DNA of 64,000 nt from NCBI GenBank assembly GCA_031459915.1, contig JAVKHO010000004.1, positions 120,858-184,857 on the forward strand, read 5' to 3'. The stretch is from Candidatus Tepidifontimicrobium thermophilum (lineage in GTDB: Bacteria > Sysuimicrobiota > Sysuimicrobiia > Sysuimicrobiales > Sysuimicrobiaceae). This document shows, one piece after another, positions 1 to 64,000 of the stretch (positions are counted from its first letter, which is position 1; every line of letters begins with the position of its first letter). The position numbers were made by a program, and so were the translations under genes. The notes below the pieces were generated by a model. That model ran no database searches. It saw only the letters and a program-made list of their open reading frames with translations, and was not told the DNA's origin.

Positions 1-1092
1 CAACCCCCAGGCCCGGATCGCCACCTCCGGGTCCAGGCGGTCCGCTTCCCGGGCGAGCCGCTCCAGGCGGTGGAATGCCTCCCCGAGCCGACCCGTCAGG
101 CAGAGGGCCATTCCGTAGCCCAGCCTCCGCCAGGGTCCCCCCATCCCCGGCAGGGCTCGACACCACCTGACCAGGGAAGACGGGACGGTGGAAGCGAGAT
201 CCAGGGCCGCGGGAGATTCCAGGAGCGCCTCCAGTTCCCTCCACAGGGCCGCCCGCAGGTAGGCCTCCGCCCGCAGTTCGAGGGGCAGGTCGGCAGCCCG
301 CCGGCGCACCGACTCCTGGATCTCGGTCCACGCGCAGGCGTGCAGCACCTCGGTAAACAGGGCGTGGAGGCGGAACCCCTGGGCAGTCCGCTGAACGAAC
401 CCCGAGGCCTGGAGCCGCCGCAGGGGACCCTCCGCCAGCTCCTCCGGGAGGGCCGGCACAGCCGACAGAAGCAACAAAACCTCCCACTCCTGCTGCCCTA
501 AAGACTCGCGCACCCCCTGCGCGAGCGCACTCTGCAGGTCCAAGGTGCCCGTCAGGGCGGCCACGTGGACGGCGATGGGCCAGCCTCCCGTACGCTCCCA
601 GATCTCGTACGCTCTGGCTCCGTCTGCCAACAGCTGCTGGACCTCCGCCAGACGGAAGCGGAGGTCGTCTGCGGTCAGGTGAACCAGCCGCCCCGCGGTC
701 CTCGCGCGGGGGAGCTCCGGCCACCTGAGCTCACCGCGGCTGGCCAGGCCCAGCAGTAGGTTTTCCGAGGGGAGCCGGAGGGAAAGGAGGGTATCCGGGG
801 TCAGGTCGTCCAGCACCAGCACCGTGGGGCTTTCCGTCAGCACGCACTGCAACAGCGCCCACGAGGGGAGCCCCGGAAGGCCCAACATCCGTCCCAGCTG
901 TTCGAGGAGGGATCCGGTCGCGGCGTCGGCCCACAACACCCGCCACCCGTGGGCGCGAAGCCTGTCCGTCCACTGCTGGAGCAGGACGGTCTTGCCGTAG
1001 CCGTAGGGGGCCTGCAGCCACACCACATACCCGCCCCGCGTCGGGAGGGCTTCCAGCAGGCGCGGCCGCAAGACCCAGGTTGCGTGCTCCAT
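1..1092 (-). CDS. MalT-like STAND-family ATP-binding transcriptional regulator, N-terminal part (runs off the left edge)
   Basis: Not in the ORF track because it has no stop in the window. Manual translation from ATG 1092 gives MEHATWVLRPRLLEALP..VVWLQAPYGYGKTVLLQQW (Walker A), VLVLDDL (Walker B), LASR, DDLRF and TGGWPIAV, all typical of MalT-like ATPase domains. The frame is open to position 1. Confidence 0.8.
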   Translation of the reverse strand, partial: MEHATWVLRPRLLEALPTRGGYVVWLQAPYGYGKTVLLQQWTDRLRAHGWRVLWADAATGSLLEQLGRMLGLPGLPSWALLQCVLTESPTVLVLDDLTPDTLLSLRLPSENLLLGLASRGELRWPELPRARTAGRLVHLTADDLRFRLAEVQQLLADGARAYEIWERTGGWPIAVHVAALTGTLDLQSALAQGVRESLGQQEWEVLLLLSAVPALPEELAEGPLRRLQASGFVQRTAQGFRLHALFTEVLHACAWTEIQESVRRRAADLPLELRAEAYLRAALWRELEALLESPAALDLASTVPSSLVRWCRALPGMGGPWRRLGYGMALCLTGRLGEAFHRLERLAREADRLDPEVAIRAWGL

Positions 1093-1189
1093 AAGGTGCA
1101 GCGTCTATCCTCGCGCCGCCGCTCGTTTCGCGCGTTTAATGCGATTTTAAGCCGGCCTGTCACCACTGTGGAACCGGAGGGCAACAGGA

Positions 1190-2113
1190 TTGCCAGCTCC
1201 CGCATGGATCCTCAACCTGTGCGTCCTGGTGTACGCTTTCCTGTTGTGGTGGCCGGTGCGCCACGAACACCGGTTGCCTGCCCTTTGGGCCCTCCTGGCG
1301 GCCGGCGGCGCGGTGGGCGCCATTCAGCGAGCCCTCCTGGGGATCCTGTTCCCTGAGTCCGCCGGGTCCTGGCCTCCGTTTGCCGCCGCGTGGGTGGGGG
1401 CACCGGTGGCTGCCTGGCGCGGGGGCGTGGAAGAGCTGTCCAAAGCCGTGGTGGTTCTCGCGATCCGGGCACGGGCCGGCCGGTGGTTCGAGGACGCGCT
1501 CCACGGGGTGGTGGCAGGGAGCCTCGTGGGGCTCGGATACGCGCTAGCCGGCGTGGGACTGGCAGCGTTCAGGGACGCGATGCTGCCGGACGACCCCGGG
1601 AGGCTGGTGCACCTGCTCGGAGGTTGCCTGGCGCAGGGAGTCTACCCTGCCCTGCTGGGCGCCGCACTGGGATGGACTCCGGCCGACCGCGGCAAGCGGG
1701 CGCGTGTCCTCCGGGCGCTGGGCGGAGTCCTGGGCGCGGCGGCGGGCCACGCTCTGTACCTGGGGTTGGCCCAGGCCTTCCGGCCTGGGCAGGAGCCCTC
1801 GGGGATGGCGGTCGCCGGCCTTCTGGCCTTGGAGTGGGGCGGGGCCGCGGTGCTTGTGGTTGTGTGGGTCTGGGGTGCACGCCGACAGCGGGCGCTGCTG
1901 GCCAGCTATCTATGGGGAGAGGTCGCCCTGGGGACCCTCACTGACGACGAGTTCCATGCGGTGATCCGCGATGGGAGCCGGCTTGGGGGACCCCTGAGGT
2001 CGGCGCTCGTGCAGCTCGCCCTCGCCAAGCGAAGGCTCGTGCGGGGGGAGGGCCGAGAAGAGGAGGTCCAGGCTTGGCGGGATCGCGTGGCGGCGTTGCG
2101 GCGCAGGCGTTGA
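1190..2113 (+). CDS. PrsW-family intramembrane glutamic/metallo-protease
   Basis: Multi-TM protein with VEELSK (EExxK), D-GxxxG-GLGYA and a late His (AAGHALY); C-terminal tail 'LxxEVxxGTLTxxE'. Confidence 0.7.
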   Translation: MPAPAWILNLCVLVYAFLLWWPVRHEHRLPALWALLAAGGAVGAIQRALLGILFPESAGSWPPFAAAWVGAPVAAWRGGVEELSKAVVVLAIRARAGRWFEDALHGVVAGSLVGLGYALAGVGLAAFRDAMLPDDPGRLVHLLGGCLAQGVYPALLGAALGWTPADRGKRARVLRALGGVLGAAAGHALYLGLAQAFRPGQEPSGMAVAGLLALEWGGAAVLVVVWVWGARRQRALLASYLWGEVALGTLTDDEFHAVIRDGSRLGGPLRSALVQLALAKRRLVRGEGREEEVQAWRDRVAALRRRR

Positions 2114-3948
2114 GAGCCCTCCGGAGGGTCAGCGCACGCGGGGTGCAGGCGCTGGACGCCGTGGGCCAGCACCTCGGGGTGCCCGTCAAGTGGAAAGACC
2201 TCCGGCAGGCGGCAGAAGGCCTCCTGGGCCTTCTTCGGCTGGGTCCCTGGGGCGCCCTGGCCCTGGCCCTTTTCCTGGCGACCCTGGCCGGGTTCGCGGC
2301 GGTGCTACGGGAGCCTCCCGCGCAGCGGGCTCAGCCGCTGGGGACGCCCGCCGGCCTCGCGTTGCTCGGCTGCATCGCCGCTGTCTCGTTCTCTCTTCTC
2401 CTGTCCGGGATCCGCTCCGCCCATCCCTCGGTCCGCTTCGTGGCCGGACTGTACGGCCTCTGGTATCTCCTCCTGCCCCCGGTGCTGGCTCTCCCTCGGT
2501 GGGTGGCGCTCCTGCCCGCCTGGGCTCTGTACGCGGTCGAAGCAGCCCGCCTGGCGGCCGACCGGAAAACACCCCTCTGGCTGATCCCCTGGGCTCTGCT
2601 GCTGGGACGTCTCAGCCCACCGCTGACGCGGCAGGTGTGGGCTTCCGTGACGGCCTGGGCCCTTCTGTACTTGGCGGTCGGCACCATTCTCTTCCGGACG
2701 GTACGTCGCCCTCCTCCGGAGCGTACGGTGCTGTTCTGGAGCATGGCGGGAGTCTACGCCTGGGGTATTCTCCAGAGCCCCGGTCGGTTCGGCGAAGCCC
2801 TGCACATGGGCTACTCGGCCCTGTTCACCTTCCTCGGGCTGTTCTGGATGTGGCTGGCCGCGGACCTGGTGGACGACGCCTCGGAGCTCGCCGAGCGGGC
2901 GGTGGGCCGGCTGCGGAGGCTGCTGGGAGGCCGGTGGGGACGCTACGGGGTCAGCGGGGCTCTGGCGCTTGTGGGAGGCACATCCCTGTTGGCGGCCCTG
3001 CTGCCGCGGGTCGTACTGGAGGCCCTGCCGCTACCCGTCCTCCGGCTGGTGGCGAGGTTCCTCCAGAGCGCCTGGACGGACGGGCTGGCGGTGTGCGGTG
3101 CTTTGATGGTGTTCACGGGGGCCGCGACATGGCTGCGGGGGACCCGGGATCCCGCGGACGCAGCCGCGGACGGCCTGGCCTCCGGAGTCGTCCTCGTTCT
3201 CGTCTACTGGGCCGGGACACAGGCGTGGGCCGGGCTGTCGGAAGTGGAGGAGCCGTCGGGCTGGTGGCCGCTCGTGCTGGCGTCGGCGCCCGTGCTGCTG
3301 GAGGAGTTCAAACAGACGGCCAAGGGGGTGAGGGAAGGCCCTGCGGCTGCAGCCCTGATGGTGGTGGCGGTGGCCCTCCTGGGGATCGCTGCCACCGCGT
3401 TCCAGTTCGTCTCGGACCCGCGCGAGGCTGTGCGGGACACCACCCTCTACCCCTTTCTCGGAATGGTGCTGTGGGGGCTTCCACACCTCCTGGTCAGGCT
3501 GGTGGCTGGGTGGAACGCGCAGGTCCAGTCGGTTCGCCTGTTCCTGGTGGGCTACTCCTCGGCCCTGCCGGCGGCCCTCGTCTTCCCGGACCTCCGGAGC
3601 GGAGCACCGGCGCTGGCGGTGCTCCTGTGGCCGCTGGCCCTGCGCGTCAGTGGCCGGCCACGGGGTGACTCCCTCGGCCTGCGCGCGGCTTCCGGGATCT
3701 TGCTGGCGAGCGGGACGCTGGCGTTTTTCTACGAGCCCCTGCCCGTGCCGGTACCCTTCGCTCCTTGGACCGATGCGCTCATCCGGAGGCTTGGGGCAGT
3801 GCAGGCTACCGAGTGGCTGAGCTGGGCCCAGCTGGTGGCCTGGTTGGGAGCCGCCCTGGCCGGAGCGGCCTTCGCGGTCCTCGGCCGCGCGGGCTGGGCC
3901 GGTGCGGCGCTGCTGTGGGCCCTGTGGAACCGGCTCTTTCTCCGCTGA
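2110..3948 (+). CDS. Large polytopic membrane protein of unknown function
   Basis: Long ORF with many hydrophobic segments. The TTG start at 2110 overlaps the prsW-like stop (TTGA); the ORF track starts it at 2074. Confidence 0.7.
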   Translation: MRALRRVSARGVQALDAVGQHLGVPVKWKDLRQAAEGLLGLLRLGPWGALALALFLATLAGFAAVLREPPAQRAQPLGTPAGLALLGCIAAVSFSLLLSGIRSAHPSVRFVAGLYGLWYLLLPPVLALPRWVALLPAWALYAVEAARLAADRKTPLWLIPWALLLGRLSPPLTRQVWASVTAWALLYLAVGTILFRTVRRPPPERTVLFWSMAGVYAWGILQSPGRFGEALHMGYSALFTFLGLFWMWLAADLVDDASELAERAVGRLRRLLGGRWGRYGVSGALALVGGTSLLAALLPRVVLEALPLPVLRLVARFLQSAWTDGLAVCGALMVFTGAATWLRGTRDPADAAADGLASGVVLVLVYWAGTQAWAGLSEVEEPSGWWPLVLASAPVLLEEFKQTAKGVREGPAAAALMVVAVALLGIAATAFQFVSDPREAVRDTTLYPFLGMVLWGLPHLLVRLVAGWNAQVQSVRLFLVGYSSALPAALVFPDLRSGAPALAVLLWPLALRVSGRPRGDSLGLRAASGILLASGTLAFFYEPLPVPVPFAPWTDALIRRLGAVQATEWLSWAQLVAWLGAALAGAAFAVLGRAGWAGAALLWALWNRLFLR

Positions 3949-3953
3949 CGGGT

Positions 3954-5540
3954 CTACCTCCTTACGAGCCTGCGGACCAGCTGCGCGGCCCGTCTTCCCG
4001 TCTGTGCGGCTCCGTTCATGTAGCCCTGGTAGTCGAGGCTGGTGTGCTCGCCCGCGAACAGGAGCCTGCCCACGGGCTCGAACTCTGCACCCGCGATGGT
4101 GGTGTACTGCCCCACCTTCCAGCACGCGTAACTGCCCCGCACGAAGGGGTCCGAGGGCCAGTGCCACCGCGCGACCCGGCCGGTGTAGGCCCCGCGAACT
4201 CCCGGGAAGACCCGCTCCAGGTCCGGGAGCACCCTCTGCGCCTGCTCGCGCGCCAGCCCCTCGCCCACATCCACGCCCGCCCGGCCGCCGAGGAACACGG
4301 TGTACGTGCCCGCCGTCCCCGGCCTTCCCCGGCTGCTGTCCCACCCGGTCTGGAGCGGGAGGTCGGTGAACAGCTCGCCTGACGAATCTGCCTTGCGCCA
4401 CGCCCGCTCCCGGAACCCGAGGATCAGTTTGCTGTTCGTGCCGTACCCCAGCTCCTGGATGGCGCGCCGCTTGACCGGCGGGAGGTCAACCTGCAGTTCC
4501 ACCTCCCGCAGGAGGGTGAAGGGGACGGTGAGGATCACGAAGTCCGCGTCCGCCTCCACCACCCCCGCTCCCCGCCGCTCGAAAACCAGACGGTAACCGC
4601 CGCCCCGCGGCCGGACCGCCACCAGACGGTGACCCAGGTGCAGGGAGGATTGCAGGAGAAGGGCCAGCCGGTCGCAGACCTGCTGGTTCCCACCCCGCAC
4701 GCTGTAGCGCTCGTCGCTGTCCCCGTAGACCTCAAACGTGGTGCTCGGCTCCGTGCCGATCAGGAGGACGAGGTTGAGAGCGGACTGTTCGCCCGCGTCC
4801 AGCCCGTACTCCGCGACGTACGCGACTTCCAGCAGCTCCTTCACCCATCCGGAAGCTCCCACGCGGTCCAGGTACTCGGACACGGACATGCGATCCAGCT
4901 CCCGGGCCCGCGGGGTGTGCCGGCGGTAGGTGACGACGTCGCCCAAGGCGTCCTGGTCCTGCCGGATCCGTCGGGCGAGGGGCTGAAAGTTGCGCACGAC
5001 CTCCGACTCGGAGATCCGACGGCCGTCGAAGTAGAAGGTGGGACGCAGCCTGGCTTCCGAACCGTGCTGGAGGTCGATCAGCTCCAGACCCAGGGAGCGT
5101 ACCAGACGGTGCATGTCCTCGTGGCCTGTGTCGATGAACTCCCCGCCGAATTCGGTCACCAGGCCCGGGACCACGGCTCCCGCCACGGAGAACATGCGGC
5201 CCCCTGTGCGGGTGCTGGCCTCGTAGATCCGGGGCCGGATCCCGGCTTGGCGCAGGGAGTAGCCGGCGACCAGTCCGGCGATCCCGGCGCCCACGATGAC
5301 CACCCGCGGTGCCTGGGGTCCTGCTAGGGCTTCTGTAGGGCGCAGCAGCTCCGCAACAGCTGCCAGGGCCGCCCCACCCGCAGCCCGTAGGAACTCCCTG
5401 CGCCTGACCCGCCGCTCCCAGGTGGACTCCACCAGCTCCTCCACACCTGGAGCTCCAGGCTGGTTCGCGAGGTCCGCAAGCCGCAGCCAGTGCCGTACCC
5501 AGGAGAACGTGACTGTCCGGGCACCGCCCTTTCCACGCAT
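3954..5540 (-). CDS. Flavin monoamine oxidase family protein with Tat-like signal
   Basis: VVIVGAGIAGL..EASTRTGGR FAD motif, EFGGEFI, FAGEHTS..QGYMNGA. RRREFL twin-arginine-like segment. GGAGGGG RBS before ATG 5540. Confidence 0.85.
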   Translation of the reverse strand: MRGKGGARTVTFSWVRHWLRLADLANQPGAPGVEELVESTWERRVRRREFLRAAGGAALAAVAELLRPTEALAGPQAPRVVIVGAGIAGLVAGYSLRQAGIRPRIYEASTRTGGRMFSVAGAVVPGLVTEFGGEFIDTGHEDMHRLVRSLGLELIDLQHGSEARLRPTFYFDGRRISESEVVRNFQPLARRIRQDQDALGDVVTYRRHTPRARELDRMSVSEYLDRVGASGWVKELLEVAYVAEYGLDAGEQSALNLVLLIGTEPSTTFEVYGDSDERYSVRGGNQQVCDRLALLLQSSLHLGHRLVAVRPRGGGYRLVFERRGAGVVEADADFVILTVPFTLLREVELQVDLPPVKRRAIQELGYGTNSKLILGFRERAWRKADSSGELFTDLPLQTGWDSSRGRPGTAGTYTVFLGGRAGVDVGEGLAREQAQRVLPDLERVFPGVRGAYTGRVARWHWPSDPFVRGSYACWKVGQYTTIAGAEFEPVGRLLFAGEHTSLDYQGYMNGAAQTGRRAAQLVRRLVRR

Positions 5541-5666
5541 GGTCCCCTCCCTGTAAAGAAGGTGGGATCGCCCGCCCGTGCGAAGCAGGGTCGGCTCCAA
5601 GTCAACACGGAATCGCCTTAACGGGAGCTTAACGCCGGGGTGGGGACGTCTCGCCTCCGCGGCCTC

Positions 5667-6062
5667 CTACCGGTCCAGCGTCCCCGTCTGATACGCCCGC
5701 AGCATCAGGGCCGCCACCGTGAGGGAGACCAGGGCCACCGCCCGGGCCTCCCGGCCTGCCGGGATCGACGCACGAAGGAAGCCGCCGGGCCGCAGGCCGA
5801 AAGCCGCTACACCCCCCGCCAGGGACAAAAGCCCGTAGACCAAGTGGAGACTGTCCGGCGGTCTAGAACCCGACACGTAAAGGGCGACGCCCGACAGGCC
5901 CTGGACCACCACCATCGCCGCCGCGGGCAGGTAGACGCCCCACAGCCAGCCGGGCAGCCGCCGCCGGGCGAGGTCCAGCGCGAACGCCGCGAGGAACACC
6001 GCGGCGTGAATTGCTACCGCGGCCCACAGGAGGGTCCGGAAGGCGTGCACCGCTGAAGCCAC
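5667..6062 (-). CDS. Small 4-TM membrane protein (hypothetical)
   Basis: Hydrophobic ORF (QGLSG..P..LHLVYG) downstream of the groEL terminator; GGAGG upstream. Confidence 0.65.
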   Translation of the reverse strand: MASAVHAFRTLLWAAVAIHAAVFLAAFALDLARRRLPGWLWGVYLPAAAMVVVQGLSGVALYVSGSRPPDSLHLVYGLLSLAGGVAAFGLRPGGFLRASIPAGREARAVALVSLTVAALMLRAYQTGTLDR

Positions 6063-6098
6063 ACCGCGGAGTTCGGCGCCCGGCGCCCCACTCCTCCA

Positions 6099-6135
6099 GA
6101 AAAGACGCGGGGGAGGGCCTTGCGGCCCTCCCCCG
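6099..6135 (-). terminator. Intrinsic terminator of groESL
   Basis: Perfect 12-bp stem CGGGGGAGGGCC/GGCCCTCCCCCG (6108-6135) with a 4-nt loop, followed on the minus strand by CGTCTTTTC. Confidence 0.8.
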
Positions 6136-6152
6136 GCTGTCCGCCGTGCGCA

Positions 6153-8073
<1,921 letters not shown>

Positions 8074-8115
8074 GGCGAGCCTCCCTCCTTGGCCGTGGAA
8101 TTTGGGCGTGCGGGA

Positions 8116-8142
8116 TTAGCACTCGCACCAGGAGAGTGCTAA
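8116..8142. promoter_or_regulatory. CIRCE element (HrcA operator) of groESL
   Basis: Perfect TTAGCACTC-N9-GAGTGCTAA just upstream of groES. Confidence 0.97.
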
Positions 8143-8153
8143 TCCAAGCCCTA

Positions 8154-8182
8154 AGTGTAGGCGGGCGGCTGGGTCCCTGCAA
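8154..8182 (-). promoter_or_regulatory. Sigma70-type promoter of groESL
   Basis: TTGCAG-17 nt-TACACT on the minus strand, immediately upstream of CIRCE. Confidence 0.65.
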
Positions 8183-8190
8183 GCCCTCCC

Positions 8191-8235
8191 TTGACGCCGC
8201 AACAAGTCCGGGTATCGTATCAGTAGGTACTGATA
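8191..8235 (+). promoter_or_regulatory. Promoter plus palindromic ArsR/CmtR-type operator of the metal-efflux operon
   Basis: TTGACG-16 nt-TATCGT, overlapping the perfect inverted repeat TATCAGTA-GG-TACTGATA (8218-8235), 15 nt before the ArsR-family start. Confidence 0.7.
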
Positions 8236-8250
8236 TGCTGAGGTGGTGTC

Positions 8251-8604
8251 ATGGCCGCTTTGATCCAGGCAAACCCCACTGCCCTAGCCCTCAAGGCCAA
8301 GCTGTTCCGGGGGTTCGCGGACCGGTCCCGCCTGGCCATCCTGGAGTCCCTACGGGAAGGGCCGCGGACCGTCGGGGAGATCGTCCAGGCCACCGGGCTG
8401 AGCCAGCCCAACGTGTCCAACCACCTGCAGTGCCTCTGGGACTGCGGCCTCGTACAGCGGGAGCGGGACGGCCGGTTCGTCCGCTACCGGCTGACTGACC
8501 CCCGGGTGGACGCCCTGCTGGGCCTGGCGGACCGGATCCTGGCGGAGGTGGCGCGCGGGGTGTACCAGTGCACCCGCTACGCGGAGCAGGAGGACGCCCC
8601 ATGA
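8251..8604 (+). CDS. ArsR/SmtB-family metal-sensing repressor (CmtR-like)
   Basis: FRGFADRSRLAIL..LSQPNVSNHLQCLWDCGLV (CxxxC in helix 4) plus a C-terminal Cys. Confidence 0.9.
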   Translation: MAALIQANPTALALKAKLFRGFADRSRLAILESLREGPRTVGEIVQATGLSQPNVSNHLQCLWDCGLVQRERDGRFVRYRLTDPRVDALLGLADRILAEVARGVYQCTRYAEQEDAP

Positions 8605-10664
8605 CGGAACCCTCCACAGCGGAGCTCTCCGTGCGCGGCATGGACTGCGCGGACTGCGCGCGCCACGTGCAGCGGGCTCTGTCCGGGGTGCCGGGGGTGA
8701 AGGAGGTAGAGGTTCTGTTGGCCTCCGGTCTGGCCGTGGTGCGCTTCGACCCTTCCCGCACGGGGATCGGGCAGCTGCAGGAGGCCGTCCGCCGCGCGGG
8801 CTACGAGGTCGGCCCGGCCCGCCCCACCCCTTCACCGGCCTACGGACGCTCTCTGATGCGGCTGCTGGGCGCGGTGTTCGGGGCAGTGCTGGTGCTGGTC
8901 GTCCTGGGAGAACGGGCCGGGCTCCTTCAAGCACTCACTCGGCGCGTTCCCACCGCGACATGGCTCGTGGTCGTCCTGGCGGGTGGATGGCCGGTGTTCC
9001 GCAACGTCCTCCGCGCGGCCCTGCGCGGCCAGGTGGTCGCCCACACCCTCATGACCGTGGGGCTGGTGGCCGCGGCGGCGGTGGGGGAGTGGGCTGCTGC
9101 CGCGGTGGTGGTGTTCTTCATGCGGGTGGGCGAGTTCGTGGAACGTTTCACCACGGAGCGGGCGCGGGAGGCGGTGGCGCACCTCGCGCGCCTGAGCCCC
9201 CAGACGGCCCGGGTGGAGCGGGACGGCGCAGAGGTGGTGGTCCCTGCGGACGCGGTGCAGACAGGGGAAGTGGTGGTGGTGCGGCCCGGCGAGGCGGTAC
9301 CCGTGGACGGTCGGGTGGTTGAGGGGACCGCCACGGTGGACCAGGCGGCCATCACAGGAGAACCCATGCCCGTGGATGTGCACCCCGGCAGCGAGGTCTT
9401 CGCTGCCAGCGTGGTGCGGGCCGGCTACCTTCGCATTCGTGCCACCGCCGTGGGGCCGCAGAGCACCTTCGGCCGCGTGGTCCGCATGGTCCAGGAAGCC
9501 GAGCGCGACCGGGGACCCGTGCAGTTGGCCGCGGACCGGTTCTCCAGCTGGTACCTGCCCGTAGTGGCAGGGGTGGCACTGCTGACGTTCCTCCTGCGGA
9601 AGGACCTCCTGGCCGCCGCCGCGGTGCTGGTGGTGGCCTGCTCGTGCTCCTTCGCCCTCGCCACCCCCGTGGCGGTGCTGGCCAGCGTGGGCGCCGCGGC
9701 CCGCAGGGGGGTGCTGGTGAAGGGAGGCCGCTACCTGGAGCTGCTGGCACGGGCGGACGTGGTGCTGGTGGACAAGACCGGCACCCTCACCGTGGGCCGG
9801 CCGGAGGTGGTGGACGTGGTGGCCCTGGACGGACGGCGGCCGGACGAGGTCCTCGCCCTTGCAGCTTCCGCCGAATGGTACTCCGAGCACCCCCTCGGGG
9901 AGGCCGTCCGGCGCGCCGCGCAGGCCCGCCAGCTGGACGTGATCCCTCCCGAAACGTTCGAGGCCCTGCCGGGGGTCGGAGTACGGGCCCGCGTCTCCGG
10001 TCGGCAGGTCACCGTGGGCAAGCCGGAGAGAACAGCGCCCGACGGCCCAGCAGGTCAGCTCGAGCAGCAGGGCAGGACCGTGGTGCTGGTGACCGTGGAC
10101 GGCCGGGCGGCAGGCCTTCTGGCCCTGGCCGACCGGCCGCGTCCGGGAGTGGCACAGTCCCTGCAGCAGCTGGCGGCCCTGGGAGTGAAACGTGTGGAAC
10201 TCCTCACGGGGGACAGCGAGGCCGCCGCACGGGAGCTTGCGGAACGGCTCGGCATCGCCTGGCGCGCGCGCCTGCTGCCGGAGGACAAGATCGAGGTGGT
10301 CCGCCGCTATCAGGAGGAGGGGCACGTGGTGGTCATGGTGGGGGATGGGGTCAACGACGCTCCAGCCCTCGCGCAGGCGCACGTGGGGGTGGCCATGGGC
10401 TCTGCGGGCACCGCGGTGGCCGCGGAGGCGGCCCACGTGGTCCTGCTGCGAGAGGACTGGTCCCTGGTCCCCCAGCTGTTTCGCCTGGCGCGCCGGTTCA
10501 TGGGGACCGTGTGGCTGAACCTGCTGTTCACGGCCGCGTACAACGTCGCGGGACTGTCCCTGGCCGCAGCGGGCGTGCTGTCCCCGCCCCTGGCGGCCGC
10601 GGCTCAGTCCCTGCCGGACGTGTTCATCCTGGGGAACTCGTCCCGGCTGCTGCGACGGATGTGA
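8601..10664 (+). CDS. Heavy-metal-translocating P1B-type ATPase with N-terminal HMA domain
   Basis: GMDCADC HMA motif, TGE, intramembrane CSC, DKTGTLT, SEHPL, GDGVNDAPAL; ATGA overlap with the repressor. Confidence 0.95.
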   Translation: MTEPSTAELSVRGMDCADCARHVQRALSGVPGVKEVEVLLASGLAVVRFDPSRTGIGQLQEAVRRAGYEVGPARPTPSPAYGRSLMRLLGAVFGAVLVLVVLGERAGLLQALTRRVPTATWLVVVLAGGWPVFRNVLRAALRGQVVAHTLMTVGLVAAAAVGEWAAAAVVVFFMRVGEFVERFTTERAREAVAHLARLSPQTARVERDGAEVVVPADAVQTGEVVVVRPGEAVPVDGRVVEGTATVDQAAITGEPMPVDVHPGSEVFAASVVRAGYLRIRATAVGPQSTFGRVVRMVQEAERDRGPVQLAADRFSSWYLPVVAGVALLTFLLRKDLLAAAAVLVVACSCSFALATPVAVLASVGAAARRGVLVKGGRYLELLARADVVLVDKTGTLTVGRPEVVDVVALDGRRPDEVLALAASAEWYSEHPLGEAVRRAAQARQLDVIPPETFEALPGVGVRARVSGRQVTVGKPERTAPDGPAGQLEQQGRTVVLVTVDGRAAGLLALADRPRPGVAQSLQQLAALGVKRVELLTGDSEAAARELAERLGIAWRARLLPEDKIEVVRRYQEEGHVVVMVGDGVNDAPALAQAHVGVAMGSAGTAVAAEAAHVVLLREDWSLVPQLFRLARRFMGTVWLNLLFTAAYNVAGLSLAAAGVLSPPLAAAAQSLPDVFILGNSSRLLRRM

Positions 10665-10687
10665 GGGGCCAACCCGGCCACGCCCCG

Positions 10688-11740
10688 CTACCGCGGCTCA
10701 CCTGCGCCGTCTTGCCAGGGGAGATCGGCCCAGGCCCCCATTTCCAGGCCCGCCCGCTCACCGCGAGCCAGCCGGAACGCACCCGCGCACGCGATCATAG
10801 CCGCGTTGTCGGTGCACAGCCACGGCGGCGGCAACCACAGAGGGATTCCCAGGCGGTCCGCCTCCGAGGAAAGCCGCTCCCGCAGGGCCCGGTTGGCCGC
10901 CACCCCGCCGCCCAGGAGCAGGCAGGCCGGCCGCAGGTCCCGCGCAGCCCGTACGGTCCTGCGCACCAGGTGGGAGACCACCGCGTTCTGGAACGCCGCG
11001 GCCACATCCGCGACCTCCGGAGGCGGGCTCTGCTGCAGCGCCCGCAGGACCGCGGTCTTCAGCCCGCTGAAGCTGAAGTCGTACCCGTCCTCGGTCGCCA
11101 GCGGCACCGGCATGGGGACGCGTGAAGGGTCTCCCTCCTGGCTCAGCCGGTCGATCTCCGGTCCGCCCGGGTAGCCCAGGCCCATAGCCCGGGCCGCCTT
11201 ATCGAAGGCCTCCCCCGCGGCGTCGTCCCGGGTTCGTCCGAGCACCCGGTAGCGGCCGTACTCGGGGATCCACAACAGGTCGGTGTGCGCGCCGGACACC
11301 ACCAGGGCCAGAGCAGGCGTGGGGAAAGGCCCGTGCACCAGCACGTTGGCGTAGATGTGCCCCTCCAGGTGGTTCACGCCCACGAGGGGCTTGCCCGCGG
11401 CCAGGCTCAGGGCCTTGGCGAAGGCCACGCCCACGGCAAGTGCGCCCACCAAACCCGGCCCGCACGTTACCGCCACGCCACCCAGGTCTGCGACCTCCAC
11501 CCCGGCGCGCTCCAGGGCCTCGTCCACCACCGCCACCAGACGCTCCACGTGGCGGCGCGCCGCCAGCTCGGGCACGACTCCGCCGTAGCGGTGGTGCAGG
11601 TCCACCTGCGAGGCCACCACGCTGGACCGCACTTGCGTCCCCTGGACCACCGCGGCCGCGGTCTCGTCGCAGGAGGTCTCGATCCCCAGAACCGGCTGCC
11701 CGTACACCGCAGGACGTTGCGCGTCTGCCCCCGACCTCAC
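10688..11740 (-). CDS. tsaD: tRNA threonylcarbamoyltransferase TsaD
   Basis: LGIETSCDET, GGVVPELAARRH, VNHLEGH, TRDDAAGEAFDK, FSFSGLKT, CTDNAAMI. The GTG start overlaps the rimI stop. Confidence 0.96.
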   Translation of the reverse strand: MRSGADAQRPAVYGQPVLGIETSCDETAAAVVQGTQVRSSVVASQVDLHHRYGGVVPELAARRHVERLVAVVDEALERAGVEVADLGGVAVTCGPGLVGALAVGVAFAKALSLAAGKPLVGVNHLEGHIYANVLVHGPFPTPALALVVSGAHTDLLWIPEYGRYRVLGRTRDDAAGEAFDKAARAMGLGYPGGPEIDRLSQEGDPSRVPMPVPLATEDGYDFSFSGLKTAVLRALQQSPPPEVADVAAAFQNAVVSHLVRRTVRAARDLRPACLLLGGGVAANRALRERLSSEADRLGIPLWLPPPWLCTDNAAMIACAGAFRLARGERAGLEMGAWADLPWQDGAGEPR

Positions 11741-12249
11741 CGGGGCAGGGCCGCCTTCAGGGCCTCGAACTGCGACCGGAACGGCTCCTCCCAGATGTTC
11801 CCGGTCCACATGATGAGGGCGTCCTCTCCGTTGTCGCTGTAGTAGCGCGGCCGCACGTGGACCTCCCGGAAGCCGTACTTGCGGTACAGGGCCTGGGCCG
11901 CGTGGTTGGACCGCCGGACCTCCAGGGTCACCCACCGCGCCCCGCGCGCCCGGGCCTCCTCGATGAGGGCGACCAGCAACCGTTCCCCGACTTTCCGCCT
12001 CCGGTAGCGGGGCTCCACCGCGAGGGTGGTCACGTGGGCTTCCTCCAGGATCACCCACATGCCCGCGTAGCCCACCACCACTCCGTTCTGCCGCGCCACC
12101 AGGTAGCAGGCGCTGCGGTTCTCCTGCAGCTCCCGGCGGTAGGCGTCCCGCGGCCACGGGGTGGAAAAGCACTGGCGCTCGATCTCCAGGACCCGCGGGA
12201 TGTCCTCCAGCCGCATGGGCTCGATCTGAACCGACGCCACCGCCTTCAT
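11737..12249 (-). CDS. rimI: Ribosomal-protein-alanine N-acetyltransferase RimI
   Basis: EAHVTTLAV..RRRKVG, TLEVRRSNHAAQALYRKYGF..RPRYY..EDALIM. Confidence 0.93.
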   Translation of the reverse strand: MKAVASVQIEPMRLEDIPRVLEIERQCFSTPWPRDAYRRELQENRSACYLVARQNGVVVGYAGMWVILEEAHVTTLAVEPRYRRRKVGERLLVALIEEARARGARWVTLEVRRSNHAAQALYRKYGFREVHVRPRYYSDNGEDALIMWTGNIWEEPFRSQFEALKAALPR

Positions 12250-12938
12250 CCTGGCCCCACCTGCCGGAACGCGGGCGTGCGGCCATACCACGGCTGGATG
12301 TGTACCAGCGGCTGCGCCCGGCCTTCCATGAGACGCTGCCGGCCGAGCCAGGCCACCGAAGCCGCACGCGGGGTCCAGGACACCGCCTCCGCCAGGCGGC
12401 TGTCCGGCAGCGCCCGCGCGAACACCCCGGCCCACCGCGCCAGCCCGTCGCCGACCAGCACGCAGCCCCTCGCGGCGTCACCCGCCGCCCGGAACGCGTT
12501 CGCCACCTCCTCCGGCGGTGCCACCACCTCTTCCACCAGCCGGACTAGCCCGCCGTCGCGCCGCTGGAACAGAGCTGCCGCCACCTCGCCGCGCCTGGCG
12601 TCCACCACCACTCCCACGGTGGGAGCCTCCACGGCCGCAGCGACAGCTTCCAGGGTCGGAACCCCGCAGGCGGGCAGGTCCCGTGCCCGCGCCCACCCCA
12701 CCGCGGTGGCGATCCCCACCCGCAGGCCTGTGAACGACCCCGGGCCCACGGACACCGCCACCCCCTCCACGACCTCTGGACCCCAGCCCGTGTCCTGCAG
12801 GAGGCCCCAGATGGCCGGGGCCAACCACTCCAGGGACCTTCCAGGCGCCCGCACGGTGCGCTCCGCCACGAGACCGGAACCGTCCACCAGGGCCACGCTG
12901 GCCGTGCCGGTGGCCGTCTCAACTCCCAACACCCGCAC
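12246..12938 (-). CDS. tsaB: TsaB (t6A synthesis)
   Basis: MRVLGVETAT, VSVGPGSFTGLRVG, DARRGEV. Confidence 0.94.
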   Translation of the reverse strand: MRVLGVETATGTASVALVDGSGLVAERTVRAPGRSLEWLAPAIWGLLQDTGWGPEVVEGVAVSVGPGSFTGLRVGIATAVGWARARDLPACGVPTLEAVAAAVEAPTVGVVVDARRGEVAAALFQRRDGGLVRLVEEVVAPPEEVANAFRAAGDAARGCVLVGDGLARWAGVFARALPDSRLAEAVSWTPRAASVAWLGRQRLMEGRAQPLVHIQPWYGRTPAFRQVGPG

Positions 12939-13428
12939 GCTCGGCCTCCGCCTCCCGTTCCCACAATCGGAGTAGCTGGCAGCTGGAATTCCCCGTGGCC
13001 CGCACGTCAAGACGGCGGACCCGGGAGCCGGTCCCGTGGATGTAAACCCACAGGCAGTCCGCAGGCATGCGGTCGGATGCGCGGTCGGCCCACTCCACCA
13101 CCACCGCGGCCCCGGAGTCCAGCAGCTCGTCGAACCCGATGCCGTCCAGGTCTTCAGGCCCGATCCGGAACAGGTCCACGTGGTACAGGTACACCCTGCC
13201 GCGGTACTCCCGCACGAGGGTAAAGGTCGGACTGGCCACGTAGCCGGACACCCCCAGCCCGCGGGCCACGCCCTGCACGAAGGTGGTCTTTCCGGCGCCC
13301 AGCTCGCCCACCAAGGCGACCACGTCGCCCGGCCGCAGCACCTGTCCCAGGGCCTCGCCCAGCCCGCGGGTCCGGGCTTCGCTGGAGCTCGTCCACTCGC
13401 GGCCCGCGGCCGCCTCCGCGGCCTTCAT
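12919..13428 (-). CDS. tsaE: TsaE ATPase (t6A synthesis)
   Basis: GELGAGKTTF, SPTFTLVREY, HVDLFR, VEWAD. Confidence 0.95.
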   Translation of the reverse strand: MKAAEAAAGREWTSSSEARTRGLGEALGQVLRPGDVVALVGELGAGKTTFVQGVARGLGVSGYVASPTFTLVREYRGRVYLYHVDLFRIGPEDLDGIGFDELLDSGAAVVVEWADRASDRMPADCLWVYIHGTGSRVRRLDVRATGNSSCQLLRLWEREAEAERAGVGS

Positions 13429-14732
13429 CCCTCCCTGCGGACCCGCAGCCGCAGCCCTTCGACAGCCACCACCCGCACGCGCTCGCCCGCCCGTACCGGC
13501 TCGTCCGACTCCGCGGTCCAGTCCTCTCCCGCCACCAGGACCAGGCCCTGTCCGTCCAGGTCGGTCTTCGCCACGCCCACGCGCCCCACGAGCGCCTCCC
13601 GGCCCGACACGGGCCGCCTGCGCTGCGCGCGGATCCCCGCCCCCAGGGCGAAGAGGAAGAAGCCCCCGGTCATCAGCCCCAACGCCACCACTAGGGGCAC
13701 CGAGGCCCGGAGGTACGGCTCCTGGTTGCTGGTGAGCAGAATACCGCCGAGGATGAACGCCACGATGCCGCCCACCCCCAGCACGCCGAATCCGGGGACG
13801 AACAGCTCCGCCATGAGCAGGGCGATCCCTAGGGCCATGAGCGCCAGGCCCGCGTAGTTCACCTGCAGGATGGCGAACGACGCCAGCGCGAGGATCAGCG
13901 CGATGGCCCCCACCACACCCGGCACCACCGCTCCCGGGTTGTTCAGCTCGAACAGGATGCCGTAGATGGCCACCGTCATGAGGATCAGCCCCACGTTGGG
14001 CTCCGCCAGCAGGTCCAGGAAGCGCTCCCGGAGGTCCATGTCCAGGTCCACCACGCGGGCACCTCGGGTCCGCAGCACCTGGGCACCGCCCAGGACCTCG
14101 ACCGTGCGCCCGTCCACGCGGGCCAGCAACTCGTGCACGTCCGCGGCCAACAGGTCCACCACGTCCATCCGCACCGCCTCCTCGCTGGGCAGCGCGGCCG
14201 CCTGACGCACCGCGCGCTCGCCCCACTCCGCGTTCCTCCCGCGTCGGCGGGCGAGGGTGCGGATCTTGGCCACCGCGTCCTCCGTGGCCTTGCGGATCAT
14301 GGTCCTCTGGCTTTCCGTCTCCTGCTCTCCCCCGCCCACCGTTACCGGAGTTGCCGCCCCCAGGTTGGTGGTGGGTGCCATGGCCGCCACGTGGGCTGCG
14401 TACACCACGAACACCCCCGCGGAGGCCGCACGGGCACCAGGAGGCGCCACGTACACGATCACCGGGACGGGCGAGGCCAGGATCGCCTTGGTGATGTCGT
14501 CCGTGGACTTCAACAGGCCCCCCGGTGTGTCGAGCTCCACCACCAGAGCAACCGCGCCCGCGGCGTGCGCCTCCCGGATCCCGCGGCTGATGTACATGGC
14601 GGAGGCGGGGGAGATAACCCCCTCTACCCGGATCCGGTACACCACGGGCCCCTGCGGGGCGGCCAGGCCCAGGCCGGACCCGAGGACGAGGAGCAGCAGG
14701 AGGAGCAGCCGGTAGACCACCAGGACCTCCAC
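13425..14732 (-). CDS. nfeD: NfeD-family membrane-bound ClpP-class serine protease
   Basis: Signal peptide, LDTPGGL, ARAASAG, NLGAATPV, TM block and a C-terminal OB-fold (GEDWTA). Confidence 0.9.
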   Translation of the reverse strand: MEVLVVYRLLLLLLLVLGSGLGLAAPQGPVVYRIRVEGVISPASAMYISRGIREAHAAGAVALVVELDTPGGLLKSTDDITKAILASPVPVIVYVAPPGARAASAGVFVVYAAHVAAMAPTTNLGAATPVTVGGGEQETESQRTMIRKATEDAVAKIRTLARRRGRNAEWGERAVRQAAALPSEEAVRMDVVDLLAADVHELLARVDGRTVEVLGGAQVLRTRGARVVDLDMDLRERFLDLLAEPNVGLILMTVAIYGILFELNNPGAVVPGVVGAIALILALASFAILQVNYAGLALMALGIALLMAELFVPGFGVLGVGGIVAFILGGILLTSNQEPYLRASVPLVVALGLMTGGFFLFALGAGIRAQRRRPVSGREALVGRVGVAKTDLDGQGLVLVAGEDWTAESDEPVRAGERVRVVAVEGLRLRVRREG

Positions 14733-14779
14733 CCCTACGGTACCCTACCCGTGCGCTGCCGGGAAAGACACCGACGGCC

Positions 14780-16420
14780 CTAGCCCTCCCGCTGTTGGCG
14801 GTACAGGGCTTCCACCTCTTCCAGGGTGCTGGCCTCCCGGGGCGTTTTGTCGGCGCGCACCCGGACGATGCGGGGAAAGCGCAGCGCGTAGCCGGAGTCG
14901 TGCCGGTCGCTACGGGTCACGGCGTCGAACGCCACCTCCAGCACCACCTTCGGCTCCACCGCCTTGAAATGCCCGAAGTCCCGCACCGTGTGGCGGAGGA
15001 AGAACTGCGTGAGCTCCGCTATTTCCGCGTCCTGCAGGCCTGAGTACGCCTTGCCCACCACCCGCAGGCGGTCGCCGTCCCAGACGGCGAAGGTGTAATC
15101 GCTGAGCCACCCCGCCCGTTTGCCGTGGCCGTACTCCGCACCCACCACGACCACGTCCAGGGTTGCCAGCGGCTCCTTCCACTTCAGCCACAGCCCGCCC
15201 CGCCGCCCCGGCCGGTAGGGTGCGTCCAGGCGTTTCACCACCAGGCCCTCGTTGCCACGTTCCCGGGCGTCGCGGAAGGCCTCCCATAAGGAGGCCACGT
15301 CCCGCACCGGTCGGGCGCTCGCCAGGCGGACCGGTCCGGAGAACTCCATGGCCTGGAGGCGCTGGCGGCGTTCGGCCAGGGGCAAATCCATCAGATCCTG
15401 CTCCCCGAGCTTCAGCACGTCGAAGAGGAAGAGGGCCACGGGGACCTGCTCCGCCACCTGGAAAGGATCCAGCCGGCGCAGGCGCTGCTGCAACCGTTGG
15501 AAGGGCGCCGGCCGCTGCCCGGCCCACGCCACCAGCTCGCCGTCCGCGATGTACGCGGGACCCAGTTGCAGCAGGGGCTGTCGGAGCTCTGGGAAGCTGT
15601 CCGTCACGTCGTCCAGGGTGCGCGAGTACAGAGTCACCCGGTCGCCCAGGCGGTGCACCTGCACGCGTACCCCGTCGTACTTGTCCTCCGCCAGCACCTC
15701 CTGTGGGCCGTCGTGGAAGGGCTCCGCGGGGTCCGCGAGGGTGCCAGCCAGCATGAAGCGGAACGGGCGGAAGTAACGGAGGGAGGCGGCCGCCAGCTCG
15801 CCCCGCCGTGCCTGACACGCCACCTCTCCCAGGTCGGAGGACAGCAGGTCCGCGCGGCGTACCGCTCCCGGCCGAGCGCCGAAGGCCTCGGCCACCGCCT
15901 CCTGCAGCAACCCTTCCTTGAGCCCGATCCGCAGGTCACCGGTGAGCACCCGGACCAGGAACTTGGCCTCCATAGGCTGCGCTTGCTCCAGCAGCGCCCG
16001 CAGGACCGCGGCCCGGAACTCTGCGGCTCCCTTCCCGCGCGCGGCCGCCGCGCGCCGCAGCTGCGCGTGGGCCCCCTCAAGGGTCAGGGGCTCGCGGAAG
16101 AGGGGTACCGCGCGGCGCCGGGCCACCAGCTCCGCGGCCACGTCTCCCAGGTCCCCCCACCGCAGGTACAGCTCCGAGACCTCCCGGTCGGTAGCCCCGG
16201 ACAGCTCCTTCAGCACCTCCACGATGGTGGACCAGCCGATCTGCAGTTTGTCGGGATCTCCGGGTGGCAGCACGCGACCGGTCAGGTACGTGCACGCGAC
16301 CCGCAACGCCTCTTCCGGGAGCCGGCGCAGGTAGGCCGCCAGCAGGGTGACCTTCTCGCGTTTCGACGGCGTACGGGACACCGCGTCCAGGGTGGCCGCG
16401 AACTCCGCCCAGCGCGCCAA
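14780..16420 (-). CDS. lig: ATP-dependent DNA ligase (DBD-adenylation-OB, LigB/archaeal-like)
   Basis: EDKYDGVR (motif I), DGELV, FDVL, EGLVVK, WLKWK, LRFPR. AGGAGGT RBS before TTG 16420. Confidence 0.93.
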   Translation of the reverse strand: MARWAEFAATLDAVSRTPSKREKVTLLAAYLRRLPEEALRVACTYLTGRVLPPGDPDKLQIGWSTIVEVLKELSGATDREVSELYLRWGDLGDVAAELVARRRAVPLFREPLTLEGAHAQLRRAAAARGKGAAEFRAAVLRALLEQAQPMEAKFLVRVLTGDLRIGLKEGLLQEAVAEAFGARPGAVRRADLLSSDLGEVACQARRGELAAASLRYFRPFRFMLAGTLADPAEPFHDGPQEVLAEDKYDGVRVQVHRLGDRVTLYSRTLDDVTDSFPELRQPLLQLGPAYIADGELVAWAGQRPAPFQRLQQRLRRLDPFQVAEQVPVALFLFDVLKLGEQDLMDLPLAERRQRLQAMEFSGPVRLASARPVRDVASLWEAFRDARERGNEGLVVKRLDAPYRPGRRGGLWLKWKEPLATLDVVVVGAEYGHGKRAGWLSDYTFAVWDGDRLRVVGKAYSGLQDAEIAELTQFFLRHTVRDFGHFKAVEPKVVLEVAFDAVTRSDRHDSGYALRFPRIVRVRADKTPREASTLEEVEALYRQQREG

Positions 16421-16507
16421 CGCCCACCTCCTGCGGCGCCTCCAGACTAGACGGACCGTCCCGCGGATGCAACGCAGTCCTTTGTGGAATTTCGCCCGGT
16501 CGGGGGA

Positions 16508-16536
16508 TTGACAGCCCGGTTGGCCGGCGCTATTGT
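16508..16536 (+). promoter_or_regulatory. Sigma70-type promoter driving the c-di-GMP riboswitch transcript
   Basis: TTGACA-17 nt-TATTGT, about 22 nt before the aptamer. Confidence 0.75.
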
Positions 16537-16558
16537 GCCGGTACAAAACTGAACCGCG

Positions 16559-16650
16559 CACCGTTCGAAAGGGCAAACCCGCGGTAACGCGGGGACGCAA
16601 AGCCAACGGGGCCTGCGAGGAGCAGGTCGGCCGGGTTGCCGAAAACGGTG
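16559..16650 (+). ncRNA. Cyclic di-GMP-I (GEMM) riboswitch aptamer
   Basis: AAAGGGCAAAC-CCGCG-GTAA-CGCGG-GGACGCAAAGCC..CCTGC-GAGGA-GCAGG..GGTTGCCGAA matches the GEMM-I core. It has a GNRA tetraloop in P2, P1 CACCGT-TCG/CGA-AAACGGTG, and G at the position equivalent to Vc2 G20. Confidence 0.9.
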
Positions 16651-16662
16651 GTTTCGTTTTTG

Positions 16663-16700
16663 GGCCCGTTCGCGCGGTGCGCACGGGCCTTCTGTTTGTT
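16663..16700 (+). terminator. Intrinsic terminator (riboswitch expression platform)
   Basis: GGCCCGT-tc-GCGC-ggt-GCGC-ACGGGCC hairpin followed by TTCTGTTTGTT. Confidence 0.75.
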
Positions 16701-16710
16701 CTGCAGAGGG

Positions 16711-16779
16711 CACCGGGCAGGAAGCGCGCGCGTGCGGACCCTACCCCCCGAGGTCCGCGCGGCGCGCTTCCACCCGGTG
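16711..16779. repeat. Long imperfect inverted repeat (stem-loop)
   Basis: Nested arms CACCGGG/CCCGGTG, GGAAGCGCGC/GCGCGCTTCC and GCGGACC/GGTCCGC. Confidence 0.75.
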
Positions 16780-16828
16780 TGTGTCCGTCGGTATCGTCCG
16801 AGCCTACAACGCGGACTCTCCTCGCGGG

Positions 16829-17656
16829 TCAGCGCGTTCCAGACGCCACCTGCCCGTCACGGGTCAGGGCACGGTCCCGGGCCCTGGCCGGCCCGTGCCC
16901 GAGGCCGTGCACGTACCGGCGGAACGCTCCCTCGACGGCCTCCGAGAGCACCAACCGACTCAACAGCTCGAAGTCCGCCCCCCAGGCCTCCGCGCGCTCC
17001 CGAGCAGCTTCCAGCAGGGAAGCGAAAACGCCGGGCAGCGCGTCCGCCATCTGGGCCGCGGCCTCCGCGGTGCGGTGGTCGGTCCGCACCAGCAACGCCC
17101 CCGTACCGCGGTAGAGCTCCGCCACCGCGTCCACGGCCCAGCGCTGGTCTCCGCCCAACAGCACCCACCGGGGCCGCAGGAAGTCCCGCACCGCCTGGCC
17201 CCGGCGGAGCAGCAGGGGGTTGGAGACCACGCCTGCAGGAAAGCCTTCGCCCCGACGCTCCCGCAGCCGGTCCTGCAGCCACTGGGCAGTCCCCACGGGT
17301 ACGGGGGCCTGCAAGGCCAGCACGCTGCCCGGCGCCAGTCTAGCCACGAGGCTGTCCGCCCACGGCTGCCGCCGCGGGTCCGTGGCCACGCACCACAGCG
17401 CCGCCTCTAGAGGCGGATCCGCCACCAGCTCTAGCCACCCGCAGCCCAGGGCTTCGCGGAACAAGGGCTCCAACCCGGGTTCGAAGAACGGCAGGCGCCC
17501 CTGGCGTAGCGCCGCAAGCCGGGCGCGGTCAGGCTCCACCGCCAGCACGGGACGGCTGGGCCCCGCGAGACAGCTGGCCACCACCAAGCCGGATGCCTCC
17601 ACCCCCACCACCACGACTCGGGTCTCGGCCACCTCGCACCTCCGCGGCAACCTCAA
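16829..17656 (-). CDS. Degenerate, truncated UDP-glucose/GDP-mannose dehydrogenase-like protein
   Basis: LPFFEPGLEPL, PVPVGT, SNPLLLRRGQAVRDFLRPRWVLLG and AEAWGAD resemble Ugd. GxGxxG, the catalytic GGSC motif and the C-terminal domain are absent. Confidence 0.6.
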   Translation of the reverse strand: MRLPRRCEVAETRVVVVGVEASGLVVASCLAGPSRPVLAVEPDRARLAALRQGRLPFFEPGLEPLFREALGCGWLELVADPPLEAALWCVATDPRRQPWADSLVARLAPGSVLALQAPVPVGTAQWLQDRLRERRGEGFPAGVVSNPLLLRRGQAVRDFLRPRWVLLGGDQRWAVDAVAELYRGTGALLVRTDHRTAEAAAQMADALPGVFASLLEAARERAEAWGADFELLSRLVLSEAVEGAFRRYVHGLGHGPARARDRALTRDGQVASGTR

Positions 17657-17675
17657 GCAAGTTCCGTGCCGCGGT

Positions 17676-18815
17676 TCAAAACGAGTCCCACACCACCTCC
17701 CCCGCCACGACCGTGAGGGCTGCCCGACCCTCCACCAGCACGCAAAGGTCCGCGCGCAGCCCCGGTCGCAGCAGCCCGCGATCCTCGAGGCGTAGGACCC
17801 GCGCGGGAGTGGTGGTGGCCATGCGGACGGCGTCCCGCAGGGGCACGCCCCACCGGGTCGCGTTGTCTACCGCTTCGTCCATCCGCAGGACGGTGCCCGC
17901 AAGGGTCCCGTCCGCCAAACGTGGAGCCTCACCGGGCAGGACCGTCGCCAGGGCTCCGCCCAGGCGGTACCGACCCGGCGCAGCCCCCGCAGCGGCCATG
18001 GCGTCGGTCACGAGCGCCATCCGTTCCGATCCCAGCAGCCGGTAGGCCAGGCGGAAGGCCGCCGGGTGCACGTGCACCCCGTCTGCCACCAACCCGCACA
18101 CCCAGGCGCCGTCCTCCAGCGCGGCACCTACGACTCCCGGTTCCCGGTGGTGCAACCCCCGCATGGCGTTGAAGAGGTGGGTGACCATGCCGGCACCGGC
18201 CTCGAAGGCCTCCCGGGCCTGCTGGTAGGTGGCGTCCGAGTGGCCCACCGAGGCGACGACCCCCGCGCCCGCAAGCCACCGCACCAGCTCCAGCCCGCCC
18301 GGCTGTTCCGGAGCCACGGTGACGGCGCGCACAAGACCGCCGAGGTCAGCCACCAGCCGCCTGACGCTCGGATCGCCCGGAGGCACGATCCACCGCGGAT
18401 CGTGCGCCCCGGCCCGCTTCGGGCTGATGGCCGGTCCCTCCAGGTGCAGCCCCACCGGCTGGGCACCGCCTCCCGCGCCCACGGCCACCACCTGCGCGGC
18501 TGCCCGGACAACCTCCGGGGGCGCGGTGATCAACGTGGGCAGGAAGCTGGTAGTGCCCGTGGACGCCAGGTACCGCCGTGCCGCGGCGAACTGTTCGGGG
18601 GTGCAGGAAAGGAAGTCCGCGCCGGCGGCCCCGTTCACCTGCAGGTCCACAAAGCCAGGGACCAACACCCCGTGCGGGAACTCCCGGTCGGCACGGCGTG
18701 GTGTGCCCTCCCTGACCTCTGCGATGAGCCCGTCCTCCACCACCACGTAGCCCGGTACTAGGTCCCGGTCCGGGGCCACCACCACGCCCGCCGCGAGAAC
18801 GAGGCGGCTGATCAC
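17676..18815 (-). CDS. nagA: N-acetylglucosamine-6-phosphate deacetylase
   Basis: PGFVDLQVNG, GLHLEGP..GAH, GHSDA, THLFNAM, DGVHVHP, VTDAM, LAGT. Confidence 0.93.
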   Translation of the reverse strand: MISRLVLAAGVVVAPDRDLVPGYVVVEDGLIAEVREGTPRRADREFPHGVLVPGFVDLQVNGAAGADFLSCTPEQFAAARRYLASTGTTSFLPTLITAPPEVVRAAAQVVAVGAGGGAQPVGLHLEGPAISPKRAGAHDPRWIVPPGDPSVRRLVADLGGLVRAVTVAPEQPGGLELVRWLAGAGVVASVGHSDATYQQAREAFEAGAGMVTHLFNAMRGLHHREPGVVGAALEDGAWVCGLVADGVHVHPAAFRLAYRLLGSERMALVTDAMAAAGAAPGRYRLGGALATVLPGEAPRLADGTLAGTVLRMDEAVDNATRWGVPLRDAVRMATTTPARVLRLEDRGLLRPGLRADLCVLVEGRAALTVVAGEVVWDSF

Positions 18816-18823
18816 GGCGTCTG

Positions 18824-19876
18824 TTACCAGGTGACCACGTGAAAGCCGGAGGTCTCGAACCGGTTCATGGCCTCCAGGACGTCGTTAACCTCGTCCAGGC
18901 GTATGGTGCGCGCCACCAGCCTAGCAGGCGACAGCCGGCCCGAGGCCACCAGGGCCAGCAGGCCCCGGAAGGCCCATCCCGGACAGCCCGCGCTGCCCAG
19001 CAAGCTGAGCTCCAGGAGCACCGCCCGGTCCACGGGGATGGGCACGGAGCCCTGGTCCTCCCGGCCGGTCAGCCCCACCTGAACCACCCGGCCGCCGCGT
19101 CGGACGCAGCGCACCGCCTGCTGGATCGTCTGCGCCAGGCCCACGGCCTCCACCGCCACGTGCGCCCCCTCCCCGTCGGCCAGGTCGCGGATACGTCGGA
19201 CGGGGTCCTCGGCGGAAGCATCCACGCAGACCACCGCACCTTCCCGCGCGGCCCTCTGGAGGTTCGCTTCCCGGACGTCCACGGCCACCACCTGCGCCCC
19301 CAGGGCGGAAGCGATCTGCACCGCCGACAGCCCCACCCCTCCGGCTCCGAACACCGCCACCCACTCGCCCGGACGGACCGCGGCGCGGTTGGCCACCGCG
19401 TGGTACGCGGTGGTGTACCGACACCCCAGGCTCGCCGCGGACACGAAGTCCACCGGTTCCGGCAGCCGTACGAGGTTAGCTTCCGCCTCGGGGACCCGAA
19501 CCCGCCGTGCGAAGGCACCGTCCAAGTCCACCCCCAGCACCCCGCGCCGGGGGCAGAGGTTGGACCGGCCCCTACGGCACAGCTCGCACCGTCCGCACGC
19601 GATCCGGAAGGGCACAGTCACCCGGTCGCCGGGGCGGAAACCCTCCACCGCGTCCCCCACCGCCTCCACCACCCCCGCGAACTCGTGCCCGAGCACCAGG
19701 GGCAGCTTCGGCCGCACCCCCACCCAGCCCCAGTCTCCGCGCCACACGTGCCAGTCGCTACGGCACACCCCGCACGCCTCCACCCGCACCACCGCGTCTG
19801 CGGGCCCGCACGCGGGCTCCGCGACCTCCCGCACTTCCAGGGGGACGCTGAACTGCACGAGGACCGCCGCCTGCAC
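18824..19876 (-). CDS. Zinc-dependent alcohol dehydrogenase (MDR family)
   Basis: CGVCRSD, GHEFAG, structural Zn CGRCELC..C, GAGGVG. Confidence 0.92.
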   Translation of the reverse strand: MQAAVLVQFSVPLEVREVAEPACGPADAVVRVEACGVCRSDWHVWRGDWGWVGVRPKLPLVLGHEFAGVVEAVGDAVEGFRPGDRVTVPFRIACGRCELCRRGRSNLCPRRGVLGVDLDGAFARRVRVPEAEANLVRLPEPVDFVSAASLGCRYTTAYHAVANRAAVRPGEWVAVFGAGGVGLSAVQIASALGAQVVAVDVREANLQRAAREGAVVCVDASAEDPVRRIRDLADGEGAHVAVEAVGLAQTIQQAVRCVRRGGRVVQVGLTGREDQGSVPIPVDRAVLLELSLLGSAGCPGWAFRGLLALVASGRLSPARLVARTIRLDEVNDVLEAMNRFETSGFHVVTW

Positions 19877-19937
19877 CTCGAACCTCCCGAGACCCTGAAG
19901 GAGTCGCGGCCGGGTCGGCTCCGTCAGACGCCCGGGG

Positions 19938-22379
19938 TCAGGCGCCTTCCGTCACGTACACCACCCGCAGGATCTCCTCGATGGTGGTGACCCCTTCCAG
20001 CACCTTACGGATCCCGTCGTCCCGCATGGTCCGGAAGCCTTCCGAGCGGGCCACCTCCCGGATCTCGTTGGCGGAGGCGCGCCGGACCACCCGCTCCCGG
20101 ATCCGGTCGCTCACCACCAGCAGCTCGTAGACCCCGGTCCGGCCCTTGTAGCCCGTCTGGCGACAGAAGTCGCAGCCGGCACCCCGGTACAGCACCAAGT
20201 CCTTCTCCTCCGCCAGCTCCTCCGACAGGCGCCGCACCGCCTCGCGGGGCGGTCGGTACGCCTCCTTGCACTTCGGGCAGATGGTCCGAGCGAGCCGCTG
20301 GGCCAGGACCCCAATCACCGACGACGTGATGAGGAACGGCTCGATGCCCATGTCCACCAGGCGGGTGAAGGCGCTGGGGGCGTCGTTGGTGTGCAGGGTG
20401 CTGAGCACCAGGTGGCCTGTGAGGGCCGCCTGCACCGCGATCTCCGCCGTCTCCCGGTCGCGGATCTCGCCCACCATGATCACGTCCGGGTCCTGCCGGA
20501 GGATACTCCGCAGCCCCGTGGCGAAGGTGAGCCCCGCCTTGGGGTTCACCTGGACCTGGTTGATGCGCGGGAGCTGGTACTCGACGGGGTCCTCCACTGT
20601 AATGATGTTCTTGTCGAGGGTGTTGATCTTGCTCAGCGTGGCGTACAGGGTCGTGGTCTTCCCGCTGCCGGTGGGTCCGGTCACCAGGATCATCCCGTAG
20701 GGCTTGCTGGCCAGCTCCTCCCACTGGGCCTGGACGTCGCTGGCCATGCCGAGCCGGTTCAGGCTGATGAGGGCGTTGGACTGGTCGAGGATGCGCATCA
20801 CCACCTTCTCCCCGAACATGGTGGGGAGGGTGGAGACGCGGAGGTCGATGTCCCGGCCGTCCACCTTCAGGTGGATCCGGCCGTCCTGAGGACGGCGCCG
20901 CTCCGCGATGTCCAGGTTCGCCACGATCTTGATGCGGGACACCAGGGCCGCCTTGAGGTTCTTCGGCGGCGACATGACGTCGTGGAGCACCCCGTCGATC
21001 CGGTAGCGGACGTGCAGCCCGTTGCGGTGGGGCTCGATGTGGATGTCCGAAGCCCCCTCCCGGATGGCCTGGTCCAGGATCACGTTGACCAGCTTCACCA
21101 CCGGGGCCTCGTCCACCATCTCCCGGAGTCGGTCGATGCTGACCTCCTCCTCGGCCGCCGCCTCCTCCTCCGTGACCACGGCCTGGTCGAAGATGGAGCC
21201 CACGTGGTAGTACTTGTTGATCGCCTGCATCAGCTCGTCCTCGGTGGTGATGCGGGCCTCCACGTCCATCCCGGTGACGAGCCGCACGTCGTCCAAGGCC
21301 AGCAGGTTCAGGGGATCCACCAGGGCCACCAGGAGGCGGTCCCCGTTCCGGCCGAAGGCCAGCACCTTGTGACGCGAGGCGATGTGCTGGGGTACCAGCC
21401 GTACCACCTCCGGGTCCACGGGGGTGTTGCTCAGGCTCACGTACGGGTAGCCCCACTGTACCCCGATGGCCTTCGCCAGGTCCTCCTCCGCGATCAGCCC
21501 CATGCGGACCAGGATGCGGCCCAGCCGCTCGCCGGTGCGGGCCTGGATCTCCAGGGCCTGCTGCAGCTGCGCTTCGTTCAGCAGCCCCATGCGGACCAGG
21601 ATGCCGCCCAGGGCTTCCCGCCGGACCAGGGTGGGCGCACCGGGACGCGCGGCGGCTCGGGGTCCGGAAGGAGGTGCTGGGGGAGTTGAAGCCGCCGGGT
21701 CCGGCACCGGCAGGGAGGCCGCAGAAGGCGGCGCGCCTGGCTCGTGCTGCACGGGCCGCTCGAACGTCTCGCGGGCCGGCACTTCGGCGGAACTCCGTTG
21801 GGCGGTCTCGGCCTGGCCCTGGGCTAGGTGCTCGAGTGCGGCGGCAGCCTCGAAGGGCGCCTGCGCCGCCTCCGGCCTCGGGGGGACCTCCCCTACGATC
21901 GGAGCGGCTTCCCCGTGCTGCTCCTCAGCCGGTTCGGGCGCCGGCCCCGGCTCTCCCGTCGCTGGGGACGGTTGGGCGTCCAGCCCACGGGCCGGTGCCG
22001 GGTGGCCGTCCGCCCTCGCTTCCAGGGCTTCGGCGCGCTCCAGGACGCTGACTGCCTCCTGGGAAAGCCCCAGCCTCTCGTACACCTCACCCAGCGCCAG
22101 GAGGACTACCGCAGCTTCCTTCATGAAGCCCCCGGACTGGTACAGGTCCGCGAGATCCAGATAGTGGATGGGCTCCTCCGGCGCCAGCTCGATGAGCTTT
22201 TTGTACTCCGCGATGGCCTCCTGCAGCCGGCCCGCGTGGGCGTGCCGGATGGCCTGGTGGTACCGCCACGCGCACTCCAGGGTCTGGTTGCCCGCAGGGA
22301 TCCCCAAAGATGCCTTGTACTCCCGGAGGGCAGCCAGCTCGGCCTCCGCCTGCTCGGCCTTCGTCCCGCTTGCCTTCAT
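19938..22379 (-). CDS. pilB: Type IV pilus extension ATPase PilB with N-terminal TPR, Pro/Ala linker and MshEN domain
   Basis: ASDIHIEP, LDIAERRRPQDG, GPTGSGKTTT, TVEDPVEY, LRQDPDVIMVGEIRD, TGHLVLSTLH, tetracysteine CPKC/CDFC. GGAGAGG RBS before ATG 22379 (alternative GTG start at 22403). Confidence 0.95.
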   Translation of the reverse strand: MKASGTKAEQAEAELAALREYKASLGIPAGNQTLECAWRYHQAIRHAHAGRLQEAIAEYKKLIELAPEEPIHYLDLADLYQSGGFMKEAAVVLLALGEVYERLGLSQEAVSVLERAEALEARADGHPAPARGLDAQPSPATGEPGPAPEPAEEQHGEAAPIVGEVPPRPEAAQAPFEAAAALEHLAQGQAETAQRSSAEVPARETFERPVQHEPGAPPSAASLPVPDPAASTPPAPPSGPRAAARPGAPTLVRREALGGILVRMGLLNEAQLQQALEIQARTGERLGRILVRMGLIAEEDLAKAIGVQWGYPYVSLSNTPVDPEVVRLVPQHIASRHKVLAFGRNGDRLLVALVDPLNLLALDDVRLVTGMDVEARITTEDELMQAINKYYHVGSIFDQAVVTEEEAAAEEEVSIDRLREMVDEAPVVKLVNVILDQAIREGASDIHIEPHRNGLHVRYRIDGVLHDVMSPPKNLKAALVSRIKIVANLDIAERRRPQDGRIHLKVDGRDIDLRVSTLPTMFGEKVVMRILDQSNALISLNRLGMASDVQAQWEELASKPYGMILVTGPTGSGKTTTLYATLSKINTLDKNIITVEDPVEYQLPRINQVQVNPKAGLTFATGLRSILRQDPDVIMVGEIRDRETAEIAVQAALTGHLVLSTLHTNDAPSAFTRLVDMGIEPFLITSSVIGVLAQRLARTICPKCKEAYRPPREAVRRLSEELAEEKDLVLYRGAGCDFCRQTGYKGRTGVYELLVVSDRIRERVVRRASANEIREVARSEGFRTMRDDGIRKVLEGVTTIEEILRVVYVTEGA

Positions 22380-22609
22380 GGTCCTCTCCCGGCTCCTCGC
22401 CACCGGTGCCCCCCGGCCACCGCCGTCCTTGCTCCCAGTCTACGCGAAGAGCAAGTATTGTACCCCGCCGCCAGCCGCCCCAGACCGCGGGCCCGGGGTT
22501 GACCGGAAAGTAGCACAGGTCCCCGGGGCCCGCAAGCCAACCCGATAGCCTGGAACGAAACTTGCTCCAACAGCCCCCTGAAGGACCTCACCGGGGCAGG
22601 AGGGAAGTG

Positions 22610-24175
22610 TTGACACCCATGGACGCACGGTACGAGCTGGACGTGGCGGTCGTGGCGGGCCTGATGGCCGACCGACACCTGATCAGCCTGGCCCTCAACG
22701 AGGGGTTCGCGCCAGAGATGCTGGACAACCCCGTGGCCCAGCGCCTGAGCAAGGTGGTGCTGGAACTGGCCATGGCCCGCGCGGCTCCCCTGGACCAAGT
22801 GAGCGTCCGTCACGAGGTGCACGAGCGGGGACTGCTGACCCCCGAGATGGAGCGATTGCTGCAGGCGGTGCGGATGACCCGTCCGCCCTCCGCTAGCCAG
22901 ATGGCCAGCTACCTGGACGCGCTCAAGGCGCGGGAGAGCCGCCGCAGGCTGGAGGCGGTCCAGCGCCGGATCCAGGACTTCCTCCGTCAGGGGGAACGCG
23001 CGGGCTCCCGGGACCTGGTCCGGTTCGTGGGCGAGGTGGTGGGGGAGCTGTTCGAGGTCCAGAAGCGGCGCCTGCGCCAGCGCCTGGTCCCCGTCGGGGA
23101 CCTGGTGGCCGAGCTCATCGAGAACGTCCAGAATCCCTCCGCGGGAGGCCTGCTGGGGTACTCCATCTCGCCCTTCGATCGGCTGAACCGGGTGCTCTCA
23201 GGGCTCCGGCCGGGCTTCTACTACGGGCTGGCCGGGGCTCCCCGGCGGGGCAAGACCAACCTGGCGTTGCAGCTGGCCAGCTACGTGGCCCGCAATCACC
23301 GCATCCCCGTCCTCTTCTACTCGTGGGAGCAGACGGCAAAGGTGTTGGCTGCACGGCTTCTGGCCAAGGAGATGCTGGTGAGCCCGGCGGACATCCTGGC
23401 GGGGACCGTGGACCGTTCCCCGCTCAGCCTGTCGAAGCTGCGGGCCGCGGAGGAAGAGGTGTACCGGTTCGCGCCCTACCTGTACCTGGTGGAGGCCGGG
23501 CGGAGGGACACCCTGGACCGGATCAAGGCCCACGCCTACAACGTGATGCAGGAGCACGACACCGACCGGATCCTCGTCTGCCTGGACTACCTGCAGAAGA
23601 TCCCCCTGGACGAGCCCATCGCGGACGACAAGGCCCGTACGGACCTGATCTCCTCACAGCTGGCGGAACTCAGCCTGGAGCTGCGGGCCCCGATTCTGGC
23701 TATCTCGCCCCTGGACAAGGAGGGCTGCCGGCTGGACGAGCGGCCTGCGGAGGACGACGGGGAGTCGGAGCTGTACGAGCGGCCCACCATGCACCACAGC
23801 GTGGGCTCAGGCGACCTGGAGTACGACCTGGACGTGGCCATGGTGCTGGTCAAGGACTGGAAGGCGACCCGGGACCTGCGGGATTACCTGGAGTCCAAGG
23901 CCCGGCAGGAGGGGCTGGACCCCGAAGAACTCCCCAGGATCGACATCCTCAACCTGTTCATCGACAAGAACCGGGACGCCCCGGAAGCAGAGTCCAACAT
24001 CGTGCAGTTCGCCTTCTTCATCACCCTGAACAAGTTCGTGGAGCTGGGCTACAAGCACGAGAAGGAGTACCGGGGCGACTTCCGGGGCTTCTCGAAGGTG
24101 GTGGAGATCTACAGCCAGCTCAAGGAGGCCGGGTTGCTGCACGCACCTCCGGAAGCCCTGGTGGCGGGCAGCTAG
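22610..24175 (+). CDS. Divergent DnaB-family (SF4) helicase-like ATPase
   Basis: DnaB-like N-terminal helical domain, H1 GAPRRGKT, H1a FYSWEQ, H2 DYLQ, H3 ISSQLAELSLELRAPILAISPL, H4 RPTMHHSVGSGDLEYDLD, DKNRD. AGGAGG RBS before TTG 22610 (or ATG 22619). Confidence 0.8.
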   Translation: MTPMDARYELDVAVVAGLMADRHLISLALNEGFAPEMLDNPVAQRLSKVVLELAMARAAPLDQVSVRHEVHERGLLTPEMERLLQAVRMTRPPSASQMASYLDALKARESRRRLEAVQRRIQDFLRQGERAGSRDLVRFVGEVVGELFEVQKRRLRQRLVPVGDLVAELIENVQNPSAGGLLGYSISPFDRLNRVLSGLRPGFYYGLAGAPRRGKTNLALQLASYVARNHRIPVLFYSWEQTAKVLAARLLAKEMLVSPADILAGTVDRSPLSLSKLRAAEEEVYRFAPYLYLVEAGRRDTLDRIKAHAYNVMQEHDTDRILVCLDYLQKIPLDEPIADDKARTDLISSQLAELSLELRAPILAISPLDKEGCRLDERPAEDDGESELYERPTMHHSVGSGDLEYDLDVAMVLVKDWKATRDLRDYLESKARQEGLDPEELPRIDILNLFIDKNRDAPEAESNIVQFAFFITLNKFVELGYKHEKEYRGDFRGFSKVVEIYSQLKEAGLLHAPPEALVAGS

Positions 24176-24199
24176 ACCGTGTACGGGGAGGTCTGAGGG

Positions 24200-25348
24200 A
24201 TGAACATCGAGCAGCTGCTGAAGGAAGTGGTGGACCGCCAGGGGTCCGACCTGCACCTCACGGCAGGGGTCCCCCCTATCATGCGGGTGTGGGGCAAGCT
24301 GACCCCCCTTGCGGGCTACCCGGTGCTGACCCCGGAGGACACCTACCAGTTGGCCTACAGCATGCTCAACACCCTGCAGAAGCAGAAGTTCGAGAAGAAC
24401 TGGGAGCTGGACCTGTCCTACGGGGTGCCCGGGCTCGGGCGGTTCCGGGTGAACGTGTACCGGCAGCGGGGGGCGGTGGGGGTGGCCATCCGGGTGATCC
24501 CCCACGAGGTCCCGCGCTTGGAGGACCTGAACCTCCCCAGTGTCCTGGTGGAACTCACCCGCAAGCCCCGGGGGTTGATCCTGGTCACGGGGCCCACGGG
24601 CCAGGGCAAGTCCACCACCCTGGCGGCCATGATCAACCAGATCAACGAAGAGCGCAGCTGCCACATCGTCACCATCGAGGACCCCATCGAGTACCTGCAC
24701 GAGCACAAGCGCAGCGTGATCAACCAGCGGGAGCTGGGCTTCGACACCCAGTCCTTTCCCAACGCCCTGCGGGCCGCCCTCCGGGAGGACCCGGACGTGG
24801 TCCTCATCGGCGAGATGCGGGACCTGGAGACCATCGCGGCGGCGCTCACCATCGCGGAGACCGGCCACCTGGTGTTCGCCACCCTGCACACCGCCAACGC
24901 CGCCCAGTCCGTGGACCGCATCATCGACGTGTTCCCGCCCCACCAGCAGCAGCAGGTGCGGGTGCAGCTGAGCTCGGTGCTGGAGGCCGTCATCAGCCAG
25001 ATCCTCCTGCCCAACCAGCTGTTCCTACGGCGCTTCGGAAGCCAGGAGAGCTACGCGGCGGCCCGCCGGGCCGGCGCGGTGGCCACCCTGCGGCGGACGT
25101 GGCCCACCCTGGAGGAGATCGGCCGGGTGCCCGCGGTGGAGGTCATGATCGCCACCCCCGCCATCCGCAACCTCATCCGGGAGGGGAAGACCCACCAGAT
25201 CGAGTCCGCCATCCAGACGGGTGCGGAGTGGGGGATGCAGACCATGGACCAGTCCCTGCGGGACCTGTACCAGCGGGGCCTGATCTCCTTCGAGGACGCC
25301 ATCGGGAAGGCCATTCATCCGGACGAGCTCCGCAAGATGATCGCCTGA
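24200..25348 (+). CDS. pilT: Type IV pilus retraction ATPase PilT
   Basis: GSDLHL, GPTGQGKSTT, TIEDPIE, ALREDPDVVLIGEMRD, AETGHLVFATLH, AIRNLIRE, GMQTMD. Confidence 0.96.
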   Translation: MNIEQLLKEVVDRQGSDLHLTAGVPPIMRVWGKLTPLAGYPVLTPEDTYQLAYSMLNTLQKQKFEKNWELDLSYGVPGLGRFRVNVYRQRGAVGVAIRVIPHEVPRLEDLNLPSVLVELTRKPRGLILVTGPTGQGKSTTLAAMINQINEERSCHIVTIEDPIEYLHEHKRSVINQRELGFDTQSFPNALRAALREDPDVVLIGEMRDLETIAAALTIAETGHLVFATLHTANAAQSVDRIIDVFPPHQQQQVRVQLSSVLEAVISQILLPNQLFLRRFGSQESYAAARRAGAVATLRRTWPTLEEIGRVPAVEVMIATPAIRNLIREGKTHQIESAIQTGAEWGMQTMDQSLRDLYQRGLISFEDAIGKAIHPDELRKMIA

Positions 25349-25365
25349 AACGGAGGAGGGTAGTT

Positions 25366-26583
25366 ATGGCGGTCTACCAGTACACCGCCCGCGACCAGAT
25401 GGGTCGGGTGGTGACGGGAACCCTGGAGGCGGAGAACGACGCCCAGGTGGCGGAGAAGCTCCACCAGATGGGCTTCTTCATCACCGCCATCGAGCGGGCC
25501 AAGGCCGGCCCCGGGGAGGCCCGCAGCTTCTTCGACCTGTTCCGCGGGATCTCCCTGCGGGACCTCGCCCTCATGAGCCGGCAGTTCTCCACCATGGTGA
25601 ACTCCGGCCTGACCCTGGTGCGGTCTTTGACCATCCTGGAACAGCAGACCACCAGCCACCGCCTGCGGGAGGTCCTGAGCAAGGTACGGGCGGACGTGGA
25701 GCAGGGCCGCACCCTGGCGGAGGCGCTGTCCAAGCACCCGCAGGCCTTCAGCTCCCTGTACGTGAACATGGTCCGGGCAGGGGAGGCGGGCGGAGTCCTG
25801 GACGACGTCCTGCAGCGCCTAGCGACCTTCCTGGAGAAGGAGTTCGCCCTGCGGCAGAAGATCAAGTCCGCCATGGTGTACCCTGTCATCCTGACCCTGG
25901 CGGCCACGGGAGCCTTGCTCTTTATGACCATGGTCATCATCCCGCAGTTCGTGGTCTTCTTCCAGGAGCTGAACGTGGGCGACCTGCCCGTGCCCACCAA
26001 GATCGTCATGGCAATTAGCTACGTCCTCCGGACCTTCTGGTACGTGTGGATCCCGGGGATCGCGGTGGCGGTGTGGGGCTTCCTGCGGTGGCTGCGGACG
26101 CCGGTGGGCAAGGCGTGGTGGGACCGGACGAAGCTCCACCTCCCGGTGTTCGGGTCCGTGATCCAGAAGACCGTCCTGGCGCGGTTCGCCCGAACCCTCG
26201 GCACCCTGCTGGGCGCGGGCGTGCCGTTGCTGCAGTCCTTCGACGTGACCAGCAAGGCCGTGGACAACGTGGTGGTGGAGGAGGCCATCCGGAAGGTCCG
26301 CGCCAGCATCCGGGAAGGCGAGAGCATCGCCCTCCCCCTGTCCCAGGTGGAGCTGTTCCCTCCCATGGTGGTGCAGATGGTGAAGGTGGGGGAGGAGGCC
26401 GGTAACCTGGACGAGATGCTGGTGAAGGTGGCGGACTTCTACGACACGGAGGTGGAAGCCGCGGTGGCCGCCCTGGCCAGCACCCTGGAGCCCGCCATGA
26501 TCGTGTTCATGGGCCTGGTGGTGGGGGCCATGGTTGTCTCCCTGTACCTGCCCATCTTCCAGCTGGCCGCGAAGGCGGGATAG
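25366..26583 (+). CDS. pilC: Type IV pilus inner-membrane platform protein PilC (T2SS F family)
   Basis: RQFSTMVNSGL, YVNMVRAGEAGGVLD, KIKSAMVYP, MVKVGEEAGNLD, LYLPIF. GGAGG RBS. Confidence 0.96.
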   Translation: MAVYQYTARDQMGRVVTGTLEAENDAQVAEKLHQMGFFITAIERAKAGPGEARSFFDLFRGISLRDLALMSRQFSTMVNSGLTLVRSLTILEQQTTSHRLREVLSKVRADVEQGRTLAEALSKHPQAFSSLYVNMVRAGEAGGVLDDVLQRLATFLEKEFALRQKIKSAMVYPVILTLAATGALLFMTMVIIPQFVVFFQELNVGDLPVPTKIVMAISYVLRTFWYVWIPGIAVAVWGFLRWLRTPVGKAWWDRTKLHLPVFGSVIQKTVLARFARTLGTLLGAGVPLLQSFDVTSKAVDNVVVEEAIRKVRASIREGESIALPLSQVELFPPMVVQMVKVGEEAGNLDEMLVKVADFYDTEVEAAVAALASTLEPAMIVFMGLVVGAMVVSLYLPIFQLAAKAG

Positions 26584-28438
26584 ACAGACCCTTCGGCAGC
26601 ACCACCAGAGCGTCGCTCACGGGACGCTCGCCTCCCTCGTCCGAGGGACGGTTCAGCACCGCTCCGCCCACCACCAGGGTCGTGGAGCCACCGCCGTCCA
26701 GGTTGACGGCGTCCACGGCCCCCAGGCTCACCAGCTCCCGGGCCAGCTCGGACAGGGTCATGCCCAAGCTGTGCTCCGGCCACCGGCCGTCCACCACCAC
26801 CAACAGCAGGCTGCCGTCCGCGGCCACGCCCGCGGCGGTACGCGGGTGCCGGCGGTCCCGGAAACCCTCCGGGAAGCCCTCGTGGGACGGGCCGGCCACG
26901 CCTCCGGAGGCCAGACGCGGCCCGCCGCACACCACGTGGCGGACGTTGTGCCACCGTGGGTCGCCCGAGGCGGGCCGAAGGGAAAGGGTCACCCGCACGG
27001 GATCCCCGGGGCGGAGGACCTCCAGGGCGGCGGCCACGGAGCCGCCGGCGGAAAGCACGGAGCCGTCGGAGGGGATCGGGCTGCTGCCGCCGGATCGGAC
27101 TTCGCGGACGATTCCCCCTACCACCAAGACTTCGACTCCAGAAGGGTCGGCAGGGGTGGTACCCCCGTAGCGAGGCGTGAACAGGATCACCTCGCCCGCT
27201 CTGCGCCTGCGGTTCAACCCGGAAAGCCGCAGCGCGCCAGCCGGGGTCAGCACCTCGCCGTACCAGTCCAGGGCGTCCACCAGTGCGACTCCGTCCCCCA
27301 ACCCCAGGCACGACCGTCCCGGTGTAGGCTCGCTGACCCACTCCCCATCAATGACGAGCCCCCCCAGGGGGTCGCCGTCGGGAGCGAAGAACCCGCCGTT
27401 CGTGGCCGCCACCGCGCCCGCGCGCCTGGCCATGTCCGAAGTCCGCTCCCGTCCCGGGACCCGATCCCGGGCCAGCACCGGGCGCACCTCGAACCTCCGG
27501 GGATCCACCCGCAAGGCTGCGACCCACTGAGGCACGGAAAGTCGCTCGAGGTCCCGCACCGTGGACAGCACCCACGTGGGCAGCCCCTCCATCTTCAGAC
27601 GCTGTGCCAGCTCCCCCGCTTCCTGACGCGTAGCGAAGGAGCCTACCCGGACTTTGTACAGCCCGTCCACCTCGTCCACGAACGCCACGAGCCCAGCCGA
27701 CCGCATGCGGTCCGCCAGCCGCCGGGCGTTGTCGGGGTTCGCGAAGGCCCCTACCTGCACCCGCCAGACGGGCAGCGTGCGCAGCGCGCCCCGCTTTTCA
27801 ACCACCACCGACACCCCCGGCGCCAGCTCCTGCTCGTACCTCAGCCGCACGCCCTCTTCCACCGCCCTCAGGTACGCCCACAGGAGGCTTGCGGCCTCCG
27901 CACGGGTGATGAAGCGGTCACGCTGCGGGGCACCCCAGGGCTCCTGCAGCAGGGGCGGTTCGGTCCGGGCGGCCAGGAGAAGGGGGGCACTGGAGGGGTC
28001 GGCATTGGTCCGGACGGCCAGCCAGCTGGCCTCCCACGTGTAGCCCAGAGCCCGCACCACCCAGTCCACCGCCTCAGCCCGTCGCAGGGGCTCGTGCGGC
28101 CGGAACCGGCTCTCCTCCGGCAGCAGCCCGTAGCGGGCAGCGGCTTCCACGAAGGCTGCCTCCGGGCTGGAAACCTGTACGTCGGGGTAGCTGGGCCGGT
28201 CCGGACGGACCGCAGGCAACCCTCGCGCGGTCACCAGCCACCGGACGAACCGCGCGCGCGTCAGGGTGGACTCGGGTCGGAACAGGCCGTCCGGGTCGGT
28301 GTCGACCACCCGGCGCTCCAAGAGCACCTGGATCCGCGACGCGGCCCAGCTGCCGGCCAGGTCAGGGGGCCCGGACTGTGCCCACGCCCAGGACAGCGCC
28401 GTCCCGGTAACCCACAGGACAACCCCAAGACGCCGCAC
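26507..28438 (-). CDS. Secreted SLH + SPOR + phosphodiester-glycosidase (NAGPA-like) protein
   Basis: Signal peptide; SLH repeats (FRPESTLTRA, FRPHEPLRRAEA, ITRAEAA); SPOR (VQVGAFAN..YKVRVGSF); NGGFF, RHPRTAAG, VDGR, NLDGGGST. Confidence 0.85.
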   Translation of the reverse strand: MRRLGVVLWVTGTALSWAWAQSGPPDLAGSWAASRIQVLLERRVVDTDPDGLFRPESTLTRARFVRWLVTARGLPAVRPDRPSYPDVQVSSPEAAFVEAAARYGLLPEESRFRPHEPLRRAEAVDWVVRALGYTWEASWLAVRTNADPSSAPLLLAARTEPPLLQEPWGAPQRDRFITRAEAASLLWAYLRAVEEGVRLRYEQELAPGVSVVVEKRGALRTLPVWRVQVGAFANPDNARRLADRMRSAGLVAFVDEVDGLYKVRVGSFATRQEAGELAQRLKMEGLPTWVLSTVRDLERLSVPQWVAALRVDPRRFEVRPVLARDRVPGRERTSDMARRAGAVAATNGGFFAPDGDPLGGLVIDGEWVSEPTPGRSCLGLGDGVALVDALDWYGEVLTPAGALRLSGLNRRRRAGEVILFTPRYGGTTPADPSGVEVLVVGGIVREVRSGGSSPIPSDGSVLSAGGSVAAALEVLRPGDPVRVTLSLRPASGDPRWHNVRHVVCGGPRLASGGVAGPSHEGFPEGFRDRRHPRTAAGVAADGSLLLVVVDGRWPEHSLGMTLSELARELVSLGAVDAVNLDGGGSTTLVVGGAVLNRPSDEGGERPVSDALVVLPKGLSIPPSRPAGRWAGTGRQPWPPPPGP

Positions 28439-28517
28439 GGGAGTCCGCTTCGCGGGTCCCGGCGCAGGGTCCTGCGGGAGGGAAGCGACGGACAGAACCG
28501 AAGTGTAACCTAAGCAA

Positions 28518-29504
28518 GTGGTAGAGCTGCGGACCTCCTACGCGCAGGACCTGCGCCTGGTGTCCGGCTGGACGGGCTGGGCCGGGTTGCTCCTGTTAGG
28601 CGGCGGGCTTGTCCTCCTGCCCCTGGTCGCCCCGCGCTACGCGCTTTACGTCGTCACCCTGGCCGCGGTCCACGCGGTGGTGGCGGTGGGGCTGAACTTG
28701 TTGGTGGGGTACACGGGCCAGATCTCCCTGGGTCACGCCGGGTTCTTCGCGGTGGGTGCCTACACCCACGGGTTGCTGCTGACCCGCCTGGGATGGAGCT
28801 TTCTGCCCTCCCTGATTAGCGCCGCGGTCACGAGCGCCCTGTTCGGATACGCGGTGGGCCTTCCGGCCCTCCGGCTTACAGGTCCCTACCTGGCCGTGGC
28901 TACCCTGGCCTTCGGACTGGCCGTGCACCAGGTGCTGGTCAACTGGGAGGCGCTGTCCGGCGGCCGGTCAGGGCTGTTCCTGCCCGACGTGCAGCTGGCC
29001 GGCGTCTCCCTCAAGGACGAGCGGGCGCTGTACTGGACGGTGCTGGCGGTGGCCGGCTTGCTGGTGTGGGTGGCGGTGCGGCTGGTCCGGTCGTACGTGG
29101 GCCGTGCGTGGGTGGCCATCCGGGACAGTGATGTGGCGGCGGAGGTGTCAGGGGTGAACCTCACCCGCTACAAGACCCTGGCCTTCGCCCTCAGCGCCTC
29201 GTACACGGGGGTCGCGGGAGCCCTCATGGGGCACGTGGTGGGCTTCCTGGAGCCCCAGCTGTTCACCCTCTTCGAGTCCGTGTACTTCTTCTCCATGGTG
29301 GTGGTGGGCGGGCTCGCCTCCATCAGCGGCAGCATCCTGGGAGCGGTCGTCCTCACCCTGCTCCCCCAGGCGCTGTCGGGGATGGGGGAAGTGCTCAACG
29401 TGCTGTACGGGGCCGCGGTGATCCTCGTTTTGCGGTTCGAGCCGGGCGGGCTCGCCGCCCGGTGGTTGCGGATCCAGCGGTACTGGAGGACCTGGCCCCT
29501 GTGA
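28518..29504 (+). CDS. Liv/HAAT-family ABC transporter permease (LivM-like)
   Basis: GLNLLVGYTGQISLGHAGF, GPYLAVATL, GRAWVAIRD. Confidence 0.92.
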   Translation: MVELRTSYAQDLRLVSGWTGWAGLLLLGGGLVLLPLVAPRYALYVVTLAAVHAVVAVGLNLLVGYTGQISLGHAGFFAVGAYTHGLLLTRLGWSFLPSLISAAVTSALFGYAVGLPALRLTGPYLAVATLAFGLAVHQVLVNWEALSGGRSGLFLPDVQLAGVSLKDERALYWTVLAVAGLLVWVAVRLVRSYVGRAWVAIRDSDVAAEVSGVNLTRYKTLAFALSASYTGVAGALMGHVVGFLEPQLFTLFESVYFFSMVVVGGLASISGSILGAVVLTLLPQALSGMGEVLNVLYGAAVILVLRFEPGGLAARWLRIQRYWRTWPL

Positions 29505-30376
29505 CGCTGCTGCTCCAGTACGTGGCGAACGGTCTGGCGGCGGGCAGCCTGTACGCCCTGGTGGCGCTCGGGATCGTCTTGCTGTACCGGTGCTCGCGGG
29601 TCCTCAACTTCGCCCACGGCGACCTGGCCACGCTGGGGGTGTTCTTCGCGTTCAGCGGCCTAACGCGCGGCTGGCCTTACGGCCTGGCCCTCCTGGGCGG
29701 TCTTGCAGGCGCCGCGGCGGTGTCCGCGGCCTTCTACCGTTTGTTGATCAAGCCGGTCCGGCAGGCCACCGCCCTCAGCCTGGTCATCACGACCCTGGGG
29801 TTCGCCCTGTTCCTCAGTGGCGTGATGGTGTGGGTGTGGGGCACGGACACCAAGGTGTTTCCCTTCCCGCTGTCCGAGGTCCGCGTGTTTCGTCTCGGTG
29901 GGGTCGTGGTGAGCGAGCTCACCGCTGGCTCCCTGGCGGTGGGCCTGGTGCTGGTGGCGGGACTTTCGGCGCTGGTGCAGAGGACCCGGCTGGGCCTGGC
30001 CATGCGGGCGGTGGCGCAGAACCCGGTGGCCGCGCAGCTGCTGGGAGTGCCGGCAGGCCAGGTACTGGCGGCCACGTGGGCTGTGGCCGGCGCTCTGGGC
30101 GCAGCCGCGGGGATGTTGCTGGCACCCGCGGTGCTGCTGGACCCCTTCATGATGCTGGACCCGTTCCTCAAGGGGTTCGCCGCCGCGGTCCTCGGGGGCA
30201 TGGACAGCCTGCCCGGGGCGGTCGCGGGCGGCCTGATTTTGGGGCTAGCGGAGAGTGTGTTCGCCGGGTACGTCTCGGTGAAGTACAAGGCCACCTTGAG
30301 TTTCGTGGTGATCGTGGCGGTGCTGCTGGTCCGACCCGAGGGGCTGCTCGGCCGGCCCTTCCACCGACGGGTTTAG
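29501..30376 (+). CDS. Liv/HAAT-family ABC transporter permease (LivH-like)
   Basis: GSLYALVALG..VLNFAHG, GLAMRAVAQN, AAVLGG, RPEGLLG; GTGA overlap with the previous gene. Confidence 0.92.
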   Translation: MTLLLQYVANGLAAGSLYALVALGIVLLYRCSRVLNFAHGDLATLGVFFAFSGLTRGWPYGLALLGGLAGAAAVSAAFYRLLIKPVRQATALSLVITTLGFALFLSGVMVWVWGTDTKVFPFPLSEVRVFRLGGVVVSELTAGSLAVGLVLVAGLSALVQRTRLGLAMRAVAQNPVAAQLLGVPAGQVLAATWAVAGALGAAAGMLLAPAVLLDPFMMLDPFLKGFAAAVLGGMDSLPGAVAGGLILGLAESVFAGYVSVKYKATLSFVVIVAVLLVRPEGLLGRPFHRRV

Positions 30377-30440
30377 CCCTCGCGGGCGGGCACGGCGCCC
30401 GTTAGTCTAGAAAGCAGAGACCAAAAGGGGGAGGGAGATC

Positions 30441-31613
30441 ATGCGGACGGCGGCGTGGCTGTGTGCGGTGGTGCTGCTGGCTTTGCCCTTGAGCACCGGC
30501 GCGCAGGAACGGGGCGTGACCGCCGACGAGGTGGTCATCGGGACGTCGATGCCTCTGAGCGGCCCCGCAGCGTACTGGGGCGCGGTGGGCCGCGGCATGG
30601 AGGCGTACGCCCGGTACCTGAACGACCAGGGAGGGATCCACGGCCGGCGGCTGCGGGTGGTGGTGCGGGACGACAGCTACCTGCCTCCGAGGGCGGCGGC
30701 CAACGTGCGGGAGCTGGTGGAACGGGTGGGGGTGTTCGCCATCGTGGGCCTCATCGGGACCGCCAACGCGTTCGCGGTCCGCGACTACATCGTGCGCAAC
30801 GAGGTGGTGTGGATCAGCCCCACCGCGGACGCCACGATCTGGTACGGGTTCCGCGACAAGAAGTACCTGTTCGTCACCTACCCCTCTTACGTGGAGGAGG
30901 CCAAGATCCTCGTGGACTACGCAGCCCGGCAGCTGGGGGCCAAGAGCATCGCGGTCTTCTACCAGAACGACCTTTACGGACAGAAGGGGCTGTTGGGCGC
31001 CAAGCAAGGGGCGGCGCGGTCGCGGGTCCGCATCACCGCCCAGGTCCCCTACGAGGTCACCCAGGCGGACGTGAGCTCGGAGGCAGTGAAGCTACGGGAG
31101 TCCCGGGCGGACGCGGTGCTGCTGTACGCCACCCCGCGCCACGGCGCCCTCATCGTACGGGAGATGGCCAAGATCGGCTACACGCCCAAGCTGCTGAGCT
31201 CGTTCACCCTGGGAGACCCCATCATGTTCGCCCTGGCGGGGGAGGCGTGGAACGGGGTGATCTCCACCGGCTTCTTCCCCCTGCCGGGCACCGGCGACAG
31301 CCGGGTGGACGAGGCCCTGGCGATCCTCACCCGCGTGGACCCGGCGCTGCGCACCAACCCCTTCAACGCCCTGGCGGGCTGGGCGTTCATGGAGCCGTTC
31401 GTGGAGGGCCTCCGCCGGGCAGGCCGGGAGCTCACCAAGGAGCGGTTCGTCACCGCCATGGAGAGCATCCGGAACTGGGACGGCCAGGTGATCCGGGGCG
31501 TGACCTTCGGGCCGGACCGCCGGCAGGGCACCAACCGGGTCTTCCTCACCCGGGCGGAGGGCGGCCGGTACACGCGCCTGTCGGACTGGATCAGCTACCC
31601 CACGGGCTTCTGA
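30441..31613 (+). CDS. Liv/HAAT-family ABC substrate-binding protein
   Basis: Signal peptide, GVTADEVVIG..PLSGPAA, NDQGGIHGR..DDSY. Confidence 0.92.
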   Translation: MRTAAWLCAVVLLALPLSTGAQERGVTADEVVIGTSMPLSGPAAYWGAVGRGMEAYARYLNDQGGIHGRRLRVVVRDDSYLPPRAAANVRELVERVGVFAIVGLIGTANAFAVRDYIVRNEVVWISPTADATIWYGFRDKKYLFVTYPSYVEEAKILVDYAARQLGAKSIAVFYQNDLYGQKGLLGAKQGAARSRVRITAQVPYEVTQADVSSEAVKLRESRADAVLLYATPRHGALIVREMAKIGYTPKLLSSFTLGDPIMFALAGEAWNGVISTGFFPLPGTGDSRVDEALAILTRVDPALRTNPFNALAGWAFMEPFVEGLRRAGRELTKERFVTAMESIRNWDGQVIRGVTFGPDRRQGTNRVFLTRAEGGRYTRLSDWISYPTGF

Positions 31614-31621
31614 GCACCGGC

Positions 31622-32395
31622 GTGGGCGGGCGGCCACTCCTCCAGGTGGAGGGTGTGACCCTCCGGTTCGGAGGGGTGGCCGCCCTGCAGGACGTCAGCC
31701 TGGAGGTGCGGGCCGGGGAGCTAATAAGCGTCATCGGGCCCAACGGGGCCGGGAAGACCAGCCTGTTCAACTGCATCTGCGGGTTGTACCGACCGCAGCG
31801 CGGGCGTGTGGTGCTCGACGGCCGGGACATCACCCGGGCCTCGCCCGACGCCATCGCCCGGATGGGCGTGGCCCGCACCTTCCAGAACCTGGAGCTGTTC
31901 CGCGGGATGACGGTGCTCGACAACCTCCTGCTGGGCTGTCACCGCCACTTCCGCACCCCGGTGTGGGAGGTGGCGGTGTGGAGCCGCCGCGCGCGGGAGG
32001 AGGAGATCCGGCAGCGGGAGCGGGCGGAGGCCATCCTGGAGTTCCTGGAGCTCCAGGCCTACCGGGACCGCCCGGTGGCCGCGCTTCCGCACGGGGTCCA
32101 GAAGGTGGTCGAGCTGGGTCGGGCCCTCACTAGCCAGCCACGCCTTTTGCTCCTGGACGAACCCTCCGCGGGGCTCGTGGCGGAGGAGAAGGACGAGCTG
32201 AAGTACCGGCTGCAGGACGCCCGGCGGGTCTTCGGGCTCACCGTGGTGCTGGTGGAGCACGACCTCCGGATGGTCATGGACCTCTCGGAACGCGTGGTCG
32301 TCCTGGACCACGGGGAGGTCATCGCGCAGGGGCCGCCCGAGGTGGTGCAGCGGGATCCGAAGGTGGTGGAGGCGTACCTGGGCGTAGGGGCGTGA
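31622..32395 (+). CDS. ABC ATP-binding protein (LivG-like)
   Basis: FGGVAAL, GPNGAGKT, RTFQN, LLDEP, VEHD. Confidence 0.92.
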   Translation: MGGRPLLQVEGVTLRFGGVAALQDVSLEVRAGELISVIGPNGAGKTSLFNCICGLYRPQRGRVVLDGRDITRASPDAIARMGVARTFQNLELFRGMTVLDNLLLGCHRHFRTPVWEVAVWSRRAREEEIRQRERAEAILEFLELQAYRDRPVAALPHGVQKVVELGRALTSQPRLLLLDEPSAGLVAEEKDELKYRLQDARRVFGLTVVLVEHDLRMVMDLSERVVVLDHGEVIAQGPPEVVQRDPKVVEAYLGVGA

Positions 32396-33165
32396 CCGCA
32401 GAAGTCCTGTCCGTCAGGAACGTGGAGGCAGGCTACCGTAAGGGGCTGGTGGTCCTGCGAGGGGTTTCCCTGCAGGTACGGGAGGGCCAGGTGGTGGCCC
32501 TCCTGGGTAGCAACGGCGCGGGGAAGAGTACGCTGCTTCGGACGGTCATGGGCTTGATCCCCGACCAGCCCGAGAAGGGCGAGGTCACTTTCCGCGGGGT
32601 CCGCCTGAACGGGAAAGACCCGGACGCGATCACCCGCATGGGGCTGGCTCTCGTCCCCGAGGGCCGGGGGCTGTTTCCGGAACTCACGGTGGAGGAGAAC
32701 CTGCAGCTGGTGGGCTACGCGCGTCGGTACGGCCGGGCGGAGTACGACGCGGTGCTGGATCGGTTCCCCGTGCTCCGGGAGCGACTGTGGCAACAGGCGG
32801 GGACCCTCTCGGGAGGCGAGCAGCAGATGCTGGCCATCGCCCGGGCCCTGCTGCTGCGGCCGTCCCTGTTGTTGCTGGACGAGCCGTCCCTGGGCCTTGC
32901 GCCGCGGGTGGTGGCGCAGATCTTCTCCATCCTGGAGTCGTTGAACCGGGAGGGGATCCCCATCCTCCTGGTGGAGCAGAACGCCCGCATGGCCCTCCAG
33001 GTGGCCCACTACGGGTACGTCCTGGAGGCGGGCCGCCTGGTGCTGGAGGGGCCGGCGGAGCGGCTGCGGGAGGACCCCAACGTGCAGGAGCTTTACCTCG
33101 GTATCCAGCGGGAGCCCTCCCCCAAGGGATTCCGGCGGTGGCGGCCCCGCCGGCGGTGGGCGTGA
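32392..33165 (+). CDS. ABC ATP-binding protein (LivF-like)
   Basis: GSNGAGKS, VPEGR, LSGGEQQM, LDEPSLGLAP, VEQN. Confidence 0.93.
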   Translation: MTAEVLSVRNVEAGYRKGLVVLRGVSLQVREGQVVALLGSNGAGKSTLLRTVMGLIPDQPEKGEVTFRGVRLNGKDPDAITRMGLALVPEGRGLFPELTVEENLQLVGYARRYGRAEYDAVLDRFPVLRERLWQQAGTLSGGEQQMLAIARALLLRPSLLLLDEPSLGLAPRVVAQIFSILESLNREGIPILLVEQNARMALQVAHYGYVLEAGRLVLEGPAERLREDPNVQELYLGIQREPSPKGFRRWRPRRRWA

Positions 33166-33190
33166 ACCCGCGACGGTCGGACACCGGCCC

Positions 33191-35056
33191 TCAGCGGTAC
33201 AGGCTTTCGACCAGGTCGCGGTACTTCTCCACGATGGCCTTGCGCTTCACCTTCTGGGTGGGGGTGACCTCCCCGTCCTCCTGGTACAGCCGCTTGGGCA
33301 GCAGGGCAAACCGCTTCACCTGCTCGGGGTGGCTCAGCGACCGGTTCACCCGCTCCACCTCCTGGGCCACCAGCTCCCGCACCTGCTCGTTGCCGCTCAG
33401 GTCCGCGAAAGTGGAGAAGGGAATCCGCCGGTCCTGAGCCCACCGCGCCACGTTGTCCTCGTCGATGACGATCAGGGCCACCAGGTAGGGCCGCCGGTCG
33501 CCGACCACCACCGCGTCCTGGATGTAGGGACTGGTTTTCAGCAGGTTCTCCACGTACGCGGGCGCGATGTTCTTCCCGTACGCGGTCACGATCAGGTCCT
33601 TCTTACGGTCGGTGATCCGCAAGAAGCCGTCTTCGTCCATCTCCCCCACGTCCCCGGAGTGCAGCCATCCGTCCCGCAGCGCCTGCGCGGTGGCGTCCGG
33701 GTCCTTGAAGTAGCCGGCGAACACGTTGGGGCCGCGGACCAGGATCTCGCCGTCGGGGGCGATGCGGACCTCCACTCCGGGCAGGGGCTGGCCGACGGTA
33801 CCCAGCCGGATGCGGTCCCCCTGGTGGATGGTAGTCGGACCGCTACCTTCCGTCTGTCCGTACACCTCCCGGATCCGCACCCCCAGGGCGTGGTAGAACT
33901 CCAGGATCTCCGGAGCGATGGGGGCGGCCCCCGACACCGCGAACCGCACCCGGTCCAGCCCCAGACGGCGCCGGAGGGGGCGCAGCACCGCCAGCTCCGC
34001 CAGCGCGTGCGCGGCCCGCAGGGCGGGGGAGACGGCCTCGCCCGCCAGCCGCGCCAGGGCGTACTGCCGCCCGACCCGCAGGGCCGCCTCGTACGCGGCG
34101 CGCTTGAACGCGTCCACCTCCCGCATGTGCAGGGCGAGCTGCGAGTGCAGCTTTTCCCACAGCCGCGGGACCGCGAACAGGACGGTGGGACGCACCTCCT
34201 GCAGGTTCTGGAACAGGGTGTCGAGGCTCTCCGCGAAGTACACCGCGTACCCCCACACGAGGGGCAGGTACACGCTCAGCATGCGCTCCGCGATGTGCGA
34301 CAGGGGCAGGAAGGACAGCGCGGTGTCCGTGGGGTACAGGGCGTTGGCCTCGCCCAGGGCCTGCGCGGTCCACAGGAGGTTCCGGTGCGTCAGCATGGCC
34401 CCCTTCGGCGGGCCGGTGGTGCCCGAGGTGTACAGCAGGATAGCCACCTGATCCTCAGACGCCCTGCGGGCGAGGCGCTCCAGGCCCTCGGGGTCCCATG
34501 CGGCGCGGCCCAGGGCCCGTAGCTCGTCCAGGGTCAGGACCTGAGGGTCAGAGAACCCGGCTAGCCCCTCCGGGTCCGTGACCACGATGCGCTCCAGGTG
34601 CGGGAGCTGGCCTCGGACCTCCAGGGCCTTGTCGAGCTGTTCCTCGTCCTCCACGAAGAACACCCGGGCTTCGCTGTGCCCCAGGATATACGCACACTGC
34701 TCGGGCGGGTTGGTGGCGTACACCGCCACCGAGAGGCCCCCGGCCAGAAGGATCCCCATGTCGCAGAACAGCCATTCCGGCCGGTTGTTGCCGATGATGG
34801 CCGCGGCCTGGCCAGGCTGGAAGCCTAGGGCAAGCAGCCCGCAGGCCACCTCCTGCGCCGCGCGACCGTACTCCGCCCACGTGACCGGGTGCCACAGTCC
34901 CCTGCGCTTGTGCCACAGGGCCACCCGCGGGCCCCGCTCCCGCACCGCCCGCAGGAAGCGCTCCGGCACAGTACCCGTGGTGACCTGCTGGAGTTCGAGG
35001 GTCGCCACCTCAGCCTCACCCCACCCGCCGTCCGGGACGGCTTGCATTTCCTCCAC
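33191..35056 (-). CDS. Long-chain fatty acid-CoA ligase (AMP-binding)
   Basis: YTSGTTGPPKG, LPLSHIAER, YGQTE, GWLHSGDVG, DRKKDLI, TPTQKVKR. Confidence 0.93.
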   Translation of the reverse strand: MEEMQAVPDGGWGEAEVATLELQQVTTGTVPERFLRAVRERGPRVALWHKRRGLWHPVTWAEYGRAAQEVACGLLALGFQPGQAAAIIGNNRPEWLFCDMGILLAGGLSVAVYATNPPEQCAYILGHSEARVFFVEDEEQLDKALEVRGQLPHLERIVVTDPEGLAGFSDPQVLTLDELRALGRAAWDPEGLERLARRASEDQVAILLYTSGTTGPPKGAMLTHRNLLWTAQALGEANALYPTDTALSFLPLSHIAERMLSVYLPLVWGYAVYFAESLDTLFQNLQEVRPTVLFAVPRLWEKLHSQLALHMREVDAFKRAAYEAALRVGRQYALARLAGEAVSPALRAAHALAELAVLRPLRRRLGLDRVRFAVSGAAPIAPEILEFYHALGVRIREVYGQTEGSGPTTIHQGDRIRLGTVGQPLPGVEVRIAPDGEILVRGPNVFAGYFKDPDATAQALRDGWLHSGDVGEMDEDGFLRITDRKKDLIVTAYGKNIAPAYVENLLKTSPYIQDAVVVGDRRPYLVALIVIDEDNVARWAQDRRIPFSTFADLSGNEQVRELVAQEVERVNRSLSHPEQVKRFALLPKRLYQEDGEVTPTQKVKRKAIVEKYRDLVESLYR

Positions 35057-35094
35057 ACGGTAGAATACCCTGTGGAGGTCGGGAGGGAGACGCC

Positions 35095-35325
35095 ATGATC
35101 CGTCCGCCCATCGAGACGCTGCTGGAACGGGTGCCTAACAAGTACCTGCTGGTGATGCTGGCCGCCAAGCGGGCCCGCGAGCTGAGGTCCGGACAGCTGC
35201 CCCTGGTGGACGTGGACTCGCAGAACCCGGTCACCGTGGCCCTGGAGGAGATCGCGGCGGGACGGATCCGGCCGGAGATGCCGGAGTCCGTGGAGGCCAT
35301 CTTCGCCAACCTGCCCACCCCCTAG
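35095..35325 (+). CDS. rpoZ: RNA polymerase omega subunit
   Basis: NKYLLVMLAAKRARE..PVTVALEEI. Confidence 0.95.
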   Translation: MIRPPIETLLERVPNKYLLVMLAAKRARELRSGQLPLVDVDSQNPVTVALEEIAAGRIRPEMPESVEAIFANLPTP

Positions 35326-35351
35326 CTTCGAAAACCCTGGAGCCGGTCGGT

Positions 35352-36467
35352 TCAGGCCCGCAGGACCTCCTCCAAGGGCGTGAAGGCCAGGCCGTGGGCT
35401 TCCGCCACGCCCGGGTGAGTGACCCGGCCGTCGACCACGTTCAGCCCGCGCGCCAGGGCCGGGTCCTGCCGGCACGCTTCCCGCCAACCCTTCCGGGCCA
35501 GGGCGATGGCGTAGCCCACGGTGGCGTTGGTGAGCGCCACGGTGGACGTACGGGGGACCGCCGCGGGCATGTTGGTAACCCCGTAGTGGATCACGCCGCC
35601 CCACTCGTACACGGGCTGGCTGTGGCTGGTCGGCCGGATGGTCTCCACGCACCCGCCCTGGTCTACCGACACGTCCACGATCACCGACCCTGGCTTCATA
35701 GCACGGACCAAGTCCGCGGGTACCAGCTTGGGGGTGCGGGCGCCCGGGACCAGCACGGCACCGATGAGCACGTCCGCGTAGGCCACCGCCTGTTCCACTG
35801 TGTACGGGTTGCTGGCCAGCACCTGGATGCGACCGTGCAGGATGTCGTCCAGGTGGGCCATCCGCCGCGGGTTCCGCTCCAGGACGGTGACCTGGGCACC
35901 CATCCCCAGGGCCACCTTGGCCGCGTTGGTCCCCACCACCCCACCGCCCAGCACCACCACGGTTCCGGGGGCCACACCCGTGACCCCTCCCAGCAGGGTG
36001 CCCTTCCCGCCCTGCGTGCGCTTGAGGTAGTAGCTGGCCTCCTGCACCGCCAGCTTGCCCGCCACCTCACTCATGGGCGTAAGCAGAGGTAGCTCTCCGT
36101 CCGGCAACTGGACGGTCTCGTACGCCAGCCCCACCGCCCCGGAACGCAGCAGCGCGTGGGTGAGCGCCTCGTCCGCAGCTAGGTGGAGGTAGGTGAACAG
36201 CACCAGCCCCCGGCGCAGGTACCCGTACTCCTCGGGCAGAGGCTCCTTGACCTTCATCACCAGCTCGCAGCCCCACGCTTCCGCCGGGTCCCGGGTGATG
36301 CGGGCTCCCCGGCGCACGTACTCCTCGTCCGAGAACCCGCTGCCTTCACCCGCGCCAGACTCCACCACCACCTGACAGCCGGCCTCCACCAGCTGCATCA
36401 CGCCCGCCGGGGTCAGGCCCACCCGGTACTCGCCGTCCTTGCGCTCCCTCGGCACCCCCACCCTCAT
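35352..36467 (-). CDS. ald: Alanine dehydrogenase
   Basis: [46 protein letters not shown]. Confidence 0.96.
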
Positions 36468-36549
36468 GGGCACCTTTGAAGCTTCCACGCAGGCCGGCTT
36501 GCCTCCTGGTGGTACCATCGCGCCGGACCCCGACCGCGGGAGGACCCAA

Positions 36550-37758
36550 ATGAACTCCTTGGCCCCGGCCGGAACCTCACGCGTCCTGTGGGCCGTAGCG
36601 TGGGCTGCCGCCGCGGCGGCGCGGGCCGCGTTGCTCTGGGCGCCTGGCCACCCCGCAGATCTGGCGGCCTTCCACGCCTGGGCACTGCGGCTGGCGGAGG
36701 TCGGGCCCTGGCGTTTCTACGCGCCGGGGCAGTTCGCGGACTACCTGCCCGGCTACCTAGCGCTCCTGTGGCCCCTGGGGTTCTTGGTGCACGCGTGGCC
36801 GGGGGCAGCCGGCCCGCTCCTCAAAGCGGTCCCCGCTTCTGCGGACTTCGCGGTGGCGGCACTTCTGTGGCGCCTGGGGGGAACCCGGGGCCAGGCAGCG
36901 GCCGCGGCCTACCTGTGGAACCCCGCGGTCCTGCTGGCCGGGGCTTGGTGGGGCCAGGCGGAGTCCGTCTCGGTGGCGTGGCTGTTGGGCGGCGCCGTCG
37001 CCCTGCACCGAGGTAACCCAGGGTGGGCGGGAGTGCTGTTCGGGTGGGCGGCCCTCACGAAGCCGCAGTACGCGGCTGCCGGGACCCTGCTCCTGCTCGG
37101 CCTCGTCCGCGGCCGGGCCGGGCTTCGGACACTGGCGTGGAGTGCGGGGAGCTGCGCGCTCACCGTGACAGCAGGGGGGCTGCTGTTCGGCCTCTCACCC
37201 GTGGGGCTCGCGCGCCTTGCCGTTTCCGCCTCCACCACTTACCCCTACGGGTCGGTGAACGCCCTCAACCTGTGGTACCTCACCGGCCTGAACTGGAAGC
37301 CGGACACGCTGCCGGTCCTGGGCGTTGCGAGCTCGGTGTGGGGCCTCGTGCTGGCGTCCGTGGCCATAGCGTGGGTGGCCTGGCGTGTGGCGGCCCGTGG
37401 CGACCCAGCCGTGGCCGCCCTCGGCGCCTCCGCGGTGTGCGTGGTTGTCTTCGCCGTGGCCACCCGTATGCACGAACGGTACCTGTTCCCGGCGTTGCCC
37501 CTAGCCCTGGCCGCCTGGGCTCGCGGCTACAGCGGCGCAGCACTCTGGGTCGCCCTCTCCGTCGTGCTGCTGGCCAACCTCGCGTACGGGTTCGCGTACG
37601 CGGCCAGCTTCCCGCAGTACGCCACCCCGCCCTGGCCGGCCCTGTGGCCGGTACTGTCCGGACCCGCTTCCTACGGAGCCGCACTGGCCACCGTCCTGCT
37701 GGCCGGGTGGAGCCTGTACGCCGCCGCCTCGGCGGTGCGCCGTGGCAGGGGGTGCTAG
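36550..37758 (+). CDS. GT-C fold integral membrane glycosyltransferase (Gpi18-related mannosyltransferase-like)
   Basis: DYLPGY, WNPAVL..WWGQAE, KPQ, SVNALNLW, MHERYLFP; polytopic membrane protein. Confidence 0.75.
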   Translation: MNSLAPAGTSRVLWAVAWAAAAAARAALLWAPGHPADLAAFHAWALRLAEVGPWRFYAPGQFADYLPGYLALLWPLGFLVHAWPGAAGPLLKAVPASADFAVAALLWRLGGTRGQAAAAAYLWNPAVLLAGAWWGQAESVSVAWLLGGAVALHRGNPGWAGVLFGWAALTKPQYAAAGTLLLLGLVRGRAGLRTLAWSAGSCALTVTAGGLLFGLSPVGLARLAVSASTTYPYGSVNALNLWYLTGLNWKPDTLPVLGVASSVWGLVLASVAIAWVAWRVAARGDPAVAALGASAVCVVVFAVATRMHERYLFPALPLALAAWARGYSGAALWVALSVVLLANLAYGFAYAASFPQYATPPWPALWPVLSGPASYGAALATVLLAGWSLYAAASAVRRGRGC

Positions 37759-37767
37759 GCTGATACC

Positions 37768-38277
37768 GTGAGTGCTGACGCGAAGACGGTCAGTGCGCGC
37801 CTGCGGGAGCTGGCGGAGGCGTACGTGAGCGCCCTGCACCGCAGCCTGGGCTCCTCCCTGGTGTCCGCGGTGCTCTTCGGGTCCGTGGCCCGGGGCGAAG
37901 CCGGGCCGACCTCCGACGTGGACCTGCTCCTGGTGGTGGAGCGCCTTCCCGCCTCCCGGCTCGCCCGCCACGACGCGCTGGGCCCGGCGGACGAGGCCGT
38001 AGAACCGCTTCTGGAGGCGTTACGCAGGGACGGGATCCATACGGACGTCCACCCGATCCTCAAGACGCCTGACGAGGCCCGCCGACCTCGGCTTCTGTAC
38101 CTGGACATGGTGGAGGACGCGGTCCTCCTCTACGACCGCGACGGCTTCTTCGGCTCCGTGCTGGACCGCATGCGCGAGTCGCTCCGTCGGCTGGGGGCGC
38201 GCAGGCTCCGGATAGGCCGTGTTCAGTACTGGGACCTCAAGCCCGACTACCGACCGGGAGAGGTGTTCGAGCTGTGA
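37768..38277 (+). CDS. Minimal nucleotidyltransferase (MNT) antitoxin-like
   Basis: GS-X10-DxD motif (GSVARGEAGPTSDVD). Confidence 0.88.
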   Translation: MSADAKTVSARLRELAEAYVSALHRSLGSSLVSAVLFGSVARGEAGPTSDVDLLLVVERLPASRLARHDALGPADEAVEPLLEALRRDGIHTDVHPILKTPDEARRPRLLYLDMVEDAVLLYDRDGFFGSVLDRMRESLRRLGARRLRIGRVQYWDLKPDYRPGEVFEL

Positions 38278-38705
38278 CCAATCGGACCGCGGCGCGCGCC
38301 CTCCTGAACCAGGCCACGGTGGTTCTGGAGGAGGCGCGCTCCCTGCGGCAGCGGGGAGCCTGGAACCTAGTGGTCCGCCGCTGTCAGGAGGTCGTGGAAC
38401 TCTGCCTGAAGGCGGCGTTGCGCGCCGCCGGGGTGGAAGTCCCCCGACTGCACGACGTGGGAGCCACCCTCCGCGCCCACGCGGCCCGTTTCCCAGACCG
38501 ACTGAGGCAGGAGGTCACCGAACTCGCCGCCATCTCCCGACGCCTGGCGCGGGAGCGCGAGCTCGCCTTTTATGGGGACGAGGAAACGGACACGCCGCCG
38601 CAGGACCTGTACGGGGAGTCCGACGCGGAGCGGGCCCTGGCGGACGCGGAACGGGTGGTGAGCTGGACGGAGGCAGTCTTCAGGGGCCTTCCGGCTGGAG
38701 GCTGA
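38274..38705 (+). CDS. HEPN-domain protein
   Basis: CQEVVELCLKA, PRLHDV, RELAFY; GTGA overlap with the MNT gene. Confidence 0.88.
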   Translation: MTNRTAARALLNQATVVLEEARSLRQRGAWNLVVRRCQEVVELCLKAALRAAGVEVPRLHDVGATLRAHAARFPDRLRQEVTELAAISRRLARERELAFYGDEETDTPPQDLYGESDAERALADAERVVSWTEAVFRGLPAGG

Positions 38706-38747
38706 GCGGGCTACGAGCCGCTGGAGCGGTCCTGAGGTCGTGAGGCC

Positions 38748-40268
38748 CTAGGCCAGCTGAAAACGCACGCGTTCCCCAGGACGCTTCTGGGCCAGCCGGG
38801 GAAGGTCTTCCTCCACCACCACCGCCAGGACCGGGTAGCCGCCTGTGGTGGGGCCGTCCGGCATGAGCACGATGGGCTGCCCGGACGGCGGGACCTGCAC
38901 CGCACCCACCACCATCCCCTCCGACAGGATCTCGCCGGCACCCGCGTGGGCAACTCGTGGGCCCTCCAGTCGGTAGCCGGAACGGTCGCTGCGGGCGGTG
39001 ACCACGTACTCGTCGGCCAGGAAGCGGTCCAGGGCCCCTGGCTCGAAGGCCGCGAGGTGAGGACCCGCAACGACCCTCAGGGGCCCGGAGCCCCTGGGTG
39101 CAGCTGGCTTGGTTACGCCCGGGATCCTGCGGGCCCGACGCACCAGGTCTCCGCGGCGCAACACCTTCCCGCCCAACCCCGACGGCACGTGCGTGCTGCG
39201 GCTCCCGAGGACTTCCGGGGCCTGCACGCCGCCCGCCACCGCCAGGTAGCACCAGCTACCCCACCGGGGCGTGCGGAAACGCAGGACCTGGCCCCGGCGG
39301 ACCCTCACGGCCTCGCCCAGGGGCACAGGGGAACGGTCCACCTCCGCGCCGAAGTCCGCGCCCGCCAGGGCCACCTCCACGTCCACCAGCGCCTCCAGGG
39401 CCGGACCAGGCCAGGTGAACTCCAGTCCGGCACACTCCGGCGCGTTTCCGACCGCGGCGTTTGCCTGCCGCAACGCTTCGGGGTCCATGGCGCCTGAAAC
39501 CGGCACCCCAAAGCGTCTGTAGCCGAACCTGCCCAGGTCCTGGACGCTGCACAGCAGGCCGCCATCCAGCACCACAAAGGCCGGTACGCCGTCCGGTTCC
39601 CTTTCCCGCACGGGAGGGGCCGCCTGCCAGTCCGCCTCCTCCACGGCCACGAAGCGCACCCGGTCTCCCACCTCGAACAGCGCGGGTGGTCGGCGTGCGG
39701 GGTCGAACACCTGCAAGGGCGTGCGGCCGAGGATCCGCCAGCCGCCGGGGCTCGGAGACGGGTAGATGCCCGTCTGCCGGCCTGCCACCGCGACCGACCC
39801 GGACGGAACCCTGGGCCTCGGCTGGGGCAACCGGGGGACCGCGATGCGCTGAGGGACCGTTCCCATGTACGGGAAGCCGGGCGAGAAGCCCAGCATGTAG
39901 ACCAGGTACTCGGTCCCCGTGTGCAGCTCCACCACCTCCCGCTCCGAGAGTCCCGCCCACCGGGCTACCTCCGCCAAGTCCGGGCCGAACTCGCCCCCGT
40001 ACACCACGGGCACCTCGTGCGGCCGTCCTTCCAGCGGGGCCTCCGGGCTGTCGGGAGCCTGGCGTGCCCGTTCCGCCAGCGCCTCCGCGTCCACCGTCTG
40101 GGGGTCGAAGTGCACCAGCAGGGACGCGTAGGCAGGCACCGTCTCCACCACTCCGGGAACCTTCCGCAGCCACCGGTCCACGTGCAGCACCTGGGCCAGC
40201 AGCCTGGGGTCGACTGCGGTGCCCAGCCGCACCAGGAGGGCCCGCGATCCGAAGGGCAAAACGTCCAT
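38748..40268 (-). CDS. pxpBC: Fused 5-oxoprolinase subunits PxpB-PxpC (KipI-KipA-like)
   Basis: LGFSPGFPY, QTGIYP..SPGGW..GRT (B part); QDLGRFG..GVPVSGAMD, DRSGYRL, GAVQVP..TTGGYP (C part). TGATG overlap with alr. Confidence 0.9.
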   Translation of the reverse strand: MDVLPFGSRALLVRLGTAVDPRLLAQVLHVDRWLRKVPGVVETVPAYASLLVHFDPQTVDAEALAERARQAPDSPEAPLEGRPHEVPVVYGGEFGPDLAEVARWAGLSEREVVELHTGTEYLVYMLGFSPGFPYMGTVPQRIAVPRLPQPRPRVPSGSVAVAGRQTGIYPSPSPGGWRILGRTPLQVFDPARRPPALFEVGDRVRFVAVEEADWQAAPPVREREPDGVPAFVVLDGGLLCSVQDLGRFGYRRFGVPVSGAMDPEALRQANAAVGNAPECAGLEFTWPGPALEALVDVEVALAGADFGAEVDRSPVPLGEAVRVRRGQVLRFRTPRWGSWCYLAVAGGVQAPEVLGSRSTHVPSGLGGKVLRRGDLVRRARRIPGVTKPAAPRGSGPLRVVAGPHLAAFEPGALDRFLADEYVVTARSDRSGYRLEGPRVAHAGAGEILSEGMVVGAVQVPPSGQPIVLMPDGPTTGGYPVLAVVVEEDLPRLAQKRPGERVRFQLA

Positions 40269-41368
40269 CAGACCCGCGGGGACGCTCCTCTGTAGACCCG
40301 CGGCAGGCGCGGGCCCAGGCGCGTGACGATCTCGTACGGGATGGTCCCGCACAGGGAAGCCAGCTCCTCCGCAGGGGCCGCGGGGCCTACCAGCTCCACC
40401 TCTTCTCCTTCCTCGACCTCCAGGTCGCCCGCGTCCAGCATGAGGAAATCCATGCACACGGCTCCCGCGTACCGCACCCGGTGTCCCCGCAGGCTGGCGA
40501 ACCCTCGGTTGGAGAGGTTGCGGGGGATCCCGTCCCCGTAGCCTACCGGGACCGTCACGATGGTGGCCGGCCGCGGGGTCCGGTAGCTGGCGCCGTAGCT
40601 CACGGGTGTCCCCTCGGGCACGCGGCGCACCTGCACCGCCCGGGCCACCACCCGCATCGCCGGCCGCAGCTCAGGGGCGGGTACGCCCGGGGAGAGACCG
40701 TACAGGGCGATGCCGACCCGTACCAGGTCCAGGTGGCTGGCTGGCAGCGTGAAGGTGGCCGCGCTGTTGGCCGCGTGCACGAACGGCACGTGGTGTCCCC
40801 GGGCCCGGAGGGCCTCCACTACCGCCAGGAACCGCCGTAGCTGGGAGACGGTGAAGCTCTGGTCCGTGTCCGCGCACGCGAAGTGGGTGTACACGCCCTC
40901 CAGGTGCAGTCCGGGTGTGCGGGCGATCCGGTCCGCCACCTCGGCGGCTTCCTCCGGCGGGAACCCGACCCGCGTCATGCCCGTGTCCACCTTCAGGTGG
41001 ACAGCCACGCCCACCGGGGACCGGGCGCTGGCCTCCACCGCAGCCTGTAGGCTTTGGGCGGAGAACACCGTGAAGGACACCCGCTGGCTGGCCCCTTCCA
41101 CGACGGCTTCAGGCGAGCTGTAGCCGAAAACCAGCACAGGTACCTGAAGCCCCGCGGCGCGCAGGTGCACGGCCTCCTCCGCCAGCGCCACGCCCAGCCA
41201 CGTGGCGCCCGCCTCCACCGCCGCCCGGGCCACGGGCACGGCACCGTGTCCGTACGCGTCCGCCTTGACCACGGCCAGCAGCTGAGTGGACCGGCGGAGC
41301 ACCCCCAGGGTGGCGCGCACGTTGGACCGGACGGAGTCCAGGTCGACCTCAACCCACGCTGGCCGCAT
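40268..41368 (-). CDS. alr: Alanine racemase
   Basis: AVVKADAYGHG, HLKVDTGMTRVG, ANSAA, VSYG, GYGDG, CMD, TIPYEI. Confidence 0.96.
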   Translation of the reverse strand: MRPAWVEVDLDSVRSNVRATLGVLRRSTQLLAVVKADAYGHGAVPVARAAVEAGATWLGVALAEEAVHLRAAGLQVPVLVFGYSSPEAVVEGASQRVSFTVFSAQSLQAAVEASARSPVGVAVHLKVDTGMTRVGFPPEEAAEVADRIARTPGLHLEGVYTHFACADTDQSFTVSQLRRFLAVVEALRARGHHVPFVHAANSAATFTLPASHLDLVRVGIALYGLSPGVPAPELRPAMRVVARAVQVRRVPEGTPVSYGASYRTPRPATIVTVPVGYGDGIPRNLSNRGFASLRGHRVRYAGAVCMDFLMLDAGDLEVEEGEEVELVGPAAPAEELASLCGTIPYEIVTRLGPRLPRVYRGASPRV

Positions 41369-42944
41369 GGAGGTAGCTAAACGGTTCCCTGGCCTGTCCG
41401 GTGCGGACCCGGTAGATGGCCTCGGGGATCCGCTCCGCCACGTCGTGGGCCAGCAACCCCCGGTCCCCCCACTCCTCCGCCAGGAGGTCCGCCGCAAGGC
41501 CATGCAGGTAGGCGGCCACCCACGCGGCGTCGAACGGCACCAGACCCTGGCCCAGCAGAGCGGCCACCGCGCCCGTGAGCACGTCTCCCATTCCTCCGGA
41601 GGCCATCCCGGGGTTGCCGGTGGGATTCACCACCACTCGTCCCTCGGGGGATGCCACCACGGTGCGAGCCCCCTTCAGCAGGGTCACCGCGCCCGTAAGG
41701 CGGGCCGCGGACCTCGCCACCTCCAGGCGCGCGCGCTGCACCTCGGAGGTGGAAATACCCAGGAGCCGTCCCAGCTCTCCCGGGTGCGGGGTGATCACCA
41801 CGGGCGCACGGGCCGCGCGCAGGACACTGTGGTGGCCGCGCAGGACGTTGAGGGCGTCGGCGTCCAGCACCAGGGGGCGGTCGCAGGTCTCCAGCACGCC
41901 CCGGACGACCCGGTTCACCCCTTCCGCCGTGGTGAGGCCAGGCCCCAGGGCGACCACGTCTGCGTCCTGGGCATATTCCATGACGAGGTCTAGGGCCGAG
42001 GGATCCACGGCGCCTTCTGCGTCCGGCAGACCTGCGGGCATGAACTCCAGGGCGGAGGCGGCCACGGCGGGGAAGATGCAGCTCGGTACCAGCAGCCGCA
42101 CCAACCCTGCGCCGCACCGCAGCGCGCCCAGGGCGGCCAACTTGGGTGCACCGGGGAACCGGGAAGAACCCGCCACCACCAGCACCCGCCCGTAGGTGCC
42201 CTTGTGGGTCTCCGGCGCCCGGGGGGGCAGCAACCTGGCCACCTGCGCTGCGGTGGCCACTTCCGTGGGGAGCAGGGAGCCCTCCAGGACGAGGCGCCGT
42301 GGGAGCCCCAGGTCCGCCACCACCACCTGCCCGCAGTACGCCGCACCCGGGTACAGCAAGAGGCCCACCTTGGGCAGGCCCATGGTCACCGTGACCTGTG
42401 CCCGCACGCACGGGCCTTCCACCCTGCCCGTGTCCGCGTCCAGGCCAGAAGGCACGTCCACTGCCACCACGGGCAGCCGGCTGTCGTTGATGGCCTCGAT
42501 GGCACGGGCCGCCAGGCCCATGGGGCTGCCGCGGAAACCCGTGCCGAAGATGGCGTCTACGATGACGTCCGCACCCACTCCCACAGCGCGAAGGGCCGTG
42601 TCCACCGCGCCCACCACGTTGTCCACCTCGACGCCCCCAGCGCGGAGCGCCCGCAGGTTTGTGGCCGCGTCCCCCTCCAGGTCCTGGTCGCGGGCCAGCA
42701 GGTACACCCGCACCGACAGCCCTGCGTTGGCCAGGTGGCGGGATGCGCACAGGCCGTCCCCTCCGTTGTTCCCCTTCCCGCACACCACCACGACCCTGTT
42801 CCCGCCCCGCTCCCGCAGAAGCTTCCAGGTCACCTGGGCCACCGCGCGGCCCGCGTGCTCCATCAACACCAGCGTGGGCAGCCCCGCTTCGTCCGCGGCC
42901 CGCCGTTCCAGCTCCCGCATCTCGCTAGCGGTCACCAGCTTCAC
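41349..42944 (-). CDS. nnr: Bifunctional NAD(P)H-hydrate epimerase/dehydratase
   Basis: LMEHAG, CGKGNNGGDG, DAIFGTG, DVPSG; HKGTYG, DADALN, TPHPGE, GGMGDVLTG. Confidence 0.95.
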   Translation of the reverse strand: MKLVTASEMRELERRAADEAGLPTLVLMEHAGRAVAQVTWKLLRERGGNRVVVVCGKGNNGGDGLCASRHLANAGLSVRVYLLARDQDLEGDAATNLRALRAGGVEVDNVVGAVDTALRAVGVGADVIVDAIFGTGFRGSPMGLAARAIEAINDSRLPVVAVDVPSGLDADTGRVEGPCVRAQVTVTMGLPKVGLLLYPGAAYCGQVVVADLGLPRRLVLEGSLLPTEVATAAQVARLLPPRAPETHKGTYGRVLVVAGSSRFPGAPKLAALGALRCGAGLVRLLVPSCIFPAVAASALEFMPAGLPDAEGAVDPSALDLVMEYAQDADVVALGPGLTTAEGVNRVVRGVLETCDRPLVLDADALNVLRGHHSVLRAARAPVVITPHPGELGRLLGISTSEVQRARLEVARSAARLTGAVTLLKGARTVVASPEGRVVVNPTGNPGMASGGMGDVLTGAVAALLGQGLVPFDAAWVAAYLHGLAADLLAEEWGDRGLLAHDVAERIPEAIYRVRTGQAREPFSYLHAASVG

Positions 42945-43317
42945 GCCGCCCCTCCGCCACCGCCACGGCGACCGCGTAGCCGCGGGTGTGGGACAGAGAC
43001 AGGTGTACGGCCACCACGCCTGCCTGCTCTGCCAGCCGGGCCGCCGCGCCGTACAGCCTGGCCTGTGGCCGGCCCCCCGGGTCGCGGGTGACCTCGATGT
43101 CCCGGAACCGGACCCGGCCCCACCCGTAGCCCAGGGCCTTCATGACCGCCTCCTTGGCGGCGAACCGAACCGCCAGGCGCGCGGGGCCGTCTCGGCCCGA
43201 CGCCCGCGCCAGCTCCACGGGCGTGTACACCCGGTTCAGGAAGCTCTCGCCCCAGCGGTCCACCGCCCGCCGGATGCGTGCCACCTCCACCGCGTCCACC
43301 CCGACGCCCAGCACCAC
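42925..43317 (-). CDS. acpS: Holo-ACP synthase
   Basis: GVGVDAVE, RFAAKEAVMKALG, LSLSHT. Confidence 0.95.
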   Translation of the reverse strand: MVLGVGVDAVEVARIRRAVDRWGESFLNRVYTPVELARASGRDGPARLAVRFAAKEAVMKALGYGWGRVRFRDIEVTRDPGGRPQARLYGAAARLAEQAGVVAVHLSLSHTRGYAVAVAVAEGRREAGDR

Positions 43318-43506
43318 CTACGCTACCCCCTCCGGACCCTCCGCCTCCTCCACCAGCAGGACCGGAATGCCGTCCCGGATGGGGTAGCGGCGGCCGCAGC
43401 GCGCACACGCCAGGCGGTCCTGCTCCTGCCGCAGCCCACCGTGGCAGGCGGGGCAGGCCAGCAGCTCCAGAAGTGCAGGGTCCACGCGGTAGCCCGGCCC
43501 GTCCAT
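43318..43506 (-). CDS. Trm112/YcaR-family protein
   Basis: LLELLACPAC..L.C..C.RRYPIRDGIPVLL. Confidence 0.9.
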   Translation of the reverse strand: MDGPGYRVDPALLELLACPACHGGLRQEQDRLACARCGRRYPIRDGIPVLLVEEAEGPEGVA

Positions 43507-43546
43507 CCGAGAGGGTACGGTTCGGCGCGGGCTTCTGGGATTCCCG

Positions 43547-45373
<1,827 letters not shown>

Positions 45374-45431
45374 AGACGCCTCCCGCCCCGAGACCGACGG
45401 CCGCCGGGGCAACCGGTCTCGTAGCCGCGGC

Positions 45432-46562
45432 CTACTGGCCGGCGGCTGCGGGCTCCGCCTCGCGGCTCACCACGAACTCCTTCTCCAGCGCCTCCAGACG
45501 CGCCACGATCCCTCCGTACTCCAGCTCCGACATGGGCAGCATGGCCGGCCCGAAGAATCCCTGCCGGCGCATCTCCAGGGCCTTGGCCGCCGCGCGGTCG
45601 CGCACGTGGGCCCAGAAGGGGTCCGCGAACAGGTCCGTCGGCTCGGTGAACTTCCCCTCGTGTACGGAGAAGGCGAGGCCCGAGACCATGGGCACGCAGA
45701 AGAAGGTGCTGGCAGGGGTGTTGATGGGCACCGGCATCAGCGGCAGGTTGTGGCTGCCGCGGGTGTCCCCGGCCACGAAGGGCACCACGGCGAAGGGTGG
45801 CCCGAACTCCTCCGTGGCCGGGAAGATCTTCTGCACCCGGACCACCGCCACGGGGTCGTCCTTGCCCACGTACCGGCCCGCGATGTTGCGCAGCCGGGTG
45901 GTGGACACCGCGGCCGCCTGCTCCTGCGGGTACTTCCGGGACCAGATGGACTCGATGACGTAGCGGTGGGTGTCCCGGAGCAGCGCCGCGATGTCGTACA
46001 GGCGCTCGGGCGCGTCCAGGGTGATGGTCCGGTCCCCCTCCGTGTAGTCCACGTCCATGATGCGGAACCGGAAGCCCTGGTGGAGGTCCGGGGACAGCAG
46101 CAGGCCGGAGGAGTACATGGGATCCGCGAAGGCGAGGTACAGGGGCAGGTTGAAGGCGCCGGGCTCGGTCTTGTCCGCGGCGAATACCACCACGGCTTCG
46201 TTGGGGCGCTCTTCGAACTCCATCTCCGCCGCGGCGGGCCCCAGGCCCCGTACGTTGCCCGAAAAGGCGTCCTTCAGCAAGTCCTGGCCCGCGCCGTACA
46301 GCCCCTGCCGTTTGGCCACCTCCGCGCCTGCCCGGAACGCCTCCCAGGCGAGGGCGTGCACGTCCGGATGTCCCACCCCGTGGTGGTGGGACAGGATCAG
46401 GCACACGTCATCCCCCGTGTGGGCCACGTAAGCGTCTACCAGCAGCTTGCCGCGCTCGGCAAACACACGCTCCCGCACCACTTCTAGGACCCGCTGGCTG
46501 GGCAGGGTGTGTCCGCCCACGCTGCCGATGTCGGCCTTGATCACGCTCAGGGTGGTGCGCAT
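45432..46562 (-). CDS. fbp: Fructose-1,6-bisphosphate aldolase/phosphatase (class V, archaeal-type)
   Basis: VIKADIGSVGGH, GDD, GLYGAGQDLLKDAFSGNVRGLGP, DKTEPGAFN, YVGKDDP, RGSH, LEY. Confidence 0.96.
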   Translation of the reverse strand: MRTTLSVIKADIGSVGGHTLPSQRVLEVVRERVFAERGKLLVDAYVAHTGDDVCLILSHHHGVGHPDVHALAWEAFRAGAEVAKRQGLYGAGQDLLKDAFSGNVRGLGPAAAEMEFEERPNEAVVVFAADKTEPGAFNLPLYLAFADPMYSSGLLLSPDLHQGFRFRIMDVDYTEGDRTITLDAPERLYDIAALLRDTHRYVIESIWSRKYPQEQAAAVSTTRLRNIAGRYVGKDDPVAVVRVQKIFPATEEFGPPFAVVPFVAGDTRGSHNLPLMPVPINTPASTFFCVPMVSGLAFSVHEGKFTEPTDLFADPFWAHVRDRAAAKALEMRRQGFFGPAMLPMSELEYGGIVARLEALEKEFVVSREAEPAAAGQ

Positions 46563-46699
46563 ACGCTCCCCTCCTTTCGCGCACACGGATTTCCTGTCAG
46601 CCCGCAAAAAGCGGGGCCGGGGGTCGGTTGACTTTCTCGTGGGACCCTCGCGCTCAGGTGGGACGCCCAGCGCGACGGTCAGCTCAGGACGGCGCCGGC

Positions 46700-46881
46700 C
46701 GGCAGCCTTTTGTCCCGGGGTCGCCCCCGGGCTTTGTCAGCTACCTTTTGCGCACCGGATGGGTTTCCGGAGGCCCGCCGGTGGGCCTGGGGTCACCCGC
46801 CGAGCAGGAAGCCAGAGCTTCCCGTCGAGATCCCCCGCCTCGTCAACCCGCAGCCCACACAGGCTGCGGGTCCTGGCGCTG
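46700..46881 (-). ncRNA. glmS ribozyme (GlcN6P-activated self-cleaving riboswitch)
   Basis: The minus strand reads A/GCGCCAGGAC-CCGCAGCC-loop-GGCTGCGG-GTTGACGAGG..ATCTCGA-hairpin-TCGGCGGGTG..ACAAAG-CCCGGGG-GCGA-CCCCGGG-ACAAA. The conserved core and the GNRA-capped P4.1 are present. Predicted cleavage is between 46880 and 46879. Confidence 0.9.
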
Positions 46882-46926
46882 CAACCCAACTGTTCCCCTC
46901 TCACCTCCCTGACAAGCCCTGCCTGT

Positions 46927-46955
46927 TGTGTACCAGACCCCGGGCTACCGCGCAA
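46927..46955 (-). promoter_or_regulatory. Candidate promoter for the ribozyme-fbp-glmS transcript
   Basis: TTGCGC-17 nt-TACACA with an extended TGn -10, about 45 nt upstream of the cleavage site. Confidence 0.45.
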
Positions 46956-47048
46956 CCGGCCGGTCGGCGGATTCACACCCTCCGAACGGTGGATCCGCGC
47001 GACCGCAGGGCTAACGCAGTGCACCACGGTCAGCCTGTCGCAGCCACC

Positions 47049-47402
47049 CTAGCGACCCGGTGCCAGCCCCCGAACGGCTACCGCCACCATCCCCAGGGCC
47101 ACGGCCACCAGGTTCACCGCCAGATCCCCCAGCTCCGCGCCGCGGTAGGGCAGGAAGCTCTGCACCCCCTCCATGAGGAGCCCGTACAGCCACGCCAGGG
47201 CCGCCGCGCGAACGGCTGGCATCCTCCGGGACAGGAGAACCGTTAGCACCGAGAAGCCCACCAGGTGGTAGGCGGGGCCCCCGGGCTGGAACCCGTGGGG
47301 CCCCAGGGGCGGCAGGACGCCCCCGACCCCGACGGAGACCATCCACGTGAAGGTCCAGGCCCGCCACAGGTCGTCCGATCGGTCACCGTCGGACCTGCTC
47401 AC
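47049..47402 (-). CDS. VanZ-family membrane protein
   Basis: H..GF, E..Q..LP.R..ELGDL..N pattern; the GTG start overlaps the glmM stop. Confidence 0.7.
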   Translation of the reverse strand: MSRSDGDRSDDLWRAWTFTWMVSVGVGGVLPPLGPHGFQPGGPAYHLVGFSVLTVLLSRRMPAVRAAALAWLYGLLMEGVQSFLPYRGAELGDLAVNLVAVALGMVAVAVRGLAPGR

Positions 47403-48829
47403 CGCCCACCGGGTCCCTGGTCCTTGTCCCGCAGGAATGCAGCCAGCTCCTCTGCGATCGTCCTGGCCCGGTCCGCGTCCTCGTGCTCCACCATCACCCG
47501 CACCACCGGCTCCGTTCCGGACGCCCTCACCAGCACCCTCCCGTCGTTCCCCAGGGCCCGGTGCGCCAGGTCGACACGCTGGCGCACCGCCGGATCCTGC
47601 AGCAGCCGCTGGCGGGAGCGGACCGGCACGTTCACGAGGACCTGAGGATAGCGGGGGATTCCGGCGACGAGTTCCGCCAGCGACCGACCGGACTCTTGCA
47701 TCACCCGCACGAGCTGCAGCGCCGTGAGCAGCCCGTCCCCCGTGGTGGCGAGGTGGCGGAAGATCACGTGGCCGCTCTGCTCCCCGCCCAGGACCGCGCC
47801 CAACTCCTCCATGCGCTCCAGCACGTACCGGTCGCCCACGGGCGCCCGCTCCACCCGGATTCCCTCTCCCTGAAGAGCGCGCTCGACGCCCAGGTTGGTC
47901 ATGACGGTGACCACCACCACCGGCGGGTCCAGTTGCCCCCGGGCGTGCAGGTGACGGGCGCACGCGGCGAGGATCAGGTCCCCGTCCACCACCGCGCCGG
48001 ACTCGTCCACCGCCACCACCCGGTCCGCGTCCCCGTCGTGCGCGAACCCCACGTGGGCCCGGTGCTGGACCACAGCCTGCTGGAGGACTGCGGGGTGGGT
48101 GGAGCCACAGCCCACGTTGATCTTGGAGCCGTCGGGCTCCGCGTGCAGCGCCACCACACTGGCCCCCAGGGCCTCCCACAGCCGGGGAGCCAGTCGGTAC
48201 GCGGCTCCGAACGCGCAGTCCACCACCACCCGCAGCCCCCGGACGGGCGGACCGTAGCGCAGGAGGTGGCGCAGGTACAGCTCCTGGGCTTCCGGAAAGT
48301 CCTCCACTTCTCCCACGTCCACCCCGGTAGGCCGCGGGCCGTCGTGCGCCAGCACGGCCTCCACCCTCGCCTCCACCGAGTCCGGGAGCTTACGGCCGTC
48401 CGGCCCGAAGAACTTGATCCCGTTGTCCTCGATGGGGTTGTGTGAGGCGGAAACCACCACTCCTGCGTTGGCCCGAACCTCCCCGACCAGGTAGGCTACC
48501 GCCGGAGTCGGCAGGATCCCTGCCCGCAGCACGCGAGCTCCGGCGGAGCACAGGCCAGCCACCAGGGCGGCTTCCAGCATAGGTCCGGACACGCGGGTGT
48601 CCCGGCCCAGCAGAAAGGTCCCGCCGCCCAGGACCCGAGCCGCGGCACGGCCCACCGCCAGCGCGAGCTCCGGCCTGAGGGTGTCGTTGGCGACCCCGCG
48701 TATCCCGTCTGTCCCGAACAACTTTCCGTGGCTGGTGGGCAGACCGCTCGGGACCCCGGCGTCGGTGGATGCGGTCTGTGCGATCTCTGGACGGTCCAGG
48801 GCCTCCTCCCTCCTACCTGCGGGTCGCAC
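47399..48829 (-). CDS. glmM: Phosphoglucosamine mutase
   Basis: FGTDGIRG, VSASHNP..DNGIKFF, DGDADR, GGEQSGH, RASGTEP. Start is uncertain. Confidence 0.96.
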   Translation of the reverse strand: MRPAGRREEALDRPEIAQTASTDAGVPSGLPTSHGKLFGTDGIRGVANDTLRPELALAVGRAAARVLGGGTFLLGRDTRVSGPMLEAALVAGLCSAGARVLRAGILPTPAVAYLVGEVRANAGVVVSASHNPIEDNGIKFFGPDGRKLPDSVEARVEAVLAHDGPRPTGVDVGEVEDFPEAQELYLRHLLRYGPPVRGLRVVVDCAFGAAYRLAPRLWEALGASVVALHAEPDGSKINVGCGSTHPAVLQQAVVQHRAHVGFAHDGDADRVVAVDESGAVVDGDLILAACARHLHARGQLDPPVVVVTVMTNLGVERALQGEGIRVERAPVGDRYVLERMEELGAVLGGEQSGHVIFRHLATTGDGLLTALQLVRVMQESGRSLAELVAGIPRYPQVLVNVPVRSRQRLLQDPAVRQRVDLAHRALGNDGRVLVRASGTEPVVRVMVEHEDADRARTIAEELAAFLRDKDQGPGGR

Positions 48830-49997
48830 GGGCTGAAACTTCGGGCGGGTCCACCCACGCCACCACCAGGCCCTCGGGCACGCTCACCCGCACGGGAAGC
48901 CGCCCGGCCGCCGGCGGCTGAGGCGGCACGGTCACGAAGGCCTCCACCTGGTCCGGCTGCAGGCGTTCCACGGCTTCCTTGGGACCTACCACGGCCACGC
49001 GCACCGTGGCCGGCTCCACCCGCACCTCGACGCCGGGTTCTGCGCGCACCGTGAGCGCCACCTCCAGCTCCCGGGAGACGGGGGTGGGCAGCACCACCAC
49101 CCGCACCGAAACCGTAGGGCCGCTATCCGACCGGACCCGGGGCGGAAGGCGGAGCCGCACGGTGCGCCGGACCTCTCCTTCGACGGCACTCACGTCTACA
49201 GGCTCCGTGAGCAGCAACGACGCGTTCAGCACCGCCTCTTGCGGCCCGCGGATCGTGACCACGGCAGGACTGGCCTCCAGCAGGGCCACCGAAAGCCCTG
49301 GCCTGGGGCGTCCGGTGATGGTGGGCACCACCGGCACGGCTCTGGCCAGGGCGCCCTCCCCTACCGGCAAGCTGACCTGGACGTTCGGGGGCTGCGAGGT
49401 CACCCCCTGGAGCTCTGCGCCGTTCTGGTCCTCCACCCGCACGCGCAGGCTCTGCGTGAGGGAGGTGCGGAGCCCGGTGACGTCCACGGCCACCCACACC
49501 CGCTGGACCTGTTGGACCAGCGACCTGGGGCCCTGCACCGTCACCCGGGCCGGCTGTACCGAAGGCTGCCCCAACACCGCCCCGGGTGCGGGCGTTCCCT
49601 GGAGCACCACCTCCACGGGCATCTGGCGGCGGGCGACCGCGTCCACGCCCACCACAACCTCTTCCGGCTGCACGCCCAGCAGCCGCAGCCCTTGGGGGGC
49701 CCGTACGCGCACCGGGACGCGGTACTCACCCGGCTCGGCGACCTGCGCCAGCTCCACGTACGCCTCCAGACCGTCCGCGTTCAGCTCCGCGACCGCAGAC
49801 CGGGGTCCCCGGACCCTCACCTCCACCCGCGAGGGCATGGACACCAGAACGAGGCCCGCCGCCAGCCCCCGGGCGCGCAGCTCCACGGTCAGCGCGCGCT
49901 CCACCTGCGGGTTGCGGTCCGCAGCCACCATGTACCACAGCGCTACCGCCACCGCCAGCGACAGGACCCGGTACAGGTTCCGCTCCGCCGTCCGCAC
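48813..49997 (-). CDS. cdaR: CdaR (YbbR-repeat) regulator of diadenylate cyclase
   Basis: N-terminal TM (SLAVAVALWY) and repeated 'P..V.V.GP' YbbR units; lies between cdaA and glmM. Confidence 0.88.
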   Translation of the reverse strand: MRTAERNLYRVLSLAVAVALWYMVAADRNPQVERALTVELRARGLAAGLVLVSMPSRVEVRVRGPRSAVAELNADGLEAYVELAQVAEPGEYRVPVRVRAPQGLRLLGVQPEEVVVGVDAVARRQMPVEVVLQGTPAPGAVLGQPSVQPARVTVQGPRSLVQQVQRVWVAVDVTGLRTSLTQSLRVRVEDQNGAELQGVTSQPPNVQVSLPVGEGALARAVPVVPTITGRPRPGLSVALLEASPAVVTIRGPQEAVLNASLLLTEPVDVSAVEGEVRRTVRLRLPPRVRSDSGPTVSVRVVVLPTPVSRELEVALTVRAEPGVEVRVEPATVRVAVVGPKEAVERLQPDQVEAFVTVPPQPPAAGRLPVRVSVPEGLVVAWVDPPEVSARATRR

Positions 49998-50007
49998 CGC
50001 GCCACCC

Positions 50008-50811
50008 TCACCCCCCGCGCCGCCACGGCCATCCAGGCGCGGGCCGCGCGGGCGTGGGCGCGAACAGCCGCAACAGCTCCGCCCGCAGCTCCTCTTCCCC
50101 GAGCCCCCGGCTCAGCGTACCGTCCCGGGCCAGAGACACCGTCCCGGTCTCCTCCGAGACCACCACCGCCACCGCGTCCGTACCCTCCGTGATACCCACC
50201 GCGGCCCGGTGCCGGGTGCCCAGGGCCCGGCTCAGCAAGGGACTCTCGCTGAGGGGCAGCACGCAGCCCGCGGCCAGGACCCGGTTGCCGCGCACGATCA
50301 CCGCCCCGTCGTGCATGGGGGTGTTGGGCTGGAAGATGTTCAGCAACAGAGGGACGCTGAGCAGGGCGTCCAGGCGGATCCCCGTCTCCGCGAAGTCCGC
50401 CAGCCCCGTCCGCCGCTCCAGCACGATCAGGGCCCCGTACCGGCGCTCCGCCAGCACCCGGGCGGCGCGGGCCACGTCGTGGGCCAGCCGGAGGGCCACC
50501 TCCCGCTCCAGGGCGCTGGGAGGCCACAGCAACCGGCCCCGGCCGATCTGCTCCAGGATCCTCCGCAGCTCCGGCTGGAACAGCACCAGCAGGGCCACCG
50601 GGATGATGGCACCCAGGTAGCCCAGGATGGCCTGCAGGGTGTGCAGCCCGAGGGCGCTGGCCGCCGCGTACACCACGAACAGGACCCCCATACCCTGGAC
50701 CAGCTGCACCGCCCGTGTCCCCCGGATCAGCAGCATGAGTTGGTAGACCACGAACGCCACGATGGCGATGTCAATGAGGTCGTTGGGCCGGACCACCACG
50801 GGCAGCGACAC
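50008..50811 (-). CDS. cdaA: Diadenylate cyclase CdaA/DacA
   Basis: 3 TM, FQPELRRILE, HDGA, GTRHRAA, VSEETG. Confidence 0.96.
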   Translation of the reverse strand: MSLPVVVRPNDLIDIAIVAFVVYQLMLLIRGTRAVQLVQGMGVLFVVYAAASALGLHTLQAILGYLGAIIPVALLVLFQPELRRILEQIGRGRLLWPPSALEREVALRLAHDVARAARVLAERRYGALIVLERRTGLADFAETGIRLDALLSVPLLLNIFQPNTPMHDGAVIVRGNRVLAAGCVLPLSESPLLSRALGTRHRAAVGITEGTDAVAVVVSEETGTVSLARDGTLSRGLGEEELRAELLRLFAPTPARPAPGWPWRRGG

Positions 50812-50912
50812 CGACTCGCCTCCTGCTCAAACAACCCCAGCCACGGCCGACACGGGTCCGGGGATCGGGGGCCTTCCTCGACAGGTCACCCCTCCCGCGG
50901 AAAACGTCCCCT

Positions 50913-51845
50913 TTAGAGAACGAGGGCCAAGACCGCTTTCTGCGCGTGCAGGCGGTTTTCCGCCTGGTCTAGCACCGCGGACTGCGGCCCGTCCAGGACC
51001 TCGTCCGTGATCTCCTCGCCCCGGTGAGCCGGAAGGCAGTGGAGCACCACCGCCTGGGGATCCGCCCTGTCCAGCAACTGGCGGTTCACCTGAAACCCCT
51101 GGAAGGCGCGGCGCCGCTCCTCCCGTTGGGCCTCCTGGCCCATGCTGGCCCACACGTCCGTGTACACCACGTGCGCCCCGGCCACCGCCTCGTGGGGGTC
51201 CGTGAGGACCTGGACGGACGCACCCCACCGCCGTGCCTCCGCCTGAGCCTCGGCCACCACGTCGGGGTCCGGGGCGTAGCCGGGCGGGGTGGCCACCGCC
51301 ACCGAAAGACCCACGCGGGAAGCCGCCAGCAGGAACGAGTGACACACGTTGTTCCCGTCGCCCACCCACGCGGCACGGATCCCCGAAAACCCGCCGAAGC
51401 GCTCCTCCAGGGTCAACAGGTCGCCCAGGGCCTGGCAGGGGTGCTCGAAATCCGACAGCGCGTTGATCACGGGCACCGCCGCCGCCTCGGCCAGCTCCAC
51501 CAGGGCCGCGTGCCGGTTGACCCGGGCTACGATGCCGTCGACCCAACGGGACAGGTTGCGGGCCACGTCCGGTACGGTCTCCCGGACCCCCAGCTGTACG
51601 TCCTGAGGGGCCAGGTAGACCGAGTAGCCGCCCAGCTGCCGCACGCCCACCTCGAAGGTGACCCGCGTGCGCAGGGAAGGCTTCTCGAACAGCAGCGCTA
51701 CGGCCTTACCTGTCAGGACCTCGTGACGGATCCCCGCCCGGTGTTCGCGTTTGAGGTGGTGGGCCAGGTCCAGCACCTGGCGGACCTCCTGCGGGGACAG
51801 GTCCCGTACGCTCAGCAGGTGGCGTCCTCGAAGCGTCCGCCCCAT
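50913..51845 (-). CDS. argF: Ornithine carbamoyltransferase
   Basis: FEKPSLRTR, HPCQ, GDGNNV, TDVWASMG, HCLP, QAENRLH. Confidence 0.95.
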   Translation of the reverse strand: MGRTLRGRHLLSVRDLSPQEVRQVLDLAHHLKREHRAGIRHEVLTGKAVALLFEKPSLRTRVTFEVGVRQLGGYSVYLAPQDVQLGVRETVPDVARNLSRWVDGIVARVNRHAALVELAEAAAVPVINALSDFEHPCQALGDLLTLEERFGGFSGIRAAWVGDGNNVCHSFLLAASRVGLSVAVATPPGYAPDPDVVAEAQAEARRWGASVQVLTDPHEAVAGAHVVYTDVWASMGQEAQREERRRAFQGFQVNRQLLDRADPQAVVLHCLPAHRGEEITDEVLDGPQSAVLDQAENRLHAQKAVLALVL

Positions 51846-51908
51846 ACGGCCTCCCGACCACGGCGTGGTGGAGGAGTTCTGCACCGCCGACCGTCAGTCC
51901 TGTGGTGA

Positions 51909-54638
51909 CTAGCCCGTGGTCTGCAGGCCGGCGGCGATCCCGTTGACGGTCCGCTGCACCAGCTCCGCGACCATCGGGTCGTCCGGCCGCGCCCGGCGTT
52001 CCCGCAGCAGCCGGACCTGCAGGTAGCTCATGGGGTCCACGTAGGGGTTGCGCAGCCGCACCGACCGCTGCAGGACAGGGGAGTTGTCCAGGAGCTCCCG
52101 CTGGCCCGTGACCTCCAGGACCATCCGGACGGTCCGCTCGTACTCGTCCCGGATGCGGCGGTAGATCCGTTCGCGGACCGATTCCTCCTCCACTAGCTGC
52201 GCGTACAGGCGCGTCACCTCCAGGTCCGCGGTGCCCAGGCTGATCTGCGCGTTGTCCACCACGGACCGGAAGAACGGCCAGCCCGCGTACATGGCCCGCA
52301 GCTCCGTCAGGGCGTGCGGGTCCTCCCGGGCAAAGCCGTCCAGGGCGCTGCCGACTCCGTACCACCCCGGCAGGTTCGCGCGGGTCTGCGTCCAGCTGAA
52401 CACCCACGGGATGGCCCGCAACTCCTCCACACCTGCCTGGCGGCCCCGGGCCACGGGCCGCGACGCCATGTTCATGCGTCCGATCTCCGCGATGGGGGTG
52501 GCCTGCGCGAAGTAGCGCGGGAAGTCCGGGTCGTCCACCAGGGCGCGGTAGGCCCGGCGGCTGCGCTCCGCCAGGTCGTCCAGGATGGCTTCCCACCGCT
52601 CCAGCGTCCGCCCGTCCGGCTCCGGGGCAGGGGCCAGGCACGCGCGTATCAGGGCGCTGGTGAGCTGCTCCAGGTGGCGCCGGGCAATCCGGGGGTTGCT
52701 GTACCGCGCGGCCAGCACCTCCCCCTGCTCGGTGAGCTTCAACCGGCCGTCCGCGGCCTCCCGGGGCTGCGCCAGGATGGCCCGCTCCGTGGGCCCGCCG
52801 CCGCGGCCGATGGCCCCACCCCGCCCGTGGAACAGCCGCACCGCGCAGCCGTGTCGGCGGGCGACCTCCGGCAGCGCCTTCTGCGCGCGGTGCAGCGCCC
52901 AGTTGGCCGCCAGGTAACCGCCGTCCTTGTTGCTGTCCGAGTAGCCCAGCATGACCTCCTGCAGGTCCCCCCACGCGCGGACGTGGGCCCGGTAAGGGGG
53001 GAGGCGGAGCAGCTGGTCCAGCACGTCCCCGCAGCGCCGCAGCTCGTCGATGCGCTCGAACAGAGGGACCACGTGCAGCTGGCTGGCTACCCCGGCGCCG
53101 TCTTTCCGGTACAGGCCCACCTGGGCAGCCAACCACAGAACTTCCAGGACGTCGCTGGCGGACTCCGTGAGGCTCACGATGTACGTCTGGCACGCCTCCG
53201 GCCCGAAACGCGCCTGCCAGCGGGGGATGGCGCTGAAAAGTCTCACCACCTCCGCTACCTCGGGGTCCTCCGGGGTCGCCTCCACCGGGCCCGTCTCCAG
53301 CAGCCGCGCCAGGAGGCTGACCCGCTCCCGCTCCGGGAGGCTCAGGTAGTCCTCCACGATGCCTGCCCGTCGCAGCAGGTGCGCCACCGTCCGCTCATGC
53401 ACCCTGCTCTCCTGCCGCAGGTCCAGGGCGGCGAAGTGGAACCCGAAGGTGTGCGCGCGCACCAGGAGGTCCTGCAGCCGTCCCCGGGCGATGCGCCCCC
53501 CGCGGTGCGCCTCCAGGCTGCGTCGGACCTGCTCCAGGTCTTCCACGAAACTCCCCGGGGACGCGTAGCCGCCGGTCCCGCCGTCCAGAGCCCGCCGCAG
53601 CCGCTCTTCCACCACCCTTAGCTTCCGGCGGTACGGCTCCGTGGCGGGCGGGAACTCCGGGTCAGCCTCCAGCTCCGGAAGCTCCGCCAGGTCCCGCCGC
53701 AGGGAGGTGGCCAGCTCCTCGGAGACGCGCGTGCGGCGGGTGGACACGCTCAGCTCCCGGCCCAGCGCTGCCACTTCCTCCAGGTACAGGCGGAGCACGC
53801 GCTGTCGGTGCAGCTGCAGGGTCTGCTCGGTCACCTCCACCGTCACGTGGGGGTTCCCGTCCCGGTCCCCGCCCATCCACGAGCCGAACCGAAGGAACGG
53901 CCGCACCGCCGGCCGGGCGTCGGGCGCGTAGTGCTCGACCGCTTCCTGCAGGTCCCGGAACAGCACGGGGGCCACCACCCACGCGCTGCGCTCCAGGTAG
54001 TACAGGCCTCCGGCCACCTCGTCCAGGGGCGTGGGGCGGCGGGGACGCAGCTCGTCCGTCTGCCACAGCGCGGTAATCTCCGCCAGGAGAGCCTGGGTGG
54101 CGCGGCTCCGGGTCTCCGGGGTGGCCTGTGGGTCGTTGAGGGCGGCCAGCAGGTCCGCCACCGCCCGCAGGTGCAGCAGCATCGACGCACGCCGGGCCTC
54201 TGTGGGGTGGGCGGTGAACACCGGCCGCAGCTCCAGCCGCTCGAGAACGGAGGCCAGGCGGGCAGGGGACACGCCTTCCGACCGCAGGTGAGCGATCGCC
54301 GCGGCCACCGACTCCGGCCGGGGCGCGGGCTGGCCCCGCACCTCCCGCTCCCACAGGGTCCGCAGACGGTGGTGTTCTTCCGCCAGGTTGATGAGGTGGA
54401 AGTACAGCGCGAAGGCGCGCACCACCCGGTCCGCATCCGCTGGCTCCAGACCCCAGACCAGGTCCCGCAGGGCCCGCTCGTTTTCCGGAGACGGATCTAG
54501 CCTCCGCGCGATGGCCTGGCGCCGGATGCCCTCGACGCGCTCCAGCACAGCCGGCCCCTCCTGCTCCTGCAGCACCTGCCCCAGCAGGCTGCCCAGCAGC
54601 CGGACGTCCTCCCGCAGACGCTCGATGGGGACCCGCAC
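51909..54638 (-). CDS. ppc: Phosphoenolpyruvate carboxylase (bacterial type)
   Basis: FTAHPTE, SWMGGDRDGNP, MLGYSDSNKDGG, FHGRGG..GRGG, TEQGE, LRAIPWVF, IAAGLQTTG. Start is approximate. Confidence 0.97.
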   Translation of the reverse strand: MRVPIERLREDVRLLGSLLGQVLQEQEGPAVLERVEGIRRQAIARRLDPSPENERALRDLVWGLEPADADRVVRAFALYFHLINLAEEHHRLRTLWEREVRGQPAPRPESVAAAIAHLRSEGVSPARLASVLERLELRPVFTAHPTEARRASMLLHLRAVADLLAALNDPQATPETRSRATQALLAEITALWQTDELRPRRPTPLDEVAGGLYYLERSAWVVAPVLFRDLQEAVEHYAPDARPAVRPFLRFGSWMGGDRDGNPHVTVEVTEQTLQLHRQRVLRLYLEEVAALGRELSVSTRRTRVSEELATSLRRDLAELPELEADPEFPPATEPYRRKLRVVEERLRRALDGGTGGYASPGSFVEDLEQVRRSLEAHRGGRIARGRLQDLLVRAHTFGFHFAALDLRQESRVHERTVAHLLRRAGIVEDYLSLPERERVSLLARLLETGPVEATPEDPEVAEVVRLFSAIPRWQARFGPEACQTYIVSLTESASDVLEVLWLAAQVGLYRKDGAGVASQLHVVPLFERIDELRRCGDVLDQLLRLPPYRAHVRAWGDLQEVMLGYSDSNKDGGYLAANWALHRAQKALPEVARRHGCAVRLFHGRGGAIGRGGGPTERAILAQPREAADGRLKLTEQGEVLAARYSNPRIARRHLEQLTSALIRACLAPAPEPDGRTLERWEAILDDLAERSRRAYRALVDDPDFPRYFAQATPIAEIGRMNMASRPVARGRQAGVEELRAIPWVFSWTQTRANLPGWYGVGSALDGFAREDPHALTELRAMYAGWPFFRSVVDNAQISLGTADLEVTRLYAQLVEEESVRERIYRRIRDEYERTVRMVLEVTGQRELLDNSPVLQRSVRLRNPYVDPMSYLQVRLLRERRARPDDPMVAELVQRTVNGIAAGLQTTG

Positions 54639-54708
54639 GGCGAGTGGTGGACCGGAGTTTTTAGTCAGCAGATTACCCCAAGCGCGGCCCGGCGTCGAGG
54701 ACGTGGGG

Positions 54709-55650
54709 CTACAGTCGGGCGCGCCCGGCCAGGAACGCCTCCACGTGACGCCTCGTGGGGAGCGCCGCGGTGGCGCCGAGGCCGGTGGTGGCCAGGGCAC
54801 CCACCGCGTTGGCGAACCGGGCGGCTTCCTCCAGAGGACGCCCCTCCAGCCACTTCACGGCGAAGGCGGCATCGAAGGCGTCCCCGGCGCCCGTGGAGTC
54901 CACCACGTCCACGGGCCACGCGGGTACCGACAGCCGGTCCCCTTCCGCGGTGGCCACGGCACAGCCCTGTTCCGCCCGCTTGAGGACCGCCACCCGCGCC
55001 CCGGCGTCGATCACCGCCTGGAGCGTCTGCTGCTCGTCGCAGCCTCCGAACACGTACTCCGCGTCCTCCGTGCTCAGGAAGGCCAGCTCCACCAGCGGCA
55101 GGGTCTCCAGGACCAACGCCCGGAAGCGGTCGGGGGGCAGCAGCTTGGGCCGGACGTTGAGGTCGTAACTCACCACCACGCCCTGCCGGCGCGCCCGCTC
55201 CATCGCCCAACGCACCGCCTCCCGGGCAGATGCGGAGATGGCCTGGCTGATTCCGCTGGTGTGCAGCAGCCGCGCTCCGTCCAGCGCCTGCACGGGCAAT
55301 CCATCCCGGGACAGACGGCTGGCCGCGGACCCCGCCCGGTAGTACGTGAACCGACCGCGGCCCTCCCGGTCGTGGGCCAGGAAGTAGATCCCCGTGGGCT
55401 CATCCGGCGCCACCTGCACGTAGGCGGTGTCCACCCCCTCGCGCTGCCACATGCGCAGCAGGGACCGACCGAACTCGTCGTCCCCGACCCGCGTGATGTA
55501 GGCCACACGGGCGCCCAGGCGTGCCGCGGCGACCGCGAAGTTGGAGGTGTCCCCCCCGAACCCGCGGCGGTAGGTGTCCGCCTCCTCCAGGGAGCCGTCC
55601 ACCGCGGCGAACTCCACCAGCGCCTCACCCAGGGACACCAGGTCCGCCAA
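54709..55650 (-). CDS. PfkB-family sugar kinase (2-keto-3-deoxygluconate kinase-like)
   Basis: LGEALVEF..FGGDTSN, YYRAGSAAS, YDLNVRPKL, DSTGAGDAF. Confidence 0.88.
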   Translation of the reverse strand: MADLVSLGEALVEFAAVDGSLEEADTYRRGFGGDTSNFAVAAARLGARVAYITRVGDDEFGRSLLRMWQREGVDTAYVQVAPDEPTGIYFLAHDREGRGRFTYYRAGSAASRLSRDGLPVQALDGARLLHTSGISQAISASAREAVRWAMERARRQGVVVSYDLNVRPKLLPPDRFRALVLETLPLVELAFLSTEDAEYVFGGCDEQQTLQAVIDAGARVAVLKRAEQGCAVATAEGDRLSVPAWPVDVVDSTGAGDAFDAAFAVKWLEGRPLEEAARFANAVGALATTGLGATAALPTRRHVEAFLAGRARL

Positions 55651-55655
55651 CGCCC

Positions 55656-56459
55656 TCAGCCTCCCGGTCGGACTCCGCGGGCGGACCACCCCATGGCCTG
55701 GGAGATCCGCTGGGCGGCCTCCCGCACCAGAGGCCCCAGCTCCCGCCGCGCGCGCTCCAGGGAGATGCTGGCCACCGAACCCGACACGCTGAGCGCCCCC
55801 GCCACCCTCCCCCGGTGGTCGAAGATGGCCGCACCCACGCACCGGATGCCCTCCTCGTTCTCCACGTTGTCGATGGAGAACCCCCGGCTCCGGACCGTGG
55901 CCAGTTCCTGGAACAGCCGGCCGGCTTCCGTGATGGTGTTGGGCGTGCGGCGCGCCAGCCCGTGCTGCCGCACGATCTGCTCCACCTGCTCCCGCGGCAG
56001 GTACGCCAGCATGGCCTTCCCCAACGCGGTACTGTGGGCAGGCACGATCCGCCCCACCATGGAGGCCATGCGCAGGGGGCCCGGGGACTCCAGCTTCTCC
56101 ACGTACACCACCCGGCCGCCCTCCAGCACCCCCAGGTGCACCGTCTCCCCTGTCCGGTCCCGCAGCTCCGCCAGCACGGGACGGCCCACGGTCCGCAGCT
56201 CCAGCTGTTCCAGGCGCCGCGCCGCCAGCCACAGCACCCCGGAGCCGATGACGAAGGAGCGGCCGTTCTGAGCTGCGAGCCCCTCTGCACAGAGCGTCTG
56301 GAGCAGCCGGTACACCGTGGGCCGCGGCAGGCCCACCGCCGCGGCCAGCTCCCCCGCGGACAGAGGCCGGCCCGCCTCCCCCAGGGCGCGCAGGAGCGCC
56401 GCGGCCCGCTCCACGGACTGGACGCTGTCCTTGGCCAGTCGCAGTTGAGCCTCGGTCAC
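55656..56459 (-). CDS. IclR-family transcriptional regulator
   Basis: VQSVERA..LPRPTVYRLL HTH; ETVHLG, HSTALGKA, GIRCVG. Confidence 0.93.
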   Translation of the reverse strand: MTEAQLRLAKDSVQSVERAAALLRALGEAGRPLSAGELAAAVGLPRPTVYRLLQTLCAEGLAAQNGRSFVIGSGVLWLAARRLEQLELRTVGRPVLAELRDRTGETVHLGVLEGGRVVYVEKLESPGPLRMASMVGRIVPAHSTALGKAMLAYLPREQVEQIVRQHGLARRTPNTITEAGRLFQELATVRSRGFSIDNVENEEGIRCVGAAIFDHRGRVAGALSVSGSVASISLERARRELGPLVREAAQRISQAMGWSARGVRPGG

Positions 56460-57508
56460 GGCACCGCCTCCGGGGCCGCAAGCCCCGCCTTCTCCGCCAG
56501 CTGCTGCAGCACCGCCACCGCCTCCTCCGGCAGGGGGATCCCCGCCTGCGCGTACTCCAGCTGCCTCCGGTACTCCGGTTCGCCCGGCAGCCACACGCGG
56601 TCGAACCCTTCCGCAGGTGGCAGGGCCCGGATGTCCCGCACCAGTCGGTCCACCCGGTCCCGCAGCGTCCGAAGACCGCAGAACGCCTCTGGCCACAGCG
56701 CCAGCATGAGGTGCCCCACGCCCTGAGGCCGGTGCAGTTCCTCGTACAGGGGCACGACCTCTGGGCCCGACCGGCCGCCCGTGACCAGACCCGCCAGCAC
56801 GTCTACCACCAGGGCCAGACCGGAACCCTTGGCCCCGCCGAAAGGGACCAGGGCACCCCGCAGAGCCTGCTGCGGGTCAGTGGTGGGTCGGCCGTCCGGG
56901 CCCAGCGCCCACGTGGGCGGGATTCGCTCTCCCCGCACCGCCGCGGCCTGGACCCTGCCGTGCGCCACCTCGCTGGTCGCCATGTCCAGGACGATGGCAG
57001 GTTCCTCCCCCGCGGGGATCCCCACGCTCAAGGGGTTGGTCCCCAGGTACCGGGCCCGCGCGCCGTACGGTGCCACCTGGGCGTCCGCGTTGGACAACGC
57101 GACGCCCACGGCCCCCTGGGCGATCGCCCGCAGGACGAAGTACGCCAGCATGCCACAGTGGTTGCTGTTCCGCACCCCCACCGCGCCCACGCCGTACCGG
57201 CGTGCCCGCTCCACCGCCAGGTCCATGGCCCGGCAGGCGGCTACGACCCCGAACCCACTCCCCGCGTCGCACAGCACCGCGGCCCCCGAGTCCCGCACCA
57301 CCGCCAGCCGCGCGCCCGGCCGGATCGAGCCGGCCCGCAGCCGGTCCAGGTAGATGCCCGCCCGCACGACCCCGTGGGAGTGCACGCCCCTCAGGTCCGC
57401 GCACACCAGGGCGTCGGCCACCACTTCCGCCTCCTCCGCCAGCGCCCCGGCGCTCTCGAGGACCCGTGCCACGAACCGCCGGAGGTCTTCGGGTCTGTAG
57501 CGCGACAT
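56456..57508 (-). CDS. Ldh_2-family (type 2 malate/lactate dehydrogenase; AllD/YiaK/ComC-like) oxidoreductase
   Basis: ADLRGVHSHG, NSNHCG, GTNP, LDMATS, GGAKGSGL, LPGE. Confidence 0.9.
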   Translation of the reverse strand: MSRYRPEDLRRFVARVLESAGALAEEAEVVADALVCADLRGVHSHGVVRAGIYLDRLRAGSIRPGARLAVVRDSGAAVLCDAGSGFGVVAACRAMDLAVERARRYGVGAVGVRNSNHCGMLAYFVLRAIAQGAVGVALSNADAQVAPYGARARYLGTNPLSVGIPAGEEPAIVLDMATSEVAHGRVQAAAVRGERIPPTWALGPDGRPTTDPQQALRGALVPFGGAKGSGLALVVDVLAGLVTGGRSGPEVVPLYEELHRPQGVGHLMLALWPEAFCGLRTLRDRVDRLVRDIRALPPAEGFDRVWLPGEPEYRRQLEYAQAGIPLPEEAVAVLQQLAEKAGLAAPEAVP

Positions 57509-58254
57509 CAGTCCATCCACGCGCCGCCGTTCACGTCCAGAGTCTCACCCGTGATGAACCCCGACTTGGGGGAGACCAGGAACGCCACCGCCTCCGCCAC
57601 CTCTTCAGGCCTGCCCAGCCTCCCCACGGGAATCCCCGCGAGGATCTGTGCCCGCCGCTCGGGCGTCCACTGGGCGCTCATCTCGGTCTCGATGGCGTGC
57701 GGCGCCACCGCGTTCACCGTGATGCCGAACGGCGCCAGCTCCCGCGCCAGGGTGCGGGTCAAGGCCAGCAGGCCTGCCTTGGACGGCCCGTAGCCGGGCG
57801 CGGAGGCGATGTCCCCCATCTTCCCCGCGATGCTGGACACGTTCACGATGCGACCCCACCGGGCCTCCTTCATGTAGGGCACCGCGGCGCGGCAGCAGTA
57901 GAAGGCGCCCGTGAGGTTGACGGTCAGGACCTCGTGCCAGTCTTCCAGCCGCATGGTCTCCAGGGTCCCCCGCCGGATGATCCCCGCGTTGTTCACCAGC
58001 ACGTGCAAGCCACCCAGGGACTCCGCCACCGCCCGGCACATGGCCTCCACCGCCTCCCAGCGGGTGATGTCCGCGGGGACCGCGAGCGCCTCACGGCCCA
58101 GAGCCCGGACCTCGGACCCCACGCGCTCGGCCGCCTCCGCGTCCACGTCGTTCACCGCCACCCGAGCGCCCGCCTCTGCCAGCCGCAGGGCGATGGCCCG
58201 ACCGATCCCGCGGCCTGCCCCCGTCACCAGCGCGGTCCGCCCTTCCAGCTCCAC
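57508..58254 (-). CDS. Short-chain dehydrogenase/reductase (FabG-like)
   Basis: TGAGRGIG, NNAG, YGPSK, ITVNAVAP. Confidence 0.92.
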   Translation of the reverse strand: MELEGRTALVTGAGRGIGRAIALRLAEAGARVAVNDVDAEAAERVGSEVRALGREALAVPADITRWEAVEAMCRAVAESLGGLHVLVNNAGIIRRGTLETMRLEDWHEVLTVNLTGAFYCCRAAVPYMKEARWGRIVNVSSIAGKMGDIASAPGYGPSKAGLLALTRTLARELAPFGITVNAVAPHAIETEMSAQWTPERRAQILAGIPVGRLGRPEEVAEAVAFLVSPKSGFITGETLDVNGGAWMD

Positions 58255-58258
58255 CTCC

Positions 58259-59299
58259 CTACACCTCCTGGGGGTACAGCAGCGCCTTGATGGCCTGCCC
58301 GGACTCCACCGCCTCAAACGCCTCCCGCCACCGGCTCAAGGGGAGCCGGACGTCCAGCAGCGGCGCGGTGCGCACGCGGCCTTCCGCTAGCAGCCGCAGG
58401 GCCAGCACCCAGCTGCTGTGGCGGCTGCTGAAGGAGAACTGTACGTCTACGCCCTTGAACAGGGCCACGTCCCACGGGAAGCTCACTTCACCTTTGCCCG
58501 TGACCCCCAGCTCGCACACCCGCCCCAGCCGCCGCACCAAGTGTGGTGCCAGGGCCACCGCGGCCGGGGAACCCGAGGTCTCCAGGACCACGTCCGCACC
58601 CTGGCCCTCGGTGAGCTCCGCCACCCGGGCCACGGGATCCTCCCGGCCGAGCTCGATGGGAATCCCGCCCAGCTCCTTCGCCGCGGGCAGCCGGCGTTGC
58701 GCGCTTCGGGGCGTCCCCACCACGGCCACCCACGCGGCCCCGCACGCCCTGGCCACCTGCAGGCACAGCAGCCCGATGGGCCCGGGCCCCAGGACCACCA
58801 CCCGCTCCCCTGGCCGGACCGCGGCACGCTCTGCCACCGCGTGTACCGCCACCGCCGTCGGCTCGGTGGCCGCGGCCTCCTCGAAGGAGAGCCCCTCGGG
58901 GATCCGGTGGAGGAGCTCTGCGGGCATGACCAGGTACGGCGCGAACGCCCCGTTCCGGCCGATCCCGGGTGCCCGCTTGTCCGGGCAGATCTGGCGGTTT
59001 CCGGTCCGGCACAGGAAGCACCGGCCGCAGGCCCCCGTGCTGGTCTCCGACACCACCCGGTCGCCGGGCCGGTATCCCTCCACACCCGGCCCCACCTCCG
59101 CCACCACCCCCGCGAACTCGTGCCCCAGGACCACGGGGGGCCAGTACGGGTGCCGGTCGTGGTAGATGTGCACGTCGCTGCCGCACACCGAGGCAGCTTG
59201 GACCTCGATGAGGACCTCTCCCGGACCCGGCCGCGGCTCCGGGACCTCCCGCAGCTCCACCAGTCCCTCGCCCCTTCCGGTCTTCACCAGCGCCCGCAC
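58259..59299 (-). CDS. Zinc-binding sugar/polyol dehydrogenase (MDR family)
   Basis: CGSD, GHEFAG, CGRCFLC..C, EP, GPGPIG. Alternative start at 59308. Confidence 0.9.
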   Translation of the reverse strand: MRALVKTGRGEGLVELREVPEPRPGPGEVLIEVQAASVCGSDVHIYHDRHPYWPPVVLGHEFAGVVAEVGPGVEGYRPGDRVVSETSTGACGRCFLCRTGNRQICPDKRAPGIGRNGAFAPYLVMPAELLHRIPEGLSFEEAAATEPTAVAVHAVAERAAVRPGERVVVLGPGPIGLLCLQVARACGAAWVAVVGTPRSAQRRLPAAKELGGIPIELGREDPVARVAELTEGQGADVVLETSGSPAAVALAPHLVRRLGRVCELGVTGKGEVSFPWDVALFKGVDVQFSFSSRHSSWVLALRLLAEGRVRTAPLLDVRLPLSRWREAFEAVESGQAIKALLYPQEV

Positions 59300-59304
59300 C
59301 TTTC

Positions 59305-60132
59305 TCACCCCTTCACCGCACCCGCGGTGAGCCCCTGGACGAACCACCGCTGCAGCGCTAAGTACAGCACGATGCTGGGCAGCCCGCCGATGAGGGCACC
59401 CGCCATCAGCTCCGGCCAGTTCACGTAGAACTCCTGTACCGTGCGGGCGATGGCCAGGGTGACGGTGACCATCGACTCGCTGTGGGTCAGGGTGGACACC
59501 CAGAGGAGGTCCCCCCACGCCAGCAGGAAGGCGAACAGGGTGGTGGCCACCAGTCCCGGCAACGACAGCGGCAGGACCACACGGAGGAAGATCCCCAGCC
59601 ACCCGCACCCGTCCACGCGGGCGGCCTCGTCCAGCTCCCGGGGCACGGAGTCGATGAAGCCCTTCATCATCCACGTGGCGAAGGGCAGGCAGATGGTGAG
59701 GAAGGCGATCACGAGCCCGGTCCGCGTGTCGTACAGGCCCAGGGCCGACAGCATCCGGAAGTACGGGCCCACCAGCAACACCCCCGGCAGCATCTGGGTG
59801 GTGAGGATGAAGCCCATCAGGAAGGTCCCGGCCCGGAGGGGGAAGCGGGAGAACCCGTACGCGGCCAGGGCGCCCACCGCGCTGGACAGCACGGCTGTGC
59901 TGAGGGAGATCACGGTGCTGTTGAAGAAGTACAGAGCATAGTTCTTCCGGGTCCACATCACCACGAAGGCGTCCAGGGTGGGCTGGTGTGGCCACCACGT
60001 GGACGGGATCCGCAGGGCCTCCTGCTCGGTCTTCAGGGCGGTAACGAGCATCCACCCGAACGGGAACAGGACGTACACGGACAGCAGCAAGAGCGCCGCC
60101 GTCGCCAGCACCGTTCCCGCCCTGCGCCGCAC
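59305..60132 (-). CDS. Carbohydrate ABC transporter permease (MalG-like)
   Basis: ELDEAARVDG EAA loop, QRWFVQGLTAGAVKG. Confidence 0.94.
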   Translation of the reverse strand: MRRRAGTVLATAALLLLSVYVLFPFGWMLVTALKTEQEALRIPSTWWPHQPTLDAFVVMWTRKNYALYFFNSTVISLSTAVLSSAVGALAAYGFSRFPLRAGTFLMGFILTTQMLPGVLLVGPYFRMLSALGLYDTRTGLVIAFLTICLPFATWMMKGFIDSVPRELDEAARVDGCGWLGIFLRVVLPLSLPGLVATTLFAFLLAWGDLLWVSTLTHSESMVTVTLAIARTVQEFYVNWPELMAGALIGGLPSIVLYLALQRWFVQGLTAGAVKG

Positions 60133-60133
60133 G

Positions 60134-61036
60134 TCACTCCTCCTGCATGATCATGCGCACGTAGGGCAAGCTCACCGCGAGCAGCAGGACGGTCATGGCC
60201 ACGGCCATCGCCGAGGCGTATTCGAACCGGTAGAACTGGAAGTACTGCTTGAACACCTGAGTGCTGAGGACCTCCGTGAGGGTTCCGGGGCCTCCGCCCG
60301 TCATGGCCTGCACGAGGCCGAAGCGCCGGACCTCCCAGATGGTATCCAGGGCCAGGGCCACTACCAGGACCTTCCGTAGCCCTGGCAAGGTCACGAACCG
60401 GAACCGGGCCCACGACCCTGCTCCGTCCAAGCTCGCGGCCTCGTACAGGTCCTGGGGGATGCTCTGGAGCCCCGCCAGCAGGATCACCATGACGAAGGGG
60501 AAACCCCGCCACACGTTGGCCAGGATCAGGCTCAGGGGAGCCAGGGAGGGGTGAGTGAGCCACTCCAGCGGCTGGTCGACGAGGCGGCCAGCCATCAGCA
60601 GGTCGTTCAGCACACCGTACAGGGGGTTGAGGATCCACTTCCACACGATCCCCGCCACCACGTCTGGCACCACCCACGGGAGCAACGCCACCACCCGGAA
60701 CAGCCCGCGGGCGGGGACGGTGCCCGCCACCGCCAGGGCCGCCCCCAGCCCCAGAAGCAGGTGGGCGGATACGCTGGCCACCACGAACGCCGCCGTCTGC
60801 CGCACCACCTGCCAGAACAACGGGTCGGACAGCAGCTGCCCGTAGTGCTGCACTCCCAGCTGTCCCCCCGGCAGCGTCACGCTCAGCCGGAGGGTGGTCA
60901 GGGCGGGGTAGACCAGGACCGCTATCAGCAGCACCACCGCGGGGGCCACGAACAGGTAGCCCACGGCGGGCTCCCGGAGCCTCAGGGCCCGCCGTGGGCC
61001 GATCCAGCCAGTGGCGGCACGGCTAACGCCGTGCAA
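60134..61036 (-). CDS. Carbohydrate ABC transporter permease (MalF-like)
   Basis: LAGLQSIP..LYEAASLDGA, TGGGP. Confidence 0.94.
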   Translation of the reverse strand: MHGVSRAATGWIGPRRALRLREPAVGYLFVAPAVVLLIAVLVYPALTTLRLSVTLPGGQLGVQHYGQLLSDPLFWQVVRQTAAFVVASVSAHLLLGLGAALAVAGTVPARGLFRVVALLPWVVPDVVAGIVWKWILNPLYGVLNDLLMAGRLVDQPLEWLTHPSLAPLSLILANVWRGFPFVMVILLAGLQSIPQDLYEAASLDGAGSWARFRFVTLPGLRKVLVVALALDTIWEVRRFGLVQAMTGGGPGTLTEVLSTQVFKQYFQFYRFEYASAMAVAMTVLLLAVSLPYVRMIMQEE

Positions 61037-62324
61037 GGATCCCCTCCACCCGGGTGTGGGCGTCCAGCAGGGCCCGCTCCCACGGTTTCGCGCCCGTGAT
61101 GGCCTCCTGGAGGGCGGTGGCGAACGCGTCGAAGATCTCCGGCCACTCCTTCAGCTGGGGCTCCAGGCGGGCGTGCTGCAGCTCCTGAACGATCACCCGG
61201 GAGAACTTGTCCATCTTGACGAGGGGCAGGAGGTTCACGTCCTTCCGGGACGAGATCACCCGGTTGTCCTCGAAGAACTTCTTCTCGGTCTCCTTGCTGG
61301 TGAGGAACTTGATGAACCTCCACGCGGCCTCCGGGTGGGCGGTGTGCGGGCTCATGATCCAACCCGACAGCCACGCGGCCGTGATACGCCGTCGGCCCGC
61401 GGGGACCGGTGCCGCTTCCAGCACCTCCGCGGCGTTGAGCTGCGGGTTGATGGCGTTCACGATGGGGTAGGTCCACCCGGAGCCGATCTTCATGGCGATG
61501 CGGCGGTGGGCCATCTGGATGCGCACGTCCTGCGGTCCGAAGGTGGTGACCCCGGGTGGCGTCACGCGGTCCACGGTTGCCAACTCCACGATGAACCGGA
61601 ACGCCTCCCGGAACTCCGGGGTGTTCATCGCCGAACGCCGGCCGTCGGGGGTCAGGAAGTCCGCCCCGAAGCTCCACACCATGGGCAGGATCCGCAGGGG
61701 CAGCCCGGGGTTTTTGGAGGCGGGCATGCTGAACCCCCACTGGTCCACGCGTCCGTCGCCGTCGGTGTCGCGGGTCAGGCGCCTGGCGTAGTCCCGGAAT
61801 TCCTCCCACGTGCGGGGGGGCCGGTTGGGGTCCAGGCCCGCGGCCCGGAACAGCTCCCGGTTGTAGATCAGCACCATGGACATGTAGTCCCCGGGCATGG
61901 CCATGAGGCGCCCCTTATACGTGAGGGACTTGATGGGGAACTCGTACCAGCTCTTGAGGAAGTCAGCACCCTCCTTCTGGACGAAGGGCGTCAGGTCCGC
62001 GGCGCATCCGAGTTCGAAGAACATGGCGAGGGAGAAGTTGTGCAGCTTGACCACGTCCGGCATACGCCGGGCCGCGCACTCCGCTTGGTAGCGGGCTTCC
62101 TTCTCCCCGTAGGAGATGGGCTCCGGCACGATGCGGATGCCGGGGTTCCGGCTCTCGAAGATGCGGATGGCTTCCCGCAACGACCGGCCCCACACGGTCT
62201 CCACCAGGTGCCAGTTGGAGAACCGCAACGTCACCACCTCGCCCGCGCGGATCGCGGGAGCGAGCGTCCACACCAGGGCCGCCACGACGGCGACCGCGGC
62301 CAGCCGACCGCCCGAACGCCTCAC
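61023..62324 (-). CDS. Carbohydrate ABC transporter substrate-binding protein
   Basis: Signal peptide, LIYNRELF..PPRTWEEF, DTDGDGRVDQWG. AGGAGGT RBS. Confidence 0.92.
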   Translation of the reverse strand: MRRSGGRLAAVAVVAALVWTLAPAIRAGEVVTLRFSNWHLVETVWGRSLREAIRIFESRNPGIRIVPEPISYGEKEARYQAECAARRMPDVVKLHNFSLAMFFELGCAADLTPFVQKEGADFLKSWYEFPIKSLTYKGRLMAMPGDYMSMVLIYNRELFRAAGLDPNRPPRTWEEFRDYARRLTRDTDGDGRVDQWGFSMPASKNPGLPLRILPMVWSFGADFLTPDGRRSAMNTPEFREAFRFIVELATVDRVTPPGVTTFGPQDVRIQMAHRRIAMKIGSGWTYPIVNAINPQLNAAEVLEAAPVPAGRRRITAAWLSGWIMSPHTAHPEAAWRFIKFLTSKETEKKFFEDNRVISSRKDVNLLPLVKMDKFSRVIVQELQHARLEPQLKEWPEIFDAFATALQEAITGAKPWERALLDAHTRVEGILARR

Positions 62325-62337
62325 GCCCCTCACCTCC

Positions 62338-62381
62338 TGTCCGCTATACGGACATATTGTCCTCTTGGCAAGAACACTATA
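62338..62381 (-). promoter_or_regulatory. Candidate IclR operator and -10 box of the sugar operon
   Basis: Palindrome TGTCCG-CTATA-CGGACA (62338-62354) overlaps GGACA-TAT-TGTCC (62350-62362). TATAGT -10 at 62376-62381 on the minus strand. Confidence 0.6.
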
Positions 62382-62506
62382 CACCCCCGGGCCCGCTCCG
62401 TCCTCCTGCGCTCCGCGGGGTCCGAGGGGGGACTGCCGTGTCCTGCAGGGGCGTCTAAGCCCCGCGCGAAACCCAGCCGGAGAGAACGTGGCGGCGGAGG
62501 TGCCGG

Positions 62507-63307
62507 ATGAGAACCGCCGGGAAGGTGTTCGTGGTCACCGGGGCCGGCAGCGGGCTCGGGCGCGCCCTGACCCTGGAGTTGCTGCGGCGCGGGGCCCGGG
62601 TGTCGGCGGTGGACAAGCGGCCGCAGGGACTGGAGCAGACACGCGCCGAGGCCGGGGATCTGGCTGAACACCTCAGCCTGCACGCTTTAGACATCACCGA
62701 CCAGGGACGGGTAAAGACCCTGCCGGACGAGGTGGAGAGGGCTCACGGCCAGGTGGACGCCCTGGTGAACAACGCGGGAGTCATCCAGCCCTTCCTCCCC
62801 CTGAAGGATCTGGACGAGGAGGCCATCGAGCGGGTGATGCGGGTGAATTTCTACGGCACCCTCTTCATGACCCGCGCCTTCCTGCCGCGGCTTTTGGCCC
62901 GGCCGGAGGCGCACCTGGTGAACGTGGCCAGCATGGGCGGGTTCCTGCCCGTTCCGGGCCAGACCGTGTACGGGGCATCGAAAGCCGCCGTGAAGCTGCT
63001 GACGGAGGGCCTGTGGGCGGAGCTGCAGGGCACGCCCGTGCGGGTCACCCTGGTGCTGCCTGGCGCCATGCGCACGGACATCGCCGCGCACTCTGGGGTC
63101 GAGGTCCCCAAGGCCGTGGGCCGGGCCCACGTCCCTGTCCTGGAGCCCGCGGACGCCGCGCGGATCGTCCTGGACGCGGTAGAACGGGACGCGTTCCGGG
63201 TGCTGGTGGGCCGGGACGCCCGCACCATGGACCTGCTGTACCGCCTGAGCCCCCTTGCCGCGGCGCGGCTCGTTCAGCGGCGGATGGGCTATCTCCTGGC
63301 CCGCTGA
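62507..63307 (+). CDS. Short-chain dehydrogenase/reductase
   Basis: TGAGSGLG, NNAG, ASMGG..YGASK. Confidence 0.92.
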   Translation: MRTAGKVFVVTGAGSGLGRALTLELLRRGARVSAVDKRPQGLEQTRAEAGDLAEHLSLHALDITDQGRVKTLPDEVERAHGQVDALVNNAGVIQPFLPLKDLDEEAIERVMRVNFYGTLFMTRAFLPRLLARPEAHLVNVASMGGFLPVPGQTVYGASKAAVKLLTEGLWAELQGTPVRVTLVLPGAMRTDIAAHSGVEVPKAVGRAHVPVLEPADAARIVLDAVERDAFRVLVGRDARTMDLLYRLSPLAAARLVQRRMGYLLAR

Positions 63308-63337
63308 AAGCCGCCACCGGGATGTGCGTCCCCGGGG

Positions 63338-63931
63338 TCAGACATCGAGGCCGCGTTCCCGCAGGCCCGCCCGGAACGCCTCGGTGGCCCGGGCTGCCGC
63401 CCCGCTCAACAGCCGGGCGTCGGACCCCAGGGCGATGAAGCGGAAGCCCTGGTCCACCCGCGCCAGGGCGTCCTCGGGCCCCGTGCACATCACCCCCGCG
63501 GCCTTCCCGTGCCGGCGGGCCGCGTCGAGGACCCGGTCCACCGCGCGGCGGAACTCCTCTGATTCCAGGTCCCGCCACCGCTGCAGGTTCGCCGACAGGT
63601 CGTTGGGTCCCACGAACAGGACGTCCACCCCTTCCACCCCTGCGATCTCGTGCACGGACTCCACCGCCTGAAGCGTCTCCACCTGGCAGGCGATGAGCAC
63701 CTCGCGGTTCCACGTGGAGAAGTACTCCGGCAACGTCGCACCGTAGCCGCTCGCGCGGGTCCCCGCAACGCCCCGAATGCCGTCCGGCGGGTACCGGCAG
63801 GCGGCCACCACCCGTCGGGCCTCCTCCGCGCTGCCGACCAGGGGCACCACCACGCCCCACGGGCCCCTGTCCAGGGCACGCTTCAGGACAGGCGCTTCCC
63901 CCGAGGGGACCCGCACCAGCGGCACCACGCA
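63338..63931 (-). pseudogene. HpcH/HpaI-family aldolase, apparently lacking its N-terminus
   Basis: PLVRVP..KRALD.G..VP, RYPP.G.RG, QVET, LFVGPNDLS. The 24 upstream in-frame codons do not resemble the expected DxEH region. Confidence 0.6.
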
Positions 63932-64000
63932 GGCAGCCTCATGACGCCCGACTGTATTACGGTTCGTCCGGACCTCACCGCCGCTGAGGCGCTCGCGGTG
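63929..64000 (+). other. CBS-domain (MgtE-like) coding fragment running off the right edge
   Basis: The + frame reads AGSLMTPDCITVRPDLTAAEALAV, a typical entry into a CBS pair. Confidence 0.55.

Follow-up and report, generated by a model that had tools for sequence, protein, structure and literature searches.

The window analysed here is a stretch of 64,000 nucleotides in which a plus-strand riboswitch lies between two minus-strand genes. On one side, and divergent from it, is an ATP-dependent DNA ligase (14780-16420, minus strand; Pfam PF01068, PF04675 and PF04679); this minus-strand ligase is the gene behind the promoter of the riboswitch, a correction to the earlier note on this DNA. On the other side, the first convergent gene is a truncated UDP-glucose-dehydrogenase-like (ugd-like) gene (16829-17632, minus strand) that matches only the N-terminal domain PF03721. 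It is followed by a nagA-like amidohydrolase (17676-18815, minus strand; PF01979), which is present in all 14 loci compared below, and beyond this by a convergent adh and an MshEN-bearing pilB. Three overlapping plus-strand open reading frames (ORFs) behind the switch have no Pfam match and no other plus-strand gene appears before a DnaB-like ORF near 22600, so the earlier claim that no credible plus-strand gene follows for about 6 kb stands. Read-through transcripts, which had been described as running into a set of genes that begins with pilB, would first reach the ugd-like gene, whose 3' end is at 16829, and pilB lies 3.2 kb further on.

Two of these neighbors have features of their own. 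By eye, the nucleotide-binding motif of the ugd-like gene (16829-17632) is degenerate; the frame is open in seven genomes of the genus, at 53-88% identity, and the gene may be a retained pseudo-enzyme. PilB (window 19938-22403) carries N-terminal TPR-like repeats ahead of MshEN, and its gene points away from pilT and pilC, from which the DnaB-like gene separates it.

The unit opens with a sigma-70-type promoter, TTGACA-17-TATTGT (16508-16536, plus strand), from which a start site is predicted near 16543. Our promoter scan recovered it at the position given earlier and called it as the sole promoter-like site in the 2.5 kb from 15500 to 18000 (0.0 expected in shuffles); between the aptamer and the output hairpin described below (H3), the scan found no internal promoter-like site. 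The TTGACA-17-TAnnnT pattern and its 17-nt spacing are retained in all 13 hairpin-bearing loci and in G007, a genome of the genus that has lost the hairpin. Back to back with this promoter is a possible divergent promoter for the ligase (TTGCAT-17-TAGTCT, 16444-16472, minus strand), recognized by eye and not called by the scanner.

The promoter leads into a c-di-GMP-I aptamer (16559-16650, plus strand) with helices P1 (16559-65/16644-50), P2 and P3, as delimited by Rfam RF01051 and an alignment of relatives. This alignment comprises 11 of the 13 hairpin-bearing loci, two near-duplicates being excluded. The RF01051 covariance model scores 67.8 bits at 16562-16643 against a gathering cut-off of 35, which confirms the full GEMM-I aptamer that the earlier note had drawn. 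P1, P2 and P3 are all formable, with 94.8-100% of cells paired per helix in the 11 sequences, and the P2 loop is GUAA, of the GNRA type. Across the aptamer span (16556-16650), 81 of 98 columns are invariant and pairwise identity is 92.6%.

The clan sibling c-di-GMP-I-UAU (RF03168) scores 66.1, barely above its own cut-off of 65.9. Its specificity is ruled out: at the two base-recognition positions, to which we take the "UAU" of the name to refer, the model has U in both places and the window G16572 and C16639. We mapped these two bases onto positions G20 and C92 through alignment to the RF03168 model, and both are invariant in 11 of 11 sequences. According to PMC6140456, G20 and C92 read the two guanines of c-di-GMP and an A at position 20 marks cGAMP binders; with G16572 in place of that A, specificity for 3',3'-cGAMP (GEMM-Ib) is likewise ruled out. 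Overall, the score, helices and recognition bases support a genuine predicted member of c-di-GMP-I, in a genome that carries 11 GGDEF matches. A second c-di-GMP-I riboswitch of this genome (L039:6300-7100; G000 contig C8) lies ahead of a prepilin-like gene run. This pilin-type riboswitch has a terminator-like hairpin and orthologues in G001 and G006.

Behind the aptamer is a predicted intrinsic terminator (16663-16700, plus strand), with its stem at 16663-16689 and an imperfect U tail (6 U in 8 here; 3-6 U in 8 over the 11 sequences). Its stability is -16.7 to -21.5 kcal/mol in 13 loci. Within the stem, 16 of 27 columns are invariant (81.7% pairwise identity, 11 sequences) and two pairs are altered on both sides, although these changes are common to related sequences and represent few events. 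The stem at 16663-16689 is real; a strict terminator scanner did not call it. The 5' strand of an antiterminator, GCGCACCG (16556-16563, plus strand), overlaps the 5' strand of P1 and is complementary to a 3' strand within the terminator, CGGTGCGC (16675-16682, plus strand). Both sequences are as previously given, and the helix pairs in 11 of 11 aligned sequences; it hardly varies, with seven pairs invariant and one changing from G-C to G-U.

Together, these elements form a predicted transcriptional OFF switch, in which the terminator excludes an antiterminator that shares bases with P1. Without ligand, 16556-16563 would pair with 16675-16682, the terminator would be blocked and polymerase would transcribe H3. 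With c-di-GMP, P1 would hold 16559-16565, the terminator would form and transcription would stop ahead of H3. The hairpin RNA would, on this model, be made only at low c-di-GMP. Constrained folding at 37 C, an equilibrium calculation that takes no account of kinetics, finds the antiterminator state the more stable in every one of the 11 sequences, by 1.8-14.8 kcal/mol relative to aptamer plus terminator. The two folds are also mutually exclusive in all 11, the terminator forming with the aptamer fold and not with the antiterminator. The OFF logic of the earlier note is predicted by folding in every aligned sequence, with the limits that the unconstrained fold already contains the terminator in two of them, that one tail has just 3 U in 8, and that at 65 C the lead of the antiterminator vanishes in one. 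The converse design, an ON switch acting through a scanner-called hairpin at 16633-16654 and its U run, is rejected because that hairpin is too weak as a terminator (-3.4 to -9.2 kcal/mol). In the window it reaches -4.0 kcal/mol with mostly G-U pairs, and it forms within the ligand-free fold.

Downstream of the switch lies an invariant hairpin (16720-16771) that the earlier note overlooked. It is the 20-bp core, with one bulge (16730), of the output hairpin H3 (16711-16779, plus strand; about -59 kcal/mol), which also has a covarying 7-bp outer stem and an 11-nt, C-rich, invariant loop, CUACCCCCCGA (16741-16751). The core starts twenty bases beyond the terminator. In the 11 sequences, 50 of its 51 columns at 16720-16770 are invariant (99.6% pairwise identity) and the sole change is the bulged base, while the linker ahead of H3 has 4 of 21 columns invariant and 61.6% pairwise identity. 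At four-fold sites of nagA, five of six relatives share 36-46% identity with this genome (the closest shares 75%), which places the lineages far apart at neutral sites. The unpaired H3 loop is invariant, whereas the loops of P3 and of the terminator vary. Within the outer stem, one pair changes from A-U to G-C; the core pairs give no covariation support, as 19 of 20 never vary. H3 folds better on the plus than on the minus strand in 13 of 13 loci, by just 0.9-5.4 kcal/mol. No intrinsic terminator is found 3' of H3 on the plus strand, so read-through may continue antisense into the ugd-like gene 50 nt later.

H3 is single-copy and confined to the genus as far as these searches reach. It occurs in seven of eight genus genomes. 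None of the 86 remaining genomes of the order carries it with up to 3 mismatches allowed, and a DNA search across 94 genomes returned only short, weak matches outside the genus. An exact 25-mer of H3 retrieves 6 records among 185,579 species genomes and a 21-mer retrieves none among viral contigs. At E up to 10, an Rfam search returned nothing credible and H3 matched no Rfam family.

The layout of the locus is likewise conserved. All seven other genus genomes match the intergenic region, and a metagenome scan adds six loci, three of which are near-copies of genomes already included. The 3' end of nagA is the sole constant convergent neighbor, faced by the unit in all 14 loci, and in 12 of these the ugd-like gene lies in between. 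No sense gene stands behind the switch in any of the 14, and the orphan orientation reported earlier is borne out. A gene lost downstream, for which a comparison of relatives had been suggested, was not found in these loci, and since the same layout recurs in all of them, a recent, species-specific deletion relic is rejected. The link to pilB is not supported. The gene follows adh in this window, G001 and G004 and does not do so in G003, G007 and L053, so that adjacency holds in three of six informative loci; the remaining eight do not extend far enough to show it. Other genes take its place in G003 and G007. The ugd-like gene is absent from G007 and L053, and H3 persists in L053.

Two exceptions bear on the history of the unit. 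Genomes G010 and G011, from the sister genus, have nothing inserted between nagA and the ligase; either this genus acquired the unit and the ugd-like gene or the sister genus lost them. In G007 (L038:6849-6970; 96% complete), the promoter is intact and two thirds of the aptamer is kept; the aptamer 3' end, terminator, H3 and ugd-like gene are gone. The junction fits a single deletion reaching the ugd-like start, with an alignment score of 52.5, partly due to nagA sequence, against a shuffled maximum of 48. Having lost most of the unit, G007 indicates that it is dispensable there and provides a natural negative control.

Reads offer weak support for plus-strand transcription of the unit. We mapped four RNA runs to 15900-17700 at 90% likeness, reading 3-5% of each raw run. 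Run X3 yields 10 reads in one orientation, 8 of them at 99% identity or more, confined to about 16555-16654, with none elsewhere in the 1.8 kb. Run X5 yields 21 reads, in which those of the ligase and ugd-like gene are opposite in mate orientation to those of the aptamer and of 16693-16753; this contrast places the aptamer and 16693-16753 reads on the plus strand, with the caveat that 12 aptamer reads carry letters of the other, pilin-type aptamer. By subtraction, H3 is covered in X5 by about four partial reads, and at this very low depth no plus-orientation reads were seen beyond 16753. In X1, a contig spanning 16407-17571 has a mean depth of 29.6, against 2.2 for the ligase contig, a difference that shows neither strand nor level. 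Run X4 has zero reads and carries no weight either way.

What, then, is the switch for? The account we prefer, to which we give about an even chance, is a stand-alone, riboswitch-gated gene for a non-coding RNA: a hairpin RNA produced at low c-di-GMP and likely acting in trans. A cis-antisense RNA keeps its complementarity whatever its sequence, so the invariance of H3 points to an external partner over plain antisense interference and would make H3 the output of the switch. The earlier note had offered an antisense or interfering RNA, or a trans-acting small RNA; H3 invariance favors the second of these, and the proposed tie to pilB is not supported. One possibility is that the exposed C-rich loop of H3 mediates its action, whether by base-pairing to ribosome-binding regions rich in G or by titrating a protein, although pairing by the loop alone leaves the invariant 20-bp stem unexplained.

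Searches for an RNA target found none above background. A duplex scan of the H3 loop against 2516 predicted start regions returned only generic G-rich matches with no standout, and the pattern of loop complement plus start is not enriched, with 253 in eight genus genomes and 261 in the reversed control. The longest complements to the H3 stem arms fall on non-coding strands, and no sense copy of H3 was found to mark other leaders. The one recurring match among those listed, at an apparent fabH-fabD junction (names assigned by eye), is set aside: it is also in G007, which has no H3, and is explained by the last codons and stop of the upstream gene. A 13-nt loop match to a 23S intron is treated as chance because 8 13-mer matches to the same 24-nt stretch occur elsewhere in the genome. 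The intron itself (L167; G000 contig C2, about 99800-100230) appears by eye to be a group I intron in the 23S rRNA gene with a homing-endonuclease-like ORF. Hfq was not found in G000, G004 or G007; RNase III is present in all three.

Alternatively, the transcript could act in cis, by antisense or transcriptional interference on the 3' ends of nagA and the ugd-like gene (not pilB), lowering their expression at low c-di-GMP. We regard this as unlikely. The convergent orientation in 14 of 14 loci and an H3 with no terminator behind it suit such a role, and it is plausible that, when c-di-GMP is high, enzymes acting on amino sugars and UDP-sugars contribute to polysaccharide synthesis. Two studies describe precedents, the SAM-box antisense riboswitch at ubiG-mccBA of Clostridium acetobutylicum (PMC2566862) and the B12-controlled AspocR of Listeria (PMC5449094). 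Like the unit here, which is convergent to the 3' end of a gene in all 14 loci, both have their own promoter and face a gene 3' end. In those systems the ligand is metabolically tied to the targets and antisense action was shown, whereas here such a tie is only presumed, the convergent gene varies and an invariant module comes after the terminator. Interference of this kind needs no invariant H3 sequence; moreover, the first convergent gene differs (ugd-like in 12 loci, nagA in two), pilB is adjacent in just half of the six informative loci, and zero plus-orientation reads extend past 16753, albeit at very low depth.

A different possibility, which we consider quite improbable, is that the short, terminated aptamer RNA is itself the product, as a ligand-stabilized small RNA or a c-di-GMP buffer, and that H3 belongs to the minus strand as an mRNA 3' end, processing or stability element. 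The X3 reads look much like this, since the 8 of highest identity all fall within the aptamer, and H3 is very stable on the minus strand too. Ligand-stabilized, aptamer-ended small RNAs of Vc2 are described in 10.1101/617340. The conserved antiterminator would nevertheless make no sense without transcription of something beyond it; both G-U pairing and the X5 reads favor H3 on the plus strand, and no U tract lies behind it on the minus strand.

There is only a slim chance that the unit is a relic, once the leader of a gene that disappeared before diversification of the genus, and kept by chance. In favor of this are the genome G009, in which a similar aptamer, terminator and C-rich-loop hairpin open a three-aptamer leader before a gene, the direct adjacency of nagA and ligase in G010 and G011, and the loss of most of the unit in G007. 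Conservation of the promoter, aptamer, both switch helices and H3 far above neutral sites largely refutes this explanation, and an origin as a leader is in any case compatible with a present function. The weakest proposal, and a highly improbable one, is a small peptide translated from a GTG at 16732, inside H3: this GTG, preceded at a distance of 7 nt by a weak run of purines, recurs in 13 of 13 loci with the first 13 codons identical, but those codons show zero synonymous change, ORF length varies between 16 and 269 codons across the 13 loci without a common stop, and the start and ribosome-binding site are buried in the H3 hairpin.

We return to the gated trans-acting RNA, for which known systems supply several points of comparison. 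The element is real, conserved and unusual, and riboswitch-controlled non-coding RNAs as such are already known, with AspocR, Rli55 and SreA treated in PMC5449094. The working layout is most like that of Rli55 (EutX), the B12 riboswitch of Listeria and Enterococcus that, according to the same paper, is likewise an OFF switch gating a downstream structured RNA with no ORF. The unit here also has no ORF and a conserved RNA module past its terminator; relative to Rli55, its ligand differs and H3 is one long hairpin with a C-rich loop and no Rfam family. This is a resemblance of layout, short of a claim of membership. With the GEMM-I prototype, Vibrio cholerae Vc2, the unit shares an Rfam family and the G20/C92-equivalent bases, and differs in having no downstream ORF.

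Antitoxin RNAs offer another comparison. For C. difficile, PMC11477304 reports RCd11 and RCd12, antitoxin RNAs that likewise have a c-di-GMP-I riboswitch ahead of a non-coding RNA, and an orphan c-di-GMP riboswitch near CD2517. In contrast, the locus here is chromosomal and genus-wide, with no viral contig match and no conserved small toxin-like ORF on the opposite strand. A type I toxin-antitoxin under c-di-GMP control is rejected, as no minus-strand ORF of 15-120 codons is conserved in the 14 loci, and no small ORF of conserved length was found across loci on either strand. RsaE-type small RNAs of Gram-positive bacteria, as described in PMC4152353, also have a C-rich loop that is left unpaired and can bind Shine-Dalgarno regions rich in G; the likeness is one of loop alone, with no sequence relationship and no H3 target found, in a genome where no Hfq was found. 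We found no paper on this hairpin unit in open-licence text. Nor did open-licence literature yield work joining riboswitches with CSP1-3, which we take to be the phylum label.

Across the order, orphan orientation is the exception. The 94 genomes contain 531 c-di-GMP-I matches, with at least one in 93 of them. Frames downstream were scored, with a crude frame score, for aptamers that lie within the extracted loci and were caught by a regular expression. On that basis, a sense frame follows 39 of the 48 non-orthologous aptamers that are last in their array, and 4 more on inspection, while all 12 orthologous rows point into an antisense gene. Four of the five remaining non-sense aptamers belong to a single genus, g6.

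The g6 aptamers (L154-L159; G090, G091, G058, G019, G093 and G014) form a second lineage with its own promoter and no long sense ORF. In six of seven g6 genomes the aptamer is followed, after a spacer that varies, by a conserved block 103-164 nt downstream that includes a C-rich, anti-Shine-Dalgarno-like run and a terminator-like hairpin. The block may instead end a small ORF, as short frames occur in most copies, with one synonymous change. Tentatively, and with somewhat less than even confidence, we propose that the sole product of the c-di-GMP riboswitch in the window is an RNA that acts in trans without a chaperone. It would be the invariant 20-bp hairpin and its C-rich loop, produced when c-di-GMP is low, and would silence G-rich ribosome-binding sites or titrate a protein; an aptamer that has no long ORF behind it and a conserved C-rich block may have evolved twice, the other time in a different family of the order.

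The three tandem c-di-GMP-I aptamers of G009 (L083:5000-5700) offer a possible origin for the unit of the window: the first resembles the aptamer here, a terminator and a hairpin whose loop has seven C come next, and a leader of this kind is a possible ancestor. A looser H3 pattern matches G009 (L091) beside an aptamer. As that pattern was designed after G009 had been seen, the resemblance is a lead only; its match rate is near control, and the 10 other non-H3 matches (9 Rfam-scanned, all 10 read) have no riboswitch and lie mostly in coding sequence.

Riboswitches for c-di-GMP usually act on the gene directly behind them. If the proposed output is correct, c-di-GMP would act on remote targets through a free RNA, with its sign inverted and no protein regulator involved, in a lineage where no Hfq was found in the three genomes searched. 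Because the unit is only about 240 nt long, both switching and partner pull-down are testable in vitro without culturing the organism.

Finally, two observations stand apart from the unit. In X3, four reads have a head-to-tail junction between 16654 and 16555, and the 8 high-identity reads stay within this 100-nt span; for the other aptamer type, X5 and X1 contain reads and a contig with the aptamer 3' end joined to the 5' start at differing junctions. These head-to-tail reads could be circularized aptamer, reverse-transcriptase switching or tandem aptamers in DNA. The genome encodes RtcB, and among the matches listed in a literature search there were no bacterial circular aptamers. Elsewhere in the window, a glmS ribozyme (46691-46891, minus strand; 46.5 bits) is separated from the glmS-like gene (43547-45412) by an ORF at 45432-46607.
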